Part shown: positions 1 to 64,000 of the stretch, piece by piece | How positions within the stretch are numbered: position 1 is the first letter of the stretch | How the letters are laid out: the number at the start of each line of letters is the position of its first letter | Source: Centroscyllium fabricii | Taxonomy: Eukaryota | Assembly: GCA_051313645.2 (NCBI GenBank) | Contig: JBNRSN020000194.1 | Location: forward strand, 310,001 to 374,000 | Length of the DNA stretch: 64,000 nucleotides | Direction: 5' to 3' | Notes under the pieces: generated by a model | The model's input: the letters and a program-made list of their open reading frames with translations, nothing else | The model's database searches: none | Told to the model about the DNA's origin: nothing | Made by a program: the position numbers and the translations under genes

Positions 1-3000
1 CGACTGAGAATACTCGCAACACCCACCCCTGACTGAGAATACTCGGAGCCCTCGCTCCTGACTGAGAATAATGGGAGCACACACCCCTTACTGAGAATGC
101 CTGGATGACACACCCGTGACTGAGAATACTCCGTGCACCCGTCCCTGACTGAGAATACTCGGAACACTCGCCCCTGACAGAGAATACTCGGGGCACTCGC
201 CCCTTACTCAGAATAATCAGAGCACCCGCCCCGACTGAGAATACTTGGAGCACCCACCCATGACTGAGAATAGTCGGGGCACTCGCCCCTGACTCAGAAT
301 ATTCAGAGCACCCGCCCCTGACTGAGAATACTGAGAGCACCCGCCCCTGACTGAGAATACTCAGAGCACCTGCCCCTGTCTGAGAATACTCAGAGCACCC
401 ACCCCTGACTGAGTATACTGAGAGCACCCGCCCCTGACTGAGAATACTTGGAGAAACCTCCCCTGACTGAGAATACTCGGAGCACCCGACCCTGACATAG
501 AATAATCGGAGCACCCGCCCCTGACTGAGAATACTCGGAGTACACGCCCCTGACTGATACTACTCGGAGCACCCGCCCCTTACTCAGAATTACATTGGCA
601 CCCGGCGTGACTGAGAATACTCGGAGCTCCCACCCCTGACTGAGTATACTCAGAGCACCCGCCCCTGACTGAGAATACTCGGAGCTCCCGCCACTGACTG
701 AGTATACTCAGAGCGCTCCGCCCCTGACTGAGAATACTCGGAGAACCCACCCCTGACGGAGAATACTTGGAGCACCAGCCCCTGACTGAGAATATTCGGA
801 GCACTCGCCCCTGACTGTTGATACTGAGAGCACCCGAACCTGACTGAGGATACTCAGAGCACCCACCCCTGACTGAGAATACGGAGAGCACCCGCACCTG
901 CCTGAGATTACTGAGAGCACATGCCCATGACTGAGAATAATGAGAGCACCCGCCCCTGACTGAGAATACTGAGAGCACCCGCCCCTGACTGAGAATACTG
1001 TGAGCAACCGCCCCTGACTGAGAATACTCGGAGCACACGCCCCTAACTGAGAATACTGAGAGCACCAGCCCCTGACCTGAGAATACTGAGAGCACCCGCC
1101 CCAGCCTGAGAATACTCCGTACACCTACCCCTGACTGAGAATACTCGGTGCACCCGCCACTGACTGAGAATTTTCGGAGCACCCGCCCCTGACTCAGATT
1201 AATCGGAGCACACACAATCATGACTGAGAATACTCGGAGCACTCACCCCTGACTGAGAATACTGGGAGCACACACCCCTTGCTGAGAATGCTCGGATCAC
1301 ACACCCGTGACTGAGAATATTGGAGCACCCGTCCCTGACTGAGAATACTCGGAGCACTCGCCTCTGAAAGAGAATACTCGGGGCACTCGCCCCTGACTCA
1401 GAATAATCAGAGCACTCGCCCCTGACTGAGAACACTCGGAGCTCCCGCCCCTGACTGAGAATACTGAGAGCACAAGCCCCTGACTGAGAATATTGAGAGC
1501 ACCCGCCCCTGACTGAGAATACCCGGAGCACCCACCCCTGATTGAGAATAGTGAGAGCACCCGCCCCTGACTGAGAATACTCGGAGTACCCGCCCCTGAC
1601 TGAGAATACTCGGACCACCCGCCCCTGACTGAGAATGGTTGGAGCACCCGCACCTGACAGAGAATACTCGGAGTACCCGCCCCTGACTGAGAATACTCGG
1701 AGTACCAACCACTGACTGAGAATTCTCAGAGCACTCGCCCCTGACTGAAAATACTCGGAGTACACGCCCCTGACTGAGAATACTCGGAGTACCTGCCCCT
1801 GACTGAGAATACTCGGCGCGCCCGCCCCTGACTGAGAATACTCAATGCACCCGCCCCTGACTGAGGATACAGAGTGCACCCGCCCCTGACTGAGAATACT
1901 CGGAGCACCTGCCCCTGAATGAGAATACTCGGAGTTCCCGCCCCTGACTGAGAATACTCGGAGTACCCACCACTGACTGAGAATAATCAGAGCACTCGCC
2001 CATGACTGAAAATTCTCGGTGTACACTCGCTTGACTGAGAAAATTCGGAGTACCTGCCCCTGACTGAGAATACTCAATGCACCCGCACCTGAATGAGGAT
2101 ACTGAGAGCAACCGCCACTGACTGAGAATACTCGGAGCACCTGCCCCGAATGAGAATAATCGGAGCACCCGCCCCTGACTGAGAATACTCAAAGCACCCA
2201 CCTCTGTCTGAGAATACTGTGAGTACCCGCCTCTGACTGAGAATACTCGGGGCACCCGCCCCTGACTGAGAATATTCAAAGCACCCGACAGTGACTAAGG
2301 ATACTGAGAACAACCGCCCCTGACTGAGAATACTTGGAGTTCCCGCCCCTAACTAAGGATACTAGGAGCACCAGCCCCTGACTGAGAATACTCGGAGCAC
2401 CCACCCCTGACTGAGAATACTCGGAGCACCTGCCACTGACTGAGAATACTGAGAGCACCAGCCCCTGACTGAGATTACTCGGAGCACCCGTCCCTGACTG
2501 AGAATACTGAGAGAACACACCCCTGACTGAGAATACTCAGAGAACCCGCCCCTGACTGAGAATACTCAGAACACCACCCCGCTGACTGAGAATACTGAGA
2601 GCACCCGCCCCTGACTGAGAATACTCGGAGCACCAGCCTCTGACTGAGAATATTTGGAGTACCCGCTGTTGACTGAGAATACTCGGAGCACCCGCCCCTG
2701 ACTGAGTATATTCAGAGCACCCACACCTGACTGAGAATACTCGGAGTACCCGCCCCTGACTAAGAATTCTCATGGCACCCGTTCCTGACTGAGAATACTA
2801 GGACTACCCGCCCCTGACTGAGAATACTCAGAGCACCTGCCCCTGACTGAGAATACTAGGAGCACCCGTCCCTGACTGAGAATACTCGGAGCACCCGCCT
2901 CTGACAGAGAATATTAGGAGCACCTGCCCCTGACTGAGAATACTGAGAGCACCCGACACTGACTGAGAATACTCGGAGCTCCCGCCCCTGACTCAGAATA

Positions 3001-3384
3001 CTTGGAGTACCCGCCCCTGACAGAGAATACTCGGAGCTCCCGCCCCTGTCTGAGAATACTTGGAGCACACACCCCTGACTGAGAATACTCGCAGCACACA
3101 CCCCTGACTGAGAATACTTGGGTCACCCGCCCCTGACTGAGAATATTCAGAGCACCTGCCACTGACTGAGAATACTTGGAGCACCCGTCCCTGACTGAGA
3201 ATATTCGGAGCACCCACCCCTGACTGATAATACTTGGAGCACCCGCCCCTGACTGAGAATACTTGGAGTTCCCGCCCCTGATTGAGAATATTCGGAGCAC
3301 CCACCCCTGACTGAGAATACTGAGAGTAACCGCCCCTGACTGAGGATACTGAGAGCACCCGCCCCTGACTGAGAATACTCAGAG
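1..3384. repeat. 29-bp tandem satellite array, left of the proviral insertion
   Basis: Continuous head-to-tail monomers of consensus CCCGCCCCTGACTGAGAATACTCGGAGCA (29 nt), usually with a few substitutions each. No unique spacers. Confidence 0.98.
3381..3384 (+). repeat. Target-site duplication, left copy (AGAG)
   Basis: ...GAGAATACTC AGAG|TGTAAGG. Removing the element and one AGAG restores the satellite sequence seen intact at 20083-20086 and 15791-15794. Confidence 0.93.
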
Positions 3385-3471
3385 TGTAAGGTCGCAATAT
3401 TCCCTGTTAAATTAGATCCACAAAGACAAGAAACGAAGGATGGAGTATACACATTTTATTTTATTTGGACA

Positions 3472-3795
3472 ATGGCAGACAAGACAGGCTGCGGCCTGAT
3501 CAGAGAAAAGGGGCCTCCAAGATGGCCGCCGGACCACATGGCACAGTACAAACCGAAACCAAAAACCCAACTCGAAAAGCCCGCGAAGAAACCAGACATA
3601 AAGGCACTGTTAAACCTGGAAATAAATAGCCTGCCTTTTAGAGGCCGATTAGCCCGACAAAGAAATGCACCCAGTTTAAATAATCACCCAAAACAACTGC
3701 AGAAACGAAGCAGCTGGTCCGTTCAGCCAGCTACAGAAATTGTATACCCTTCCAGCAGAAAGCGATTAGCACCCTTGAAAACAAAGGGGCTCTAA
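3472..3795 (+). CDS. Possible U3-encoded basic protein (107 aa), hypothetical
   Basis: Kozak ACAATGG; K/R/P-rich; no recognisable homology. Truncated in the 3' LTR by CGA>TGA at 11983. Confidence 0.2.
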   Translation: MADKTGCGLIREKGPPRWPPDHMAQYKPKPKTQLEKPAKKPDIKALLNLEINSLPFRGRLARQRNAPSLNNHPKQLQKRSSWSVQPATEIVYPSSRKRLAPLKTKGL

Positions 3796-3923
3796 CCTGA
3801 GAAGTTAGAGCCGCCATCAAACTATTACCGGCAGGCTTGGCTAGACAAAAGGGGTGCTATAACCGCTTTCCACACACAATACAGGCTCTAATGGGAAAGA
3901 CATTAGGCAGTTCGACTTTGGGG

Positions 3924-3944
3924 TATAACTGGTAGGACTTTATA
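3924..3944 (+). promoter_or_regulatory. Candidate LTR TATA-like boxes
   Basis: GGGTATAACT (TATAAC 3924-3929) and CTTTATACAG (3939-3944). Motif match only. Confidence 0.4.
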
Positions 3945-4059
3945 CAGTTCGCTCTCTTGAAAAATCTCTTCATCTCGGACTCCCTGGAGGAGGGGGGTTT
4001 GAATCTCTGGTAATAGAATCTCTTGGAAAGCGGTTGGAAATTCTTCTCTTATGACTTAG

Positions 4060-4149
4060 GACTCGTGGAGGCGACCTCTTGAAGCGGTGAGGTCTCTCTT
4101 GGCTCTTGGAATCGACTCGTGGAGGCGACCTCTTGAAGCGGTGAGGTCT
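4060..4149 (+). repeat. 36-bp direct repeat in the LTR, each copy with an internal hairpin
   Basis: GACTCGTGGAGGCGACCTCTTGAAGCGGTGAGGTCT at 4060-4095 and 4114-4149, with GACCTC/GAGGTC arms. Also present in the 3' LTR. Confidence 0.9.
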
Positions 4150-5013
4150 AGCAGTGACTTTGGGTGGGCTGTCTTTCTCGAAGACTCCAGTTCAGCTTTC
4201 TGGGCGCAGGGCAAGCAGGGTGAAGGCTCTGGCAGGACAGCAGAGTTGGGTCAGGGCAGTATCGCATCAGAAAACCATTGCCGGTGAGGTAGTTAGTTGC
4301 TGAGGCCCATTAGCGAAGCAAAAGTGAGTGAGTTAGAACAAGACTGGTTGCCGTTGGCTCGAGAGAAACCATCATTCAAAGAGTGGGAGAACAATTAGGC
4401 TAGCAGCCCGTTACAGTTCGGCTTGAGAGGGCAGGATCGGCATACCCCAGGGTCCGGTTCAGCCAGGGAGACGGTGTGGTTGGTGCGAGGAGATCGAGCA
4501 GCCTCGAGGAATCCGTCCGGGACCAGCCCGAGCAGGAGCGACCGCCGCCAAAAGGGAGAAAACAACGAGTGGACTCCCGAATCTTCCACAGCCACGTGAC
4601 GACCGACGCTGCAGCCGAAGAAACGAAGGACTTCGTAGCAGAACCCGAGTATTACCGAGTGGTGAGCATGTGCATTGATCCTACACACCTGGACATAGCT
4701 AGGCAATAGAGGGAAGGGTGGTTCGTTTGGGGTGTAATTTTAGAGTCATTGCCCCGATTTACGATGTGTCGTGCGTTCCCCATCCTATGAGTTGTTTGTG
4801 TATGTGCATATGTATATATATCTATTTGGGAACAATTGTTGGTGTTCCATACTGTGTTGACCCGAGAAAATACAACCTAACTGCTGTAGATATATCTCTT
4901 GGTGTAATAAACCGTTATCCTTGCTGCTGTAAATATATCTCTTGGTGTAATAAAAACCTTCCAACTTTACAAACTTTTATTCGAGTCAATAGTCTGAGTC
5001 CAATCGGCATCCA

Positions 5014-5034
5014 TCTCTCTCTCTCTCTCTCTCT
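5014..5034 (+). repeat. (TC)n microsatellite / polypyrimidine tract in the LTR
   Basis: 21-nt alternating TC run, the same length in both LTRs (13291-13311). Confidence 0.9.
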
Positions 5035-5193
5035 TCCTGCACCTAAGTCCAGCGTCTAGAACCGTAAAGAGTGAGCGATTCGAACCGCTCGCGGGGGAGG
5101 AGGTTATTGCGCGAGGCCTAGCGGACTGCTAGCGCAAGGCAGTAACGGACCCCAAGTCGTACAGTAAAATATACGGCGCACGCTCCTTACAGA

Positions 5194-7116
5194 ATGGCGA
5201 CCACAGCAGGACGCTGGCAGCAGGAGAGAGATCTATTGGACTCAGCGTTGAATAAAAGAAGCGTAATGGAGGAAAGGATTGCCAACTATGTATTTAGTAA
5301 AGTAAACCTAACAAAGCAGTGGATTGGGGACCTGTTGGCAGACAAAGGCCCACTGGATGCAGCTATCCGTTGGACGGGTAGCAAGGGGCATAAAAAGGCC
5401 GTAGAGAAAGCCGTATGGCTTATGTGTTATAAAAGACAGGTCCAGCTTTCGGACCAGGTGATTGCGGAGCAGACCGCGCAGATAAAAGGGTTGGTTTTAG
5501 AAGTGGAGGAAAAGGTCTCAGGGGGGCAGCGGTTAATCACCGCGCTAGAGGCTCTAAATAATGAGCGCCAGGTGAAGACCAACCGCCACGAAGCTAGGGT
5601 TGAGCTCCTAGAGAGACAAGTCGTAGAGGCCATGTCAAGTGAAGGGAAGCTCAGGGAAAGCTGCGTCCGCCTAAGTGGCCAATTGAAGGCACAGGAGGAG
5701 GATTTACTGGGGATGAGGGCAGCTTACAAAATGTCCCTCGAGGCCAAATATGAGGACGCCGATCATAGCGCCTGTTTAAAGGAGATTCATGACCTCAGGG
5801 AGGCCCTGAACAAGTCAAATGGTCTGGTGTGCCTCATCGACCCATCGGTGGGTGAGGTAAAGGTAGCTCAGGAACCCCCGAAGCCAAAGTTAAGGAGGAG
5901 GGCGCCGGAGGCACCAGCCCCCGCGCTCCCCGCGCGATCACCCCACTATACGCAAGCATGGGAGAAAGGGGACAAAGAGGAGGTGGCGGCAAATGTTCCC
6001 AAAGTGGGGAATCCAGACCCGGCACCCATGTGTCCGGTTCGAGAGATGAGGCGGGGTCCCGACACTGAGGCTGGGGATCCCGGGCCCGTCCTGAATGAGG
6101 TTATAGTGCCCCATAGCTCGCAACAGATAAGGAGCATGATAGGGCATTTCAAGAAGCTGTCCGCAGCAGGCGATCCGTCCCTGCATTTTAGGGAGGTCGA
6201 ACAGGCCGCAGCAATTAACGGCTGTGACGAAGGGGAGCAAGCCAGGATGTTGCTTTTTTCGTTGGATAGCTCTATTCTTCAGTGTCTCTCCGACGAGAGC
6301 AAAAGGGGGGAGAATTGTTATAACGACCTGCGGGACGAGGTCCTAGAAATATTAGGGATGGACGATGAAGGTCCGTTTGTAAGGCTGGGTAGGACCGTGC
6401 AGATGGAGGGAGAACCCCCACGGGTTTTCGCCGGGAGGCTGTGGCCTGTGTATCAGCGCAGCTGCCCAGATGTACCTGCACGGGCTGTTTTGCGCGATGC
6501 CGGGAGAGCCCAGTGGCTCCGGTGTATCGTTGCCAACAGCCTACCCGCCGTTAGAGAGCAGGCGAAGGTGTGGTTTGACACCACCGATGCTCTAACCACA
6601 GAGGAGACGGTCCTCAACCGACTCACGGTTGGGTATAAAAATACCAGAAGTTCGGTGATGCATTGCGATAAGGGGAAGGTGTATGCGACTAACGCAAACG
6701 CCCCAGCGCAGAGAGAGTGGTATCAGGAGGGGGGCAACCCGGGGCAGTCTACATGTCATAGATGCGGGAAGGCAGGCCACTGGCGCAGAGACTGTAGAGC
6801 CCCGTGGAGGGAGGTCAAGGAAAGAGCTCCCGCAGCCCCAGCCCGAGCACCCACTCCCACAGGAGGTGCCGGCGCCACTCTAAGTCCCGAAACAATTGAG
6901 TCCATGCTGGAAGCCATGAAGTTTTATATGACTTCCCAGGGGAAGGTAGCCCCAACCCGAGCACCCGCTCCCACAGGAGGTGCCGGGGCAACCTTAAGTC
7001 CCGAGACGATTGAGTCCACGCTGGGGGCCATGAAGTTGTATATGGCTTCCCAGGGGAAGGCAGCGGTGGCCACCGGTTCCGCAGGCACCGCAGCCCCTCA
7101 CGAGGAAACCCAATGA
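5194..7116 (+). CDS. gag: Gag polyprotein (640 aa): N-terminal coiled coil, Pro-rich linker, capsid-like region, single CCHC zinc knuckle, duplicated C-terminal 38-aa unit
   Basis: Intact ORF directly after the LTR with strong Kozak context (AGAATGG). CHRCGKAGHWRRDC knuckle at 6754-6795. Confidence 0.93.
   Translation: MATTAGRWQQERDLLDSALNKRSVMEERIANYVFSKVNLTKQWIGDLLADKGPLDAAIRWTGSKGHKKAVEKAVWLMCYKRQVQLSDQVIAEQTAQIKGLVLEVEEKVSGGQRLITALEALNNERQVKTNRHEARVELLERQVVEAMSSEGKLRESCVRLSGQLKAQEEDLLGMRAAYKMSLEAKYEDADHSACLKEIHDLREALNKSNGLVCLIDPSVGEVKVAQEPPKPKLRRRAPEAPAPALPARSPHYTQAWEKGDKEEVAANVPKVGNPDPAPMCPVREMRRGPDTEAGDPGPVLNEVIVPHSSQQIRSMIGHFKKLSAAGDPSLHFREVEQAAAINGCDEGEQARMLLFSLDSSILQCLSDESKRGENCYNDLRDEVLEILGMDDEGPFVRLGRTVQMEGEPPRVFAGRLWPVYQRSCPDVPARAVLRDAGRAQWLRCIVANSLPAVREQAKVWFDTTDALTTEETVLNRLTVGYKNTRSSVMHCDKGKVYATNANAPAQREWYQEGGNPGQSTCHRCGKAGHWRRDCRAPWREVKERAPAAPARAPTPTGGAGATLSPETIESMLEAMKFYMTSQGKVAPTRAPAPTGGAGATLSPETIESTLGAMKLYMASQGKAAVATGSAGTAAPHEETQ
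5195..5212 (+). promoter_or_regulatory. Primer-binding site, probably tRNA-Arg(UCG)
   Basis: TGGCGACCACAGCAGGAC lies 3 nt after the 5' LTR. It begins with TGG (complement of CCA) and resembles the complement of vertebrate tRNA-Arg(UCG) 3' ends as recalled. The tRNA identity needs checking. Confidence 0.8.
6842..7064 (+). repeat. Tandem 114-bp-period (38 aa) duplication at the gag 3' end
   Basis: RAPTPTGGAGATLSPETIESMLEAMKFYMTSQGK / RAPAPTGGAGATLSPETIESTLGAMKLYMASQGK. Confidence 0.92.
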
Positions 7117-7119
7117 CTA
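7111..7119 (+). promoter_or_regulatory. Candidate gag-pol stop-codon readthrough site CAA-UGA-CUA
   Basis: gag and pol share a frame and are separated only by TGA at 7114-7116. The 3' context CUA is a known leaky-UGA context. Confidence 0.75.
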
Positions 7120-10100
7120 AGACCCGCGCTGCCCATTTACCTGTGCCCACTCCGTTACGATGCATGGAGGAGACCTCTGGTGGAAATGGAGGTGGAGAGA
7201 CAGGAGGGGAATTATCTGTTGGATACGGGGGCCTCATGCACCGTGATCCATACAGAGAAGCCGTTTAATTCCCCAATGTCCACCGGAGTCCCTTTTGCAT
7301 TAGCAGGGTTTACGGGCAAGGAACAGGGGGGCGCGCGCTCTAGGCCACTCTCCATTCAGTTAGGAGCGCTCCACACCACTTGGGAGTGCATCTTGCTGAA
7401 ATGGGAAGAAGGAGGTGGCAGAGGTATAGTAGGAGCAGATTTTCTGGGAGCACACGGGATCATGATCGACTTAAGGAACCACTGTTTATGGGCAGCCGAA
7501 AGTGGAAGAGGTGAAGTTGTGGTCATAGGGGAGGAAGAAGAGAAGGGGACCCTATGCACCATGAAGCCGTCCGGAGGTTACGACCTCGATAGTCTGTCCA
7601 AGGGGGTTCCGGCCGACATGCAGGCGGCCGTAACGTGGAATATAAACGCCTTTGCGACCCACAAGCACGATTGCGGGAGGGTCTTAGGGTTTGAGGTTAG
7701 CGTACAGGGGGATCCCATGTCCCGACCCCAGAAACAGTATAACTTCCCTAAGGAAGCGGAGTCCGATCTGGAGACAGCGATGTCTTCACTGGTGCGGCAG
7801 GGCGTGTTGAGGCCGATAGCCACCCATGTGAACTCTCCGTTGTGGCCCGTACGGAAGCCAGACAACTCATGGAGAGCCACGGTGGATTATCGGGTCCTCA
7901 ACAGTAACATCCCTGCCTGCGCACCCACGGTGGCAGCAGTTGCCGACCTGATCGGGAGTATTCCCGCTTCCGCCACGGTGTTTACGGTGTTGGATATTTC
8001 CAACGGGTTTTGGTCCATCCCGCTGCGGAGGGAGGATCAGTACAAGTTTGCCTTTACGTTTAAAGGGCAGCAGTACACGTGGAATTGTTTGCCGCAAGGC
8101 TTCCACAACAGCCCCAGTATTTTCCACCAGTGCATGGCAGGGAGTTTAAAGGAGTTTAGTCAGCCCAGTCAGATAGTGCAGTACGTGGACGACTTACTCC
8201 TGTTCACAGACACAAGGGATGAGCACTTGCCATTGCTAGGCGAGCTGCTGGAATTACTGGCTAGGAAGGGTTTTAAAATAAACCCGAAGAAGGCACGGAT
8301 TGGCCAGACAGAAGTAAAGTTTCTGGGTCTGACCATCCGCGCGGGGGAAAGGGCCATAGATAAGGTCCGAAGGGAGTCGGTACAGGAGCTACCGATCCCG
8401 ACCACCGTAAAGGGTGTGAGGTCCTTTTTGGGATTGACCGGCTATTGCAGAGACTTCATAGAGGACTATGCAGCCACAGCAGCTCCGCTGCTCCGACTCT
8501 TACATAAGGGAGTTGGGTGGTCATGGGATGAGGGCTGCCAGGCGGCGTTTGAAAAGTTGAAAAGGGACTTGCAAACCGCGCCAGCCCTGGGGGCCATAGA
8601 GGGGGGGAAGGAGTTTTCCCTGGAGGTAGCAGCCGGCGAGGACAGCTTGAGCGCGGTGCTGCTCCAAGAGCGGCACGGCAAGCTGCGACCGGTGGTGTAT
8701 TCCTCAAGGGTACTCACGGAGGTAGAGAGGGGGTTCTCCAACTGCGAACGGCATCTCTTAGCCACGCATTGGGCCGTGAAGAGATCATTAATCTTCACGG
8801 GAACCTCTCCCATTACTCTCCTCACCCACCACACGCCCACCAGGATGCTTCTGGATGGGAGGATAAAGGATGGGACCGTGAGCAGCGCGAGAATTGCGCG
8901 CTGGACTCTTCTGTTGTCCCAAATGGATTTAAAAGTGGAGGGTTTGTGCGAGCCTAAGCTCGCAGCAAATTTGATGTACCCCGGAACGACCCATCGGTGT
9001 TCCGTGGAGGGGGTATGGGAGGTGAACATAGGTCTGCGAGCCGGGATACATCCCACGGGCCGCGAGATCTATGTTGATGGTTCCAGCACGGTGGTGGCTG
9101 GCGAACGACTCACGGGCTGCGGGATTTTTGACCCTACGGCAGACATTGCCTTGGCGGTTAAGCTTCCCCGCACCATGAGCGCGCAGCAGGCCGAGCTGTC
9201 GGCGGTGGCGTACGTGGTAACCCACCCCGAGATCTTCCCAACCCCGTACACAATTTGCTCTGATAGTATGTTTACGTGCAACTCGTGCACAGAGTATCTG
9301 GCCATATGGTCACGTCGCGGGTACACTTCCACGGACGGGCGGCCATTAACGGTAAAGCCCTTGTTGGAGAAGATCCTAGCGGCAGTAGGGGAAGAAGGGG
9401 AGATCTTCATCCACAAGGTGAAGGCTCACTCTTCCACGGAACCACGTGGGGGAGGCAATCAGCGGGCGGATGCGCTGGCCAAGGAGGGTGCTCGTGAAGG
9501 CACTTTCTGGGACCCCTACGGGTCCGGACCTGTGGCAGCGATCCGGGACAAGGAGGGGAACCGCCCCAGGGTTCCCCTGCCTTTGGATCTCAAAACGGTC
9601 CAAAACCAGGATCCCGTTTTAAAAGCTGTCCTCAAAGCTATTAGTGAGGACAAGCAGGTAGAGGGCCCATACAATAGGGCGACCCTCTCCGTTAAGGAGG
9701 GTATGTTATTCAGGGAGGAACAGTGGGTTGTGCCGCAGCAGCACAGGAGGGAATTTCTCCAATTGGCCCACGAGGGTCCAGGAGCAGGGCACCCCGGGCC
9801 AGAGGTTACGTGGCAACGGGTGGATATAAACCAATGTAAAATGTATAAGTCGGGCACGCAGGGGTCGACCACAGGGGCAAGCCCTGTGAGTAGGAACGCC
9901 CAGCCAAGTGCAGGACCACAGGTCGCACAGGCAGGCAAAGTAGCCTGCGTGAAAGGAGAGGCCCCGATGGAGGAGAGGAGGGTCTCTCGTGCTGTGTGGG
10001 ATTCGGATGGGGAGGAGCCGGACCAACACGACCAAGTGTTGGATCTGATGGACCAACACGACCAAGTGTTGGATCCGAGTGGCCAACCCGACCAAGGGTT

Positions 10101-10824
10101 GGACCTGATTGACCTATGCGACCCAGTGCTAGAGTCAATCACAGGGGAGGAGGAGGGGTCGGAGGACGGGGGTTCCGTTCTCGACTCGAATGCCGACGAG
10201 GTAGGGATAGCGGGCGGAGACTCACCACCTGAGGAGATAGGTGAGGTGAGGTCAGAAGCCGCAAGAGATCCCAGTCCCGGGGAAGCGAAGCTGAAGGAGG
10301 GAGGGTCGGTGCTGGCAGCTGTGAAGGAGTCACAGGCTGCAGCACGATCCGGCCCGGCCTTCAGTTCGTCGACGAGGCGAGAGGAGGGAGCGTCGATGCT
10401 GACAGATGTGACGGGGTCACAGGCTGTAGCACGACCTGGCCCGGTCCTCAGGTCGTCGACCCAGGGGGCTCTCGGTTCCAGGGAAGCGAAGCTGGAGGGA
10501 GAGGGGTTGGTGCTGGCAGCTGTGAGGGAGTCACAGGCTGCAGCACAACCTGGCTCGGTCCTCAGTTCGTCGGCCCAGGGAGCAGTACCTAAAGGCACCC
10601 TCCGTCGATCGGAAAGGGTACCCCCGCCCAGGAAAGCTTGGCCAGAACCGTCATATGCCCTCAGGAACAGGAAAAGCCCCCGCAAAAGGATAATTATCCA
10701 CCCCCGACAAGCAGCACCAGGCTGCGGAGAATTAAAAGCAGCGACAGGCTGCGGGGAACCAAAGGGAAGGGTCAGCAAGGCACCGCCATGGGGAGCGGCC
10801 CACTACGACCCTGACAGGGGATAG
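7117..10824 (+). CDS. pol: Pol polyprotein: aspartic protease, reverse transcriptase, degenerate RNase H tether, RNase H, internally deleted integrase with long low-complexity tail
   Basis: Open from 7117. PR: WRRPLV..LLDTGAS (D 7222), IVGADFL. RT: YVDD at 8182-8193. Tether: ~8520-8930. RNase H: YVDGS (D 9076), AELSA, SDS, HS, GNQRAD (D 9469). IN zinc-finger His at 9769 and 9790, but no CxxC and no DDE core. Confidence 0.93.
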   Translation, partial: LRPALPIYLCPLRYDAWRRPLVEMEVERQEGNYLLDTGASCTVIHTEKPFNSPMSTGVPFALAGFTGKEQGGARSRPLSIQLGALHTTWECILLKWEEGGGRGIVGADFLGAHGIMIDLRNHCLWAAESGRGEVVVIGEEEEKGTLCTMKPSGGYDLDSLSKGVPADMQAAVTWNINAFATHKHDCGRVLGFEVSVQGDPMSRPQKQYNFPKEAESDLETAMSSLVRQGVLRPIATHVNSPLWPVRKPDNSWRATVDYRVLNSNIPACAPTVAAVADLIGSIPASATVFTVLDISNGFWSIPLRREDQYKFAFTFKGQQYTWNCLPQGFHNSPSIFHQCMAGSLKEFSQPSQIVQYVDDLLLFTDTRDEHLPLLGELLELLARKGFKINPKKARIGQTEVKFLGLTIRAGERAIDKVRRESVQELPIPTTVKGVRSFLGLTGYCRDFIEDYAATAAPLLRLLHKGVGWSWDEGCQAAFEKLKRDLQTAPALGAIEGGKEFSLEVAAGEDSLSAVLLQERHGKLRPVVYSSRVLTEVERGFSNCERHLLATHWAVKRSLIFTGTSPITLLTHHTPTRMLLDGRIKDGTVSSARIARWTLLLSQMDLKVEGLCEPKLAANLMYPGTTHRCSVEGVWEVNIGLRAGIHPTGREIYVDGSSTVVAGERLTGCGIFDPTADIALAVKLPRTMSAQQAELSAVAYVVTHPEIFPTPYTICSDSMFTCNSCTEYLAIWSRRGYTSTDGRPLTVKPLLEKILAAVGEEGEIFIHKVKAHSSTEPRGGGNQRADALAKEGAREGTFWDPYGSGPVAAIRDKEGNRPRVPLPLDLKTVQNQDPVLKAVLKAISEDKQVEGPYNRATLSVKEGMLFREEQWVVPQQHRREFLQLAHEGPGAGHPGPEVTWQRVDINQCKMYKSGTQGSTTGASPVSRNAQPSAGPQVAQAGKVACVKGEAPMEERRVSRAVWDSDGEEPDQHDQVLDLMDQHDQVLDPSGQPDQGLDLIDLCDPVLESITGEEEGSEDGGSVLDSNADEVGIAGGDSPPEEIGEVRSEAARDPSPGEAKLKEGGSVLAAVKESQAAARSGPAFSSSTRREEGASMLTDVTGSQAVARPGPVLRSSTQGALGSREAKLEGEGLVLAAVRESQAAAQPGSVLSSSAQGAVPKGTLRRSERVPPPRKAWPEPSYALRNRKSPRKRIIIHPRQAAPGCGELKAATGCGEPKGRVSKAPPWGAAHYDPDRG
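10021..10580 (+). repeat. Coding repeats in the Pol C-terminal tail
   Basis: Four 30-bp units (DQHDQVLDLM-like) at 10021-10140 and three ~30-aa units (VLAAVKESQAAARSGP-like) at ~10281-10580. Confidence 0.85.
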
Positions 10825-11649
10825 GTAGGCCGCCCGGGAGAGGCGGCACTGTATATAATGAAGAAAAATAAGTTTGGTAGTGTCAAGGGAGTAGCCCGAA
10901 TTAAGTTTCAATTTTGTTAAAGGTAAAGGGGAGTGTTTAGGTAATATGGGATCTGTCCAGGAGGCGTGCACATCTCACCACAGCCAGGCGCTCTTGGGAG
11001 GCCGGCAACCCCTTTGTTTGATTACAGAACCCAGAGAGGCGGGGATTCTGATGACGTGTGCGGGCATCAAAGATGGACTGGCCTGCCGGGGCCACACCGG
11101 GGAGTAAGGACGGCTGGGAATGGACCCAATGGAGCATCCCAGCACGTCGGAATCTGCTTGTGGAGAGACTTGGTTTTATGTGCCCCGGATCAAGACCATC
11201 GCACCCAGGACCGGCGCCATCATCGGTAAAAGGACTTACTTCCGTTAAGGGATAGGAAGATCCCAGCGAGCCGATGGTGGTGGCTGCAGAAGACCGCCAG
11301 AACACTGTACGGACTTTGGGACAAATGGGGGGATTGGTGAAGGGAAATGTGTGTGTTTATATGTTCCGGATGGTTGTGTGATGTCTTTCAAGTTAATAAA
11401 TGATGTGAACAGGTGGAGACGAAGGCATCGGCCTGGCAGACGTGGAAGGAACCAGGAGGTGTAAGCCATGGTTGTGTAAATATACGATTGCCCAGGGTAA
11501 AGGCAATGCGAGGTTGATCAAAGGGAATGGGAACCGCATGTGTCATGGGGCAAGAGTTAATTTAGGTAACCAGGAGAGTTGAGGTGTGGAGAATCGGGAA
11601 TCTTGCTCAACCTTTCTTAATTGATTCGCTAAGCAGGGTTATGCTAATC

Positions 11650-11661
11650 AACAGGAGGGAC
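11650..11661 (+). promoter_or_regulatory. Polypurine tract (short)
   Basis: AACAGGAGGGAC immediately before the TG of the 3' LTR. Confidence 0.7.
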
Positions 11662-13468
11662 TGTAAGGTCGCAATATTCCCTGTTAAATTAGATCCACAA
11701 AGACAAGAAACGAAGGATGGAGTATACACATTTTATTTTATTTGGACAATGGCAGACAAGACAGGCTGCGGCCTGATCAGAGAAAAGGGGCCTCCAAGAT
11801 GGCCGCCGGACCACATGGCACAGTACAAACCGAAACCAAAAACCCAACTCGAAAAGCCCGCGAAGAAACCAGACATAAAGGCGCTGTTAAACCTGGAAAT
11901 AAATAGCCTGCCTTTTAGAGGCCGATTAGCCCGACAAAGAAATGCACCCAGTTTAAATAATCACCCAAAACAACTGCAGAAATGAAGCAGCTGGTCCGTT
12001 CAGCCAGCTACAGAAATTGTATACCCTTCCAGCAGAAAGCGATTAGCACCCTTGAAAACAAAGGGGCTCTAACCTGAGAAGTTAGAGCCGCCATCAAACT
12101 ATTACCGGCAGGCTTGGCTAGACAAAAGGGGTGCTATAACCGCTTTCCACACACAATACAGGCTCTAATGGGAAAGACATTAGGCAGTTCGACTTTGGGG
12201 TATAACTGGTAGGACTTTATACAGTTCGCTCTCTTGAAAAATCTCTTCATCTCGGACTCCCTGGAGGAGGGGGGTTTGAATCTCTGGTAATAGAATCTCT
12301 TGGAAAGCGGTTGGAAACTCTTCTCTTATGACTTAGGACTCGTGGAGGCGACCTCTTGAAGCGGTGAGGTCTCTCTTGGCTCTTGGAATCGACTCGTGGA
12401 GGCGACCTCTTGAAGCGGTGAGGTCTAGCAGTGACTTTGGGTGGGCTGTCTTTCTCGAAGACTCCAGTTCAGCTTTCTGGGCGCAGGGCAAGCAGGGTGA
12501 AGGCTCTGGCAGGACAGCAGAGTTGGGTCAGGGCAGTATCGCATCGGAAAACCATTGCCGGTGAGGTAGTTAGTTGCTGAGGCCCATTAGCGAAGCAAAA
12601 GTGAGTGAGTTAGAACAAGACTGGTTGCCGTTGGCTCGAGAGAAACCATCATTCAAAGAGTGGGAGAACAATTAGGCTAGCAGCCCGTTACAGTTCGGCT
12701 TGAGAGGGCAGGATCGGCATACCCCAGGGTCCGGTTCAGCCAGGGAGACGGTGTGGTTGGTGCGAGGAGATCGAGCAGCCTCGAGGAATCCGTCCGGGAC
12801 CAGCCCGAGCAGGAGCGACCACCGCCCAAAGGGAGAAAACAACGAGTGGACTCCCGAATCTTCCACAGCCACGTGACGACCGACGCTGCAGCCGAAGAAA
12901 CGAAGGACTTCGTAGCAGAACCCGAGTATTACCGAGTGGTGAGCATGTGCATTGATCCTACACACCTGGACATAGCTAGGCAATAGAGGGAAGGGTGGTT
13001 CATTTGGGGTGTAATTTTAGAGTCATTGCCCCGATTTACGATGTGTCGTGCGTTCCCCATCCTATGAGTTGTTTGTGTATGTGCATATGTATATATATCT
13101 ATTTGGGAACAATTGTTGGTGTTCCATACTGTGTTGACCTGAGAAAATACAACCTAACTGCTGTAGATATATCTCTTGGTGTAATAAACCGTTATCCTTG
13201 CTGCTGTAAATATATCTCTTGGTGTAATAAAAACCTTCCAACTTTAAAAACTTTTATTCGAGTCAATAGTCTGAGTCCAATCGGCATCCATCTCTCTCTC
13301 TCTCTCTCTCTTCCTGCACCTAAGTCCAGCGTCTAGAACCGTAAAGAGTGAGCGATTCGAACCGCTCGCGGGGGAGGAGGTTATTGCGCGAGGCCTAGCG
13401 GACTGCTAGCGCAAGGCAGTAACGGACCCCAAGTCGTACAGTAAAATATACGGCGCACGCTCCTTACA
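11662..13468 (+). repeat. 3' LTR (1,807 bp)
   Basis: Direct copy of 3385-5191. About 9 substitutions found by eye and no indels seen. Confidence 0.97.
13183..13231 (+). terminator. Tandem polyadenylation signals in the 3' LTR (5' LTR copies at 4906 and 4949)
   Basis: AATAAA at 13183 and 13226. Each ends one copy of a duplicated 31-bp unit CTGCTGTARATATATCTCTTGGTGTAATAAA. Confidence 0.65.
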
Positions 13469-13472
13469 AGAG
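13469..13472 (+). repeat. Target-site duplication, right copy (AGAG)
   Basis: CCTTACA|AGAG TACCCGCCCC. Confidence 0.93.
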
Positions 13473-14559
13473 TACCCGCCCCTGACTGAGGATACTCAGA
13501 GCAGTCACCCCTGACTGATGATACTGAGATCACTCGCCCCTGACTGAGGATACTTGGAGCACCTGCCTCTGACTGAGAATACTTGGAGCACCCGCCCCTG
13601 ACAGAGAATACTCGGAGTACCCGCACCTGACTGAGGATACTAGCAGCACCCGCCCCTGACTGAGAATACTCAGAGCACCCGCCACTGACTGAGAATAATC
13701 AGAGCACCCGCCCCTGACTGAGATTACTCGGAGCACCCGTCCCTGACTGAGAATACTGAGAGCACACACCCCTGACTGAGAATACTCAGAGCACCCGCCC
13801 CTGACTGAAAATTCTCAGAGCACCACCCCCCTGACTGAGAATATTTGGAGTACCCGCCCCTAACTGAGAATACTCGGAGCACCAGCCCATGACTGAGAAT
13901 ATTCAGTGCACCCACCCCTGACTGAGAATACTCGGAGCACCCGCCCCTGACTGAGAATACTCAGAGCACTCGCCCCTGACTGCGAATACTTGGTGTACCC
14001 GCTCCTGACTCAGAAAACTTGGATTACCCGCCCCTGACTCAGAATACTCAGGGCACCTGTCACTGTCTGAAAATACTAGGAGTACCCGCCCCTGACTGAG
14101 AATACTCAGAGCACCTGACCCTGACTGAAAATACTAGGAGCACCCGTCCCTGACTGAGAATACTCCGAGCAACCGGCTCTGACTGAGAATACTAGGAGCA
14201 CCCGCCTCTGACTGAGAATACTGAGAGCACCCGCCCCTGACTGAGAATACTCGGAGCTCCCGCCCCTGTCTCAGAAGATTTGGAACACCCGCCCCTGACT
14301 GAGAATACTCAGAGCTCCCGCACCTGACTGAGAATACTTGGAGCACACACCCATGACTGAGAATACTCGAAGCACACACCCCTGACTGAGAATACTCGGG
14401 GTACACGCCCCTGACTGAGAATACTCAGAGCACTCGCCCCTGACAGAGAATACTCAATGCACCCGCCCATGAATGAGCATACTGAGAGCACCCGCCACTG
14501 ACTGAGAATACTCGGAGCACCTGCCCCTGAATGAGAATAATCGGAGCACCCGCCCCTGA

Positions 14560-17500
14560 CTGAGAATATTCAAAGCACCCACCTCTGTCTGAGAATACTG
14601 TGAGTACCCGCCTCTGACTGAGAATACTCGGGGCACCCGCCCCTGACTGAGAATACTCGGAGCATCCGCCCCTGACTGAGAATTCTCAAAGCACCCGCCA
14701 GTGACATAGGATACTGAGAGCACCCGGCCCTGACTGAGAATACTTGGAGTACCCGCCCCTAACTAAGGATACTAGGAGCACCAGCCCCTGACTGAGAATA
14801 CTCGGAGCACCCACCCCTGACTGAGAATACGCGGAGCACCTGCCACTGACTGAGAATACTGAGAACACCAGCCCCTGACTGAGATTACTCGGAGCACCCG
14901 TCCCTGACTGAGAATACTGAGAGAACACACCCCTGACTGAGAATACTCAGAGCACCCGCCCCTGACTGAGAATACTCAGAACACCACCCCCCTGACTGAG
15001 AATACTGAGAGCACCCGCCCCTGACTGAGAATACTCGGAGCTCCCGCCTCTGACTGAGAATATTTGGAGTACGCGCCCCTGACTGAGAATACTCGGAGCA
15101 CCCGCCCCTGACTGAGTATATTCAGAGCACCCACACCTGACTGCGAATACTCGGAGTACCCGCCCCTGACTGAGAATTCTCATGGCACCCGTCCCTGACT
15201 GAGAATACTAGGACTACCCGCCCCTGACAGAGAATAATCAGAGCACCAGCCCCTGACTGAGAATACTAGGAGCACCCGTCCCTGACTGAGAATACTCGGA
15301 GCACCCGCCTCTGACTGAGAATATTGGGAGCACCCGCCTCTGACTGAGAATACTGAGAGCACCCGCCACTGACTGAGAATACTCGGAGCTCCCGCCCCTG
15401 ACTCAGAATACTTGGAGTACCCGCCCATGACAAAGAATACTCGGAGCTCCCGCCCCTGTCTGAGAATACTTGGAGCACACACCCCTGACTGAGAATACTC
15501 GCAGCACACACCCCTGACTGAGAATACTTGGGTCACCCGCCCATGACTGAGAATATTCGGAGCACCTGCCACTGACTGAGAATACTCGGAGCACCCGTCC
15601 CTGACTGAGAATAATCGGAGCACCAACCCCTGACTGACAATACTTGGAGCACCCGCCCCTGACTGAGAATATTTGGAGTACCCGCCCCTGATTGAGAATA
15701 TTCGGAGCAACCGCCCCTGACTGAGAATACTGAGAGTAACCGCCCCTGACTGAGGATACTGAGAGCACCCGCCCCTGACTGAGAATACTCAGAGTACCCG
15801 CCCCTGACTGAGGATACTCAGAGCAGTCACCCCTGACTGATGATACTGAGATCACTCGCCCCTGACTGAGGATACTTGGAGCACCTGCCTCTGACTGAGA
15901 ATACTTGGAGCTCCCGCCCCTGACAGAGAATACTCGGAGTACCCGCACCTGACTGAGGATACTAGGAGCACCCGCCACTGACTGAGAATACTCGGAGCAC
16001 CCGCCACTGACTGAGAATTATCAGAGCACCCGTCCCTGACTGAGAATACTGAGAGCACAAACCCCTGACTGAGAATACTCAGAGCATCCGCCCCTGACTG
16101 AGAATACTCAGAGCACGACCCCCCTGACTGAGAATATTTGGAGTACCCGCCCCTAACTGAGAATACTCGGAGCACCAGCCCCTGACTGAGAATATTCAGA
16201 GCACCCAACCCTGACTGAGAATACTCGGAGCACCCGCCCCTGACTGAGAATACTCAGAGCACTCGCCTCTGACTGCGAATACTTGGTGTACCCGCCCCTG
16301 ACTCAGAATACTTGGATTACCCGGCCCTGACTGAGAATACTCAGGGCACCTGTCACTGACTGAAAATACTAGGAGTACCCGCCCCTGACTGAGAATAATC
16401 AGAGCACCTGACCCTGACTGATAATTCTAGGAGCACAGGTCCCTGACTGAGAATACTCCGAGCAACCGCCTCTGACTGAAAATACTAGGAGCACCCGCCT
16501 CTGACTGAGAATACTGAGAGCACCCGCCCCTGACTGAGAATACTCGGAGCTCCCGCCCCTGTCTCAGAATATTTGGAGCACCCGCCCCTGACTGAGAATA
16601 CTCAGAGCTCCCGCACCTGACTGAGAACACTTGGAGCACACACCCATGACTGAGAATACTCGCAGCACACACCCCTGACTGAGTATACTCGGGGTACACG
16701 CCACTGACTGAGAATACTCGGAGCACTCGCCCCTGACTGGGAATACTCGGAGCACCCGTCCCTGACTGAAAATACTCCCAGTACCCAACCCTGACTGATA
16801 ATACTTGGAGCACCCGCCCCGACGGAGAATACTTGGAGTACCCGCCCCTGACTGAGGATACTCAGAGCAGTCACCCCTGACTGATGATACTGAGATCACT
16901 CGACCCTGACTGAGAATACTTGGAGCACCCGCACCTGACAGAGAATACTCGGAAAACCCGCACCTGACTGAGGATACTAGGAGCACCCGCCCCTGACTGA
17001 GAATACTCGGAGCACCCGCCCCTGACTGAGATTACTCAGAGCACCCGCCACTGACTGAGAATAATCAGAGCACCCGCCCCTGACTGAGATTACTTGGAGC
17101 ACCCGTCCCTGACTGAGAATACTGAGAGCACACACCCCTGACTGAGAATACTCAGAGCACCCGCCCCTGACTGAGAATACTCACAGCACCACCCCCCTGA
17201 CTGAGAATATTTGGAGTACCCGCCACTAACTGAGAATACTCGGAGCACCCGCCCCTGACTGAGAATATTCAGAGCACCCACCCCTGACTGAGAATACTCG
17301 GAGCACCCGCCCCTGACTGAGAATACTCAGAGCACTCGCCCCTGACTGCAAATACTTGGTGTACCTGCCCCTGACTCAGAATACTTGGAGTACCCGCCCC
17401 TGACTGAGAATACTCAGAGCACCTGACCCTGACTGAGAATACTAGGAGCACCCGTCCCTGACTGAGAATACTCCGAGCACCCGCCTCTGACTGAGAATAC

Positions 17501-20500
17501 TAGGAGCACCCGCCTCTGACTGAGAATACTGAGAGCACCCGCCCCTGACTGAGAATACTCGGAGCTCCCGCCCCTGTCTCAGAATACTTGGAGTACAAGC
17601 CCCTGACTGAGAATACTCAGAGCACCCGCACCTGTCTGAGAATACTTGGAGCACACACCCATGACTGAGAATACTCGCAGCACACACCCTTGACTGAGAA
17701 TACTCGGGGCACCCGCCCCTGACTGTGAATACTTGGAGCACTCGCCCCTGACTGGGAATAGCCTGAGCACCCGTCCCTGACTGAAAATACTCCCAGTACC
17801 CAACCCTGACTGATAATACTTGGAGCACCCGCCCCTGACTGAGAATACTTGGATTACCCGCCCCTGATTGAGAATACTCGGAGCAACCACCACTGAGTGA
17901 GAATACTGAGAGCACCCGCACCTGACTGAGAATACTGTGAGCACGCGCCCATGACTGAGAATACTGAGAGCACCCGCCCCTGACTGAGAATACTGAGAGC
18001 ACCTGCCCCTGACTGAGAATACTGTGAGCACCCGCCCCTGACTGAGAATACTTGGAGTACACGCCCCTGACTGAAAATACTCGGAGCTCCCGCCCCTGAC
18101 TCAGAATACTGAGAGCACCGCCCCTGACTGATAATACTCAGAGCACCCGCCCCTGACTGAGAATACTGAGAGCACCAGCCCCTGACTGAGAATAATGAGA
18201 GCACGCGCCCCTGACTGAGAATACCCGGAGCACCCGCCCCTGACTGTGAATAGTGAGAGCACCCGCCCCTGACTGAGAATACTCAGAGTACCCGCCCCTG
18301 ACTGAGAATACTCGGACCACCCGCCCCTGACTGAGAATGGTTGGAGCACCCGCACCTGACAGAGAATACTTGGAGTACCCGCCCCTGACTGAGAATACTC
18401 GGAGTACCAACCACTGACTGAGAATACTCAGAGCACTCGCCCCTGACTGAAAATACTCGGAGTACACGCCCCTGACTGAGAATACTCGGAGTACCTGCCC
18501 CTGACTGAGAATACTCGGCGCGCCCGCCCCTGACTGAGAATACTCAATGCACCCGCCCCTGACTGAGGATACAGAGTGCACCCGCCCCTGACTGAGAATA
18601 CTCGGAGCAACTGCCCCTGAATGAGAATACTCGGAGTACCCGCCCCTGACTGAGAATACTTGGAGTACCCACCACTGACTGAGAATAATCAGAGCACTCG
18701 CCCATGACTGAAAATACTCGGGGTACACTCGCTTGACTGAGAAAATTCGGAGTACCTGCCCCTGACTGAGAATACTCAATGCACCCGCCCCTGAATGAGG
18801 ATACTGAGAGCACCCGCCACTGACTGAGAATACTCGGAGCACCTGCCCCGAATGAGAATAATCGGAGCACCCGCCCCTGACTGAGAATACTCAAAGCACC
18901 CACCTCTGTCTGAGAATACTGTGAGTACCCGCCTCTGACTGAGAATACTCGGGGCACCCGCCCCTGACTGAGAATATTCAAAGCACCCGACAGTGACTTA
19001 GGATACTGAGAACAACCGCCCCTGACTGAGAATACTTGGAGTACCCGCCCCTAACTAAGGATACTAGGAGCACCAGCCCCTGACTGAGAATACTCGGAGC
19101 ACCCACCCCTGACTGAGAATACTCGGAGCACCTGCCACTGACTGAGAATACTGAGAGCACCAGCCCCTGACTGAGATTACTCGGAGCACCCGTCCCTGAC
19201 TGAGAATACTGAGAGAACACACCCCTGACTGAGAATACTCAGAGCACCCGCCCCTGACTGAGAATACTCAGAACACCACCCCGCTGACTGAGAATACTGA
19301 GAGCACCCGCCCCTGACTGAGAATACTCGGAGCACCAGCCTCTGACTGAGAATATTTGGAGTACCCGCTGTTGACTGAGAATACTCGGAGCACCCGCCCC
19401 TGATTGAGTATATTCAGAGCACCCACACCTGACTGAGAATACTCGGAGTACCCGCCCCTGACTAAGAATTCTCATGGCACCCGTTCCTGACTGAGAATAC
19501 TAGGACTACCCGCCCCTGACTGAGAATACTCAGAGCACCTGCCCCTGACTGAGAATACTAGGAGCACCCGTCCCTGACTGAGAATACTCGGAGCACCCGC
19601 CTCTGACTGAGAATATTAGGAGCACCTGCCCCTGACTGAGAATATTGAGAGCACCCGCCACTGACTGAGAATACTCGGAGCTCCCGCCCCTGACTCAGAA
19701 TACTTGGAGTACCCGCCCCTGACAGAGAATACTCGGAGCTCCCGCCCCTGTCTGAGAATACTTGGAGCACACACCCCTGACTGAGAATACTCGCAGGACA
19801 CACCCCTGACTGAGAATACTCGGGTCACCCGCCCCTGACTGAGAATATTCAGAGCACCTGCCACTGACTGAGAATACTCGGAGCACCCGTCCCTGACTGA
19901 GAATATTCGGAGCACCCACCCCTGACTGATAATACTTGGAGCACCCGCCCCTGACTGAGAATACTTGGAGTTCCCGCCCCTGATTGAGAATATTCGGAAC
20001 ACCCACCCCTGACTGAGAATACTGAGAGTAACCGCCCCTGACTGAGGATACTGAGAGCACCCGCCCCTGACTGAGAATACTCAGAGTACCCGCCCCTGAC
20101 TGAGGATACTCAGAGCAGTCACCCCTGACTGATGATACTGAGATCACTCGCCCCTGACTGAGGATACTTGGAGCACCTGCCTCTGACTGAGAATACTTGG
20201 AGCACCCGCCCCTGACAGAGAATACTCGGAGTACCCGCACCTGACTGAAGATACTAGCAGCACCCGCCCCTGACTGAGAATACTCGGAGCACCCGTCCCT
20301 GACTGAGAATACTGAGAGCACACACCCCTGACTGAGTATACTCAGAGCACCCGCCCCTGACTGAGAATACTCAGAGCACCACCCCCCTGACTGAGAATAT
20401 TTGGAGTACCCGCCCCTAACTGAGAATACTCGGAGAACCCGCCCCTGACTGAGAATACTCAGAGCACTCGCCCCTGACTGTGAATACTTGGTGTACCCGC

Positions 20501-23500
20501 TCCTGACTCAGAATACTTGGATTACCCGCCCCTGACTCAGAATACTCAGGGCACCTGTCACTGTCTGAAAATACTAGGAGTACCCGCCCCTGACTGAGAA
20601 TACTCAGAGCACCTGACCCTGACTGAAAATACTAGGAGCACCCGTCCCTGACTGAGAATACTCCGAGCAACCGCCTCTGACTGAGAATACTAGGAGCACC
20701 CGCCTGTGACTGAGAATACTGAGAGCACCCGCCCCTGACTCAGAATACTCGGAGCTCCCGCCCCTGTCTCAGAAGATTTGGAGCAGCCGCCCCTGACTGA
20801 GAATACTCAGAGCTCCCGCACCTGACTGAGAATACTTGGAGCACACACCCATGACTGAGAATACTCGAAGCACACACCCCTGACTGAGAATACTCGGGGT
20901 ACACGCCCCTGACTGAGAATACTCAGAGCACTCGCCCCTGACTGGGAATACTCGGAGCACCCGTCCCTGACTGAAAATACTCCCAGTACCCAACCCTGAC
21001 TGATAATACTTGGAGCACCCGCCCCTGATTGAGAATACTCGGAGCAACCACCCCTGACTGAGAATACTGAGAGCACCCGCACCTGACTGAGCATACTGAG
21101 AGCACGCGCCCATGACTGAGAATACTGAGAGCACCCGCCCCTGACTGAGAATACTGAGAGCACCCGCCCCTGACTGAGAATACTGTGAGCACCCGCCCCT
21201 GACTGAGAATACTCGGAGTACACGCCCCTGACTGAGAATACTCGGTGCTCCCACTCCTGACTCAGAATACTGAGAGCACCCGCCCCTGACTGATAATACT
21301 CAGAGCACACGCCCCTGACTGAGAATACTGAGAGCACCAGCCCCTGACTGAGAATAATGAGAGCACCCGCCCCTGACTGAGAATACCCGGAGCACCTGCC
21401 CCTGACTGAGAATATTGAGAGCACCTGCCCCTGACTGAGAATACTCGGAGTACCCGCCCCTGACTGAGAAAACTCGGACCACCCGCCCCTGACTGAGAAT
21501 GGTTGGAGCACCCGCCCCTGACAGAGAATACTCAGAGTACCCGCCCCTGACTGAGAATACTCGGATTACCCACCACTGACTGAGAATACTCAGAGCACTC
21601 GCCCCTGACAGAAAATACTCGGAGTACACGCCCCTGACTGAGTATACTCGGAGTACCTGCCCCTGACTGAGAATACTCGGAGCACCCGCCCCTGACTGAG
21701 AATACTCAATGCACACGCCCCTGACTGAGGATACTGAGTGCACCCGCCCCTGACTGAGAATACTCGGAGCACCTGCCCCTGAATGAGTATACTCGGAGTA
21801 CCCGCCCCTGACTGAGAATACTCGGAACACCCGCCCCTGACTGAGAATAGTCAAAGCACCCACCTCTGTCTGAGAATACTGTGAGTACCCGCCTCTGACT
21901 GAGAATACTCGGGGCACCCGCCCCTGACTGAGAATACTCGGAGCATCCGCCCCTGACTGAGAATTCTCAAAGCACCCGCCAGTGACTTAGGATACTGAGA
22001 GCACCCGGCCCTGACTGAGAATACTTGGAGTACCCGCCCCTAACTAAGGATACTAGGAGCACCAGCCCCTGACTGAGAATACTCGGAGCACCCACCCCTG
22101 ACTGAGAATACTCGGAGCACCTGCCACTGACTGAGAATACTGAGAACACCAGCCCCTGACTGAGATTACTCGGAGCACCCGTCCCTGACTGAGAATACTG
22201 AGAGAACACACCCCTGACTGAGAATACTCAGAGCACCCGCCCCTGACTGAGAATACTCAGAACACCACCCCCCTGACTGAGAATACTGAGAGCACCCGCC
22301 CCTAACTGAGAATACTCGGAGCTCCCGCCTCTGACTGAGAATATTTGGAGTACGTGCCCCAGACTGAGAATACTCGGAGCACCCGCCCCTGACTGAGTAT
22401 ATTCAGAGCACCCACACCTGACTGAGAATACTCGGAGTACCCGCCCCTGACTGAGAATTCTCATGGCACCCGTCCCTGACTGAGAATACTAGGACTACCC
22501 GCCCCTGACAGAGAATAATCAGAGCACCAGCCCCTGACTGAGAATACTAGGAGCACCCGTCCCTGACTGAGAATACTCGGAGCACCCGCCTCTGACTGAG
22601 AATATTGGGAGCACCCGCCTCTGACTGAGAATACTGAGAGCACCCGCCACTGACTGAGAATACTCGGAGCTCCCGCCCCTGACTCAGAATACTTGGAGTA
22701 CCCGCCCATGACAGAGAATACTTGGAGCTCCCGCCCCTGTCTGAGAATACTTGGAGCACACACCCCTGACTGAGAATACTCGCAGCACACACCCCTGACT
22801 GCGAATACTTGGGTCACCCGCACATGACTGAGAATATTCGGAGCACCTGCCACTGACTGAGAATACTCGGAGCACCCGGCCCTGACTGAGAATAATCGGA
22901 GCACCAACCCCTGACTGACAATACTTGGAGCACCCGCCCCTGACTGAGAATATTTGGAGTACCCGCCCCTGATTGAGAATATTCGGAGCAACCGCCCCTG
23001 ACTGAGAATACTGAGAGTAACCGCCCCTGACTGAGGATACTGAGAGCACCCGCCCCTGACTGAGAATACTCAGAGTACCCGCCCCTGACTGAGGATACTC
23101 AGAGCAGTCACCCCTGACTGATGATACTGAGATCACTCGCCCCTGACTGAGGATACTTGGAGCACCTGCCTCTGACTGAGAATACTTGGAGCACCCGCCC
23201 CTGACAGAGAATACTCGGAGTACCCGCACCTGACTGAGGATACTAGGAGCACCCGCCCCTGACTGAGAATACTCGGAGCACCCGCCACAGACTGAGAATA
23301 ATCAGAGCACCCGTCCCTGACTGAGAATACTGAGAGCACAAACCCCTGACTGAGAATACTCAGAGCATCCGCCCCTGACTGAGAATACTCAGAGCACGAC
23401 CCCCCTGACTGAGAATATTTGGAGTACCCGCCCCTAACTGAGAATACTCGGAGCACCAGCCCCTGACTGAGAATATTCAGAGCACCCACCCCTGACTGAG

Positions 23501-24110
23501 AATACTCGGAGCACCCGCCCCTGACTGAGAATACTCAGAGCACTCGCCTCTGACTGCGAATACTTGGTGTACCCGCCCCTGACTCAGAATACTTGGATTA
23601 CCCGCCCCTGACTGAGAATACTCAGGGCACCTGTCACTGACTGAAAATACTAGGAGTACCCGCCCCTGACTGAGAATAATCAGAGCACCTGACCCTGACT
23701 GATAATTCTAGGAGCACAGGTCCCTGACTGAGAATACTCCGAGCAACCGCCTCTGACTGAGAATACTAGGAGCACCCGCCTCTGACTGAGAATACTGAGA
23801 GCACCCGCCCCTGACTGAGAATACTCGGAGCTCCCGCCCCTGTCTCAGAATATTTGGAGCACCCGCCCCTGACTGAGAATACTCAGAGCTCCCGCACCTG
23901 ACTGAGAACACTTGGAGCACACACCCATGACTGAGAATACTCGCAGCACACACCCCTGACTGAGTATACTCGGGGTACACGCCACTGACTGAGAATACTC
24001 GGAGCACTCGCCCCAGACTGGGAATACTCGGAGCACCCGTCCCTGACTGAAAATACTCCCAGTACCCAACCCTGACTGATAATACTTGGAGCACCCGCTC
24101 CGACTGAGAA
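14560..24110. repeat. Satellite block ~14560-16830 repeated at ~21840-24110 (offset 7,281)
   Basis: Matching variant patterns at 14686/21967, 15180/22461, 15852/23133 and 16427/23708. Boundaries are approximate. Confidence 0.8.
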
Positions 24111-27100
24111 TACTTGGAGTACACGCCCCTGATTGAGAATACTCAGAGCAACCACCGCTGACTGAGAAACTGAAAGCACCCGCACCTGACTGAGAATAAT
24201 TGGAGCACACACCCATGACTGAGAATACTCGCAGCACACACCCCTTACTGAGAATACTCGGGGCACCCACCCCTGACTGAGAAAACTGGGAGCACTTGCC
24301 CCTGACTGGGAATACTCGGAGCACCCTTCCCTGACTGAGAATACTCCCAGTACCCAACCCTGACTGATAATACTGAGAGCACCCACCCCTGATTGATAAT
24401 ACTTGCAGTAACCGCCCCTGATTGAGAATATTCGGAGCAACAACCCCTGACTGAGAATACTGAGAGCACCCGCCCCTGACTGAGAATACTGAGAGCACCC
24501 GCCCCTGACTGAGAATACTGTGAGCACCCGCCCCTGACTGAGAATACTCGGAGTACACGCCCCTGACTGAGAATACTCGGTGCTCCCGCCCCTGACTCAG
24601 AATACTGAGAGCACCCGCCCCGACTGATAATACTCAGAGCACCCGCCCCTGACTGAGAATACTGAGAGCTCCAGCCCCTGACTGAGAATAATGAGAGCAC
24701 CCGCCCCTGACTGAGAATACCCGGAGCACCTGCCCCTGACTGAGAATATTGAGAGCACCTGCCCCTGACTGAGAATACTCGGAGTACCCGCCCCTGACTG
24801 AGAAAACTCTGACCACCCGCCCCTGACTGAGAATGGTTGGAGCACCTGCCCCTGACAGAGAATACTCAGAGTACCCGCCCCTGACTGAGAATACTCGGAT
24901 TACCCACCACTGATTGAGAATACTCAGAGCACTCGCCCCTTACTGAAAATACTCGGAGTACACGCCCCTGACTGAGTATACTCAGAGTACCTGCCCCTGA
25001 CTGAGAATACTCGGAGCACCCGCCCCTGACTGAGAATACTCAATGCACCCGCCCCTGACTGAGGATACTGAGTGCACCCACCCCTGACTGAGAATACTCG
25101 GAACACCTGCCCCTGAATGAGTATACTCGGAGTACCCGCCCCTGACTGAGAATACTCGGAACACCCGCCCCTGACTGAGAATCGTTGGAGCACCCGCCCC
25201 TGACAGAGAATACTCGGAGTACCCGCCACTGACTGAGAATACTCGGAGTACACACCACTGACTGAGAATAATCAGAGCACTCGCACTGACTGAAAATACT
25301 CGGAGTACACTCCCCTGAGTGAGAATACTCGGATTACCTGCCCCTGACTGAGAATACTCAATGCACCCGCCCCTGAATGAGGATACTGAGAGCACCCGCC
25401 ACTGACTGAGAATACTCGGAGCACCTGCCCCTGAATGAGAATAATCGGAGCACCCGCCCCTGACTGAGAATAGTCAAAGCACCCACCTCTGTCTGAGAAT
25501 ACTGTGAGTACCCGCCTCTGACTGAGAATACTCGGGGCACCCGCCCCTGACTGAGAATACTCAGAGCACCCGCCCCTGACTGAGAATACTCAAAGCACCC
25601 GCCAGTGACTTAGGATACCGAGGGCACTCGCCCCTGACTGAGAATACTTGGAGTACCCGCCCCTAACTAAGGATACTAGGAGCACCAGCCGCTGACTGAG
25701 AATACTCGGAGCACCCACCCCTGACTGAGAATACTCGGAGCACCCGCCACTGACTGAGAATACTGAGAGCACCAGCCCCTGACTGAGATTACTCAGAGCA
25801 CCCGTCCCTGACTGAGAATACTGAGAGAACACACCCCTGACTGAGAATACTCAGAGCACCCGCCCCTGACTGAGAATACTCAGAGCACCACCCCCCTGAC
25901 TGAGAATACTGAGAGCACCCGACCCTGACTGAGAATACTCGGAGCTCCCGCCTCTGACTGAGAATATTTGGAGTACCCGCCCCTGACTGAGAATACTCGG
26001 AGCACCAGCCCCTGACTGAGAATATTCAGAGCACCCACACCTGACTGAGAATACTCAGAGTACCCGCCACTGACTGAGAATACTCATGGCACCCGTCCCT
26101 GACTGAGAATACTGGGACTATCCGCCCCTGACTGAGAATACTCAGAGCACCTGCCACTGACTGAGAATACTAGGAGCACCCGTCCCTGACTGAGAATACT
26201 CGGAGCACCCGCCTATGTCTGAGAATACTAGGAGCACCCGCCTCTGACTGAGAATACTGAGAGCACCCGCCACTGACTGAGAATACTCGGAGCTCCCGCC
26301 CCTGACTCAGAATACTTGGAGTACCCGCCCCTGAAAGAGAATACTCGGAGCTCCCGCCACTGTCTGAGAATACTTGGAGAACAAACCCCTGACTGAGAAT
26401 ACTCGCAGCACACACCCCTGACTGAGAATACTTGGGTCACCCGCCACTGACTGAGAATATTCGGAGCACCTGCCACTGACTGAGAATACTCGGAGCACCC
26501 GTCCCTGACTGAGAATACTCGGAGCTCCCACCCCTGACTGATAATACTTGGAGCACCCGCCCCTGACTGAGAATACTTGGAGTACCCGCCCCTGATTGAG
26601 AATATTCGGAGCACCCGCCCCGGACTGAGAATACTGAGAGTAACCGCCCCTGACTGAGGATACTGAGAGCACCCGCCCCTGACTGAGAATACTCAGAGTA
26701 CCCGCCCCTGACTGAGGATACTCAGAGCAGTCACCCCTGACTGATGATACTGAGATCACTCGCCCCTGACTGAGGATACTTGGAGCACCTGCCTCTAACT
26801 GAGAATACTTGGAGCACCCGCCCCTGACAGAGAATACTCGGAGTACCGGCACCTGACTGAGGATACTAGGAGCACCCGCCCCTGACTGAGAATACTCGGA
26901 GCACCCGCCACTGACTGAGAATAATCAGAGCACCCGCCCCTGACTGAGATTAATCAGAGCACCCGTCCCTGACTGAGTATAATGAGAGCACACACCCCTG
27001 ACTGAGAATACTCAGAGCACCCGCCACTGACTGAGAATACTCAGAGCACCACCCCCCTGACTGAGAATATTTGGAGTACCCGCCCCTAACTGCGAATACT

Positions 27101-30100
27101 CGGAGCACCAGCCCCTGACTGAGAATATTCAGAGCACCCACCCCTGACTGAGAATATTCGGAGCACCCGTCCCTGACTGAGAATACTCAGAGCACTCGCC
27201 ACTGACTGCGAATACTTGGTGTACCCGCCCCTGACTCAGAATACTTGGATTACCCGCCCCTGACTGAGAATACTCAGGGCACCTGTCACTGACTGAAAAT
27301 ACTAGGAGTACCCGCCCCTGACTGAGAATACTCAGAGCACCTGACCCTGACTGCGAATACTAGGAGCACCCATCCCTGACTGAGAATACTCCGAGCACCC
27401 GCCTCTGACTGAGAATACTAGCAGCACCCGCCTCTAACTGAGAATACTGAGAGCACCCGCCCCTGACTGAGAATACTCGGAGCTCCTGCACCTGTCTCAG
27501 AAGATTTGGAGCACCCACCCCTGACTGAGAATACTCAGAGCTCCCGCACCTGACTGAGAATACTTGGAACACACACCCATGACTGAGAATACTCGCAGCA
27601 CACACCCCTGACTGAGAATACTCGGGATACACGCACCTGACTGAGAATAGTCGGAGCACTCGCCCCTGACTGGGAATACTCGGAGCACCCGTCCCTGACT
27701 GAAAATACTCCCAGTACCCAACCCTCACTGATAATACTTGGAGCACCCGCCCCGGACTGAGAATACTTGGAGTACCCGCCCCTGATTGAGAATACTCGGA
27801 GCAACCACCGCTGACTGAGAATACTGAGAGCACCCGCACCTGACTGAGAATAATTGGAGCACACACCCATGACTGAGAATACTCGCAGCACAGACCCCTG
27901 ACTGGGAATACTCGGAGCACCTGTCCCTGACTGAGAATACTCCCAGTACCCAACCCTGACTGATAATACTTGGAGCACCCGCCCCTGACTGAGAATACTT
28001 GGAGTACCCGCACCTGATTGAGAATACTCGGAGCAACCACCCCTGACTGAGAATACTGAGAGCACCCGCACATAACTGAGCATACTGAGAGCACGCGCCC
28101 ATGACTGAGAATACTGAGAGCACCCGCCTCTGACTGAGAATACTGAGAGCACCCGCCCCGGATTGAGAATACTGTGAGCACCCGCCCCTGACTGAGAATA
28201 CTCGGAGTTCACGCCCTTGACTGAGAATACTCGGTGCTCCCGCCCCTGACTCAGAATACTGAGAGCACCCACACCTGACTGATAATACTCGGAGCACCCG
28301 CCCCTGACTGAGAATACTGAGAGCACCAGCCCCTGACTGAGAATAATGAGAGCACCCGCCCCTGACTGTGAATACACGGAGCACCCGCCCCTGACTGAGA
28401 ATAGTGAGAGCACACGCCCCTGACTGAGAATACTCGGAGTACCCGCCCCTGACTGAGAATACTCGGACTACCCGCCCCTGACTGAGAATGGTTGGAGCAC
28501 CCGCCCGTGACAGAGAATACTCGGAGTACCCGTCCCTGACTGAGAATACTCGGAGTACCCACCACTGACTGAGAATACTCAGAGCACTCGCCCCTGACTG
28601 AAAATACTCGGAGTACACGCCCCTGACTGAGAATATTCGGAGTACCTGCCCCTGACTGAGAATACTCGGAGCACCCGCCCCTGACTGATACTACTCGGAG
28701 CACCCGCCCCTGACTCAGAATGCCTTTGGCACCCGGCGTGACTGAGAATACTCGGAGCTCCCACCCCTGACTGATTATAATCAGAGCACCCGCCCCTGAC
28801 TGAGAATACTCGGAGCACCTGCACCTGACTGATTATACTCGGAGCACCCGCCCCTGACTGAGAATACTCGGAGCACACACCCCTGACTGAGAGTATTTGG
28901 AGCACCCGCCTCTGACTGAGAATATTTGGAGCACTCGCCCCTGACTGAGAATACTGAGAGCACCCGCCCCTGACTGAGGATACTCAGAGCACCCACCCCT
29001 GACTGAGAATACTCAGAGTACCCGCCCCTGACTGAGGATACTCAGAGCAGTCACCCCTGCCTGATGATACTGAGATCACTCGCCCCTGACTGAGGATACT
29101 TGGAGCACCTGCCTCTGACTGAGAATACTTGGAGCACCCGCCCCTGACAGAGAATACTCGGAGTACCCGCACCTGACTGAGGATACTAGGAGCACCCGCC
29201 CCGACTGAGAATACTCGGAGCACCCGCCACTGACTGAGAATTATCAGAGCACCCGCCCCTGACTGAGATTACTCGGAGTTCCCGTCCCTGACTGAGAATA
29301 ATGAGAGCACACACCACTGACTGAGAATACTCAGAGCACCCGCCCCTGACTGAGAATACTCAGAGCACCACCCCCCTGACTGAGAATATTTGGAGTACCC
29401 GCCCCTAACTGAGAATACTCGGAGCACCAGCCCCTAACTGAGAATATTCAGAGCACCCACCCCTGACTGAGAATATTCAGAGCACCCGCCCCTGACTGAG
29501 AATACTCAGAGCACTCGCCCCTGACTGCGAATACTTGGTGTACCTGCCCCTGACTCAGAATACTTGGATTACCCGCCCCTGACTGAGAATACTCAGGGCA
29601 CCTGTCACTGACTGAAAATACTAGGTGTACCCGCCCCTGACTGAGAATACTCAGAGCACCTGACCCTGACTGAGAATACTAGTAGCACCCATCCCTGACT
29701 GAGAATACTCCGAGCACCCGCCTCTGACTGAGAATACTAGGAGCACCTGCCTCTGACTGAGAATACTGAGAGCACCCGCCCCTGACTGAGAATACTCGGA
29801 GCTCCTGCCCCTGTCTCAGAAGATTTGGAGCACCCACCCCTGACTGAGAATACTCAGAGCTCCCGCACCTGACTGAGAATACTTGGAGCACACACCCATG
29901 ACTGAGAATACTCGCAGCACACACCCCTGACTGAGAATACTCGGGGTACACGCACCTGACTGAGAATAGTCGGAGCACTCGCCCCTGACTGGGAATAATC
30001 GGAGCACCCGTCCCTGACTGAAAATTCTCCCAGTACCCAACCCTCACTGATAATACATGGAGCACCCGCCCCTGACTGAGAATACTTGGAGTACCCGCCC

Positions 30101-30365
30101 CTGATTGAGAATACTCGGAGCAACCACCGCTGACTGAGAATACTGAGAGCACCCGCACCTGACTGAGAATAATTGGAGCACACACACATGACTGAGAATA
30201 CTCGCAGCACACACCCCTGACTGGGAATACTCGGAGCACCCGTCCCTGCCTGAGAATACTCCCAGTATCCAACCCAGACTGATAATACTTGAAGCACCCG
30301 CCCCTGACTGAGAATACTTGGAGTACCCGCCGCTGATTGAGAATACTCGGAGCAACCACCCCTGA

Positions 30366-33300
30366 CTGAGAATACTGAGAGCACCCGCACCTGACTGAGC
30401 ATACTGAGAGCACGCTCCCATGACTGAGAATACTGAGAGCACCCGCCCCTGACTGAGAATACTGAGAGCACCAGCCCCGGACTGAGAATACTGTGAGCAC
30501 CCGCCCCTGACTGAGAATACTCGGAGTACACGCCCCTGACTGAGAATACTCGGTGCTCCCGCCCCTGACTCAGAATACTGAGAGCACCCTCACCTGACTG
30601 ATAATACTCGGAGCACCCGCCCCTGACTGAGAATACTGAGAGCACCAGCAACTGACTGAGAATAATGAGAGCACCCGCCCCTGACTGTGAATAACCGGAG
30701 CACCCGCCCCTGACTGAGAATAGTGAGAGCTCCCGCCCCTGACTGAGAATACTCGGAGTACCCGCCCCTGACTGAGAATACTCGGACTACCCGCCCCTGA
30801 CTGAGAATGGTTGGAGCACCCGCCCGTGACAGAGAATACTCGGAGTATCCGCCCCTGACTGAGAATACTCGGAGTACCCACCACTGACTGAGAATACTCA
30901 GAGCACTCGCCCCTGACTGAGAATACTCGGAGCACCCAACCCTGACTGATAATACTTGGAGCACGCGCCCCTGACTGAGAATACTTGGAGTACCCGACCC
31001 TGATTGAGAATATTCGGAGCACCCGCCCCTGACTGAGAATACTGAGAGTACCTGCCCCTGAATGAGGATACTGAGAGCACCCGCCCCTGATTGAGAATAC
31101 TCGGGTCACCCGCCCCTGACTGAGAATACTCGGAGTACCCACCACTGACTGAGAATACTCAGAGCACTCGCCCATGACTGAAAATACTCGGAGCACACGC
31201 CCCTGACTGAGAATACTCGGAGTACCTGCCCCTGACTGAGAATACTCGGAGCACCCGCCACTGACTGATACAACTCGGAGCACCCGCCCCTGACTCAGAA
31301 TGCCTTTGGCACCCGGCGTGACTGAGAATACTCGGAGCTCCCACCCCTTATTGATTATACTCAGAGCACTCGCCCCTGACTGAGAATACTCGGAGCACCT
31401 GCACCTGACTGATTATACTCAGAGCACCCGCCCCTGACTGAGAATACTCGGAGCACACACCCCTGACTGAGAGTATTTGGAGCAACCGCCTCTGACTGAG
31501 AATATTTGGAGCACTCGCCCCTGACTGAGAATACTGAGAGCACCCGCCCCTGACTGAGGATACTCAGAGCACCCACCCTTGACTGAGAATACTGAGAGCA
31601 CCCGCACCTGACTGAGCATACTGAGAGCACGCGCCACAGACTGAGAATACTTAGAGCAACTGCCCCTGACTGAGAATATTGAGATCACCCGCTCCTGACT
31701 GAGAATACTCGGAGCACACGCCTCTGACTGAGAATACTCGGAGCTCCCGCCCCTGACTCAGAATACTGAGAGCACCCGCCCCTGACTGAGAATACTCGGA
31801 GCACCCGCCCCTGACTGAGAATACTGAGAGCACCAGTCCCTGACTGAGAATACTGAGAGCACCTGCCCCTGACTGAGAATACCCGGAGTACCCGCCCCTG
31901 ACTGAGAATAGTAAGAGCACCCGCCCCTGACTGAGAATACTCGGAGTACCCGCCCCTGACTGAGAATACTCGGAGCACCCGCCCCTGACTGAGAATACTT
32001 GGAGCACCCGCCCCTGACTTAGAATAATCGGAGCACCCGCCTCTGACTGAGAATACTCGGAGCACCTGCCCCTGACTGATACTACTTGGAGCACCCGCCT
32101 CGACTCAGAATGCCTTTGGCACCCGGCGTGACTGAGAATACTCGGAGCTCCCACCCCTGACTGAGTATACTCAGAGCACCCGCCCCTGACTGAGAAAACT
32201 CGGAGCTCCCGCCCCTGACTGAGTATACTCGGAGCACCCGCCCCTGACTGAGAATACTCGGAGCACCCGCACCTGATTGAGAATAATCGGAGCACTCGCC
32301 CCTGACTGAGAATACTGAGAGCACACGCCCCTGACTGAGGATACTCAGAGCACCCACCCCTGACTGAGAATACTGAGAGCACCCGCAACTGACTGAGCAT
32401 ACTGAGAGAAGGCGCCCCTGACTGAGAATACTTAGAGAACCTGCCCCTGACTGAGAATATTGAGAGCACCCGCTCCTGACTGAGAATACTGTGAGCCCCC
32501 GCCCCTGACTGAGAATACTCGGAGCACATGCCCCTGACTGAGAATACTCGGAGCTCCCGCCCCTGACTCAGAATACTGAGAGCACCAGCTTCAGACTGAG
32601 AATACTCGGAGCACCCGCCCCCGACTGAGAATACTGAGAGCACCAGCCCCTGAATGAGAATAATGAGAGCACCCGCCCCTGACTGAGAATGCCCGGAGCA
32701 CCCGCCCCTGACTGAGAAGAGTGAGAGCACCCGCCCCTGACTGAGAATACTCGGAGTACCTGCCCCGACTGAGAATACTCGGAGCACCCGCCCTGACTGA
32801 GAATACTCAATGCACCCGCACCTGACTGAGAATACTCGGGTCACCCGCCCCTGACTGAGAATACTCGGAGCACCCGCCCCTGACTGAGAATACTCGGAGC
32901 ACCCTTCCCTGACTGAGAAACTCGGAGCACCCAACCCTGACTGATAATACTTGGAGCACCCGCCCCTGACTGAGAATACTTGGAGTACCCGCCCCTGATT
33001 GAGAATATTCGGAGCACCCGCCCCTGACTGAGAATACTGAGAGTACCTGCCCCTGACTGAGAATACTCAGAGTACCGGCCCATGACTGATGATACTGAGA
33101 GCACTCGCCCCTGACTGAGGATACTTGGAGCACCTGCCTCTGACTGAGAATACTTGGAGCACCCGCCCCTGACTGAGAATACTCGGAGTACCCTCACCTG
33201 ACTGATGATACTGAGAGCACCCGACCCCGACTGAGGATACTCAGGGCACTCGCCACTGACAGAGAAAACTCAGAGTACCCGCCCCTGACTGAGGAGACTC

Positions 33301-36300
33301 AGAGCACTTGCCCTTGACTGAGAATACTGTGAGTACCCGCCCCTGACTGAGAATACTGAGAGCATCCACCCCTGAATGAGGATACTCAGAGCACCCGCCC
33401 CTGACTGAGAATACTCGGAGTACCCGTCCCTGACTGAGGATACTCAGAGTACCCGCCCCTGACTGAGGATACTCAGAGCACCCGACCCTGACTGAGAATA
33501 CTCGGAGCAACAGCCTCTGACTGAGAATAATCAGGGCACCTGCCCCTGAATGAGAATACTCAGACCACTCACCCCGACTGAGAATACTCAGAGCATCCGC
33601 CCCTGACTGAGTATACTGAGAGCACCCGCCCCTGACTGAGAATACTCGGAGCACCCGCCCCTGACTGAGAACACTCGGAGCACCCGCCACTGACTTAGAA
33701 TAATCGGAACACCCGCCTCTGACTGAGAATACTAGGAGCACCCGCCTCTGACTGAGAATACTGAGAGCACCCGCCACTGACTGAGAATACTCGGAGCTCC
33801 CGCCCCAGACTCAGAATACTTGGAGAACCCACCCCTGACAGAGAATACTCGGAGCTCCCGCCCCTGTCTGAGAATACTTGGAGCACACACCCCTGACTGA
33901 GAATACTCGCAGCACACACCCCTGACTAAGAATACTCGGGTCACCCGCCCCTGACTGAGAATATTCGGAGCATCTGCCCCTGACTGAGAATACTCGGAGC
34001 ACCCGTCCCTGACTGAGAATACTCGGAGCACCCACCCCTGACTGATAATACTTGGAGTACCCGCCCCTGATTGAGAATATTCGGAGCACCCGCCCCTGAC
34101 TGAGAATACTGAGATTACCCGCCCCTGACTGAGTATATTGAGAGCACCCGCCCCTGACTGAGAATACTCAGAGTATCCGCCCCTGACTGAGGATACTCAG
34201 AGCAGTCACCCCAGACTGATGATACTGTGAGCACTCGCCCCTGACTGAGGATACTTGGAGCACCTGCCTCTGACTGAGAATACTTGGAGCACCCGCTCCT
34301 GACAGAGAATACTCGGAGTACCCGCACCTGACTGAGGATGCTGAACGCACACGCCCCTGACTGAGGATACTCAGGGCACTCGCCCCTTTCAGAGAAAACT
34401 CAGAGTACCCGCCCCTGACTGAGGAGACTCAGAGCACCCACCCCTGACTGAGAATACTCCGAGTACCCGTCCCTGACTGAGGATAATCAGGGCACTCGCC
34501 CCTGACAGAGAAAACGCAGAGTACCCGCCCCTGACTGAGGAGACTCAGAGCACTTGCCCTTGATTGAGAATAGTGAGAGCACCCGCCCCTGACTGAGAAC
34601 ACTCGGAGTACCCGTCCCTGACTGAGGATGCTCAGGGCACTCACCCCTGACAGAGAAAACGCAGAGTACCCGCCCCTGACTGAGGAGACTCAGAGCACTT
34701 GCCCTTGACTGAGAATACTGAGAGCACCCGCCGCTGACTGAGAATACTCGGAGTACCCGTCCCTGACTGAGGATACTCAGAGTACCCGTCCCTGACTGAT
34801 GATACTCGGAGCACCAGCCTCTGACTGAGAATAATCGGGGCACCCGCCCCTGAATGAGAATACTCAGACCACTCACCCCTGACTGAGAATACTCAGAGCA
34901 CCCGCCCCTGACTGAGTATACTGAGAGCACACGCCCCTGACTGAGGATACTCAGAGCACCCGCCCCTGACTGAGAATACTCGGAGCACCAGCCTCTGACT
35001 GAGAATAATTGGGGCACCCGCCCCTGAATGAGAATACTCAGACCACTCACCCCTGACTGAGAATACTCAGAGCACCCGCCCCTGACTCAGTATACTGAGA
35101 GCACACGCCCCTGACTGAGAATACTCGGAGCACCCGCCCCTGACTGAGAATACTCAGAGCACCCGCCTCTGACTTAGAATAATCGGAGCACCCGCCCCTG
35201 ACTGAGAATACTCGGAGCACCCTCCCCTGACTGAGTATACTGAGAGCACCCGCCACTGACTGAGAATACTCGGAACTCCCGCCCCTGACTGAGTATAATC
35301 GGAGCACCCGCCCCTGACTGAGAATACTTGGAGCACCCGCCCCTGACTGAGAATATTCGAAGCACTCGCCCCTGACTGAGAATACTGAGAGCACCCGCCC
35401 CTGACTGAGAATAATCGGGGCACCCGCCCCTGAATGAGAATACTCAGACCACTCACCCCGACTGAGAATACTCAGAGCACCCGCCCCTGACTGAGTATAC
35501 TGAGAGCACCCGCCCCTGACTGAGAATACTCGGAGCACCCGCCCCTGACTGAGAATACTCGGAGCACCCGCCACTGACTTAGAATAATCGGAGCACCCGC
35601 CTCTGATTGAGAATACTAGGAGCACCCGCCTCTGACTGAGAATACTGAGAGCACCCGCCACTGACTGAGAATAATCGGAGCTCCCGCCCCTGACTCAGAA
35701 TACTTGGAGTACCCGCCCCTGACAGAGAATTCTCGGAGCTCCCGACCCTGTCTGAGAATACTGAGAGCACCCGCACCTGACTGAGCATACTGAGAGCACG
35801 CTCCCATGACTGAGAATACTGAGAGCACCCGCCCCTGACTGAGAATACTGAGAGCACCAGCCCCGGACTGAGAATACTGTGAGCACCCGCCCCTGACTGA
35901 GAATACTCGGAGTACACGCCCCTGACTGAGAATACTCGGTGCTCCCGCCCCTGACTCAGAATACTGAGAGCACCCTCACCTGACTGATAATACTCGGAGC
36001 ACCCGCCCCTGACTGAGAATACTGAGAGCACCAGCAACTGACTGAGAATAATGAGAGCACCCGCCCCTGACTGTGAATAACCGGAGCCCCCGCCCCTGAC
36101 TGAGAATAGTGAGAGCACCCGCCCCTGACTGAGAATACTCGGAGTACCCGCCCCTGACTGAGAATACTCGGACTACCCGCCCCTGACTGAGAATGGTTGG
36201 AGCACCCGCCCGTGACAGAGAATACTCGGAGTACCCGCCCCTGACTGAGAATACTCGGAGTACCCACCACTGACTGAGAATACTCAGAGCACTCGCCCCT

Positions 36301-39300
36301 GACTGAGAATACTCGGAGCACCCAACCCTGACTGATAATACTTGGAGCACGCGCCCCTGACTGAGAATACTTGGAGTACCCGCCCCTGATTGAGAATATT
36401 CGGAGCACCCGCCCCTGACTGAGAATACTGAGAGTACCTGCCCCTGAATGAGGATACTGAGAGCACCCGCCCCTGATTGAGAATACTCGGGTCACCCGCC
36501 CCTGACTGAGAATACTCGGAGTACCCACCACTGACTGAGAATACTCAGAGCACTCGCCCATGACTGAAAATACTCGGAGCACACGCCCCTGACTGAGAAT
36601 ACTCGGAGTACCTGCCCCTGACTGAGAATACTCGGAGCACCCGCCCCTGACTCAGAATGCCTTTGGCACCCGGCGTGACTGAGAATACTCGGAGCTCCCA
36701 CCCCTTATTGATTATACTCAGAGCACTCGCCCCTGACTGAGAATACTCGGAGCACCTGCACCTGACTGATTATACTCAGAGCACCCGCCCCTGACTGAGA
36801 ATACTCGGAGCACACACCCCTGACTGAGAGTATTTGGAGCAACCGCCTCTGACTGAGAATATTTGGAGCACTCGCCCCTGACTGAGAATACTGAGAGCAC
36901 CCGCCCCTGACTGAGGATACTCAGAGCACCCACCCTTGACTGAGAATACTGAGAGCACCCGCACCTGACTGAGCATACTGAGAGCACGCGCCACAGACTG
37001 AGAATACTTAGAGCAACTGCCCCTGACTGAGAATATTGAGATCACCCGCTCCTGACTGAGAATACTCGGAGCACACGCCTCTGACTGAGAATACTCGGAG
37101 CTCCCGCCCCTGACTCAGAATACTGAGAGCACCCGCCCCTGACTGAGAATACTCGGAGCACCCGCCCCTGACTGAGAATACTGAGAGCACCAGTCCCTGA
37201 CTGAGAATACTGAGAGCACCTGCCCCTGACTGAGAATACCCGGAGTACCCGCCCCTGACTGAGAATAGTAAGAGCACCCGCCCCTGACTGAGAATACTCG
37301 GAGTACCCGCCCCTGACTGAGAATACTCGGAGCACCCGCCCCTGACTGAGAATACTTGGAGCACCCGCCCCTGACTTAGAATAATCGGAGCACCCGCCTC
37401 TGACTGAGAATACTCGGAGCACCTGCCCCTGACTGATACTACTTGGAGCACCCGCCCCGACTCAGAATGCCTTTGGCACCCGGCGTGACTGAGAATACTC
37501 GGAGCTCCCACCCCTGACTGAGTATACTCAGAGCACCCGCCCCTGACTGAGAAAACTCGGAGCTCCCGCCCCTTTCTGAGTATACTCGGAGCACCCGCCC
37601 CTGACTGAGAATACTCGGAGCACCCGCACCTGATTGAGAATAATCGGAGCACTCGCCCCTGACTGAGAATACTGAGAGCACACGCCCCTGACTGAGGATA
37701 CTCAGAGCACCCACCCCTGACTGAGAATACTGAGAGCACCCGCAACTGACTGAGCATACTGAGAGAAGGCGCCCCTGACTGAGAATACTTAGAGAACCTG
37801 CCCCTGACTGAGAATATTGAGAGCACCCGCTCCTGACTGAGAATACTGTGAGCCCCCGCCCCTGACTGAGAATACTCGGAGCACATGCCCCTGACTGAGA
37901 ATACTCGGAGCTCCCGCCCCTGACTCAGAATACTGAGAGCACCAGCTCCAGACTGAGAATACTCGGAGCACCCGCCCCCGACTGGGAATACTGAGAGCAC
38001 CAGCGCCTGAATGAGAATAATGAGAGCACCCGCCCCTGACTGAGAATGCCCGGAGCACCCGCCCCTGACTGAGAAGAGTGAGAGCACCCGCCCCTGACTG
38101 AGAATACTCGGAGTACCTGCCCCGACTGAGAATACTCGGAGCACCCGCCCTGACTGAGAATACTCAATGCACCCGCACCTGACTGAGAATACTCGGGTCA
38201 CCCGCCCCTGACTGAGAATACTCGGAGCACCCGCCCCTGACTGAGAATACTCGGAGCACCCTTCCCTGACTGAGAAACTCGGAGCACCCAACCCTGACTG
38301 ATAATACTTGGAGCACCCGCCCCTGACTGAGAATACTTGGAGTACCCGCCCCTGATTGAGAATATTCGGAGCACCCGCCCCTGACTGAGAATACTGAGAG
38401 TACCTGCCCCTGACTGAGAATACTCAGAGTACCGGCCCATGACTGATGATACTGAGAGCACTCGCCCCTGACTGAGGATACTTGGAGCACCTGCCTCTGA
38501 CTGAGAATACTTGGAGCACCCGCCCCTGACTGAGAATACTCGGAGTACCCTCACCTGACTGATGATACTGAGAGCACCCGACCCCGACTGAGGATACTCA
38601 GGGCACTCGCCACTGACAGAGAAAACTCAGAGTACCCGCCCCTGACTGAGGAGACTCAGAGCACTTGCCCTTGACTGAGAATACTGAGAGTACCCGCCCC
38701 TGACTGAGAATACTGAGAGCACCCACCCCTGAATGAGGATACTCAGAGCACCCGCCCCTGACTGAGAATACTCGGAGTACCCGTCCCTGACTGAGGATAC
38801 TCAGAGTACCCGCCCCTGACTGAGGATACTCAGAGCACCCGACCCTGACTGAGAATACTCGGAGCAACAGCCTCTGACTGAGAATAATCGGGGCACCTGC
38901 CCCTGAATGAGAATACTCAGACCACTCACCCCGACTGAGAATACTCAGAGCATCCGCCCCTGACTGAGTATACTGAGAGCACCCGCCCCTGACTGAGAAT
39001 ACTCGGAGCACCCGCCCCTGACTGAGAACACTCGGAGCACCCGCCACTGACTTAGAATAATCGGAACACCCGCCTCTGACTTAGAATACTAGGAGCACCC
39101 GCCTCTGACTGAGAATACTGAGAGCACCCGCCACTGACTGAGAATACTCGGAGCTCCCGCCCCTGACTCAGAATACTTGGAGAACCCACCCCTGACAGAG
39201 AATACTTGGAGCTCCCGCCCCTGTCTGAGAATACTTGGAGCACACACCCCTGACTGAGAATACTCGCAGCACACACCCCTGACTAAGAATACTCGGGTCA

Positions 39301-41127
39301 CCCGCCCCTGACTGAGAATATTCGGAGCATCTGCCCCTGACTGAGAATACTCGGAGCACCCGTCCCTGACTGAGAATACTCGGAGCACCCACCCCTGACT
39401 GATAATACTTGGAGTACCCGCCCCTGATTGAGAATATTCGGAGCACCCGCCCCTGACTGAGAATACTGAGATTACCCGCCCCTGACTGAGTATATTGAGA
39501 GCACCCGCCCCTGACTGAGAATACTCAGAGTATCCGCCCCTGACTGAGGATACTCAGAGCAGTCACCCCAGACTGATGATACTGTGAGCACTCGCCCCTG
39601 ACTGAGGATAATTGGAGCACCTGCCTCTGACTGAGAATACTTGGAGCACCCGCTCCTGACAGAGAATACTCGGAGTACCCGCACCTGACTGAGGATGCTG
39701 AACGCACACGCCCCTGACTGAGGATACTCAGGGCACTCGCCCCTTTCAGAGAAAACTCAGAGTACCCGCCCCTGACTGAGGAGACTCAGAGCACCCACCC
39801 CTGACTGAGAATACTCCGAGTACCCGTCCCTGACTGAGGATAATCAGGGCACTCGCCCCTGACAGAGAAAACGCAGAGTACCCGCCCCTGACTGAGGAGA
39901 CTCAGAGCACTTGCCCTTGATTGAGAATAGTGAGAGCACCCGCCCCTGACTGAGAACACTCGGAGTACCCGTCCCTGACTGAGGATGCTCAGGGCACTCG
40001 CCCCTGACAGAGAAAACGCAGAGTACCCGCCCCTGACTGAGGAGACTCAGAGCACTTGCCCTTGACTGAGAATACTGAGAGCACCCGCCGCTGACTGAGA
40101 ATACTCGGAGTACCCGTCCCTGACTGAGGATACTCAGAGTACCCGTCCCTGACTGATGATACTCGGAGCACCAGCCTCTGACTGAGAATAATCGGGGCAC
40201 CCGCCCCTGAATGAGAATACTCAGACCACTCACCCCTGACTGAGAATACTCAGAGCACCCGCCCCTGACTGAGTATACTGAGAGCACACGCCCCTGACTG
40301 AGGATACTCAGAGCACCCGCCCCTGACTGAGAATACTCGGAGCACCAGCCTCTGACTGAGAATAATTGGGGCACCCGCCCCTGAATGAGAATACTCAGAC
40401 CACTCACCCCTGACTGAGAATACTCAGAGCACCCGCCCCTGACTCAGTATACTGAGAGCACATGCCCCTGACTGAGAATACTCGGAGCACCCGCCCCTGA
40501 CTGAGAATACTCAGAGCACCCGCCTCTGACTTAGAATAATCGGAGCACCCGCCCCTGACTGAGAATACTCGGAGCACCCTCCCCTGACTGAGTATACTGA
40601 GAGCACCCGCCCCTGACTGAGAATACTCGGAACTCCCGCCCCTGACTGAGTATAATCGGAGCACCCGCCCCTGACTGAGAATACTTGGAGCACCCGCCCC
40701 TGACTGAGAATATTCGAAGCACTCGCCCCTGACTGAGAATACTGAGAGCACCCGCCCCTGACTGAGAATAATCGGGGCACCCGCCCCTGAATGAGAATAC
40801 TCAGACCACTCACCCCGACTGAGAATACTCAGAGCACCCGCCCCTGACTGAGTATACTGAGAGCACCCGCCCCTGACTGAGAATACTCGGAGCACCCGCC
40901 CCTGACTGAGAATACTCGGAGCACCCGCCACTGACTTAGAATAATCGGAGCACCCGCCTCTGATTGAGAATACTAGGAGCACCCGCCTCTGACTGAGAAT
41001 ACTGAGAGCACCCGCCACTGACTGAGAATAATCGGAGCTCCCGCCCCTGACTCAGAATACTTGGAGTACCCGCCCCTGACAGAGAATTCTCGGAGCTCCC
41101 GACCCTGTCTGAGAATACTGAGAGCAC
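30366..41127. repeat. Recent tandem duplication of a ~5.36-5.39-kb satellite block
   Basis: Rare monomer variants and pseudo-ORF pairs recur at offsets of 5357 and 5386 (31651/37008, 33241/38598, 34487/39844, 35047/40404, 30590/35976). Junction at ~35752-35770. Confidence 0.88.
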
Positions 41128-44100
41128 ACACCCCTGACTGAGAATATTCGCAGCACACACCCGTGACTGAGAATACTCGGGTCACCCGCCCCTGACTGAG
41201 AATATTCGGAGCACCTGCACCTGACTGAGAATACTCGGAGCACCCGTCCCTGACTGAGAATACTTGGAGCACCCACCCCGACTGATAATACTTGGAGTAC
41301 CCGCCCCTGATTGAGAATATTCGGAGCACCCGCCCCTGACTGAGAATACTGAGAGTACACGCCCCTGACTGAGGATACTGAGAGCACCCGCCCCTGACTG
41401 AGAATACTCAGAGTTCCCGCCCCTGACTGAGGATACTCAGAGCAGTCACCCCTGACTGATGATACTGAGAGCACTCGCCCCTGACTGAGGATACTTGGAG
41501 CACCTGTCTCTGACTGAGAATACTTGGAGCACCCGCCCCTGACAGAGAATACTCGGAGTACCCGCACCTGACTGAGGATACTGAACGCACACGCCCCTGA
41601 CTGATGATACTCAGGGCACTCACCCTTGACTGAGAATACTGAGAGCACCCACCGCTGACTGATAATACTCGGGGTACCCGGCCCTGACTGAGGATACTCA
41701 GGGTACTCGCCCCTGACAGAAAAAACGCAGAGTACCCGCCCCTGTCTGAGGAGACTCAGAGCACTTGCCCTTGAGTGAGAATACTGAGAGCACCCGCCGC
41801 TGACTGAGAATACTCTGAGTACCCGTCCCTGACTGAGGATACTCAGAGTACCCGCCCCTGACTGATGATACTCAGAGAACCCGCCCCTGACTGAGAATAC
41901 TCGGAGTACCCGTCCCTGACTGAGGATATTCAGAGTACCCGCCCCTGACTGAGGATACTCAGAGCACACGCCCCTGACTGTGAATACTCGGAGCACCAGC
42001 CTCTGACTGAGAATAATCGGGGCACCCGCCACTGAATGAGAATACTCAGATGACTCACCCCTGACTGAGAATACTCAGAGCACCCGCCCCTGACTGAGTA
42101 TACTGATAGCACACGCCCCTGACTGAGAATACTCGGAGCACCCGCCCCTGACTGAGAATACTCAGAGCACCAGCCCCTGACTTAGAATAATCGGAGCACC
42201 CGCCCCTGACTGAGAATACTCGGAGCACCCGCCCCTGACTGAATATACTGAGAGCACCCGCCCCTGACTGAGAATACTCGGAGCTCCCACCCCTGACTGA
42301 GTATACTCAGAGCACCCGCCACTGACTGAGAATACTCGGAGCTCCCGCCCCTGACTGAGTATACTCGGAGCACCCACCCCTGACTGAGAATACTCGGAGC
42401 ACACACCCCTGACTGAGAATACTTGGAGCACCCGCCCCTGACTGAGAATATTCGAAGCTCTCGCCCCTGACTGAGAATAATGAGAGCACCCGCCACTGAT
42501 TGAGCATACTGAGAGCACGCGCCCCTGACTGAGAATACTTAGAGCACCTGCCCCTGACTGAGAATATTGAGAGCACCCGCCTTTGACTGATAATACTGTG
42601 AGCACCCGCCCCTGACTGAGAATACTCGGAGCACCCGCCCCTGACTGAATATACTCGGATCATCCGCCCCTGACTGAGAATACTCGGAGCACCCGCCATT
42701 GACTGAGAATACTGAGAGCACCCGCCCCTGACTGAGAATACCCGGAGCACCCGCCACTGACTGAGAATAGGCGGAGCACCCGCCCCTGACTGAGAATACT
42801 CGGAGCACCCGCCACTGACTGAGAATATTGAGAGCACCCGCCCCTGACTGAGATTACTCGGAGCACCCGTTGCTGTCTGAGAATACTGAGAGCACACACA
42901 CTGACAGAGAAAACTCAGAGAACCCGCCCCTGACTGAGGAGATTCAGAGCTCTTGCCCTTGACTGAGAATACTAAGAGCACCCGCCCCTGACTGAGAATA
43001 CTCGGAGTACCCGTCCCTGACTGAGAATACTCAGAGTACCCGCCCCTGACTGAGGATACTCAGAGCAGTCACCCCTGACTGAGAATACTCAGAGCACCAG
43101 CCTCTGACTGAGAATAATTGGGGCACCCGCCCCTGAATGAGAATACTCAGACCACTCACACCTGACTGAGAATACTCAGAGCACCCGCACCTGACTGAGT
43201 ATACTGAGAGCACCCACCGCTGACTGAGAATACTCGGAGCACCCGCCCCTGACTGAGAATACTCAGAGCACCCGCCCCTGACTTAGAATAATCGGAGCAC
43301 CCGCCCCTCACTGAGAATACTCGGAGCACCCGCCCCTGAGTGATACTACTCGGAGCACCGGCCCCTGACTCAGAATGCCTTTGGCACCCGGCGTGACTGA
43401 GAATATTCGGAGCTCCCACCCCTGACTGAGTATACTCAGAGCACCCGCCCCTGACTGAGAATTCTCGGAGCTCCCGCCCCTAACTGAGTATACTCAGATC
43501 ACCCGGCCTTGACTGAGAATACTCGGAGCACACACCCCTGACTGAGAATACTTGGAGCACCCGCCTCTGACTGAGAATATTCGGAGCACTCGCCCCTGAC
43601 TGAGAATACTGAGAGCACCCGCCCCTGACTGAGGATACTCAGAGCACCCACCCCTGACTGAGAATACTGAGAGCACCCGCACCTGACTGAGAATACTTAG
43701 AGCAACTGCCCCTGACTGAGAATATTGAGATCACCCGCTCCTGACTGAGAATACTGTGAGCACCCGCCCCTGACTGAGAATACTCGGAGCACACGCCCCT
43801 GACTGAGAATACTCGGAGCTCCCGCCCCTGACTCAGAATACTGAGATCCCCCGCCCCTGACTGAGAATACTCGGAGCACCCGCCCCTGACTGAGAATACT
43901 GAGAGCACCAGTCCCTGACTGAGAATACTGAGAGAACCTGCTACTGACTGAGAATACCCGGAGCACCCGCCCCTGACTGAGAATAGTGAGAGAAACCGCC
44001 CCGGACTAAGAATACTCCGAGTACCCGCCCCTGACTGAGAATACTCGGAGCACCCGCCCCTGTCTGAGAATACTCGGAGCACCCGCTCCTGACTTAGAAT

Positions 44101-47100
44101 AATCGGAGCACCCGCCATGACTGAGAATACTCGGGGCACCTGCCCTTGACTGATACTACTCGGAGCACCCGCCACGACTCAGAATGCCTTTGGCACCCGG
44201 AGTGACTGAGAATACTCGGAGCTCCCACCCCTGACTGAGTATACTCAGATTACCCGCCCCTGACAGAGAATACTCGGAGCTCCCGCCCCTGACTGAGTAT
44301 ACTCGGAGCACCCGCCCCTGACTAAGAATACTCGGAGCACACAACCCTGACTGAGAATACTTGGAGCACCAGACCCTGACTGAGAATATTCGGAGCACTC
44401 GCCCCTGACTGAGAATACTGAGAGCACCCGCCCCTGACTGAGGATACTCAGAGCACCCACCCCTGACTGAGAATACTGAGAGCACCCGCAACTGACTGAG
44501 CATACTGAGAGCACGCGCCCCTGACTGAGAATACTTAGAGCACCTGCCCCTGACTGAGAATATTGAGAGAACCCGCTCCTGACTGAGAATACTGTGAGCA
44601 CCCGCCCCTGAGTTAGAATACTCGGAGCACACGCCCCTGACTGAGAATACTCGGAGCTCCCGCCCCGGACTCAGAATACTGAGAGCACCCGCCCCTGATT
44701 GAGAATACTTGGAGCACCCGCCCCTGATTGAAAATACTGAGAGCACCAGCCCCTGACTGAGAATACTGAGAGCACCCACCCCTGACTGAGAATACCCGGA
44801 GCACCCGCCCCAGACTGAGAATAGTGAGAGCACCCGCCCCTGACTGAGAATACTCGGAGTACCCGCCCCTGACTGAGAATACTTGGACCACCCGCCCCTG
44901 ACTGAGAATGGTTGGAGCACCCGCCCCTGACTGAGAATACTCGGAGTACCCGCCACTGACTGAGAATACTCGGAGTACCCACCACTGACTGAGAGTACTC
45001 AGAGCACTCGCCCCTGACTGAAAATACTCAGAGTACCCGCCCCTGACTGAGAATACTCGGAGTACCTGCCCCGACTGAGAATACTCGGAGCACCCGCCCT
45101 GACTGAGAATACTCAATGCACCCGCACCTGACTGAGAATACTCGGGTCACCCGCCCCTGACTGAGAATACTAGGAGCACCCGCCCCTGACTGAGAATACT
45201 CGGAGCACACGTCCCTGAATGAGAATACTCGGAGCACGCAACACTGACTGATAATACTTGGAGCACCTGCCCCTGACTGAGAATACTTGGAGTACCCGCC
45301 CCTGACTGAGAATATACGGAGCACCCGCCCCTGACTGAGAATACTGAGAGTACCCGCCCCTGACTGAGGATACTGAGAGCACCCGCCCCTGACTGAGAAT
45401 ACTCAGAGTACCCGCCACTGACTGATGATACTGGGAGCTCTCGCCCCTGACTGAAGATACTTGGAGCACCCGCCCCTGACTGAGAATACTTGGAGTACCC
45501 GCCCCTGACTGTTGATACTGAGAGCTCTCGCCCATGACTGAAGATACTTGGAGCACCTGCCTCTGACTGAAAATACTTGGAACACCCGCCCCTGACTGAG
45601 AATATTCGGAGCACTAGCCCCTGACTGAGAATACTGAGAAAACCCGCCCCTGACTGAGGATACTGAGCGCACCCGCCCCTGACTGAGAATACTCAGAGCA
45701 GTCACCCCTGAGTGATGATACTGAGAGCACTCACCCCTGACTGAGGATATTGGAGCACCCGCCCCTGACAGAGAATGCTCAGAGTACCCCCACCTGACTG
45801 AGAATAATGAAAGCGCCCGCCCCTGACTGAGGAGACTCAGGGCACTCGCCCCTGACAGAGAAAACTGAGAGCACCTGCCCCTGACTGAGAATACTCAGAG
45901 CACTTGCCCTTGACTGCGAATACTGAGAGCTCCCGCCCCTGACTGAGAATACTCGGAGAACCCGTCCCTGACTGAGGATACTCAGAGCACCCACCCCTGA
46001 CTGAGAATACTCGGAGTACCCGTCCCAGACTGAGGATATTCAGAGAACCCTCCCCTGACTGAGGATACTCAGAGCACCCGCCCCTGACTGAGAATACTCG
46101 GAGCATCAGCCTCTGACTGAGAATAATCGGGGCACCCGCCACTGAATGAGAATACTCAGACCACTCACCCCTGACTGAGAATACTCAGAGCACCCGCCCC
46201 TGACTGAGTATACTGAGAGCACCCGCCCCTGACTGAGAATACTCGGAGCACCTGCCCCTGACTGTGAATACTCGGAGCACCCGCCCCTGACATAGAACAA
46301 TCGGAGCACCCGCCCCTGACTGAAAATACTCGGAGCACCTGCCCCTGACTCAGAATGCCTTTGGCACCCGGCGTGACTGAGAATACTCGGAGCTCCCACC
46401 CCTGACTGAGTATACTCAGAGCACCCGCCCCTGACTGAGAATACTTGGAGCTCCCGCCCCTGACTGAATATACTCGGAGCACCCGCCCCTGACTGAGAAT
46501 ACTCGGAGCACACACACCTGACTGAGAAAACTTGGAGCACCCGCTCCTGACTGAGAATATTCGGAGCACTAGCCCCTGACTGAGAATACTGAGAGCACCC
46601 GCCCCTGACTGAGGATACTCAGAGCACCCACACCTGACTGAGAATACTGAGAGCACGCGCCCCTGACTGAGAATACTCAGAGCACCCGCCCCTGACTGAG
46701 TATACTGAGAGCACCCGCCCCTGACTGAGAATACTCGGAGCACCTGCCCCTGACTGAGAATACTCGGAGCACCCGCACCTGACTTAGAACAATCGGAGCA
46801 CCCGCCCCTGACTGAGAATACTCGGAGCACCCGCACCTGACTCAGAATGCCTTTGTCACCCGGCGTGACTGAGAATACTCGGAGCTCCCACCCCTGACTG
46901 ATTATACTCAGAGCACCCGCCCCTGACTGAGAATACTTGGAGCTCCCGCCACTGACTGAATATTCTTGGAGCACCCGACCCTGACTGAGAATACTCGGAG
47001 CACAGAACCCTGACTGAGAAAACTTGGAGCACCCGCCCCTGACTGAGAATATTCGGAGCTCTAGCCCCTGACTGAGAATACTGAGAGCACCCGCCCCTGA

Positions 47101-50100
47101 CTGAGGATACTCAGAGCACCCACCCCTGACTGAGAATACTGAGAGCACGCGCCCCTGACTGAGAATACTTAGAGCACCTGCCCCTGACTGAGAATATTGA
47201 GAGCACCCACCTTTGACTGATAATACTGTGAGCACCCGCCCTGTCTGAGAATACCCGGAGCACCCGCCCCTGACTGAAAATACTCGGATCACCCGCCCCT
47301 GACTGAGAATACTCGGAGCACCCGCCACTGACTGAGAATACTGAGATCACCCGCCCCTGGCTGAGAATACCCGGAGCACCCACCCCTGACTGAGCATAGT
47401 CAGAGCACCCGCCCCTGACTGAGATTACTCGGAGCACCCGTCTCTGTCTGAGAATACTGAGAGCACACACCCCTGACTGAGAATACTCAGAGCACCCGCC
47501 CCTGACTGAGACTACTAAGAGCACCACCCCCCTGACTGAGAATACTGAGAACACCCGCCTCTGACTGAGAATATTTGGAGTACCCGCCCCTGACTGGAAT
47601 ACTCGGAGCACCCGCCACTGACTGAGAATATTCAGAGCACCCACCCCTGACTGAGAATACTCGGAAAACCCGACCCTTACTGAGAATACTCAGAGCACCC
47701 GCCCCTGACTGAGAATACTCAGAGCACTCGCCCCTGACTGCAAATACTTGGTGTACCCGCCCCTGACTCAGAATACTTGGAGTACCCGTCCCTGACTGAG
47801 AATATTCAGGGCACCCGTTCCTGACTGAGAATACTAGGACTACCCGCCCCTGACTGAGAATACTCAGAGCACCTGCCCCTGACTAAGAATACTAGGAGCA
47901 CCCGTCCCTGACTGAGAATACATGGAGTACCCGCCTCTGACTGAGAATACTAGGAGCACCCGCCTCTGACTGAGAATACTGAGAGCACCCGCCACTGACT
48001 GAGAATACTCGGAGATCCCGTCCCTGACTCAGAATACTTGGAGTACCCGCCCCTGACAGAGAATACTCGGAGCTCCCGCCCCTGACTGAGAATACTTGGA
48101 ACACACACCCCAGACTCAGAATACTCGCAGCACACACCCCTGACTGAGAATACTCGGGTCACCCGCCCCTGACTGAGAATACTCGGTGCACCTGCCCCTG
48201 ACTGAGAATACTCGGAGCACCCGACCCTGACTGAGAATACTCGGAGCACGCACCCCTGACTGATAATACTTGGAGCATCCACCCCTGACTGAGAATACTT
48301 GGAGTAACCGCCCCTGATTGAGAATATTCGGAGCACCCGCCCCTGACAGAGAATACTGAGAGAACCCGCCCCTGACTGAGGATACTGAGCGCTCCCGCCC
48401 CTGACTGAGAATACTCAGAGTACCCGCCCCTAACTGAGGATACTCAGAGCAGTCACCCCTGACCGATGATACTGAGAGCACTCGCCCCTGACTGAGGATA
48501 TTGGAGCACCCGCCCCTGACAGAGAATGCTCGGAGTACCCGCACCTGACTGAGAATAATGAAAGCACCCGCCCCTGACTGAGGAGACTCAGGGCACTCGC
48601 CCCTGAGAGAGAAAACTGAGAGCACCTGCCCCTGACTGATAATACTCAGAGCACTTGACCTTGACTGAGAATACTGAGAGCTCCCGCCCCTGACTGAGAA
48701 TACTCGGAGTACCCGTCCCTGACTGAGGATACTCAGAGTACCCGCCCCTGACTGAGGATACTCAGAGCACCCACCCCTGACTGAGAATACTCGGAGTACC
48801 CGTCCCAGACTGAGGATATTCAGAGTACCCGCCCCTGACTGAGGATACTCAGAGCACCCGCCCCTGACTGAGAATACTCGGAGCACCAGCCTCTGACTGA
48901 GAATAATCGGGGCACCCGCCACCGAATGAGAATACTCAGACCACTCACCCCTGACTGAGAATACTCAGAGCACCCGCCCCTGACTGAGTATACTGAGAGC
49001 ACCCGCTCCTGACTGAGAATACTCGGAGCACCCGCCACTGACTGTGAATACTCGGAGCACCCGCCCCTGACTTAGAACAATTGGAGCACCCGCCCCTGAC
49101 TGAGAATACTCGGAGCACCCGCCCCTGACTCAGAATGCCTTTGGCACCCGGCGTGACTGAGAATACTCAGAGCTCCCACCCCAGACTGATTATACTCAGA
49201 GCACCCGCCCTTGACTGAGAATACTTGGAGCTCCCGCCCCGGACTGAATATACTCGGAGCACCCGCCCCTGACTGAGAATACTCGGAGCACACACCCCTG
49301 ACAGAGAAAACTTGGAGCACCCGCCCCTGACTGAGAATATTCGGAGCACTAGCCCCTGACTGAGAATACTGAGAGCACCCGCCCCTGACTGAGGATCTCA
49401 GAGCACCCACACCTGACTGAGAATGCTGAGAGCACGCGCCCCTGACTGAGAATATTGAGAGCACCCGCCTTTGACTGATAATAATGTGAGCACCCGCCCT
49501 GTCTGAGAATACCCGGAGCACCCGCCCCTGACTGAAAATACTCGGATCACCCGCCCCTGACTGAGAATACTCGGAGCATCCGCCACTGACTGAGAATACT
49601 GAGAGCACCCGCCCCTGGCTGAGAATACCCGGAGCACCCACCACTGACTGAGAATAGTCAGAGCACCAGCCCCTGACTGAGAATAATCGGAGCACCCGCC
49701 ACCGACTGAGAATATTGAGAGCACCCGCACCTGACTGAGATTACTCTATGCACCCGTCCCTGTCTGAGAATTCTGAGAGCACACACCCCTGACTGAGAAT
49801 ACTCAGAGCACCCGCCCCTGACTGAGAATACTCAGAGCACCACCCCCCTGACTGAGAATACTGAGAACACCCGCATCTGACTGAGAATATTTGGAGTACC
49901 CTCCCCTGACTGAGAATACTCGGAGCACCCGCCGCTGACTGAGAATATTCAGAGCACCAACCCCTGACTGAGAATACTCGGAGCACCCGACCCTGACTGA
50001 GAATACTCAGAGCACCCGCCCCTGACTGAGAATACTCAGAGCACTCGCCCCTGACTGCGAATACTTGGTGAACCCGCCCCTGATTCAGATTACTTGGAGT

Positions 50101-53100
50101 ACCCGTCCCTGACTGAGAATACTCAGGGCACCCGTCCCTTACTGAGAATACTAGGTCTACCCACCCCTGACTGAGAATACTCAGAGCACCTGCCCCTGAC
50201 TAAGAATACTAGGAGCACCCGTCCCTGACTGAGAATACTCAGAGAACCCGCCTCTGACTGAGAATACTAGGAGCACCCGCCTCTGACTGAGAATACTGAG
50301 AGCACCCGCCACTGACTGAGAATACTCGGAGCTCCCGCCCCTGACTCAGAATATTGGAGTACCCGCCCCTGACAGAGAATACTCGGAGCTCCCGCCCCTG
50401 ACTGAGAATACTTGGAACACACACCCCTGACTCAGAATACTCGCAGCACACACCCCTGACTGAGAATACTCGGGTCACCCGCCCCTGACTGAGAATACTC
50501 GGAGCACCTGCCCCTGACTGAGAATACTCGGAGCACCCGTCCCTGACTGAGAATACTCGGAGCAACCACCCCTGACTGATAATACATGGAGCATCCACCC
50601 CTGACTGAGAATACTTGGAGTAACCGCCCCTGATTGAGAATATTCGGAGCACCCGTCCATGACTGAGAATACTGAGAGCACCCGCCCCTGACTGAGGATA
50701 CTGAGAGCACCCGCCGCTGACTGAGAATACTCAGAGTACCCGCCCCTGACTGAGGATATTCAGAGCAGTCGCCCCTGACTGAGGATACTCGGAGCACCCG
50801 ACCCTGACTGAGAATAGTCGGAGTACCCGCCCCTGAATGATGATAATGAGAGCACTCGCCCCTGACTGAGGATACTTGGAGCACCTGCCTCTGACTGAGA
50901 ATACTTGGAGCACCCGCCCATGACTGAGAATACTCGGAGTACACGCACCTGACTGAGGATACTGAGAGCACCCACCCCTGACTGAGGATACTCAGGGCAC
51001 TCGCCCCTGACAGAGAAAACTCAGAGTACCCGCCCCTGACTGAGGAGACTCAGAGCACTTGCCCTTGACTGAGAATACTGAGAGCACAGGCCGCTGACTG
51101 AGATTACTCAGAGTACCCGTCCCTGACTGAGGATACTCAGAGTACCCGCCCCTGACTGAGGATACTCAGAGCACCCGCCCCTGACTGAGAATACTCGGAG
51201 CACCAGCCTCTGACTGAGAATAATAGGGGCACCCGCCCCTGAATGAGAATACTCAGACCACTCACCCCTGACTGAGTATACTCAGAGCACCTGCCCCTGA
51301 CTGAGTATACTGAGAGCACCCGCCCCTGACTGAGAATACTCGGAGCACACGCCCCTGACTGAGAATACTCGGAACACCCGCCCCTGCCTTAGAATAATCG
51401 GAGCACCCGCCCCTGACTGAGAATACTCGGAGCACCCGCCCCTGACTGATACTACTCGGAGCACCCGCCCCTGACTCAGAATGACTTTGGCAACCGGCGT
51501 GACTGAGAAACCTCGGAGCTCCCACCCCTGACTGAGTATACTCAGAGCACCCGCCACTGACTGAGAATACTCGGAGCTCCCGCCCCTGACTGAGTATACT
51601 CGGAGCACCCGGCCCTGACTGATAATACTCGGAGCACACACCCCTGACTGAGAATACTTGGAGCATCCGCTTCTGACTGAGAATATTCGGAGCACTCGCC
51701 CCTGACTGAGAATACTGAGAGCACCCGCCCCTGACTGAGGATAGTCAGAGCACCCACCACTGACTGAGAATACTGAGAGCACCCGCACCTGACTGAGCAT
51801 ACTGAGAGCACGCGCCCCTAACTGAGAATACTTAGAGCAACTGCCGCTGACTGAGAATATTGAGATCACCCGCTCCTGACTGAGAATACTGTGAGCACCC
51901 GCCCCTGACTGAGAATACTCGGAGCACACGCCCCTGACTGAGAATACTCGGAGCTCCCGCCCCTGACTCAGAATACTGAGAGCACCCGCACCTGACTGAG
52001 AATATTCGGAGCACCCGCCCCTGACTGAGAATACTGAGAGCACCAGTCCCTGACTGAGAATACTGAGAGCACCTGCCCCTGACTGAGAATACCCGGAGCA
52101 CCCGCCCCTGACTGAGAATAGAGAGAGCACCCGCCACTGACTGAGAATACTCAGAGTACCCGCCCCTGACTGAGAATACTCGGACCTCTCGCCCCTGTCT
52201 GAGAATACCCGGAGCACCCGCCCCTGACTGAAAATACTCGGATCTCCCGCCCCTGACTGAGAATCCTCGGAGCACCCGCCACTGACTGAGAATACTGAGA
52301 GCACCCGCCCCTGGCTGAGAATACCCGGAGCACCCACCCCTGACTGAGAATAGTCAGAGCACCCGCCCCTGACTGAGAATACTCGGAGCACCCGACACCG
52401 ACTGAGAATATTGAGAGCACCCGCACCTGACTGAGATTACTCTATGCACCCGTCCCTGTCTGAGAATTCTGAGAGCACACACCCCTGACTGAGAATACTC
52501 AGAGCACCCGCCCCTGACTGAGAATACTCAGAGCACCACCCCCCTGACTGAGAATACTGAGAACACCCGCCTCTGACTGAGAATATTTGGAGTACCCTCC
52601 CCTGACTGAGAATACTCGGAGCACCCGCCGCTGACTGAGAATATTCAGAGCACCCACCCCTGACTGATAATACTCGGAGCACCCGACCCTGACTGAGAAT
52701 ACTCAGAGCACCCGCCCCTGACTGAGAATACTCAGAGCACTCGCCCCTGACTGCGAATACTTGGTGAACCCGCCCCTGACTCAGAATACTTGGAGTACCC
52801 GTCCCTGACTGAGAATACTCAGGGCACCCGTCCCTGACTGAGAATAGTAGGCCTAACCGCCCCTGACTGAGAATACTCAGAGCACCTGCCCCTGACTAAG
52901 AATACTAGGAGCACCCGTCCCTGACTGAGAATACTCAGAGAACCCGCCTCTGACTGAGAATACTAGGAGCACCCGCCTCTGACTGAGAATACTGAGAGCA
53001 CCCACCACTGACTGAGAATACTCGGAGCTCCCACCCCTGACTCAGAATACTTGGAGTACCCGCCCCTGACAGAGAATACTCGGAGCTCCCGCCCCTGACT

Positions 53101-54679
53101 GAGAATACTTGGAACACACTCCCCTGACTCAGAATACTCGCAGCACACACCCCTGACTGAGAATACTCGGGTCACCCGCCCCTGACTGAGAATACTCGGA
53201 GCACCCGCCCCTGACAGAGAATACTCGGAGCTCCCGCCCCTGACTGAGAATACTTGGAACACACACCCCTGACTCAGAATACTCGCAGCACACACCCCTG
53301 ACTGAGAATACTCGGGTCACCCGCCCCTGACTGAGAATACTGAGAGCACCCGCCCCTGACTGAGGATACTGAGGGCACCCGCCGCTGACTGAGAATACTC
53401 AGAGTACCCGCCCCTGACTGAGGATATTCAGAGCAGTCGCCCCTGACTGAGGATACTCGGAGCACCCGACCCTGACTGAGAATAGTCGGAGTACCCGCCC
53501 CTGAATGATGATAATGAGAGCACTCGCCCCTGACTGAGGATACTTGGAGCACCTGCCTCTGACTGAGAATACTTGGAGCACCCGCCCATGACTGAGAATA
53601 CTCGGAGTACACGCACCTGACTGAGGATACTGAGAGCACCCACCCCTGACTGAGGATACTCAGGGCACTCGCCCCTGACAGAGAAAACTCAGAGTACCCG
53701 CCCCTGACTGAGGAGACTCAGAGCACTTGCCCTTGACTGAGAATACTGAGAGCACAGGCCGCTGACTGAGATTACTCAGAGTACCCGTCCCTGACTGAGG
53801 ATAGTCAGAGCACCCACCACTGACTGAGAATACTGAGAGCACCCGCACCTGACTGAGCATACTGAGAGCAACTGCCCCTGACTGAGAATATTGAGATCAC
53901 CCGCTCCTGACTGAGAATACTGTGAGCACCCGCCCCTGACTGAGAATAATCGGAGCACACGCCCCTGACTGAGAATACTCGGAGCTCCCGCCCCTGACTC
54001 AGAATACTGAGAGCACCCGCACCTGACTGAGAATACTCGGAGCACCAGTCCCTGACTGAGAATACTGAGAGCACCTGCCCCTGACTGAGAATACCCGGAG
54101 CACCCGCCCCTGACTGAGAATAGAGAGAGCACCCGCCCCTGACTGAGAATACTCAGAGTACCCGCCCCTGACTGAGAATACTCAGACCTCTCGCCCCTGA
54201 CTGAGAATACTCGGAGCACCCGCCCCTGATTTCGAATAATCGGAGCACCCGCCCCTGACTGAGAATACTCGGGGCACCTGCCCCTGACTGATACTACTCG
54301 GAGCACCCGCCACGACTCAGAATGCCTTTGGCACCCGACGTGACTGAGAATACTCGGAGCTCCCGCCCCTGACTGAGAATACTCGGAGCACCCGCCACCG
54401 ACTGAGAATATTGAGAGCACCCGCCCTGGACTGAAATTACTCGGAGCACCCGTCCCTGTCTGAGAATACTGAGAGCACACACCCCTGACTGAGAATACTC
54501 AGAGCACCCGCCCCTGACTGAGAATACTCAGAGCACCACCCCCATGACTGAGTATACTGAGAATACCCGCCTCTGACTGAGAATATTTGGAGTACCCTCC
54601 CCTGACTGAGAATACTCGGAGCACCCGCACTTGACTGAGATTACTCGGAGCACCCTTCCCTGTCTGACAATACTGAGAG

Positions 54680-57600
54680 CACACACCCCTGACTGAGAAT
54701 ACTCAGAACACCCGCCCCTGACTGAGAATAATCAGAGCACCAACCCCCCGACTGAGAATACTGAAAACACCCGCCGCTGACTGAGAATATTTGGAGTACC
54801 CTCCCCTGACTGAGAATACTCGGAGCACCCGCCCCTGACTGAGAATATTCAGAGCACCCACCCCTGACTGAGAATACTCAGAGCACTCGCCCCTGACTGC
54901 AAATACTTGGTGAACCCGCCCCTGACTCAGAATACTTGGAGTACCCGTCCCTGACTGAGAATAATCAGGGCACCCGTCCCTGACTGAGAATACTAGGACT
55001 ACCCGCCCCTGACTGAGAATACTCAGAGCACCTGCCCCTGACTAAGAATACTAGGAAAACCCGTCCCTGACTGAGAATACTCAGAGAACCCGCCTCTGAC
55101 TGAGAATACTAGGAGCACCCGCCTCTGACTGAGAATACTGAGAGCACCCGCCACTGACTGAGAATACTCGGAGCTCCCGCCCCTGACTCAGAATACTTGG
55201 AGTACCCGCCCCTGACAGAGAATACTCGGAGCTCCCGCCCCTGACTGAGAATACTTGGAACACACACCCCTGACTCAGAATACTCGCAGCACACACCCCT
55301 GACTGAGAATACTCGGGTCACCCGCCCCTGACTGAGAATACTCGGAGCACCTGCCCCTGACTGAGAATACTCGGAGCACCCATCCCTGACTGAGAATACT
55401 CGTAAGCACTCACCCCTGACTGATAATACTTGGAGCATCCACCCCTGACTGAGAATACTTGGAGTAACCGCCCCTGATTGAGAATATTCGGAGCACCCGC
55501 CCCTGACTGAGAATACTGAGAGAACCCGCCCCTGACTGAGGATACTGAGAGCACCCGCCGCTGACTGAGAATATTCAGAGTACCCGCCCCTGACTGAGGA
55601 TATTCAGAGCAGTCGCCCCTGACTGAGGATACTCGGAGCACCCGCCCCTGACTGAGAATAGTCAGAGTACCCACCCCTGACTGATGATAATGAGAGCACT
55701 CGCCCCTGACTGAGGATACTTGGAGCACCTGCCTCTGACTTAGAATACTTGGAGCACCCGCCCATGACTGAGAATACTCGGAGTACACGCGCCTGACTGA
55801 GGATACTGAGAGCACCCACCCCTGACTGAGGATACTCAGGGCACTCGCCCCTGACAGAGAAAACTCAGAGTACCCGCCCCTGACTGAGGAGACTCAGAGC
55901 ACTTGCCCTTGACTGAGAATACTGAGAGCAAAGGCCCCTGACTGAGATTACTCAGAGTACCCGTCCCTGACTGAGGATACTCAGAGTACCCGCCCCTGAC
56001 TGAGGATACTCAGAGCACCCGCCCCTGACTGAGAATACTCGGAGCACCAGCCTCTGACTGAGAATAATAGGGGCACCCGCCCCTGAATGAGAATACTCAG
56101 ACCACTCACCCCTGACTGAGAATACTCAGAGCACCCGCCCCTGACTGAGTATACTGAGAGCATCCGCCCCTGACTGAGAAAACTCGGAGCACCCACCCCT
56201 GACTGAGAATACTCGGAACACCCGTCCTGACTTAGAATAATCGGAGCACCCGCCCCTGACTGAGAATACTCGGAGCACACGCCCCTGACTGATACTACTC
56301 GGATCACCCGCCCCTGACACAGAATGCAATTGGCAACCAGCGTGACTGAGAAACCTCGGAGCTCCCACCCCTGACTGAGTATACTCAGAGCACCCGCGCC
56401 TGACTGAGAATACTCGGAGCTCCCGCCCCTGACTGAGTATACTCGGAGCACCCGCCTCTTACTGAGAATATTCGGAGCACTCGCCCCTGACTGAGAATAC
56501 TGAGAGCACCCGCCCCTGACTGAGGATAGTCAGAGCACCCACCCCTGACTGAGAATACTGAGAGCATCCGCACCTGACTGAGCATACTGAGAGCACGCGC
56601 CCCTAAGTGAGAATACTTAGAGCAACTGCCCCTGACTGAGAATATTGAGATCACCAGCACCTGACTGAGAATACTGTGAGCACCCGCCCCTGACTGAGAA
56701 TACTCGGAGCACACGCCCCTGACTGAGAATACTCGGAGCTCCCGCCCCTGACTCAGAATACTGAGAGCACCCGCACCTGACTGAGAATACTCGGAGCACC
56801 CGCCCCTGACTGAGAATACTGAGAGCACCAGTCCCTGACTGAGAATACTGAGAGCACCTGCCCCTGACTGAGAATACCCGGAGCACCCGCCCCTGACTGA
56901 GTATACTGAGAGCACCCGCCCCTGGCTGAGAATACTCAGAGCACCCGCCCCTGACTGAGAATACTCGGAACACCCGCCCCTGATTTAGAATAATCGGAGC
57001 ACCCTCCCCTGACTGAGAATACTCGGAGCACCCGCCCCTGACTGATACTACTCGGAGCACCCGCCCCTGACTCAGAATGCCTTTGGCAACCGGCGTGACT
57101 GAGAATACTCGGAGCTCCCACCCCTGACTGAGTATACTCAGAGCACCCGCCCCTGACTGAGAATACTCGGAGCTCCCGCCCCTGACTGAGTATACTCGGA
57201 GCACCCGCCCCTGACTGAGAATACTCGGAGCACACACCCCTGACTGAGAATACTTGGAGCACCCGCCTCTGACTGAGAATATTCGGAGCACTCGCCCCTG
57301 ACTGAGAATACTGAGAGCACCCGCCCCTGACTGAGGATAGTCAGAGCACCCACCCCTGACTGAGAATACTGAGAGCACCCGCACCTGACTGAGCATACTG
57401 AGAGCACGCGTCCCTGACTGAGAATACTTAGAGCAACTGCCCCTGACTGAGAATATTGAGATCACCTGCTCCTGACTGAGAATACTGTGAGCACCCGCCC
57501 CTGACTGAGAATACTCGGAGCACACGCCCCTGACTGAGAATACTCGGAGCTCCCACCCCTGACTCAGAATACTGAGAGCACCCGCACCTGACTGAGAATA

Positions 57601-60600
57601 CTCGGAGCACCCGCCCATGACTGAGAATACTGAGAGCACCAGTCCCTGACTGAGAATACTGAGAGCACCTGCCCCTGACTGAGAATACCCGGAGCACCCG
57701 CCCCTGACTGAGAATAGAGAGAGCACCCGCCCCTGACTGAGAATACTAGGAGTACCCGCCCCTGACAGAGAATATTCGGACCTCTCGCCCCTGACTGAAA
57801 ATACTCGGAGCACCCGCCCCTGACTGAGAATACTCGGGGCACCTGCCCCTGACTGATACTACTCGGAGCACCCACCCCGACTCAGAATGCCTTTGGCACC
57901 CGGCGTGACGGAGAATACTCGGAGCTCCCACCCATGACTGAATATACTCGGAGCACCCGCCCCTGACTGAGAATACTTGGAGCACACAACCCTAACTGAG
58001 AATACTTGGATCCCCCGCCCCTGACTGAGAATATTCAGAGCACTCGCCCCTGACTGAGAATACTGAGAGCACCCGCCCCTGACTGAGGATACTCAGAGCA
58101 CCCGCCCCTGACTGAGAATACTCGGAGCTCCCGCACCTGACTGAGTATACTCGGAGCACCCGCCCCTGACTGAGAATACTCGGAGCACGCGCCCCTGTCT
58201 GTGAATACTCAGAGCACCCGCCCCTGACTGAGTATACAGAGAGCACCCGCCCCTGACTGAGAATACTCGGAGCACCCGCCCCTGACTGAGAATACTCGGA
58301 GCACCCGCACCTGACTTAGAACAATCGGAGCACCCGCCCCTGACTGAGAATACTCGGAGCACCCGCACCTGACTCAGAATGCCTTTGGCACCCGGCGTGA
58401 CTGAGAATACTCGGAGCTCCCACCCCTGACTGAGTATACTCAGAGCACCCGCCCCTGACTTAGAATACTTGGAGCTCCCGCCCCTGACTGAATATACTCG
58501 GAGCACCCGCCCCTGACTGAGAATACCCGGAGCACACACCTCTGACTGAGAAAACTTGGAGCACCCGCCCCTGACTGAGAATATTCGGAGCACTAGACCC
58601 TGACTGAGAATACTGAGAGCACCTGCCCCTGACTGAGAATTTTGAGAGCACCCGCCTTTGACTGATAATACTGTGAGCACCCGCCCTGTCTGAGAATACC
58701 CGGAGCACCCGCCCCTGACTGAAAATACTCGGATCACCCGCCCCTGACTGAGAATACTCGGAGCACCCGCCATTGACTGAGAATACTGAGAGCACCCGCA
58801 CCTGGCTGAGAATACCCGGAGCACCCCCACCTGACTGAGAATAGTCAGAGCACCCGCCCCTGACTGAGAATACTCGGAGCACCCGCCACCGACTGAGAAT
58901 ATTGAGAGCACCCGCACTTGACTGAGATTACTCGGAGCACCCGTCCCTGTCTGAGAATACTGAGAGCACACACCCCTGACTGAGAATACTCAGAGCACCC
59001 GCCCCTGACTGAGAATACTCAGAGCACCAACCCCCTGACTGAGAATACTGAGAACACCCGCCGCTGACTGAGAATATTTGGAGTACCCTCCCCTGACTGA
59101 GAATACTCGGAGCACCCGCCCCTGACTGAGAATATTCAGAGCACCCACCCCTGACTGAGAATACTCAGAGCACTCGCCCCTGACTGCGAATACTTGGTGA
59201 ACCCGCCCCTGACTCAGAATACTTGGAGTACCCGTCCCTGACTGAGAATACTCAGGGCACCCGTCCCTGACTGAGAATACTAGGACTACCCGCCCCTGAC
59301 TGAGAATACTCAGAGCACCTGCCCCTGACTAAGAATACTAGGAAAACCCGTCCCTGACTGAGAATACTCAGAGAACCCGCCTCTGACTGAGAATACTAGG
59401 AGCACCCGCCTCTGACTGAGAATACTGAGAGCACCCGCCACTGACTGAGAATACTCGGAGCTCCCGCCCCTGACTCAGAATACTTGGAGTACCCGCCCCT
59501 GACAGAGAATACTCGGAGCTCCCGCCCCTGACTGAGAATACTTGGAACACACACCCCTGACTCAGAATACTCGCAGCACACACCACTGACTGAGAATACT
59601 CGGGTCACCCGCCCCTGACTGAGAATACTCGGAGCACCTGCCCCTGACTGAGAATACTCGGAGCACCCATCCCTGACTGAGAATACTCGTAAGCACTCAC
59701 CCCTGACTGATAATACTTGGAGCATCCACCCCTGACTGAGAATACTTGGAGTAACCGCCCCTGATTGAGAATATTCGGAGCACCCGCCCCTGACTGAGAA
59801 TACTGAGAGAACCCGCCCCTGACTGAGGATACTGAGAGCACCCGCCGCTGACTGAGAATACTCAGAGTACCCGCCCCTGACTGAGGATATTCAGAGCAGT
59901 CGCCCCTGACTGTGGATACTCGGAGCACCCGCCCCTGACTGAGAATAGTCAGAGTACCCACCCCTGACTGATGATAATGAGAGCACTCGCCCCTGACTGA
60001 GGATACTTGGAGCACCTGCCTCTGACTTAGAATACTTGGAGCACCCGCCCATGACTGAGAATACTCGGATTACACGCACCTGACTGAGGATACTGAGAGC
60101 ACCCACCCCTGACTGAGGATACTCAGGGCACTCGCCCCTGACAGAGAAAACTCAGAGTACCCGCCCCTGACTGAGGAGACTCGGAGCACTTGCCCTTGAC
60201 TGAGAATACTGAGAGCAAAGGCCCCTGACTGAGATTACTCAGAGTACACGTCCCTGACTGAGGATACTCAGAGTACCCGCCCCTGACTGAGGATACTCAG
60301 AGCACCCGCCCCTGACTGAGAATACTCGGAGCACCAGCCTCTGACTGAGAATAATAGTGGCACCCGCCCCTGAATGAGAATACTCAGACCACTCACCCCT
60401 GACTGAGAATACTCAGAGCACCCGCCCCTGACTGAGTATACTGGGAGCACCCGCCCCTGACTGAGAAAACTCGGAGCACCCGCCCCTGACTGAGAATACT
60501 CGGAACACCCGTCCTGACTTAGAATAATCGGAGCACGCGCCCCTGACTGAGAATACTAGGAGCACCCGCCCCTGACTGATACTACTCGGATCACCCGCCC

Positions 60601-60750
60601 CTGACACAGAATGTAATTGGCAACCAGCGTGACTGAGAAACCTCGGAGCTCCCACCCCTGACTGAGTATACTCAGAGCACCCGCGCCTGACTGAGAATAC
60701 TCGGAGCTCCCGCCCCGACTGAGTATACTCGGAGCACCCGCCTCTGACTG
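54680..60750. repeat. Satellite block repeated at offset 4,287
   Basis: Matching patterns at 55081/59368, 55604/59891 and 55981/60268. Boundaries are approximate. Confidence 0.75.
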
Positions 60751-63700
60751 AGAATATTCGGAGCACTCGCCCCTGACTGAGAATACTGAGAGCACCCGCC
60801 CCTGACTGAGGATAGTCAGAGCACCCACCCCTGACTGAGAATACTGAGAGCACCCGCACCTGACTGAGCATACTGAGAGCACGCGCCCCTAAGTGAGAAT
60901 ACTTAGAGCAACTGCCCCTGACTGAGAATATTGAGATCACCCGCACCTGACTGAGAATACTGTGAGCACCCGCCCCTGACTGAGAATACTCGGAGCACAC
61001 GCCCCTGACTGAGAATACTGAGAGCACCAGTCCCTGACTGAGAATACTGAGAGCACCTGCCCCTGACTGAGAATACCCGGAGCAACCGCCCCTGACTGAG
61101 AATAGAGAGAGCACCCGCCCCTGACAGAGAATACTCGGAGTACCCGCCCCTGACTGAGAATACTCGGACCTCTCGCCCCTGACTGAGAATACTCGGAGCA
61201 CCCGCCCCTGACTTCGAATAATCGGAGCACCCGCCCCTGACTGAGAATACTCGGGGCACCTGCCCCTGACTGATACTACTCGGAGCACCCGCCCCGACTC
61301 AGAATGCCTTTGGCACCTGACGTGACTGAGAATATTCGGAGCTCCCGCACCTGACTGAGAATACTCGGAGCACCCGCCACCGACTGAGAATATTGAGACC
61401 ACCCGCGACGGACTGAGATTACTCGGAGCACCCGTCCCTGTCTGAGAATACTGAGAGCACACACCCCTGACTGAGAATACTCAGAGTACCCGCCCCTGAC
61501 TGAGAATACTCAGAGCACCACCCCCCTGACTGAGAATACTGAGAACACCAGCTTCTGACTGAGAATATTTGGAGTACCCTCACTTGACTGAGAATATTCA
61601 GAGCACCCACCCCTGACTGAGAATACTCGGAGCACCCGACCCTGACTGAGAATATTCAGAGCACCCGCCCCTGACTGAGAATACTCAGAGCACTTGCCCC
61701 TGACTGCGAATACTTGGTGTACCCGCCCCTGACTCAGAATACTTGGAGTACCCGTCCCTGACTGAGAATACTCAGGGCACCCGTCCATGACTGAGAATAC
61801 AAGGACTACCCGCCCCTGACTGAGAATACTCAGAGCACCTGCCCCTGACTAAGAATACTAGGAGCACCCATCCCTGACTGAGAATACTCGGAGCACCCGC
61901 CTCTGACTGAGAATACTAGGAGCACCCGCCTCTGACTGAGAATACTGAGAGCACCCACCACTGACTGAGAAAACTCGGAGCTCCCGCCCCCGACTCAGAA
62001 TACTTGGAGTACCCGCCCCTGACAGAGAATACTCGGAGCTCCCGCCCCTGACTGAGAATACTTGGAACACACACCCCTGACTCAGAATACTCGCAGCACA
62101 CACCCCTGACTGAGAATACTCGGGTCACCCGCTCCTGACTGAGAATACTCGGAGCACCTGCCCCTGACTGAGAATACTCGGAGCACCCGTCCCTGACTGA
62201 GAATACTCGGAGCACCCACCCCTGACTGATAATACTTGGAGCATCCACCCCTGACTGAGAATACTTGGAGTAACCGCCCCTGATTGAGAATATTCGGAGC
62301 ACCCGCCCCTGACTGAGAATACAGAGAGAACCCGCCCCTGACTGAGGATACTGAGAGCACCCGCCGCTGACTGAGAATACTCAGAGTACCCGCCGCTGAC
62401 TGAGGATATTCAGAGCAGTCGCCCCTGACTGAGGATACTTGGAGCACGCGCCCCTGACTGAGAATAGTCGGAGTACCCGCCCCTGACTGATGATACTGAG
62501 AGCACTCGCCCCTGCCTGAGGATACTTGGAGCACCAGCCTCTGACTGAGAATACTTGGAGCACATGCCAATGACTGAGAATACTCGGAGTACACGCACCT
62601 GACTGAGGATACTGAGAGCACCCACCACTGACTGAGGATACTCAGGGCACTCGCCCCTGACAGAGGAAACTCAGAGTACCCGCCCCTGACTGAGGAGACT
62701 CAGAGCACTTGCCCTTGACTGAGAATACTGAGGGCACCCGCCGCTGACTGAGATTACTCAGAGTACCCGTCCCTGACTGAGGATACTCAGAGTACCCTCC
62801 CCTGACTGAGGATACTCAGAGCACCCGCCCCTGACTGAGAATACTCGGAGCACCAGCCTCTGACTGAGAATAATCGGGGCACCCGCCCCTGAATGAGAAT
62901 ACTCAGACCACTCACCCCTGACTGAGAATACTCAGAGCACCCGCCCCTGACTGAGTATACTGAGAGCACCCGCCCCTGACTGAGAATACTCAGAACACCC
63001 GCCCCTGAGAATACTCGGAACACCCGCCCCTGACTTAGAATAATCGGAGCACCCGCCCCTGACTGAGAATACTCGGAGCACCCGCCACTGACTGATACTA
63101 CTCGGAGCACCCGCCCCTGACTCAGATTGCCTTTGGCAACCGGCGTGACTGAGAATACTCGGAGCTCCCACCCCTGACTGAGTATATTCAGAGCACCCGC
63201 CCCTGACTGAGAATACTCGGAGCTCCCGCCCCTGACTGAGTATACTCAGACCACTCACCCCTGACTGAGAATACTCAGAGCACCCGCCCCTGACTGAGTA
63301 TACTGAGAGCACCCGCCCCTGACTGAGAATACTCAGAGCACCCGCCCCTGAGAATACTCGGAACACCCGCCCCTGACTTAGAATAATCGGAGCACCCGCC
63401 CATGACTGAGAATACTCGGAGCACCCGCCACTGACTGATACTACTCGGAGCACCCGCCCCTGACTCAGAATGCGTTTGGCAACCGGCGTGACTGAGAATA
63501 CTCGGAGCTCCCACCCCTGACTGAGTATACTCAGAGCACCCGCCCCTGACTGAGAATACTCGGAGCTCCCGCCCCTGACTGAGTATACTCGGAGCACCCG
63601 CCCCTGACTGAGAATACTCGGAGCACACACCCCTGACTGAGAATACTTGGAGCACCCGCCTCTGACTGAGAATATTCGGAGCACTCGCCCCTGACTGAGA

Positions 63701-64000
63701 ATACTGAGAGCACCCGCCCCTGACTGAGGATAGTCAGAGCACCCACCCCTGACTGAGAATACTGAGAGCACCCGCACCTGACTGAGCATACTGAGAGCAC
63801 GCGCCCCTGACTGAGAATACTTAGAGCAACTGCCCCTGACTGAGAATATTGAGATCACCTGCTCCTGACTGAGAATACTGTGAGCACCCGCCCCTGACTG
63901 AGAATACTCGGAGCACACGCCCCTGACTGAGAATACTCGGAGCTCCCACCCCTGACTCAGAATACTGAGAGCACCCGCACCTGACTGAGAATACTCGGAG

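Follow-up and report, generated by a model that had tools for sequence, protein, structure and literature searches.

What kind of element is the provirus that occupies nt 3385-13468 (plus strand, LTR to LTR) of the window, the whole 64,000-nt stretch of DNA analysed, and by what means did it spread? It is one among several hundred young integrase-less copies of an endogenous retrovirus (ERV) of a likely cartilaginous-fish host. Its boundaries, first proposed in an earlier sequence-only reading, are secured by paired LTRs and an AGAG target-site duplication (nt 3381-3384 and 13469-13472). Both LTRs (nt 3385-5191 and 11662-13468) are 1807 bp long; the 5' LTR has the ends TGTAAG...CTTACA and carries AATAAA at nt 4906 and 4949. 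The pair differs at nine positions, with no gaps, and sampled siblings also have near-identical LTR pairs; the element is indeed young. The primer-binding site (nt 5195-5212) is of the tRNA-Arg(UCG) type and overlaps the Gag ATG. Two of its 18 positions deviate from the site most frequent in its family (here family A), and the family site matches 91 genomic tRNA-like 3' ends; ARAGORN, run on three of these loci, returned one tRNA-Arg(tcg), one tRNA of no assigned identity and one without a call. The polypurine tract, AACAGGAGGG plus AC (nt 11650-11661), is the same in an env-bearing sister family, family B.

The gag gene (nt 5194-7116) specifies 640 aa from its ATG. Its stop codon is UGA, with CUA next and pol (nt 7117-10824; 1235 codons without a stop) continuing in the same frame. 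Among 62 copies examined, 56 have UGA-CUA as their first in-frame stop, and the corresponding junction in family B is UGA-CAA. From this arrangement, pol is predicted to be expressed by readthrough of the gag UGA. Gag contains a single CCHC knuckle (nt 6754-6795, PF00098), as had been noticed before. In pol, a protease DTG motif (nt 7216-7236) is followed by a reverse transcriptase (RT) domain at about nt 7735-8530 (RVT_1, E = 4e-35), with YVDD at nt 8182-8193 and the other motifs as earlier quoted. A tether at about nt 8524-8922 is a Ty3-type RNase H-like domain (PF17917/PF17919) with VAAG where TDAS is expected, and the second RNase H (about nt 9064-9492; PF00075, E = 3e-19) carries residues D654, E693, D716, H771 and D785. 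Pfam profile matches and the presence of these catalytic residues thus agree with the previous description of a degenerate Ty3-type RNase H and an intact second one. The 3' part of pol consists of an integrase remnant and then a low-complexity tail. While the RT, tether and RNase H picture stands, that description had overlooked the loss of the integrase core: a Pfam profile search of the window Pol found no rve core and only half of the H2C2 finger.

Compared with its siblings, the window copy is missing 933 bp (311 codons) at nt 9824/9825, within an integrase remnant at nt 9730-9840 in which the frame is kept. The lost stretch comprises the second half of the zinc finger, the catalytic core and most of the C-terminal domain; the rve core is present in the family B Pol and in integrase-bearing family A siblings. 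The exact deletion junction has 699 matches and the integrase-bearing junctions 3707 (2155+1552). A second in-frame deletion of 2037 bp, corresponding to nt 7341-9377, which are present in the window copy, removes RT and yields gag-only copies (1614 matches). Estimated class sizes are about 450 for integrase-less, RT-positive copies and about 1400 for gag-only copies, alongside about 3700 matches for the env-less integrase-bearing form and 177 for the env-bearing family B. Splicing was rejected as the origin of the deletions, the skipped stretches being without GT-AG ends. All four combinations of the integrase and RT deletions are present in family A (four haplotypes), which indicates that copies recombine, and in flank trees the deletion classes are intermixed.

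The deleted copies appear to have moved as individual insertions. The best 10 integrase-less matches are all colinear, with 0-3 LTR mismatches and their own 4-bp duplications, and of the 39 family copies that show both ends, 37 have such a duplication. LTR-pair divergence is 0.0015 per site among 12 position-picked RT-positive integrase-less copies and 0.0011 among 26 gag-only copies. Private duplications and near-identical LTRs of copies with deletions suggest that integrase was supplied in trans. An account without integrase, in which the deleted copies arose by satellite or segmental duplication, gene conversion or assembly artefact, would fit the position of the window copy within a satellite and a few tandem runs among the junction matches. 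It is nevertheless barely credible, given the dispersed loci with different flanks and private duplications, and the listing of the RT-deletion joint in contigs of two public runs, X4 and X5, where the stretches on either side of it measure 30 and 29 letters. Bridging of a joint by public-run contigs was assessed by a 31-letter rule, and integrase-junction contigs in runs X2, X4 and X5 (58-60 nt) are shorter than it requires. The satellite itself, a 29-bp array, extends over nt 2-3384 on the left and nt 13470-64000 (about 1744 units) on the right, so the insertion lies within it, as had been reported. None of 90 other sampled family loci, mostly from large contigs rather than genome-wide, lies in this satellite, which counts further against duplication and led to the rejection of satellite targeting; the location of the window copy looks incidental. 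Both this location and the dual RNase H, stressed in the sequence-only reading, are ordinary.

An intact capsid gene and RT combined with the lack of an integrase core point to likely spread via the integrase of siblings. Judged from sequence, the window copy is probably an env-less, integrase-deleted ERV copy with its own Gag, Gag-Pol and RT that borrowed integrase from intact siblings. Under this explanation, family A would have turned to an intracellular, retrotransposon-like existence long ago, and would now number about 20 times the family B count. Both deletions have spread to hundreds of dispersed loci with target duplications of their own; RNAs of different classes would have been co-packaged and recombined, and missing enzymes would have been provided in trans. 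The window element would make Gag and readthrough Gag-Pol, have its own RNA reverse-transcribed, and use sibling integrase present in the same particle. The mostly synonymous RT variation suggests that the Gag and RT of integrase-less copies may favour their own RNA, a cis preference.

A competing explanation is that integrase-less copies are passive cargo, comparable to ETn or the cattle D-type elements, with youth and recombination keeping their reading frames open and helpers making the proteins. The copies are very young, and of 55 shared RT variants, 40 also occur in full copies. Omega for shared variants is low (in the integrase-less class, RT has 0.10; gag has 0.15-0.19), but this is not a specific signal, since the RNase H/integrase remnant of gag-only copies, surely non-enzymatic and of no use to them, is equally low (1 N : 8 S). 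Much of the low-omega signal may therefore have been imported by recombination. For gag, the variants seen solely in gag-only copies carry no clear signal (2 N : 3 S, p = 0.16). However, RT variants private to the integrase-less class show 3 N : 12 S (p = 1e-4), the frame is kept by both deletions, and a full-length Gag is encoded by 21 of 23 copies without integrase and by 25 of 27 that are gag-only. The RT of the integrase-less class still looks to be under selection, and passive carriage is accordingly the less favoured account, at perhaps one chance among several.

No env ORF is present in the window copy, nor was env found in the best 10 and 20 position-picked integrase-bearing family A copies. 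The element had been called env-less, and this is correct for the window copy, but the condition is not primitive, and a decayed env remnant had been overlooked. The region between pol and the polypurine tract (nt 10825-11649) is a non-coding spacer that contains decayed traces of the 5' part of the family B env-like ORF and of the family B 3' UTR. Within nt 10825-11661, the remnant gave a protein score of 64 (maximum of 200 shuffles, 49), and the DNA score was 81 (maximum of 100 shuffles, 39). Since the remnant matches the env-like ORF of family B, the env-lessness of family A represents secondary loss, and primitive env-lessness was discarded. An env-bearing A-type master may exist elsewhere in the genome. 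Families A and B have common LTR ends, polypurine tract, tRNA-Arg primer-binding site type and 4-bp duplications, and are separated by a dS of 0.95 in RT-RNase H.

The env-like ORF of family B codes for 841 aa (837-863 codons across loci), includes an RQKR site and a TM helix, and is uninterrupted in 8 of 10 loci. It returned no Pfam or PDB sequence match, and two AlphaFold2 models of the ectodomain had pLDDT values of 34 and 31. ESM features gave 0.92 for Baculo_F and 0.91 for Fusion_gly, and a whole-protein ESM search found only an unnamed cluster (0.84). On language-model features only, an envelope of the F type known from paramyxoviruses is predicted for family B. The Env of lokiretroviruses (Loki) has an RXKR site and is similar to the fusion glycoprotein PF00523 (PMC7947760, PMC9040795), and foamy Env is structurally F-like (PMC11468914). 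In a narrow search of open papers, nothing on F-type env in snakehead-related retroviruses was found beyond the Loki work; a bioRxiv env survey may cover it. We put forward only tentatively, at somewhat less than even chances, the wider view that this basal canonical lineage has an F-type envelope in family B, as Loki and foamy viruses do, that F-type Env is on this account the likely ancestral retroviral envelope, and that family A is a recombining consortium of RT-only, integrase-bearing and gag-only forms, complementing one another under selection. If confirmed as F-type, this envelope would inform the choice between a shared ancestral F-type env and independent gains of env by Loki and canonical retroviruses (scenario I of PMC9040795).

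The sequence-only reading had assigned the element to the lokiretroviruses or to a lineage at the retrotransposon-retrovirus boundary. Placement was assessed with an RT tree of 49 rows, labelled from motifs and source names and containing no foamy or named ERV-L/S row; row P0164 matches the published SnRV row and P0309 the Loki-Lro row. The RT falls inside the canonical retrovirus clade, split from Loki plus Ty3/gypsy at 100/98, and a forced grouping with Loki was rejected (AU p = 0.017). It carries LPQGF, whereas Loki rows have PFGY-type (PFG) motifs, and its identity is 50-53% to frog and coelacanth rows, 46% to SnRV (262 aa) and 33-40% to Loki rows. SnRV stands in the same basal grade but not as a supported sister of the element, and the basal forks lack support. 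The RT is likely nearest to frog and coelacanth elements and loosely to SnRV, and on these sequence comparisons class III-like. Against an SFV supplement row, identity is about 36% over 132 aa (hand count), and phmmer matched the RT to foamy 7ksf (E = 7e-62) and MLV RT (E = 6e-69).

The Loki impression has some basis in tether and integrase scores and the F-type-looking env of family B. The tether scores 46-77 bits to eight Loki rows, as against 32 with SnRV and 27-28 with the gamma-like rows, and sibling integrase scores 216-224 to Loki versus 125 to SnRV. A Loki or Loki/Odin-grade origin would also accommodate the dual RNase H with its well-preserved tether and an apparently F-type, RXKR-bearing env. 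Dual RNase H is, however, normal among canonical retroviruses and not diagnostic of lokiretroviruses; the integrase and RNase H trees, poorly resolved at depth, do not unite the element with Loki; family A lost env secondarily; and no smc gene was seen. Combined with the RT evidence, this makes a Loki-grade origin very unlikely. The earlier view that the element is no ordinary Ty3/gypsy holds, as it has a dual RNase H and an RT outside that clade.

SnRV, whose primer is tRNA-Arg, has the highest RT identity among named viruses in the tree and is also similar in its in-frame gag-pol stop and aquatic host. SnRV-like ERVs are classed as clade Huo (PMC6001957, Xu et al. 2018), with CmiERV lineage I of the elephant shark alongside (PMC4422223). 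SnRV gag-pol uses readthrough of UAG (PMC13517186) and its LTR is 518 bp (PMC12193657), while family A has UGA-CUA, a Gag ATG overlapping the primer-binding site and a 1.8-kb LTR, and its tether and integrase are far closer to Loki. No accessory ORFs were seen in the element. Foamy viruses share the 4-bp duplication and similar RT motifs, but have a Gag without CCHC, Pol not produced by readthrough, a tRNA-Lys primer-binding site and accessory genes; the element differs in each of these (CCHC Gag, in-frame predicted readthrough junction, tRNA-Arg, no accessory genes), and its RT scores higher to MLV RT.

As a kind, the element belongs with the already known helper-dependent ERV swarms, the F-type envelope being an as yet unproven new lead. 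Its gag-only copies resemble MaLR, which with ERV-L is a parallel among internally deleted, trans-complemented subfamilies. A narrow search of open papers found no work on integrase-lacking non-autonomous LTR elements, and on complementation and env loss only a review. According to two reports (PMC7411935, PMC10924933), mouse IAP I-delta-1, cattle ERVK[2-1-LTR] D-type, ETn/MusD and recKoRV are such subfamilies, with co-packaging and four-haplotype recombination, and I-delta-1 has a translated Gag-Pol fusion that acts in cis. The present family differs from these systems in that one class lacks integrase alone while its RT looks selected, four classes result from the assortment of two nested in-frame deletions, and the element is class III-like with a likely cartilaginous-fish host. 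One genome thus holds a full retroviral decay series at near-zero age, from env-bearing to gag-only, which makes cis preference, trans-complementation and a parasite-of-parasite relationship testable from sequence in a non-mammal.

The provirus at nt 3385–13468 of the window is bounded by a pair of LTRs (1807 bp each, nine mismatches, no gaps) and by the sequence AGAG duplicated at both ends, and, in keeping with the satellite array named in the sequence-only reading, the rest of the window is a 29-bp satellite (nt 2–3384 and 13470–64000; units of ~82% identity, at least 54 kb). The gag gene starts at nt 5194, specifies a 640 aa protein with one CCHC knuckle and terminates at UGA-CUA, and pol (1235 codons) continues in frame across this stop. 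Pfam detected protease, RT, a Ty3-type RNase H-like domain (tether) and then a second RNase H (D654, E693, D716, H771, D785) in Pol. The reading was accurate for the element, satellite, CCHC knuckle and double RNase H but overlooked the loss of the integrase core, as only half of the integrase zinc finger is left and the catalytic core is absent (Pfam). Having both a tether and a new RNase H is usual for retroviruses (excerpts of PMC9040795, PMC7947760), and UGA-CUA is an alphavirus-type readthrough context, the readthrough codon of snakehead retrovirus (SnRV) being UAG (excerpt of PMC13517186).

Within nt 5192–5212, the Gag ATG (strong context) starts 2 nt past the LTR, so that gag and the primer-binding site (PBS) overlap; in an env-bearing sister family (family B) it lies 4 nt past the LTR, likewise on the PBS. 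Absence of a leader between PBS and gag is uncommon among retroviruses. The PBS is of the tRNA-Arg(UCG) type in both families; tRNA-Arg-like 3' ends have 91 matches genome-wide, with big clusters on contigs C811 (22.5–25.4 Mb) and C922 (4.0–7.9 Mb), many of them ~1.9 kb apart. A 114-bp tandem repeat (nt 6832–7064) lies at the Gag C-terminus, and its three-copy form (678 aa Gag) is common among RT-less copies. The Pol tail (nt 10600–10671) carries LRRSER and YALRNR motifs, which we take to be similar to the chromatin-binding motif of foamy Gag and to arginine anchors that bind nucleosomes; the tail stays in frame throughout all deletion classes, yet shows no selection signal.

A relative at 85% identity does have an integrase core, and its integrase, used as query, matched the 7.2-Gb genome at least 150 times. 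Siblings of ~99% identity (98.8% for one copy) carry 933 additional bases at nt 9824/9825 (9 of 10 measured), so the window copy represents an in-frame deletion of 311 codons. The exact 25-base deletion junction occurs 699 times in the genome, and two integrase-bearing versions occur 2155 and 1552 times. All ten integrase-less loci fetched, the best 10 of 40 matches listed, are colinear with the window, with 0–3 LTR mismatches and their own 4-base duplications. Per-site divergence between paired LTRs is 0.0015 in 12 copies with RT but no integrase and 0.0011 in 26 gag-only copies; the two LTRs are identical in 9 of these 38. In 37 of 39 copies the target duplication has 4 bases, of varied sequence, and none of 90 other loci touches the window's satellite. 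With an LTR divergence of 0.005, the window copy is among the oldest, at ~1 My (mammalian rate) or 11 My (shark rate assumed in an excerpt of PMC4422223). Since dispersed insertions with precise ends need an integrase that these copies do not encode, we infer that it must be provided in trans.

LTR length ranges from ~1550 to 1900 bp across copies (window nt 3385–5191 compared with fetched loci L001–L122), despite which paired LTRs within one copy are almost identical; the LTRs are mosaics and diverge faster than the coding region. Head-to-tail proviral tandem runs with common LTRs were seen at C1:238514672–238539494, C113:94240984–94271203 and locus L021, spaced by about 8266, 6039 and 10708 bp.

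A second in-frame deletion (nt 7341–9377, 2037 bp) removes RT. Of 20 copies without integrase, chosen by position on contig C1, 8 had it, as did 2 of 20 integrase-bearing copies, and its junction occurs 1614 times in the genome. The first 25 plus-strand matches comprised 20 newly fetched copies, four from earlier samples and one tandem neighbour, which was omitted. The integrase deletion was found in 19 of the 20, mostly with nearby substitutions and hence missed by the exact pattern, and in two of the four (the other two bear integrase), or 21 of 24 overall. Exact patterns, in an assembly that may include duplicated haplotypes, give rough estimates of 3500 full copies, 1400 gag-only copies, 450 copies that have RT but no integrase (the window's class) and 200 that have integrase but no RT. 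The two deletion markers are 447 bp apart and occur in all four combinations, and the classes are intermixed in trees of flanking segments, which indicates, by inference, recombination between co-packaged RNAs. The RT-deletion joint was also listed in contigs of public runs X4 and X5, where the short side has 30 and 29 letters, respectively. This junction (nt 7340/9378; L062–L122) lies at a CTAG repeat and gives an in-frame product, with one base removed beyond a clean microhomology join.

Among variants present in at least two copies, RT had an omega of 0.10 in integrase-less copies and of 0.13 in full copies, and gag one of 0.15–0.19; singletons were closer to neutral. Two results count against a reading of these low values as selection: the same synonymous bias (1 N : 8 S) appears in the non-enzymatic remnant of gag-only copies, and full copies also contain 40 of the 55 shared RT variants. 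For RT variants confined to the integrase-less class, the ratio is 3 N : 12 S (p = 1e-4, against only 27 full copies), which favours continued use by this class of its own RT. The gag variants confined to gag-only copies, at 2 N : 3 S (p = 0.16), point neither way. Full-length Gag is present in 21/23, 8/9 and 25/27 copies of the three main classes.

The reported lack of env extends to those integrase-bearing copies of the window's high-copy family (family A) that were examined (10 top and 20 position-picked), none of which showed an env. Family B (177 exact genomic matches) shares with A the LTR ends, PPT, in-frame UGA and 4-base duplications; the two have 79% nucleotide identity in pol and 89% amino acid identity in RT–RNase H (dN 0.06, dS 0.95). 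Its third ORF (~841 codons) is unbroken in 8 of 10 loci selected for intact integrase. The window's 3' spacer aligns with the start of this env-like ORF, scoring higher than every shuffle, and also with the B 3' UTR, so env was lost secondarily in family A, a remnant persisting in the spacer. The B protein has RQKR followed by ~404 residues to a TM helix and lacks CX6CC; it had no match in Pfam or PDB, two structure predictions were uninformative, and homologues were found in a skate and a sawshark only, which makes a cartilaginous fish the likely host. ESM features of residues 300–780 matched Baculo_F (0.92) and Fusion_gly (0.91) clusters, scores whose calibration does not extend to partial proteins. 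An F-like Env occurs in foamy viruses, as judged by structure (excerpt of PMC11468914), and in lokiretroviruses (Loki), as judged by sequence (excerpt of PMC7947760); a possible F-type env in family B is a lead, not a result.

The window RT has LPQG, as do SnRV and foamy rows, Loki rows being PFG-type (PMC7947760 supplement, in excerpt). In a tree of 49 RT rows (a subset of 104, with no foamy row), its labels anchored by matches of P0164 to the SnRV row and P0309 to the Loki-Lro row (same source), it falls within canonical retroviruses, and a branch with support of 100/98 separates it from Loki and Ty3/gypsy together. A constraint placing it with Loki, examined on a quick tree of 28 rows, was rejected at p = 0.017. 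The lokiretrovirus placement is accordingly dropped from the earlier interpretation, while the retrovirus-type dual RNase H, the lack of env and the distinction from ordinary Ty3/gypsy elements are retained. The closest sequences (50–53%) are frog and coelacanth elements annotated as NYNRIN-like or Gypsy integrase-like; identity is 46% to SnRV and 33–40% to Loki. The element is likely a snakehead-related member of class III/clade Huo (defined in excerpts of PMC6001957, PMC4977317), basal forks being open in a tree with no foamy row. Tether and integrase score nearer Loki than SnRV, suggesting retained ancestral character.

Env-less family A would most likely operate like an intracellular retrotransposon, its internally deleted classes being mobilised through complementation. 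MaLR is a parallel for the gag-only class. IAP I-delta-1 and cattle ERVK D-type elements are likewise internally deleted and complemented (excerpts of PMC7411935, PMC10924933). Unlike these, family A has an RT-positive class lacking integrase alone, and two nested in-frame deletions that assort into four classes; also distinct is an env that may be F-type in a lineage that is neither Loki nor foamy. A narrow-scope literature search returned no description of such a class, assortment or env.

At locus L037 (C711:160535000–160544999), an A-type pol with integrase is fused to a B-type gag end and continues into B-type pol and the env-like ORF, from which families A and B can apparently recombine or nest. 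Pieces of the B env-like protein also occur in two sawshark gene models named Niban 1-like and cadherin-related (P0149, P0150), which may be either annotation chimeras or exonised ERV.

Follow-up and report, generated by a model that had tools for sequence, protein, structure and literature searches.

Retroviruses and LTR retrotransposons make their integrase from RNA before reverse transcription and carry it in the particle; the enzyme requires only the LTR tips of the cDNA, and TG...CA ends together with a 4-bp duplication are the traces that a DDE integrase leaves. Deleted proviruses and helper-dependent LTR families are both already known. In mouse IAP I-delta-1, ETn and HERV-H, common internal deletions have spread through trans complementation; these deletions take gag-pol or RT parts and are not known to remove integrase alone, and their multi-locus status is established, whereas the integrase deletion described here is known from one copy, found in a 64-kb stretch of DNA from Centroscyllium fabricii (the window, in whose own numbering all positions are given). 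A word-matching search of a partial literature library found no described family lacking integrase alone.

Several described systems come closest to this copy. For HIV-1, the available text of one study reports 395 deleted proviruses in which integrase is the site of a second breakpoint hotspot, ascribes the deletions to aberrant strand transfer, and cites work that found short repeats at 40% of deletion junctions (PMC12657518). These proviruses resemble the window copy in their large internal deletion, integrase-region breakpoints and particle-supplied integrase, but they are somatic and derive from an exogenous virus, their junctions often carry short repeats where the window copy has one shared base, and for the window copy a later host deletion is also possible. 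BHIKHARI Bik-1 and Bik-2 of zebrafish, described in the available part of a preprint as non-autonomous relatives of lokiretroviruses, are likewise LTR elements of fish that inserted precisely and recently, encode no integrase and have a long Gag with an N-terminal coiled coil (bioRxiv 10.1101/2024.03.25.586437). Unlike the window copy, which keeps PR, RT and RNase H, they are without the entire pol, and they are proven multi-copy families (393 Bik-2 insertions) rather than a single deleted locus. Lokiretroviruses and Odin elements, as far as the accessible portions of the two papers go, share with the window element a tether plus a second RNase H and an integrase end of the form W-x-H-I-N-Q, have relatives annotated as NYNRIN-like, and occur in hosts that include frogs and coelacanth; the Odin retrotransposons likewise lack env (PMC7947760, PMC9040795). 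In contrast, Lokiretrovirus has an env related to Mononegavirales fusion proteins, which is absent from the window element, the RT motifs of the window differ from those of the published Loki consensus proteins (PMC7947760, available text), and Loki was recorded in 0 of 6 cartilaginous fish genomes (PMC7947760, Fig. S1). The frog and coelacanth NYNRIN-like Pol proteins have the same domain order and integrase end as the window element, but they possess a whole integrase and no long tail, and they do not form one resolved clade with it in the RT tree.

The window consists of a 29-bp satellite array that carries a single LTR-element insertion at 3385-13468 (Table 1). Comparison of the window with itself returned two long repeats, which are the LTRs, and the sequence at the LTR start occurs twice in the window against zero expected occurrences. 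Paired LTRs, TG...CA ends, a short target-site duplication, gag, and a pol encoding PR, RT and RNase H identify the insertion as an integrase-inserted LTR retroelement; the AGAG on both sides of the TG...CA LTRs bears out the statement of an earlier sequence-only reading that the insertion was integrase-made. The gag stop codon TGA is followed directly by pol in the same frame (7114-7119), presumably a read-through layout. Two bases past the LTR, at 5194, gag has its first ATG, which overlaps the putative primer-binding site; a skate protein, P0178, which is 59% identical to window Gag over 599 aa, begins with the same four residues, and a 117-bp direct duplication (88%) near the gag end (6834-7064) is missing from the alignment with it. 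No env-sized ORF is present in the 837-bp 3' region, where the longest plus-strand frame has 94 codons, and no joint or large loose end was found in the 3' region of the family among the public-run rows listed. No tRNA genes were found within the 64-kb window. The satellite (1-3380 and 13473-64000) combines its 29-bp unit with longer-range repeats, and its minus strand yields many spurious open frames.

Table 1. Features of the LTR element, in window coordinates.
Feature	Position	Strand	Basis
Target-site duplication, left copy, AGAG, within the 29-bp satellite	3381..3384	+	sequence
5' LTR, 1807 bp, TG...CA	3385..5191	+	self-comparison
Putative primer-binding site, begins TGG, 3 bases past LTR	5195..5212	+	role inferred from position
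gag ORF, 640 aa, one CCHC zinc knuckle, TGA stop	5194..7116	+	ORF list, Pfam
pol frame, 1235 codons, in frame directly 3' of gag stop	7117..10824	+	ORF list
Aspartyl protease, LLDTGA	7165..7320	+	Pfam RVP, slightly below cut-off
Reverse transcriptase, YVDD	7849..8337	+	Pfam RVT_1, E 3.9e-35
Tether (degenerate first RNase H)	8524..8922	+	Pfam RT_RNaseH_2 + RT_RNaseH
Second RNase H, retrovirus-type	9064..9492	+	Pfam RNase_H, E 2.8e-19
Integrase zinc finger, first half: both histidines, zero cysteines	9730..9822	+	Integrase_H2C2 model 1-30/59
Deletion junction, ~933 nt of integrase missing	9821..9824	+	public contigs, relative P0002
Integrase C-terminal domain, last residues	9826..9849	+	comparison with P0002/P0003
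Acidic, internally repeated tail, in frame with pol, no Pfam match	9850..10824	+	comparison with P0003
3' region, 837 bp, short purine tract at end	10825..11661	+	sequence
3' LTR, 1807 bp, TG...CA, 9 differences from 5' LTR, 6 of them CpG transitions	11662..13468	+	LTR alignment
Target-site duplication, right copy, AGAG	13469..13472	+	sequence

The window copy is without most of its integrase gene, and the deletion is real. The pol frame nevertheless stays open to its end, and Pfam matched window Pol to positions 1-30 of the 59-position Integrase_H2C2 model only (Pol 872-902), with no match to rve; four relatives, P0001, P0002, P0004 and P0005, each have H2C2 whole (1-58/59) together with rve (4/4). 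P0001, the closest full Pol found and drawn from Logan, is 81% identical to window Pol over 882 aa, and the match ends at Pol residue 903, past the counterpart of which P0001 continues into the cysteines and the catalytic core. P0002, a protein from the shark Heptranchias perlo that NCBI names as NYNRIN-like, spans both sides of the junction and has 312 residues between them compared with 1 in the window, so that ~311 codons (933 nt) are missing. With P0002 as reference, the missing part includes the CxxC, both core aspartate motifs, the glutamate motif and the integrase GPY, and a tblastn search for it in the whole window gave a best match of only E 0.6. The sequence-only reading had proposed that two integrase ends were joined by an in-frame deletion that removed the CxxC and the D-D35-E, and these comparisons agree with it; its statement that no GPY occurs holds for the integrase motif, but a GPY tripeptide other than that motif does occur at Pol 850, 5' of the zinc finger. 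The reading had also taken INQCKMYK for the closing motif of an integrase C-terminal domain. This motif recurs in P0002 and P0003 behind a W-x-H, and P0003, which itself begins within the integrase C-terminal domain, matches the 332 post-junction residues from the very first one (E 3e-41); the motif call was therefore right, and the acidic tail is native to the family. Since the integrase HHCC, DDE core and C-terminal domain are not whole, the copy does not qualify as an autonomous element. The open frame is no sign of selection, because a length that keeps the frame has a one-in-three chance and RT and RNase H lie upstream.

The tail itself comprises ~325 codons fused to the integrase end; it is present but shorter in P0003 and absent in the frog relatives. 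On the minus strand, a stop-free frame of 428 codons without a Pfam match (9516-10802) runs across the junction and may be a by-product of G+C-rich repeats. Other copies of the family in X7 and X14, two of the public sequencing runs considered next, skip 90-100 bases within the repeated tail (10041-10142), and length variants thus exist in the family.

All or part of the stretch is contained in 19 public sequencing runs from 8 studies, four of which (X17, X14, X3 and X7) were examined; integrase-whole sequence of the family is present in 4/4, the runs not being tied to the window's own genome. In X17, one contig fits 9262-9821 with 5 differences in 560 sites (99.1%) and continues for 231 letters unlike the window, and a second has 649 letters unlike the window before it fits 9824-10861 with 8 differences in 1038 (99.2%), the extra letters together amounting to 880 of the ~933 missing. 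Sequence in X3 and X7 also departs from the window at 9821/9824 and continues, and X14 sequence enters the match before 9829; the break was placed at 9821-9824 from these departure points. The X17 contig does not bear out the GGGTG microhomology that had been suggested at the junction, as the word at 9818-9822 has no second copy at the distal edge of the deleted segment. At the precise breakpoint the two sides have a single base in common, and a word of 4 bases comes back with an offset of four (X17 loose ends). Depth in the X17 junction bin is 10.1, and the two undeleted contigs alone give 10.10, so that nothing bridges the junction in this run; no X17 sequence joins 9821 to 9824 at a depth of ~10, where contigs report presence and not absence. 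In X7, a shallow run (depth ~5) with the next bin uncovered, no bridge is listed. The family is very abundant in X14 (10523 pieces) and X3 (4472 pieces), for which 20 of 555 loose-end rows and 32 of ~15000 piece rows were listed; junction-bin depth is ~14% and ~24%, respectively, lower than the average over the remaining 20 pol bins, within bin-to-bin scatter. No depth in X14 or X3 carries the window's letter at 9331 or 11247, and these runs therefore seem to be without this locus. Two protein searches for the junction returned three matches (1/4592 and 2/206 candidates), none of them a fused-junction protein, and an exact look-up of window Gag and Pol in the collection found neither (0/2). 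The junction pattern was found 0 times in JGI metagenomes, where a protein scan gave 82 pattern matches and 0 confirmed; these metagenomes are a poor place to look for it because the family itself was not found there.

The nearest known kin of the window copy is undeleted, because the X17 contigs share the window's letter at 9549, 10459, 10581 and 10625, where 55-97% of X14/X3 depth differs. X17 and the window differ at 13 of 1598 sites, which exceeds the 4.0 expected from one-sided drift (P 0.0003) but is compatible, if borderline, with drift in both sequences (8.0 expected, P 0.06). The X17 sequence is not the direct parent, because it departs from the window at 9577, 9892, 10005 and 10197, four sites at which some of the X14 depth has the window's letter; the distance between the window and X17 leaves room for a young deleted sub-lineage. 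The window copy shares minority letters with ~20-45% of X14 depth at several sites and therefore belongs to a sub-lineage. Among the 40 difference rows listed (of 115), 6 stand against the window in 95% or more of the depth of both X14 and X3, compared with 7.1 differences expected in 2861 bp from LTR drift alone, and this leaves little room for a long-lived deleted lineage. No significant decay at CpG emerged (4 of 8 A/T sites, P 0.22) from a list of 11 internal differences counted as near-fixed by a loose rule, 95% in either X14 or X3, which 5 of them fail in X14.

The LTR divergence of 0.50% corresponds to 3.6 million generations at the shark rate of 7e-10 per site per generation, to 1.8-17.8 million over the published interval of that rate, and to 0.6-5.9 million without the six CpG transitions (rate and interval from the available part of PMC10587355); the 2.2e-10 per year assumed in the accessible text of PMC4422223 gives ~11 million years. 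The LTR-based age leaves ample time for a deletion after insertion. The insertion had been called recent, and the term holds only in a relative sense, for LTRs that are 0.5% diverged and yet ~0.6-18 million generations old.

To place the family, we compared its Pol with distant relatives and built trees of RT. Among distant relatives, Pol proteins of frogs and coelacanth (P0004, P0005 and P0008) match best; they are annotated as NYNRIN-like or Gypsy integrase-like 1 and are 41-43% identical over PR-RT-RH. The nearest named proteins, from shark and skate, point to a cartilaginous fish as host. In window Pol, Pfam recovers the tether and second RNase H, as in lokiretroviruses. The dual RNase H and the frog and coelacanth matches had suggested a lokiretrovirus label, which we rejected on RT motifs and RT trees. 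Four back-translated words from P0004 had 0 matches in the available part of the PMC7947760 supplement, and the RT motifs of the published Loki proteins mark a separate 7-row clade among the RT matches, a clade labelled by motifs from that supplement and not by named sequences in the tree. The FastTree analysis used 140 of 144 RT stretches (4 shorter than 225 aa were dropped), and the IQ-TREE analysis 42 hand-picked rows of RT only, chosen by likeness to the query and including no named foamy or FLERV sequence. In the 42-row tree, the window and its kin fall on the retrovirus side, which includes the Pol of walleye epidermal hyperplasia virus 1, with a 100/98 branch between them and the rows that are Gypsy-like or have the Loki motifs; the kin form an unresolved basal group rather than a supported clade, and FastTree on 140 rows agrees. 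Among these 42 query-like rows, the RT is closer to canonical retroviruses than to Gypsy or Loki, as is expected of Retroviridae in the wide sense. Taken together, the domain content and the RT tree suggest that the family is a dual-RNase-H lineage, env-less as far as seen, that lies outside the published lokiretroviruses and near the retrovirus base. The lineage may be unnamed; possibly it corresponds to the frog-shark XtrFLERV-CmiFLERV group in the available text of PMC5512871.

With a probability of roughly 0.6, we favor a one-off deletion, which would make this a lone defective copy in a family that is integrase-competent and very abundant, the loss falling about equally to reverse transcription and to later host deletion, in the million-plus generations since insertion. 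An integrase-whole RNA would have been translated into Gag and Gag-Pol, packaged and reverse-transcribed, and integrase already inside the particle, needing only the LTR tips, would have joined the cDNA ends to the satellite. The integrase piece would have been lost once, through an RT template jump in that round or a host deletion afterwards, and the copy would since have drifted as a silent insertion, able to integrate only with integrase from elsewhere. A cDNA that lost the integrase gene during synthesis would thus be inserted with normal ends and duplication; such a deletion, arising while the cDNA was made in an integrase-holding particle, is a standard third explanation beyond the helper-dependent subfamily and the post-insertion deletion proposed from sequence alone. 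The tension once seen between a missing integrase and a precise insertion disappears, because the enzyme is supplied by the particle and close relatives retain its gene; a precise insertion of a copy without the gene is then expected. Kin and drift lean toward a one-off event. Against it stand the single base of junction homology, which is weak for a template jump, the frames for Gag, PR, RT and RNase H, still open as a self-using subfamily would need, and the consideration that, should an amplified deletion variant exist, a randomly drawn copy would more likely belong to it than stem from a one-off event.

About half as probable, in our judgment, is a non-autonomous subfamily in which a single deletion was propagated by copies that supply their own Gag, PR, RT and RNase H and borrow integrase in mixed particles. 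Both frames are open and the RT and RNase H motifs intact, the cis signals (LTR ends, putative primer-binding site and purine tract) are kept while an essential enzyme is missing, and the minority letters shared with part of X14 speak for sub-lineage membership; integrase-whole sequence, from which helpers might come, occurs in all four runs, in two of which the family is very abundant, and helper-dependent LTR families are known in fish from Bik-1 and Bik-2, which lack pol (bioRxiv 10.1101/2024.03.25.586437, available part). However, no second junction was found in X17, among the X7 sequence listed, in the protein searches or in JGI metagenomes, which together make a weak test, and the nearest sequence known still has its integrase; each copy having drifted by ~0.25%, its frames would be expected to stay open even in the absence of selection, and the frame-keeping length again has its one-in-three chance. 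A fuller form of this idea, slightly less probable, has an amplified subfamily, within an env-less, deep-branching retrovirus-like lineage of cartilaginous fishes, that is without the integrase core only, retains Gag, PR, RT and both RNase H domains, and parasitises the integrase of whole copies. An assembly error at a locus that is in fact whole would be far less probable still. The element does lie within a long array of the 29-bp satellite, its family has a high copy number, and no junction-bridging read or contig was seen in the runs examined; but mixed copies cannot create a junction absent from every molecule, the join is clean, without N and not between repeats, the rest of the copy hangs together, its LTRs and interior both drifting as a single locus would, and the four runs seem to be without this locus, so that the missing bridge says little. 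Least credible of all is an insertion made without the family's integrase core, whether through a novel chemistry or through the joined zinc-finger half and C-terminal stub. These two are in frame, with a long tail behind them, but every catalytic motif is missing, the tail also occurs in an integrase-whole relative, and the TG...CA ends and 4-bp duplication are the signature of a DDE integrase.

If the one-off deletion that we prefer is correct, a single deleted copy matters little, since retroviral replication and genome decay can be expected to leave such copies behind. A helper-dependent subfamily would be a variant of a known strategy; if many loci were to share the junction, integrase alone would have been outsourced while RT stayed under selection, and nature would have supplied an example of trans complementation for integrase alone, in a lineage intermediate between lokiretroviruses and canonical retroviruses. 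This lineage seems to be without a settled name. An env-less family that is abundant in at least two sampled genomes and lies near the retrovirus base bears on the gain and loss of env, and the family itself may be a better lead than the deletion.
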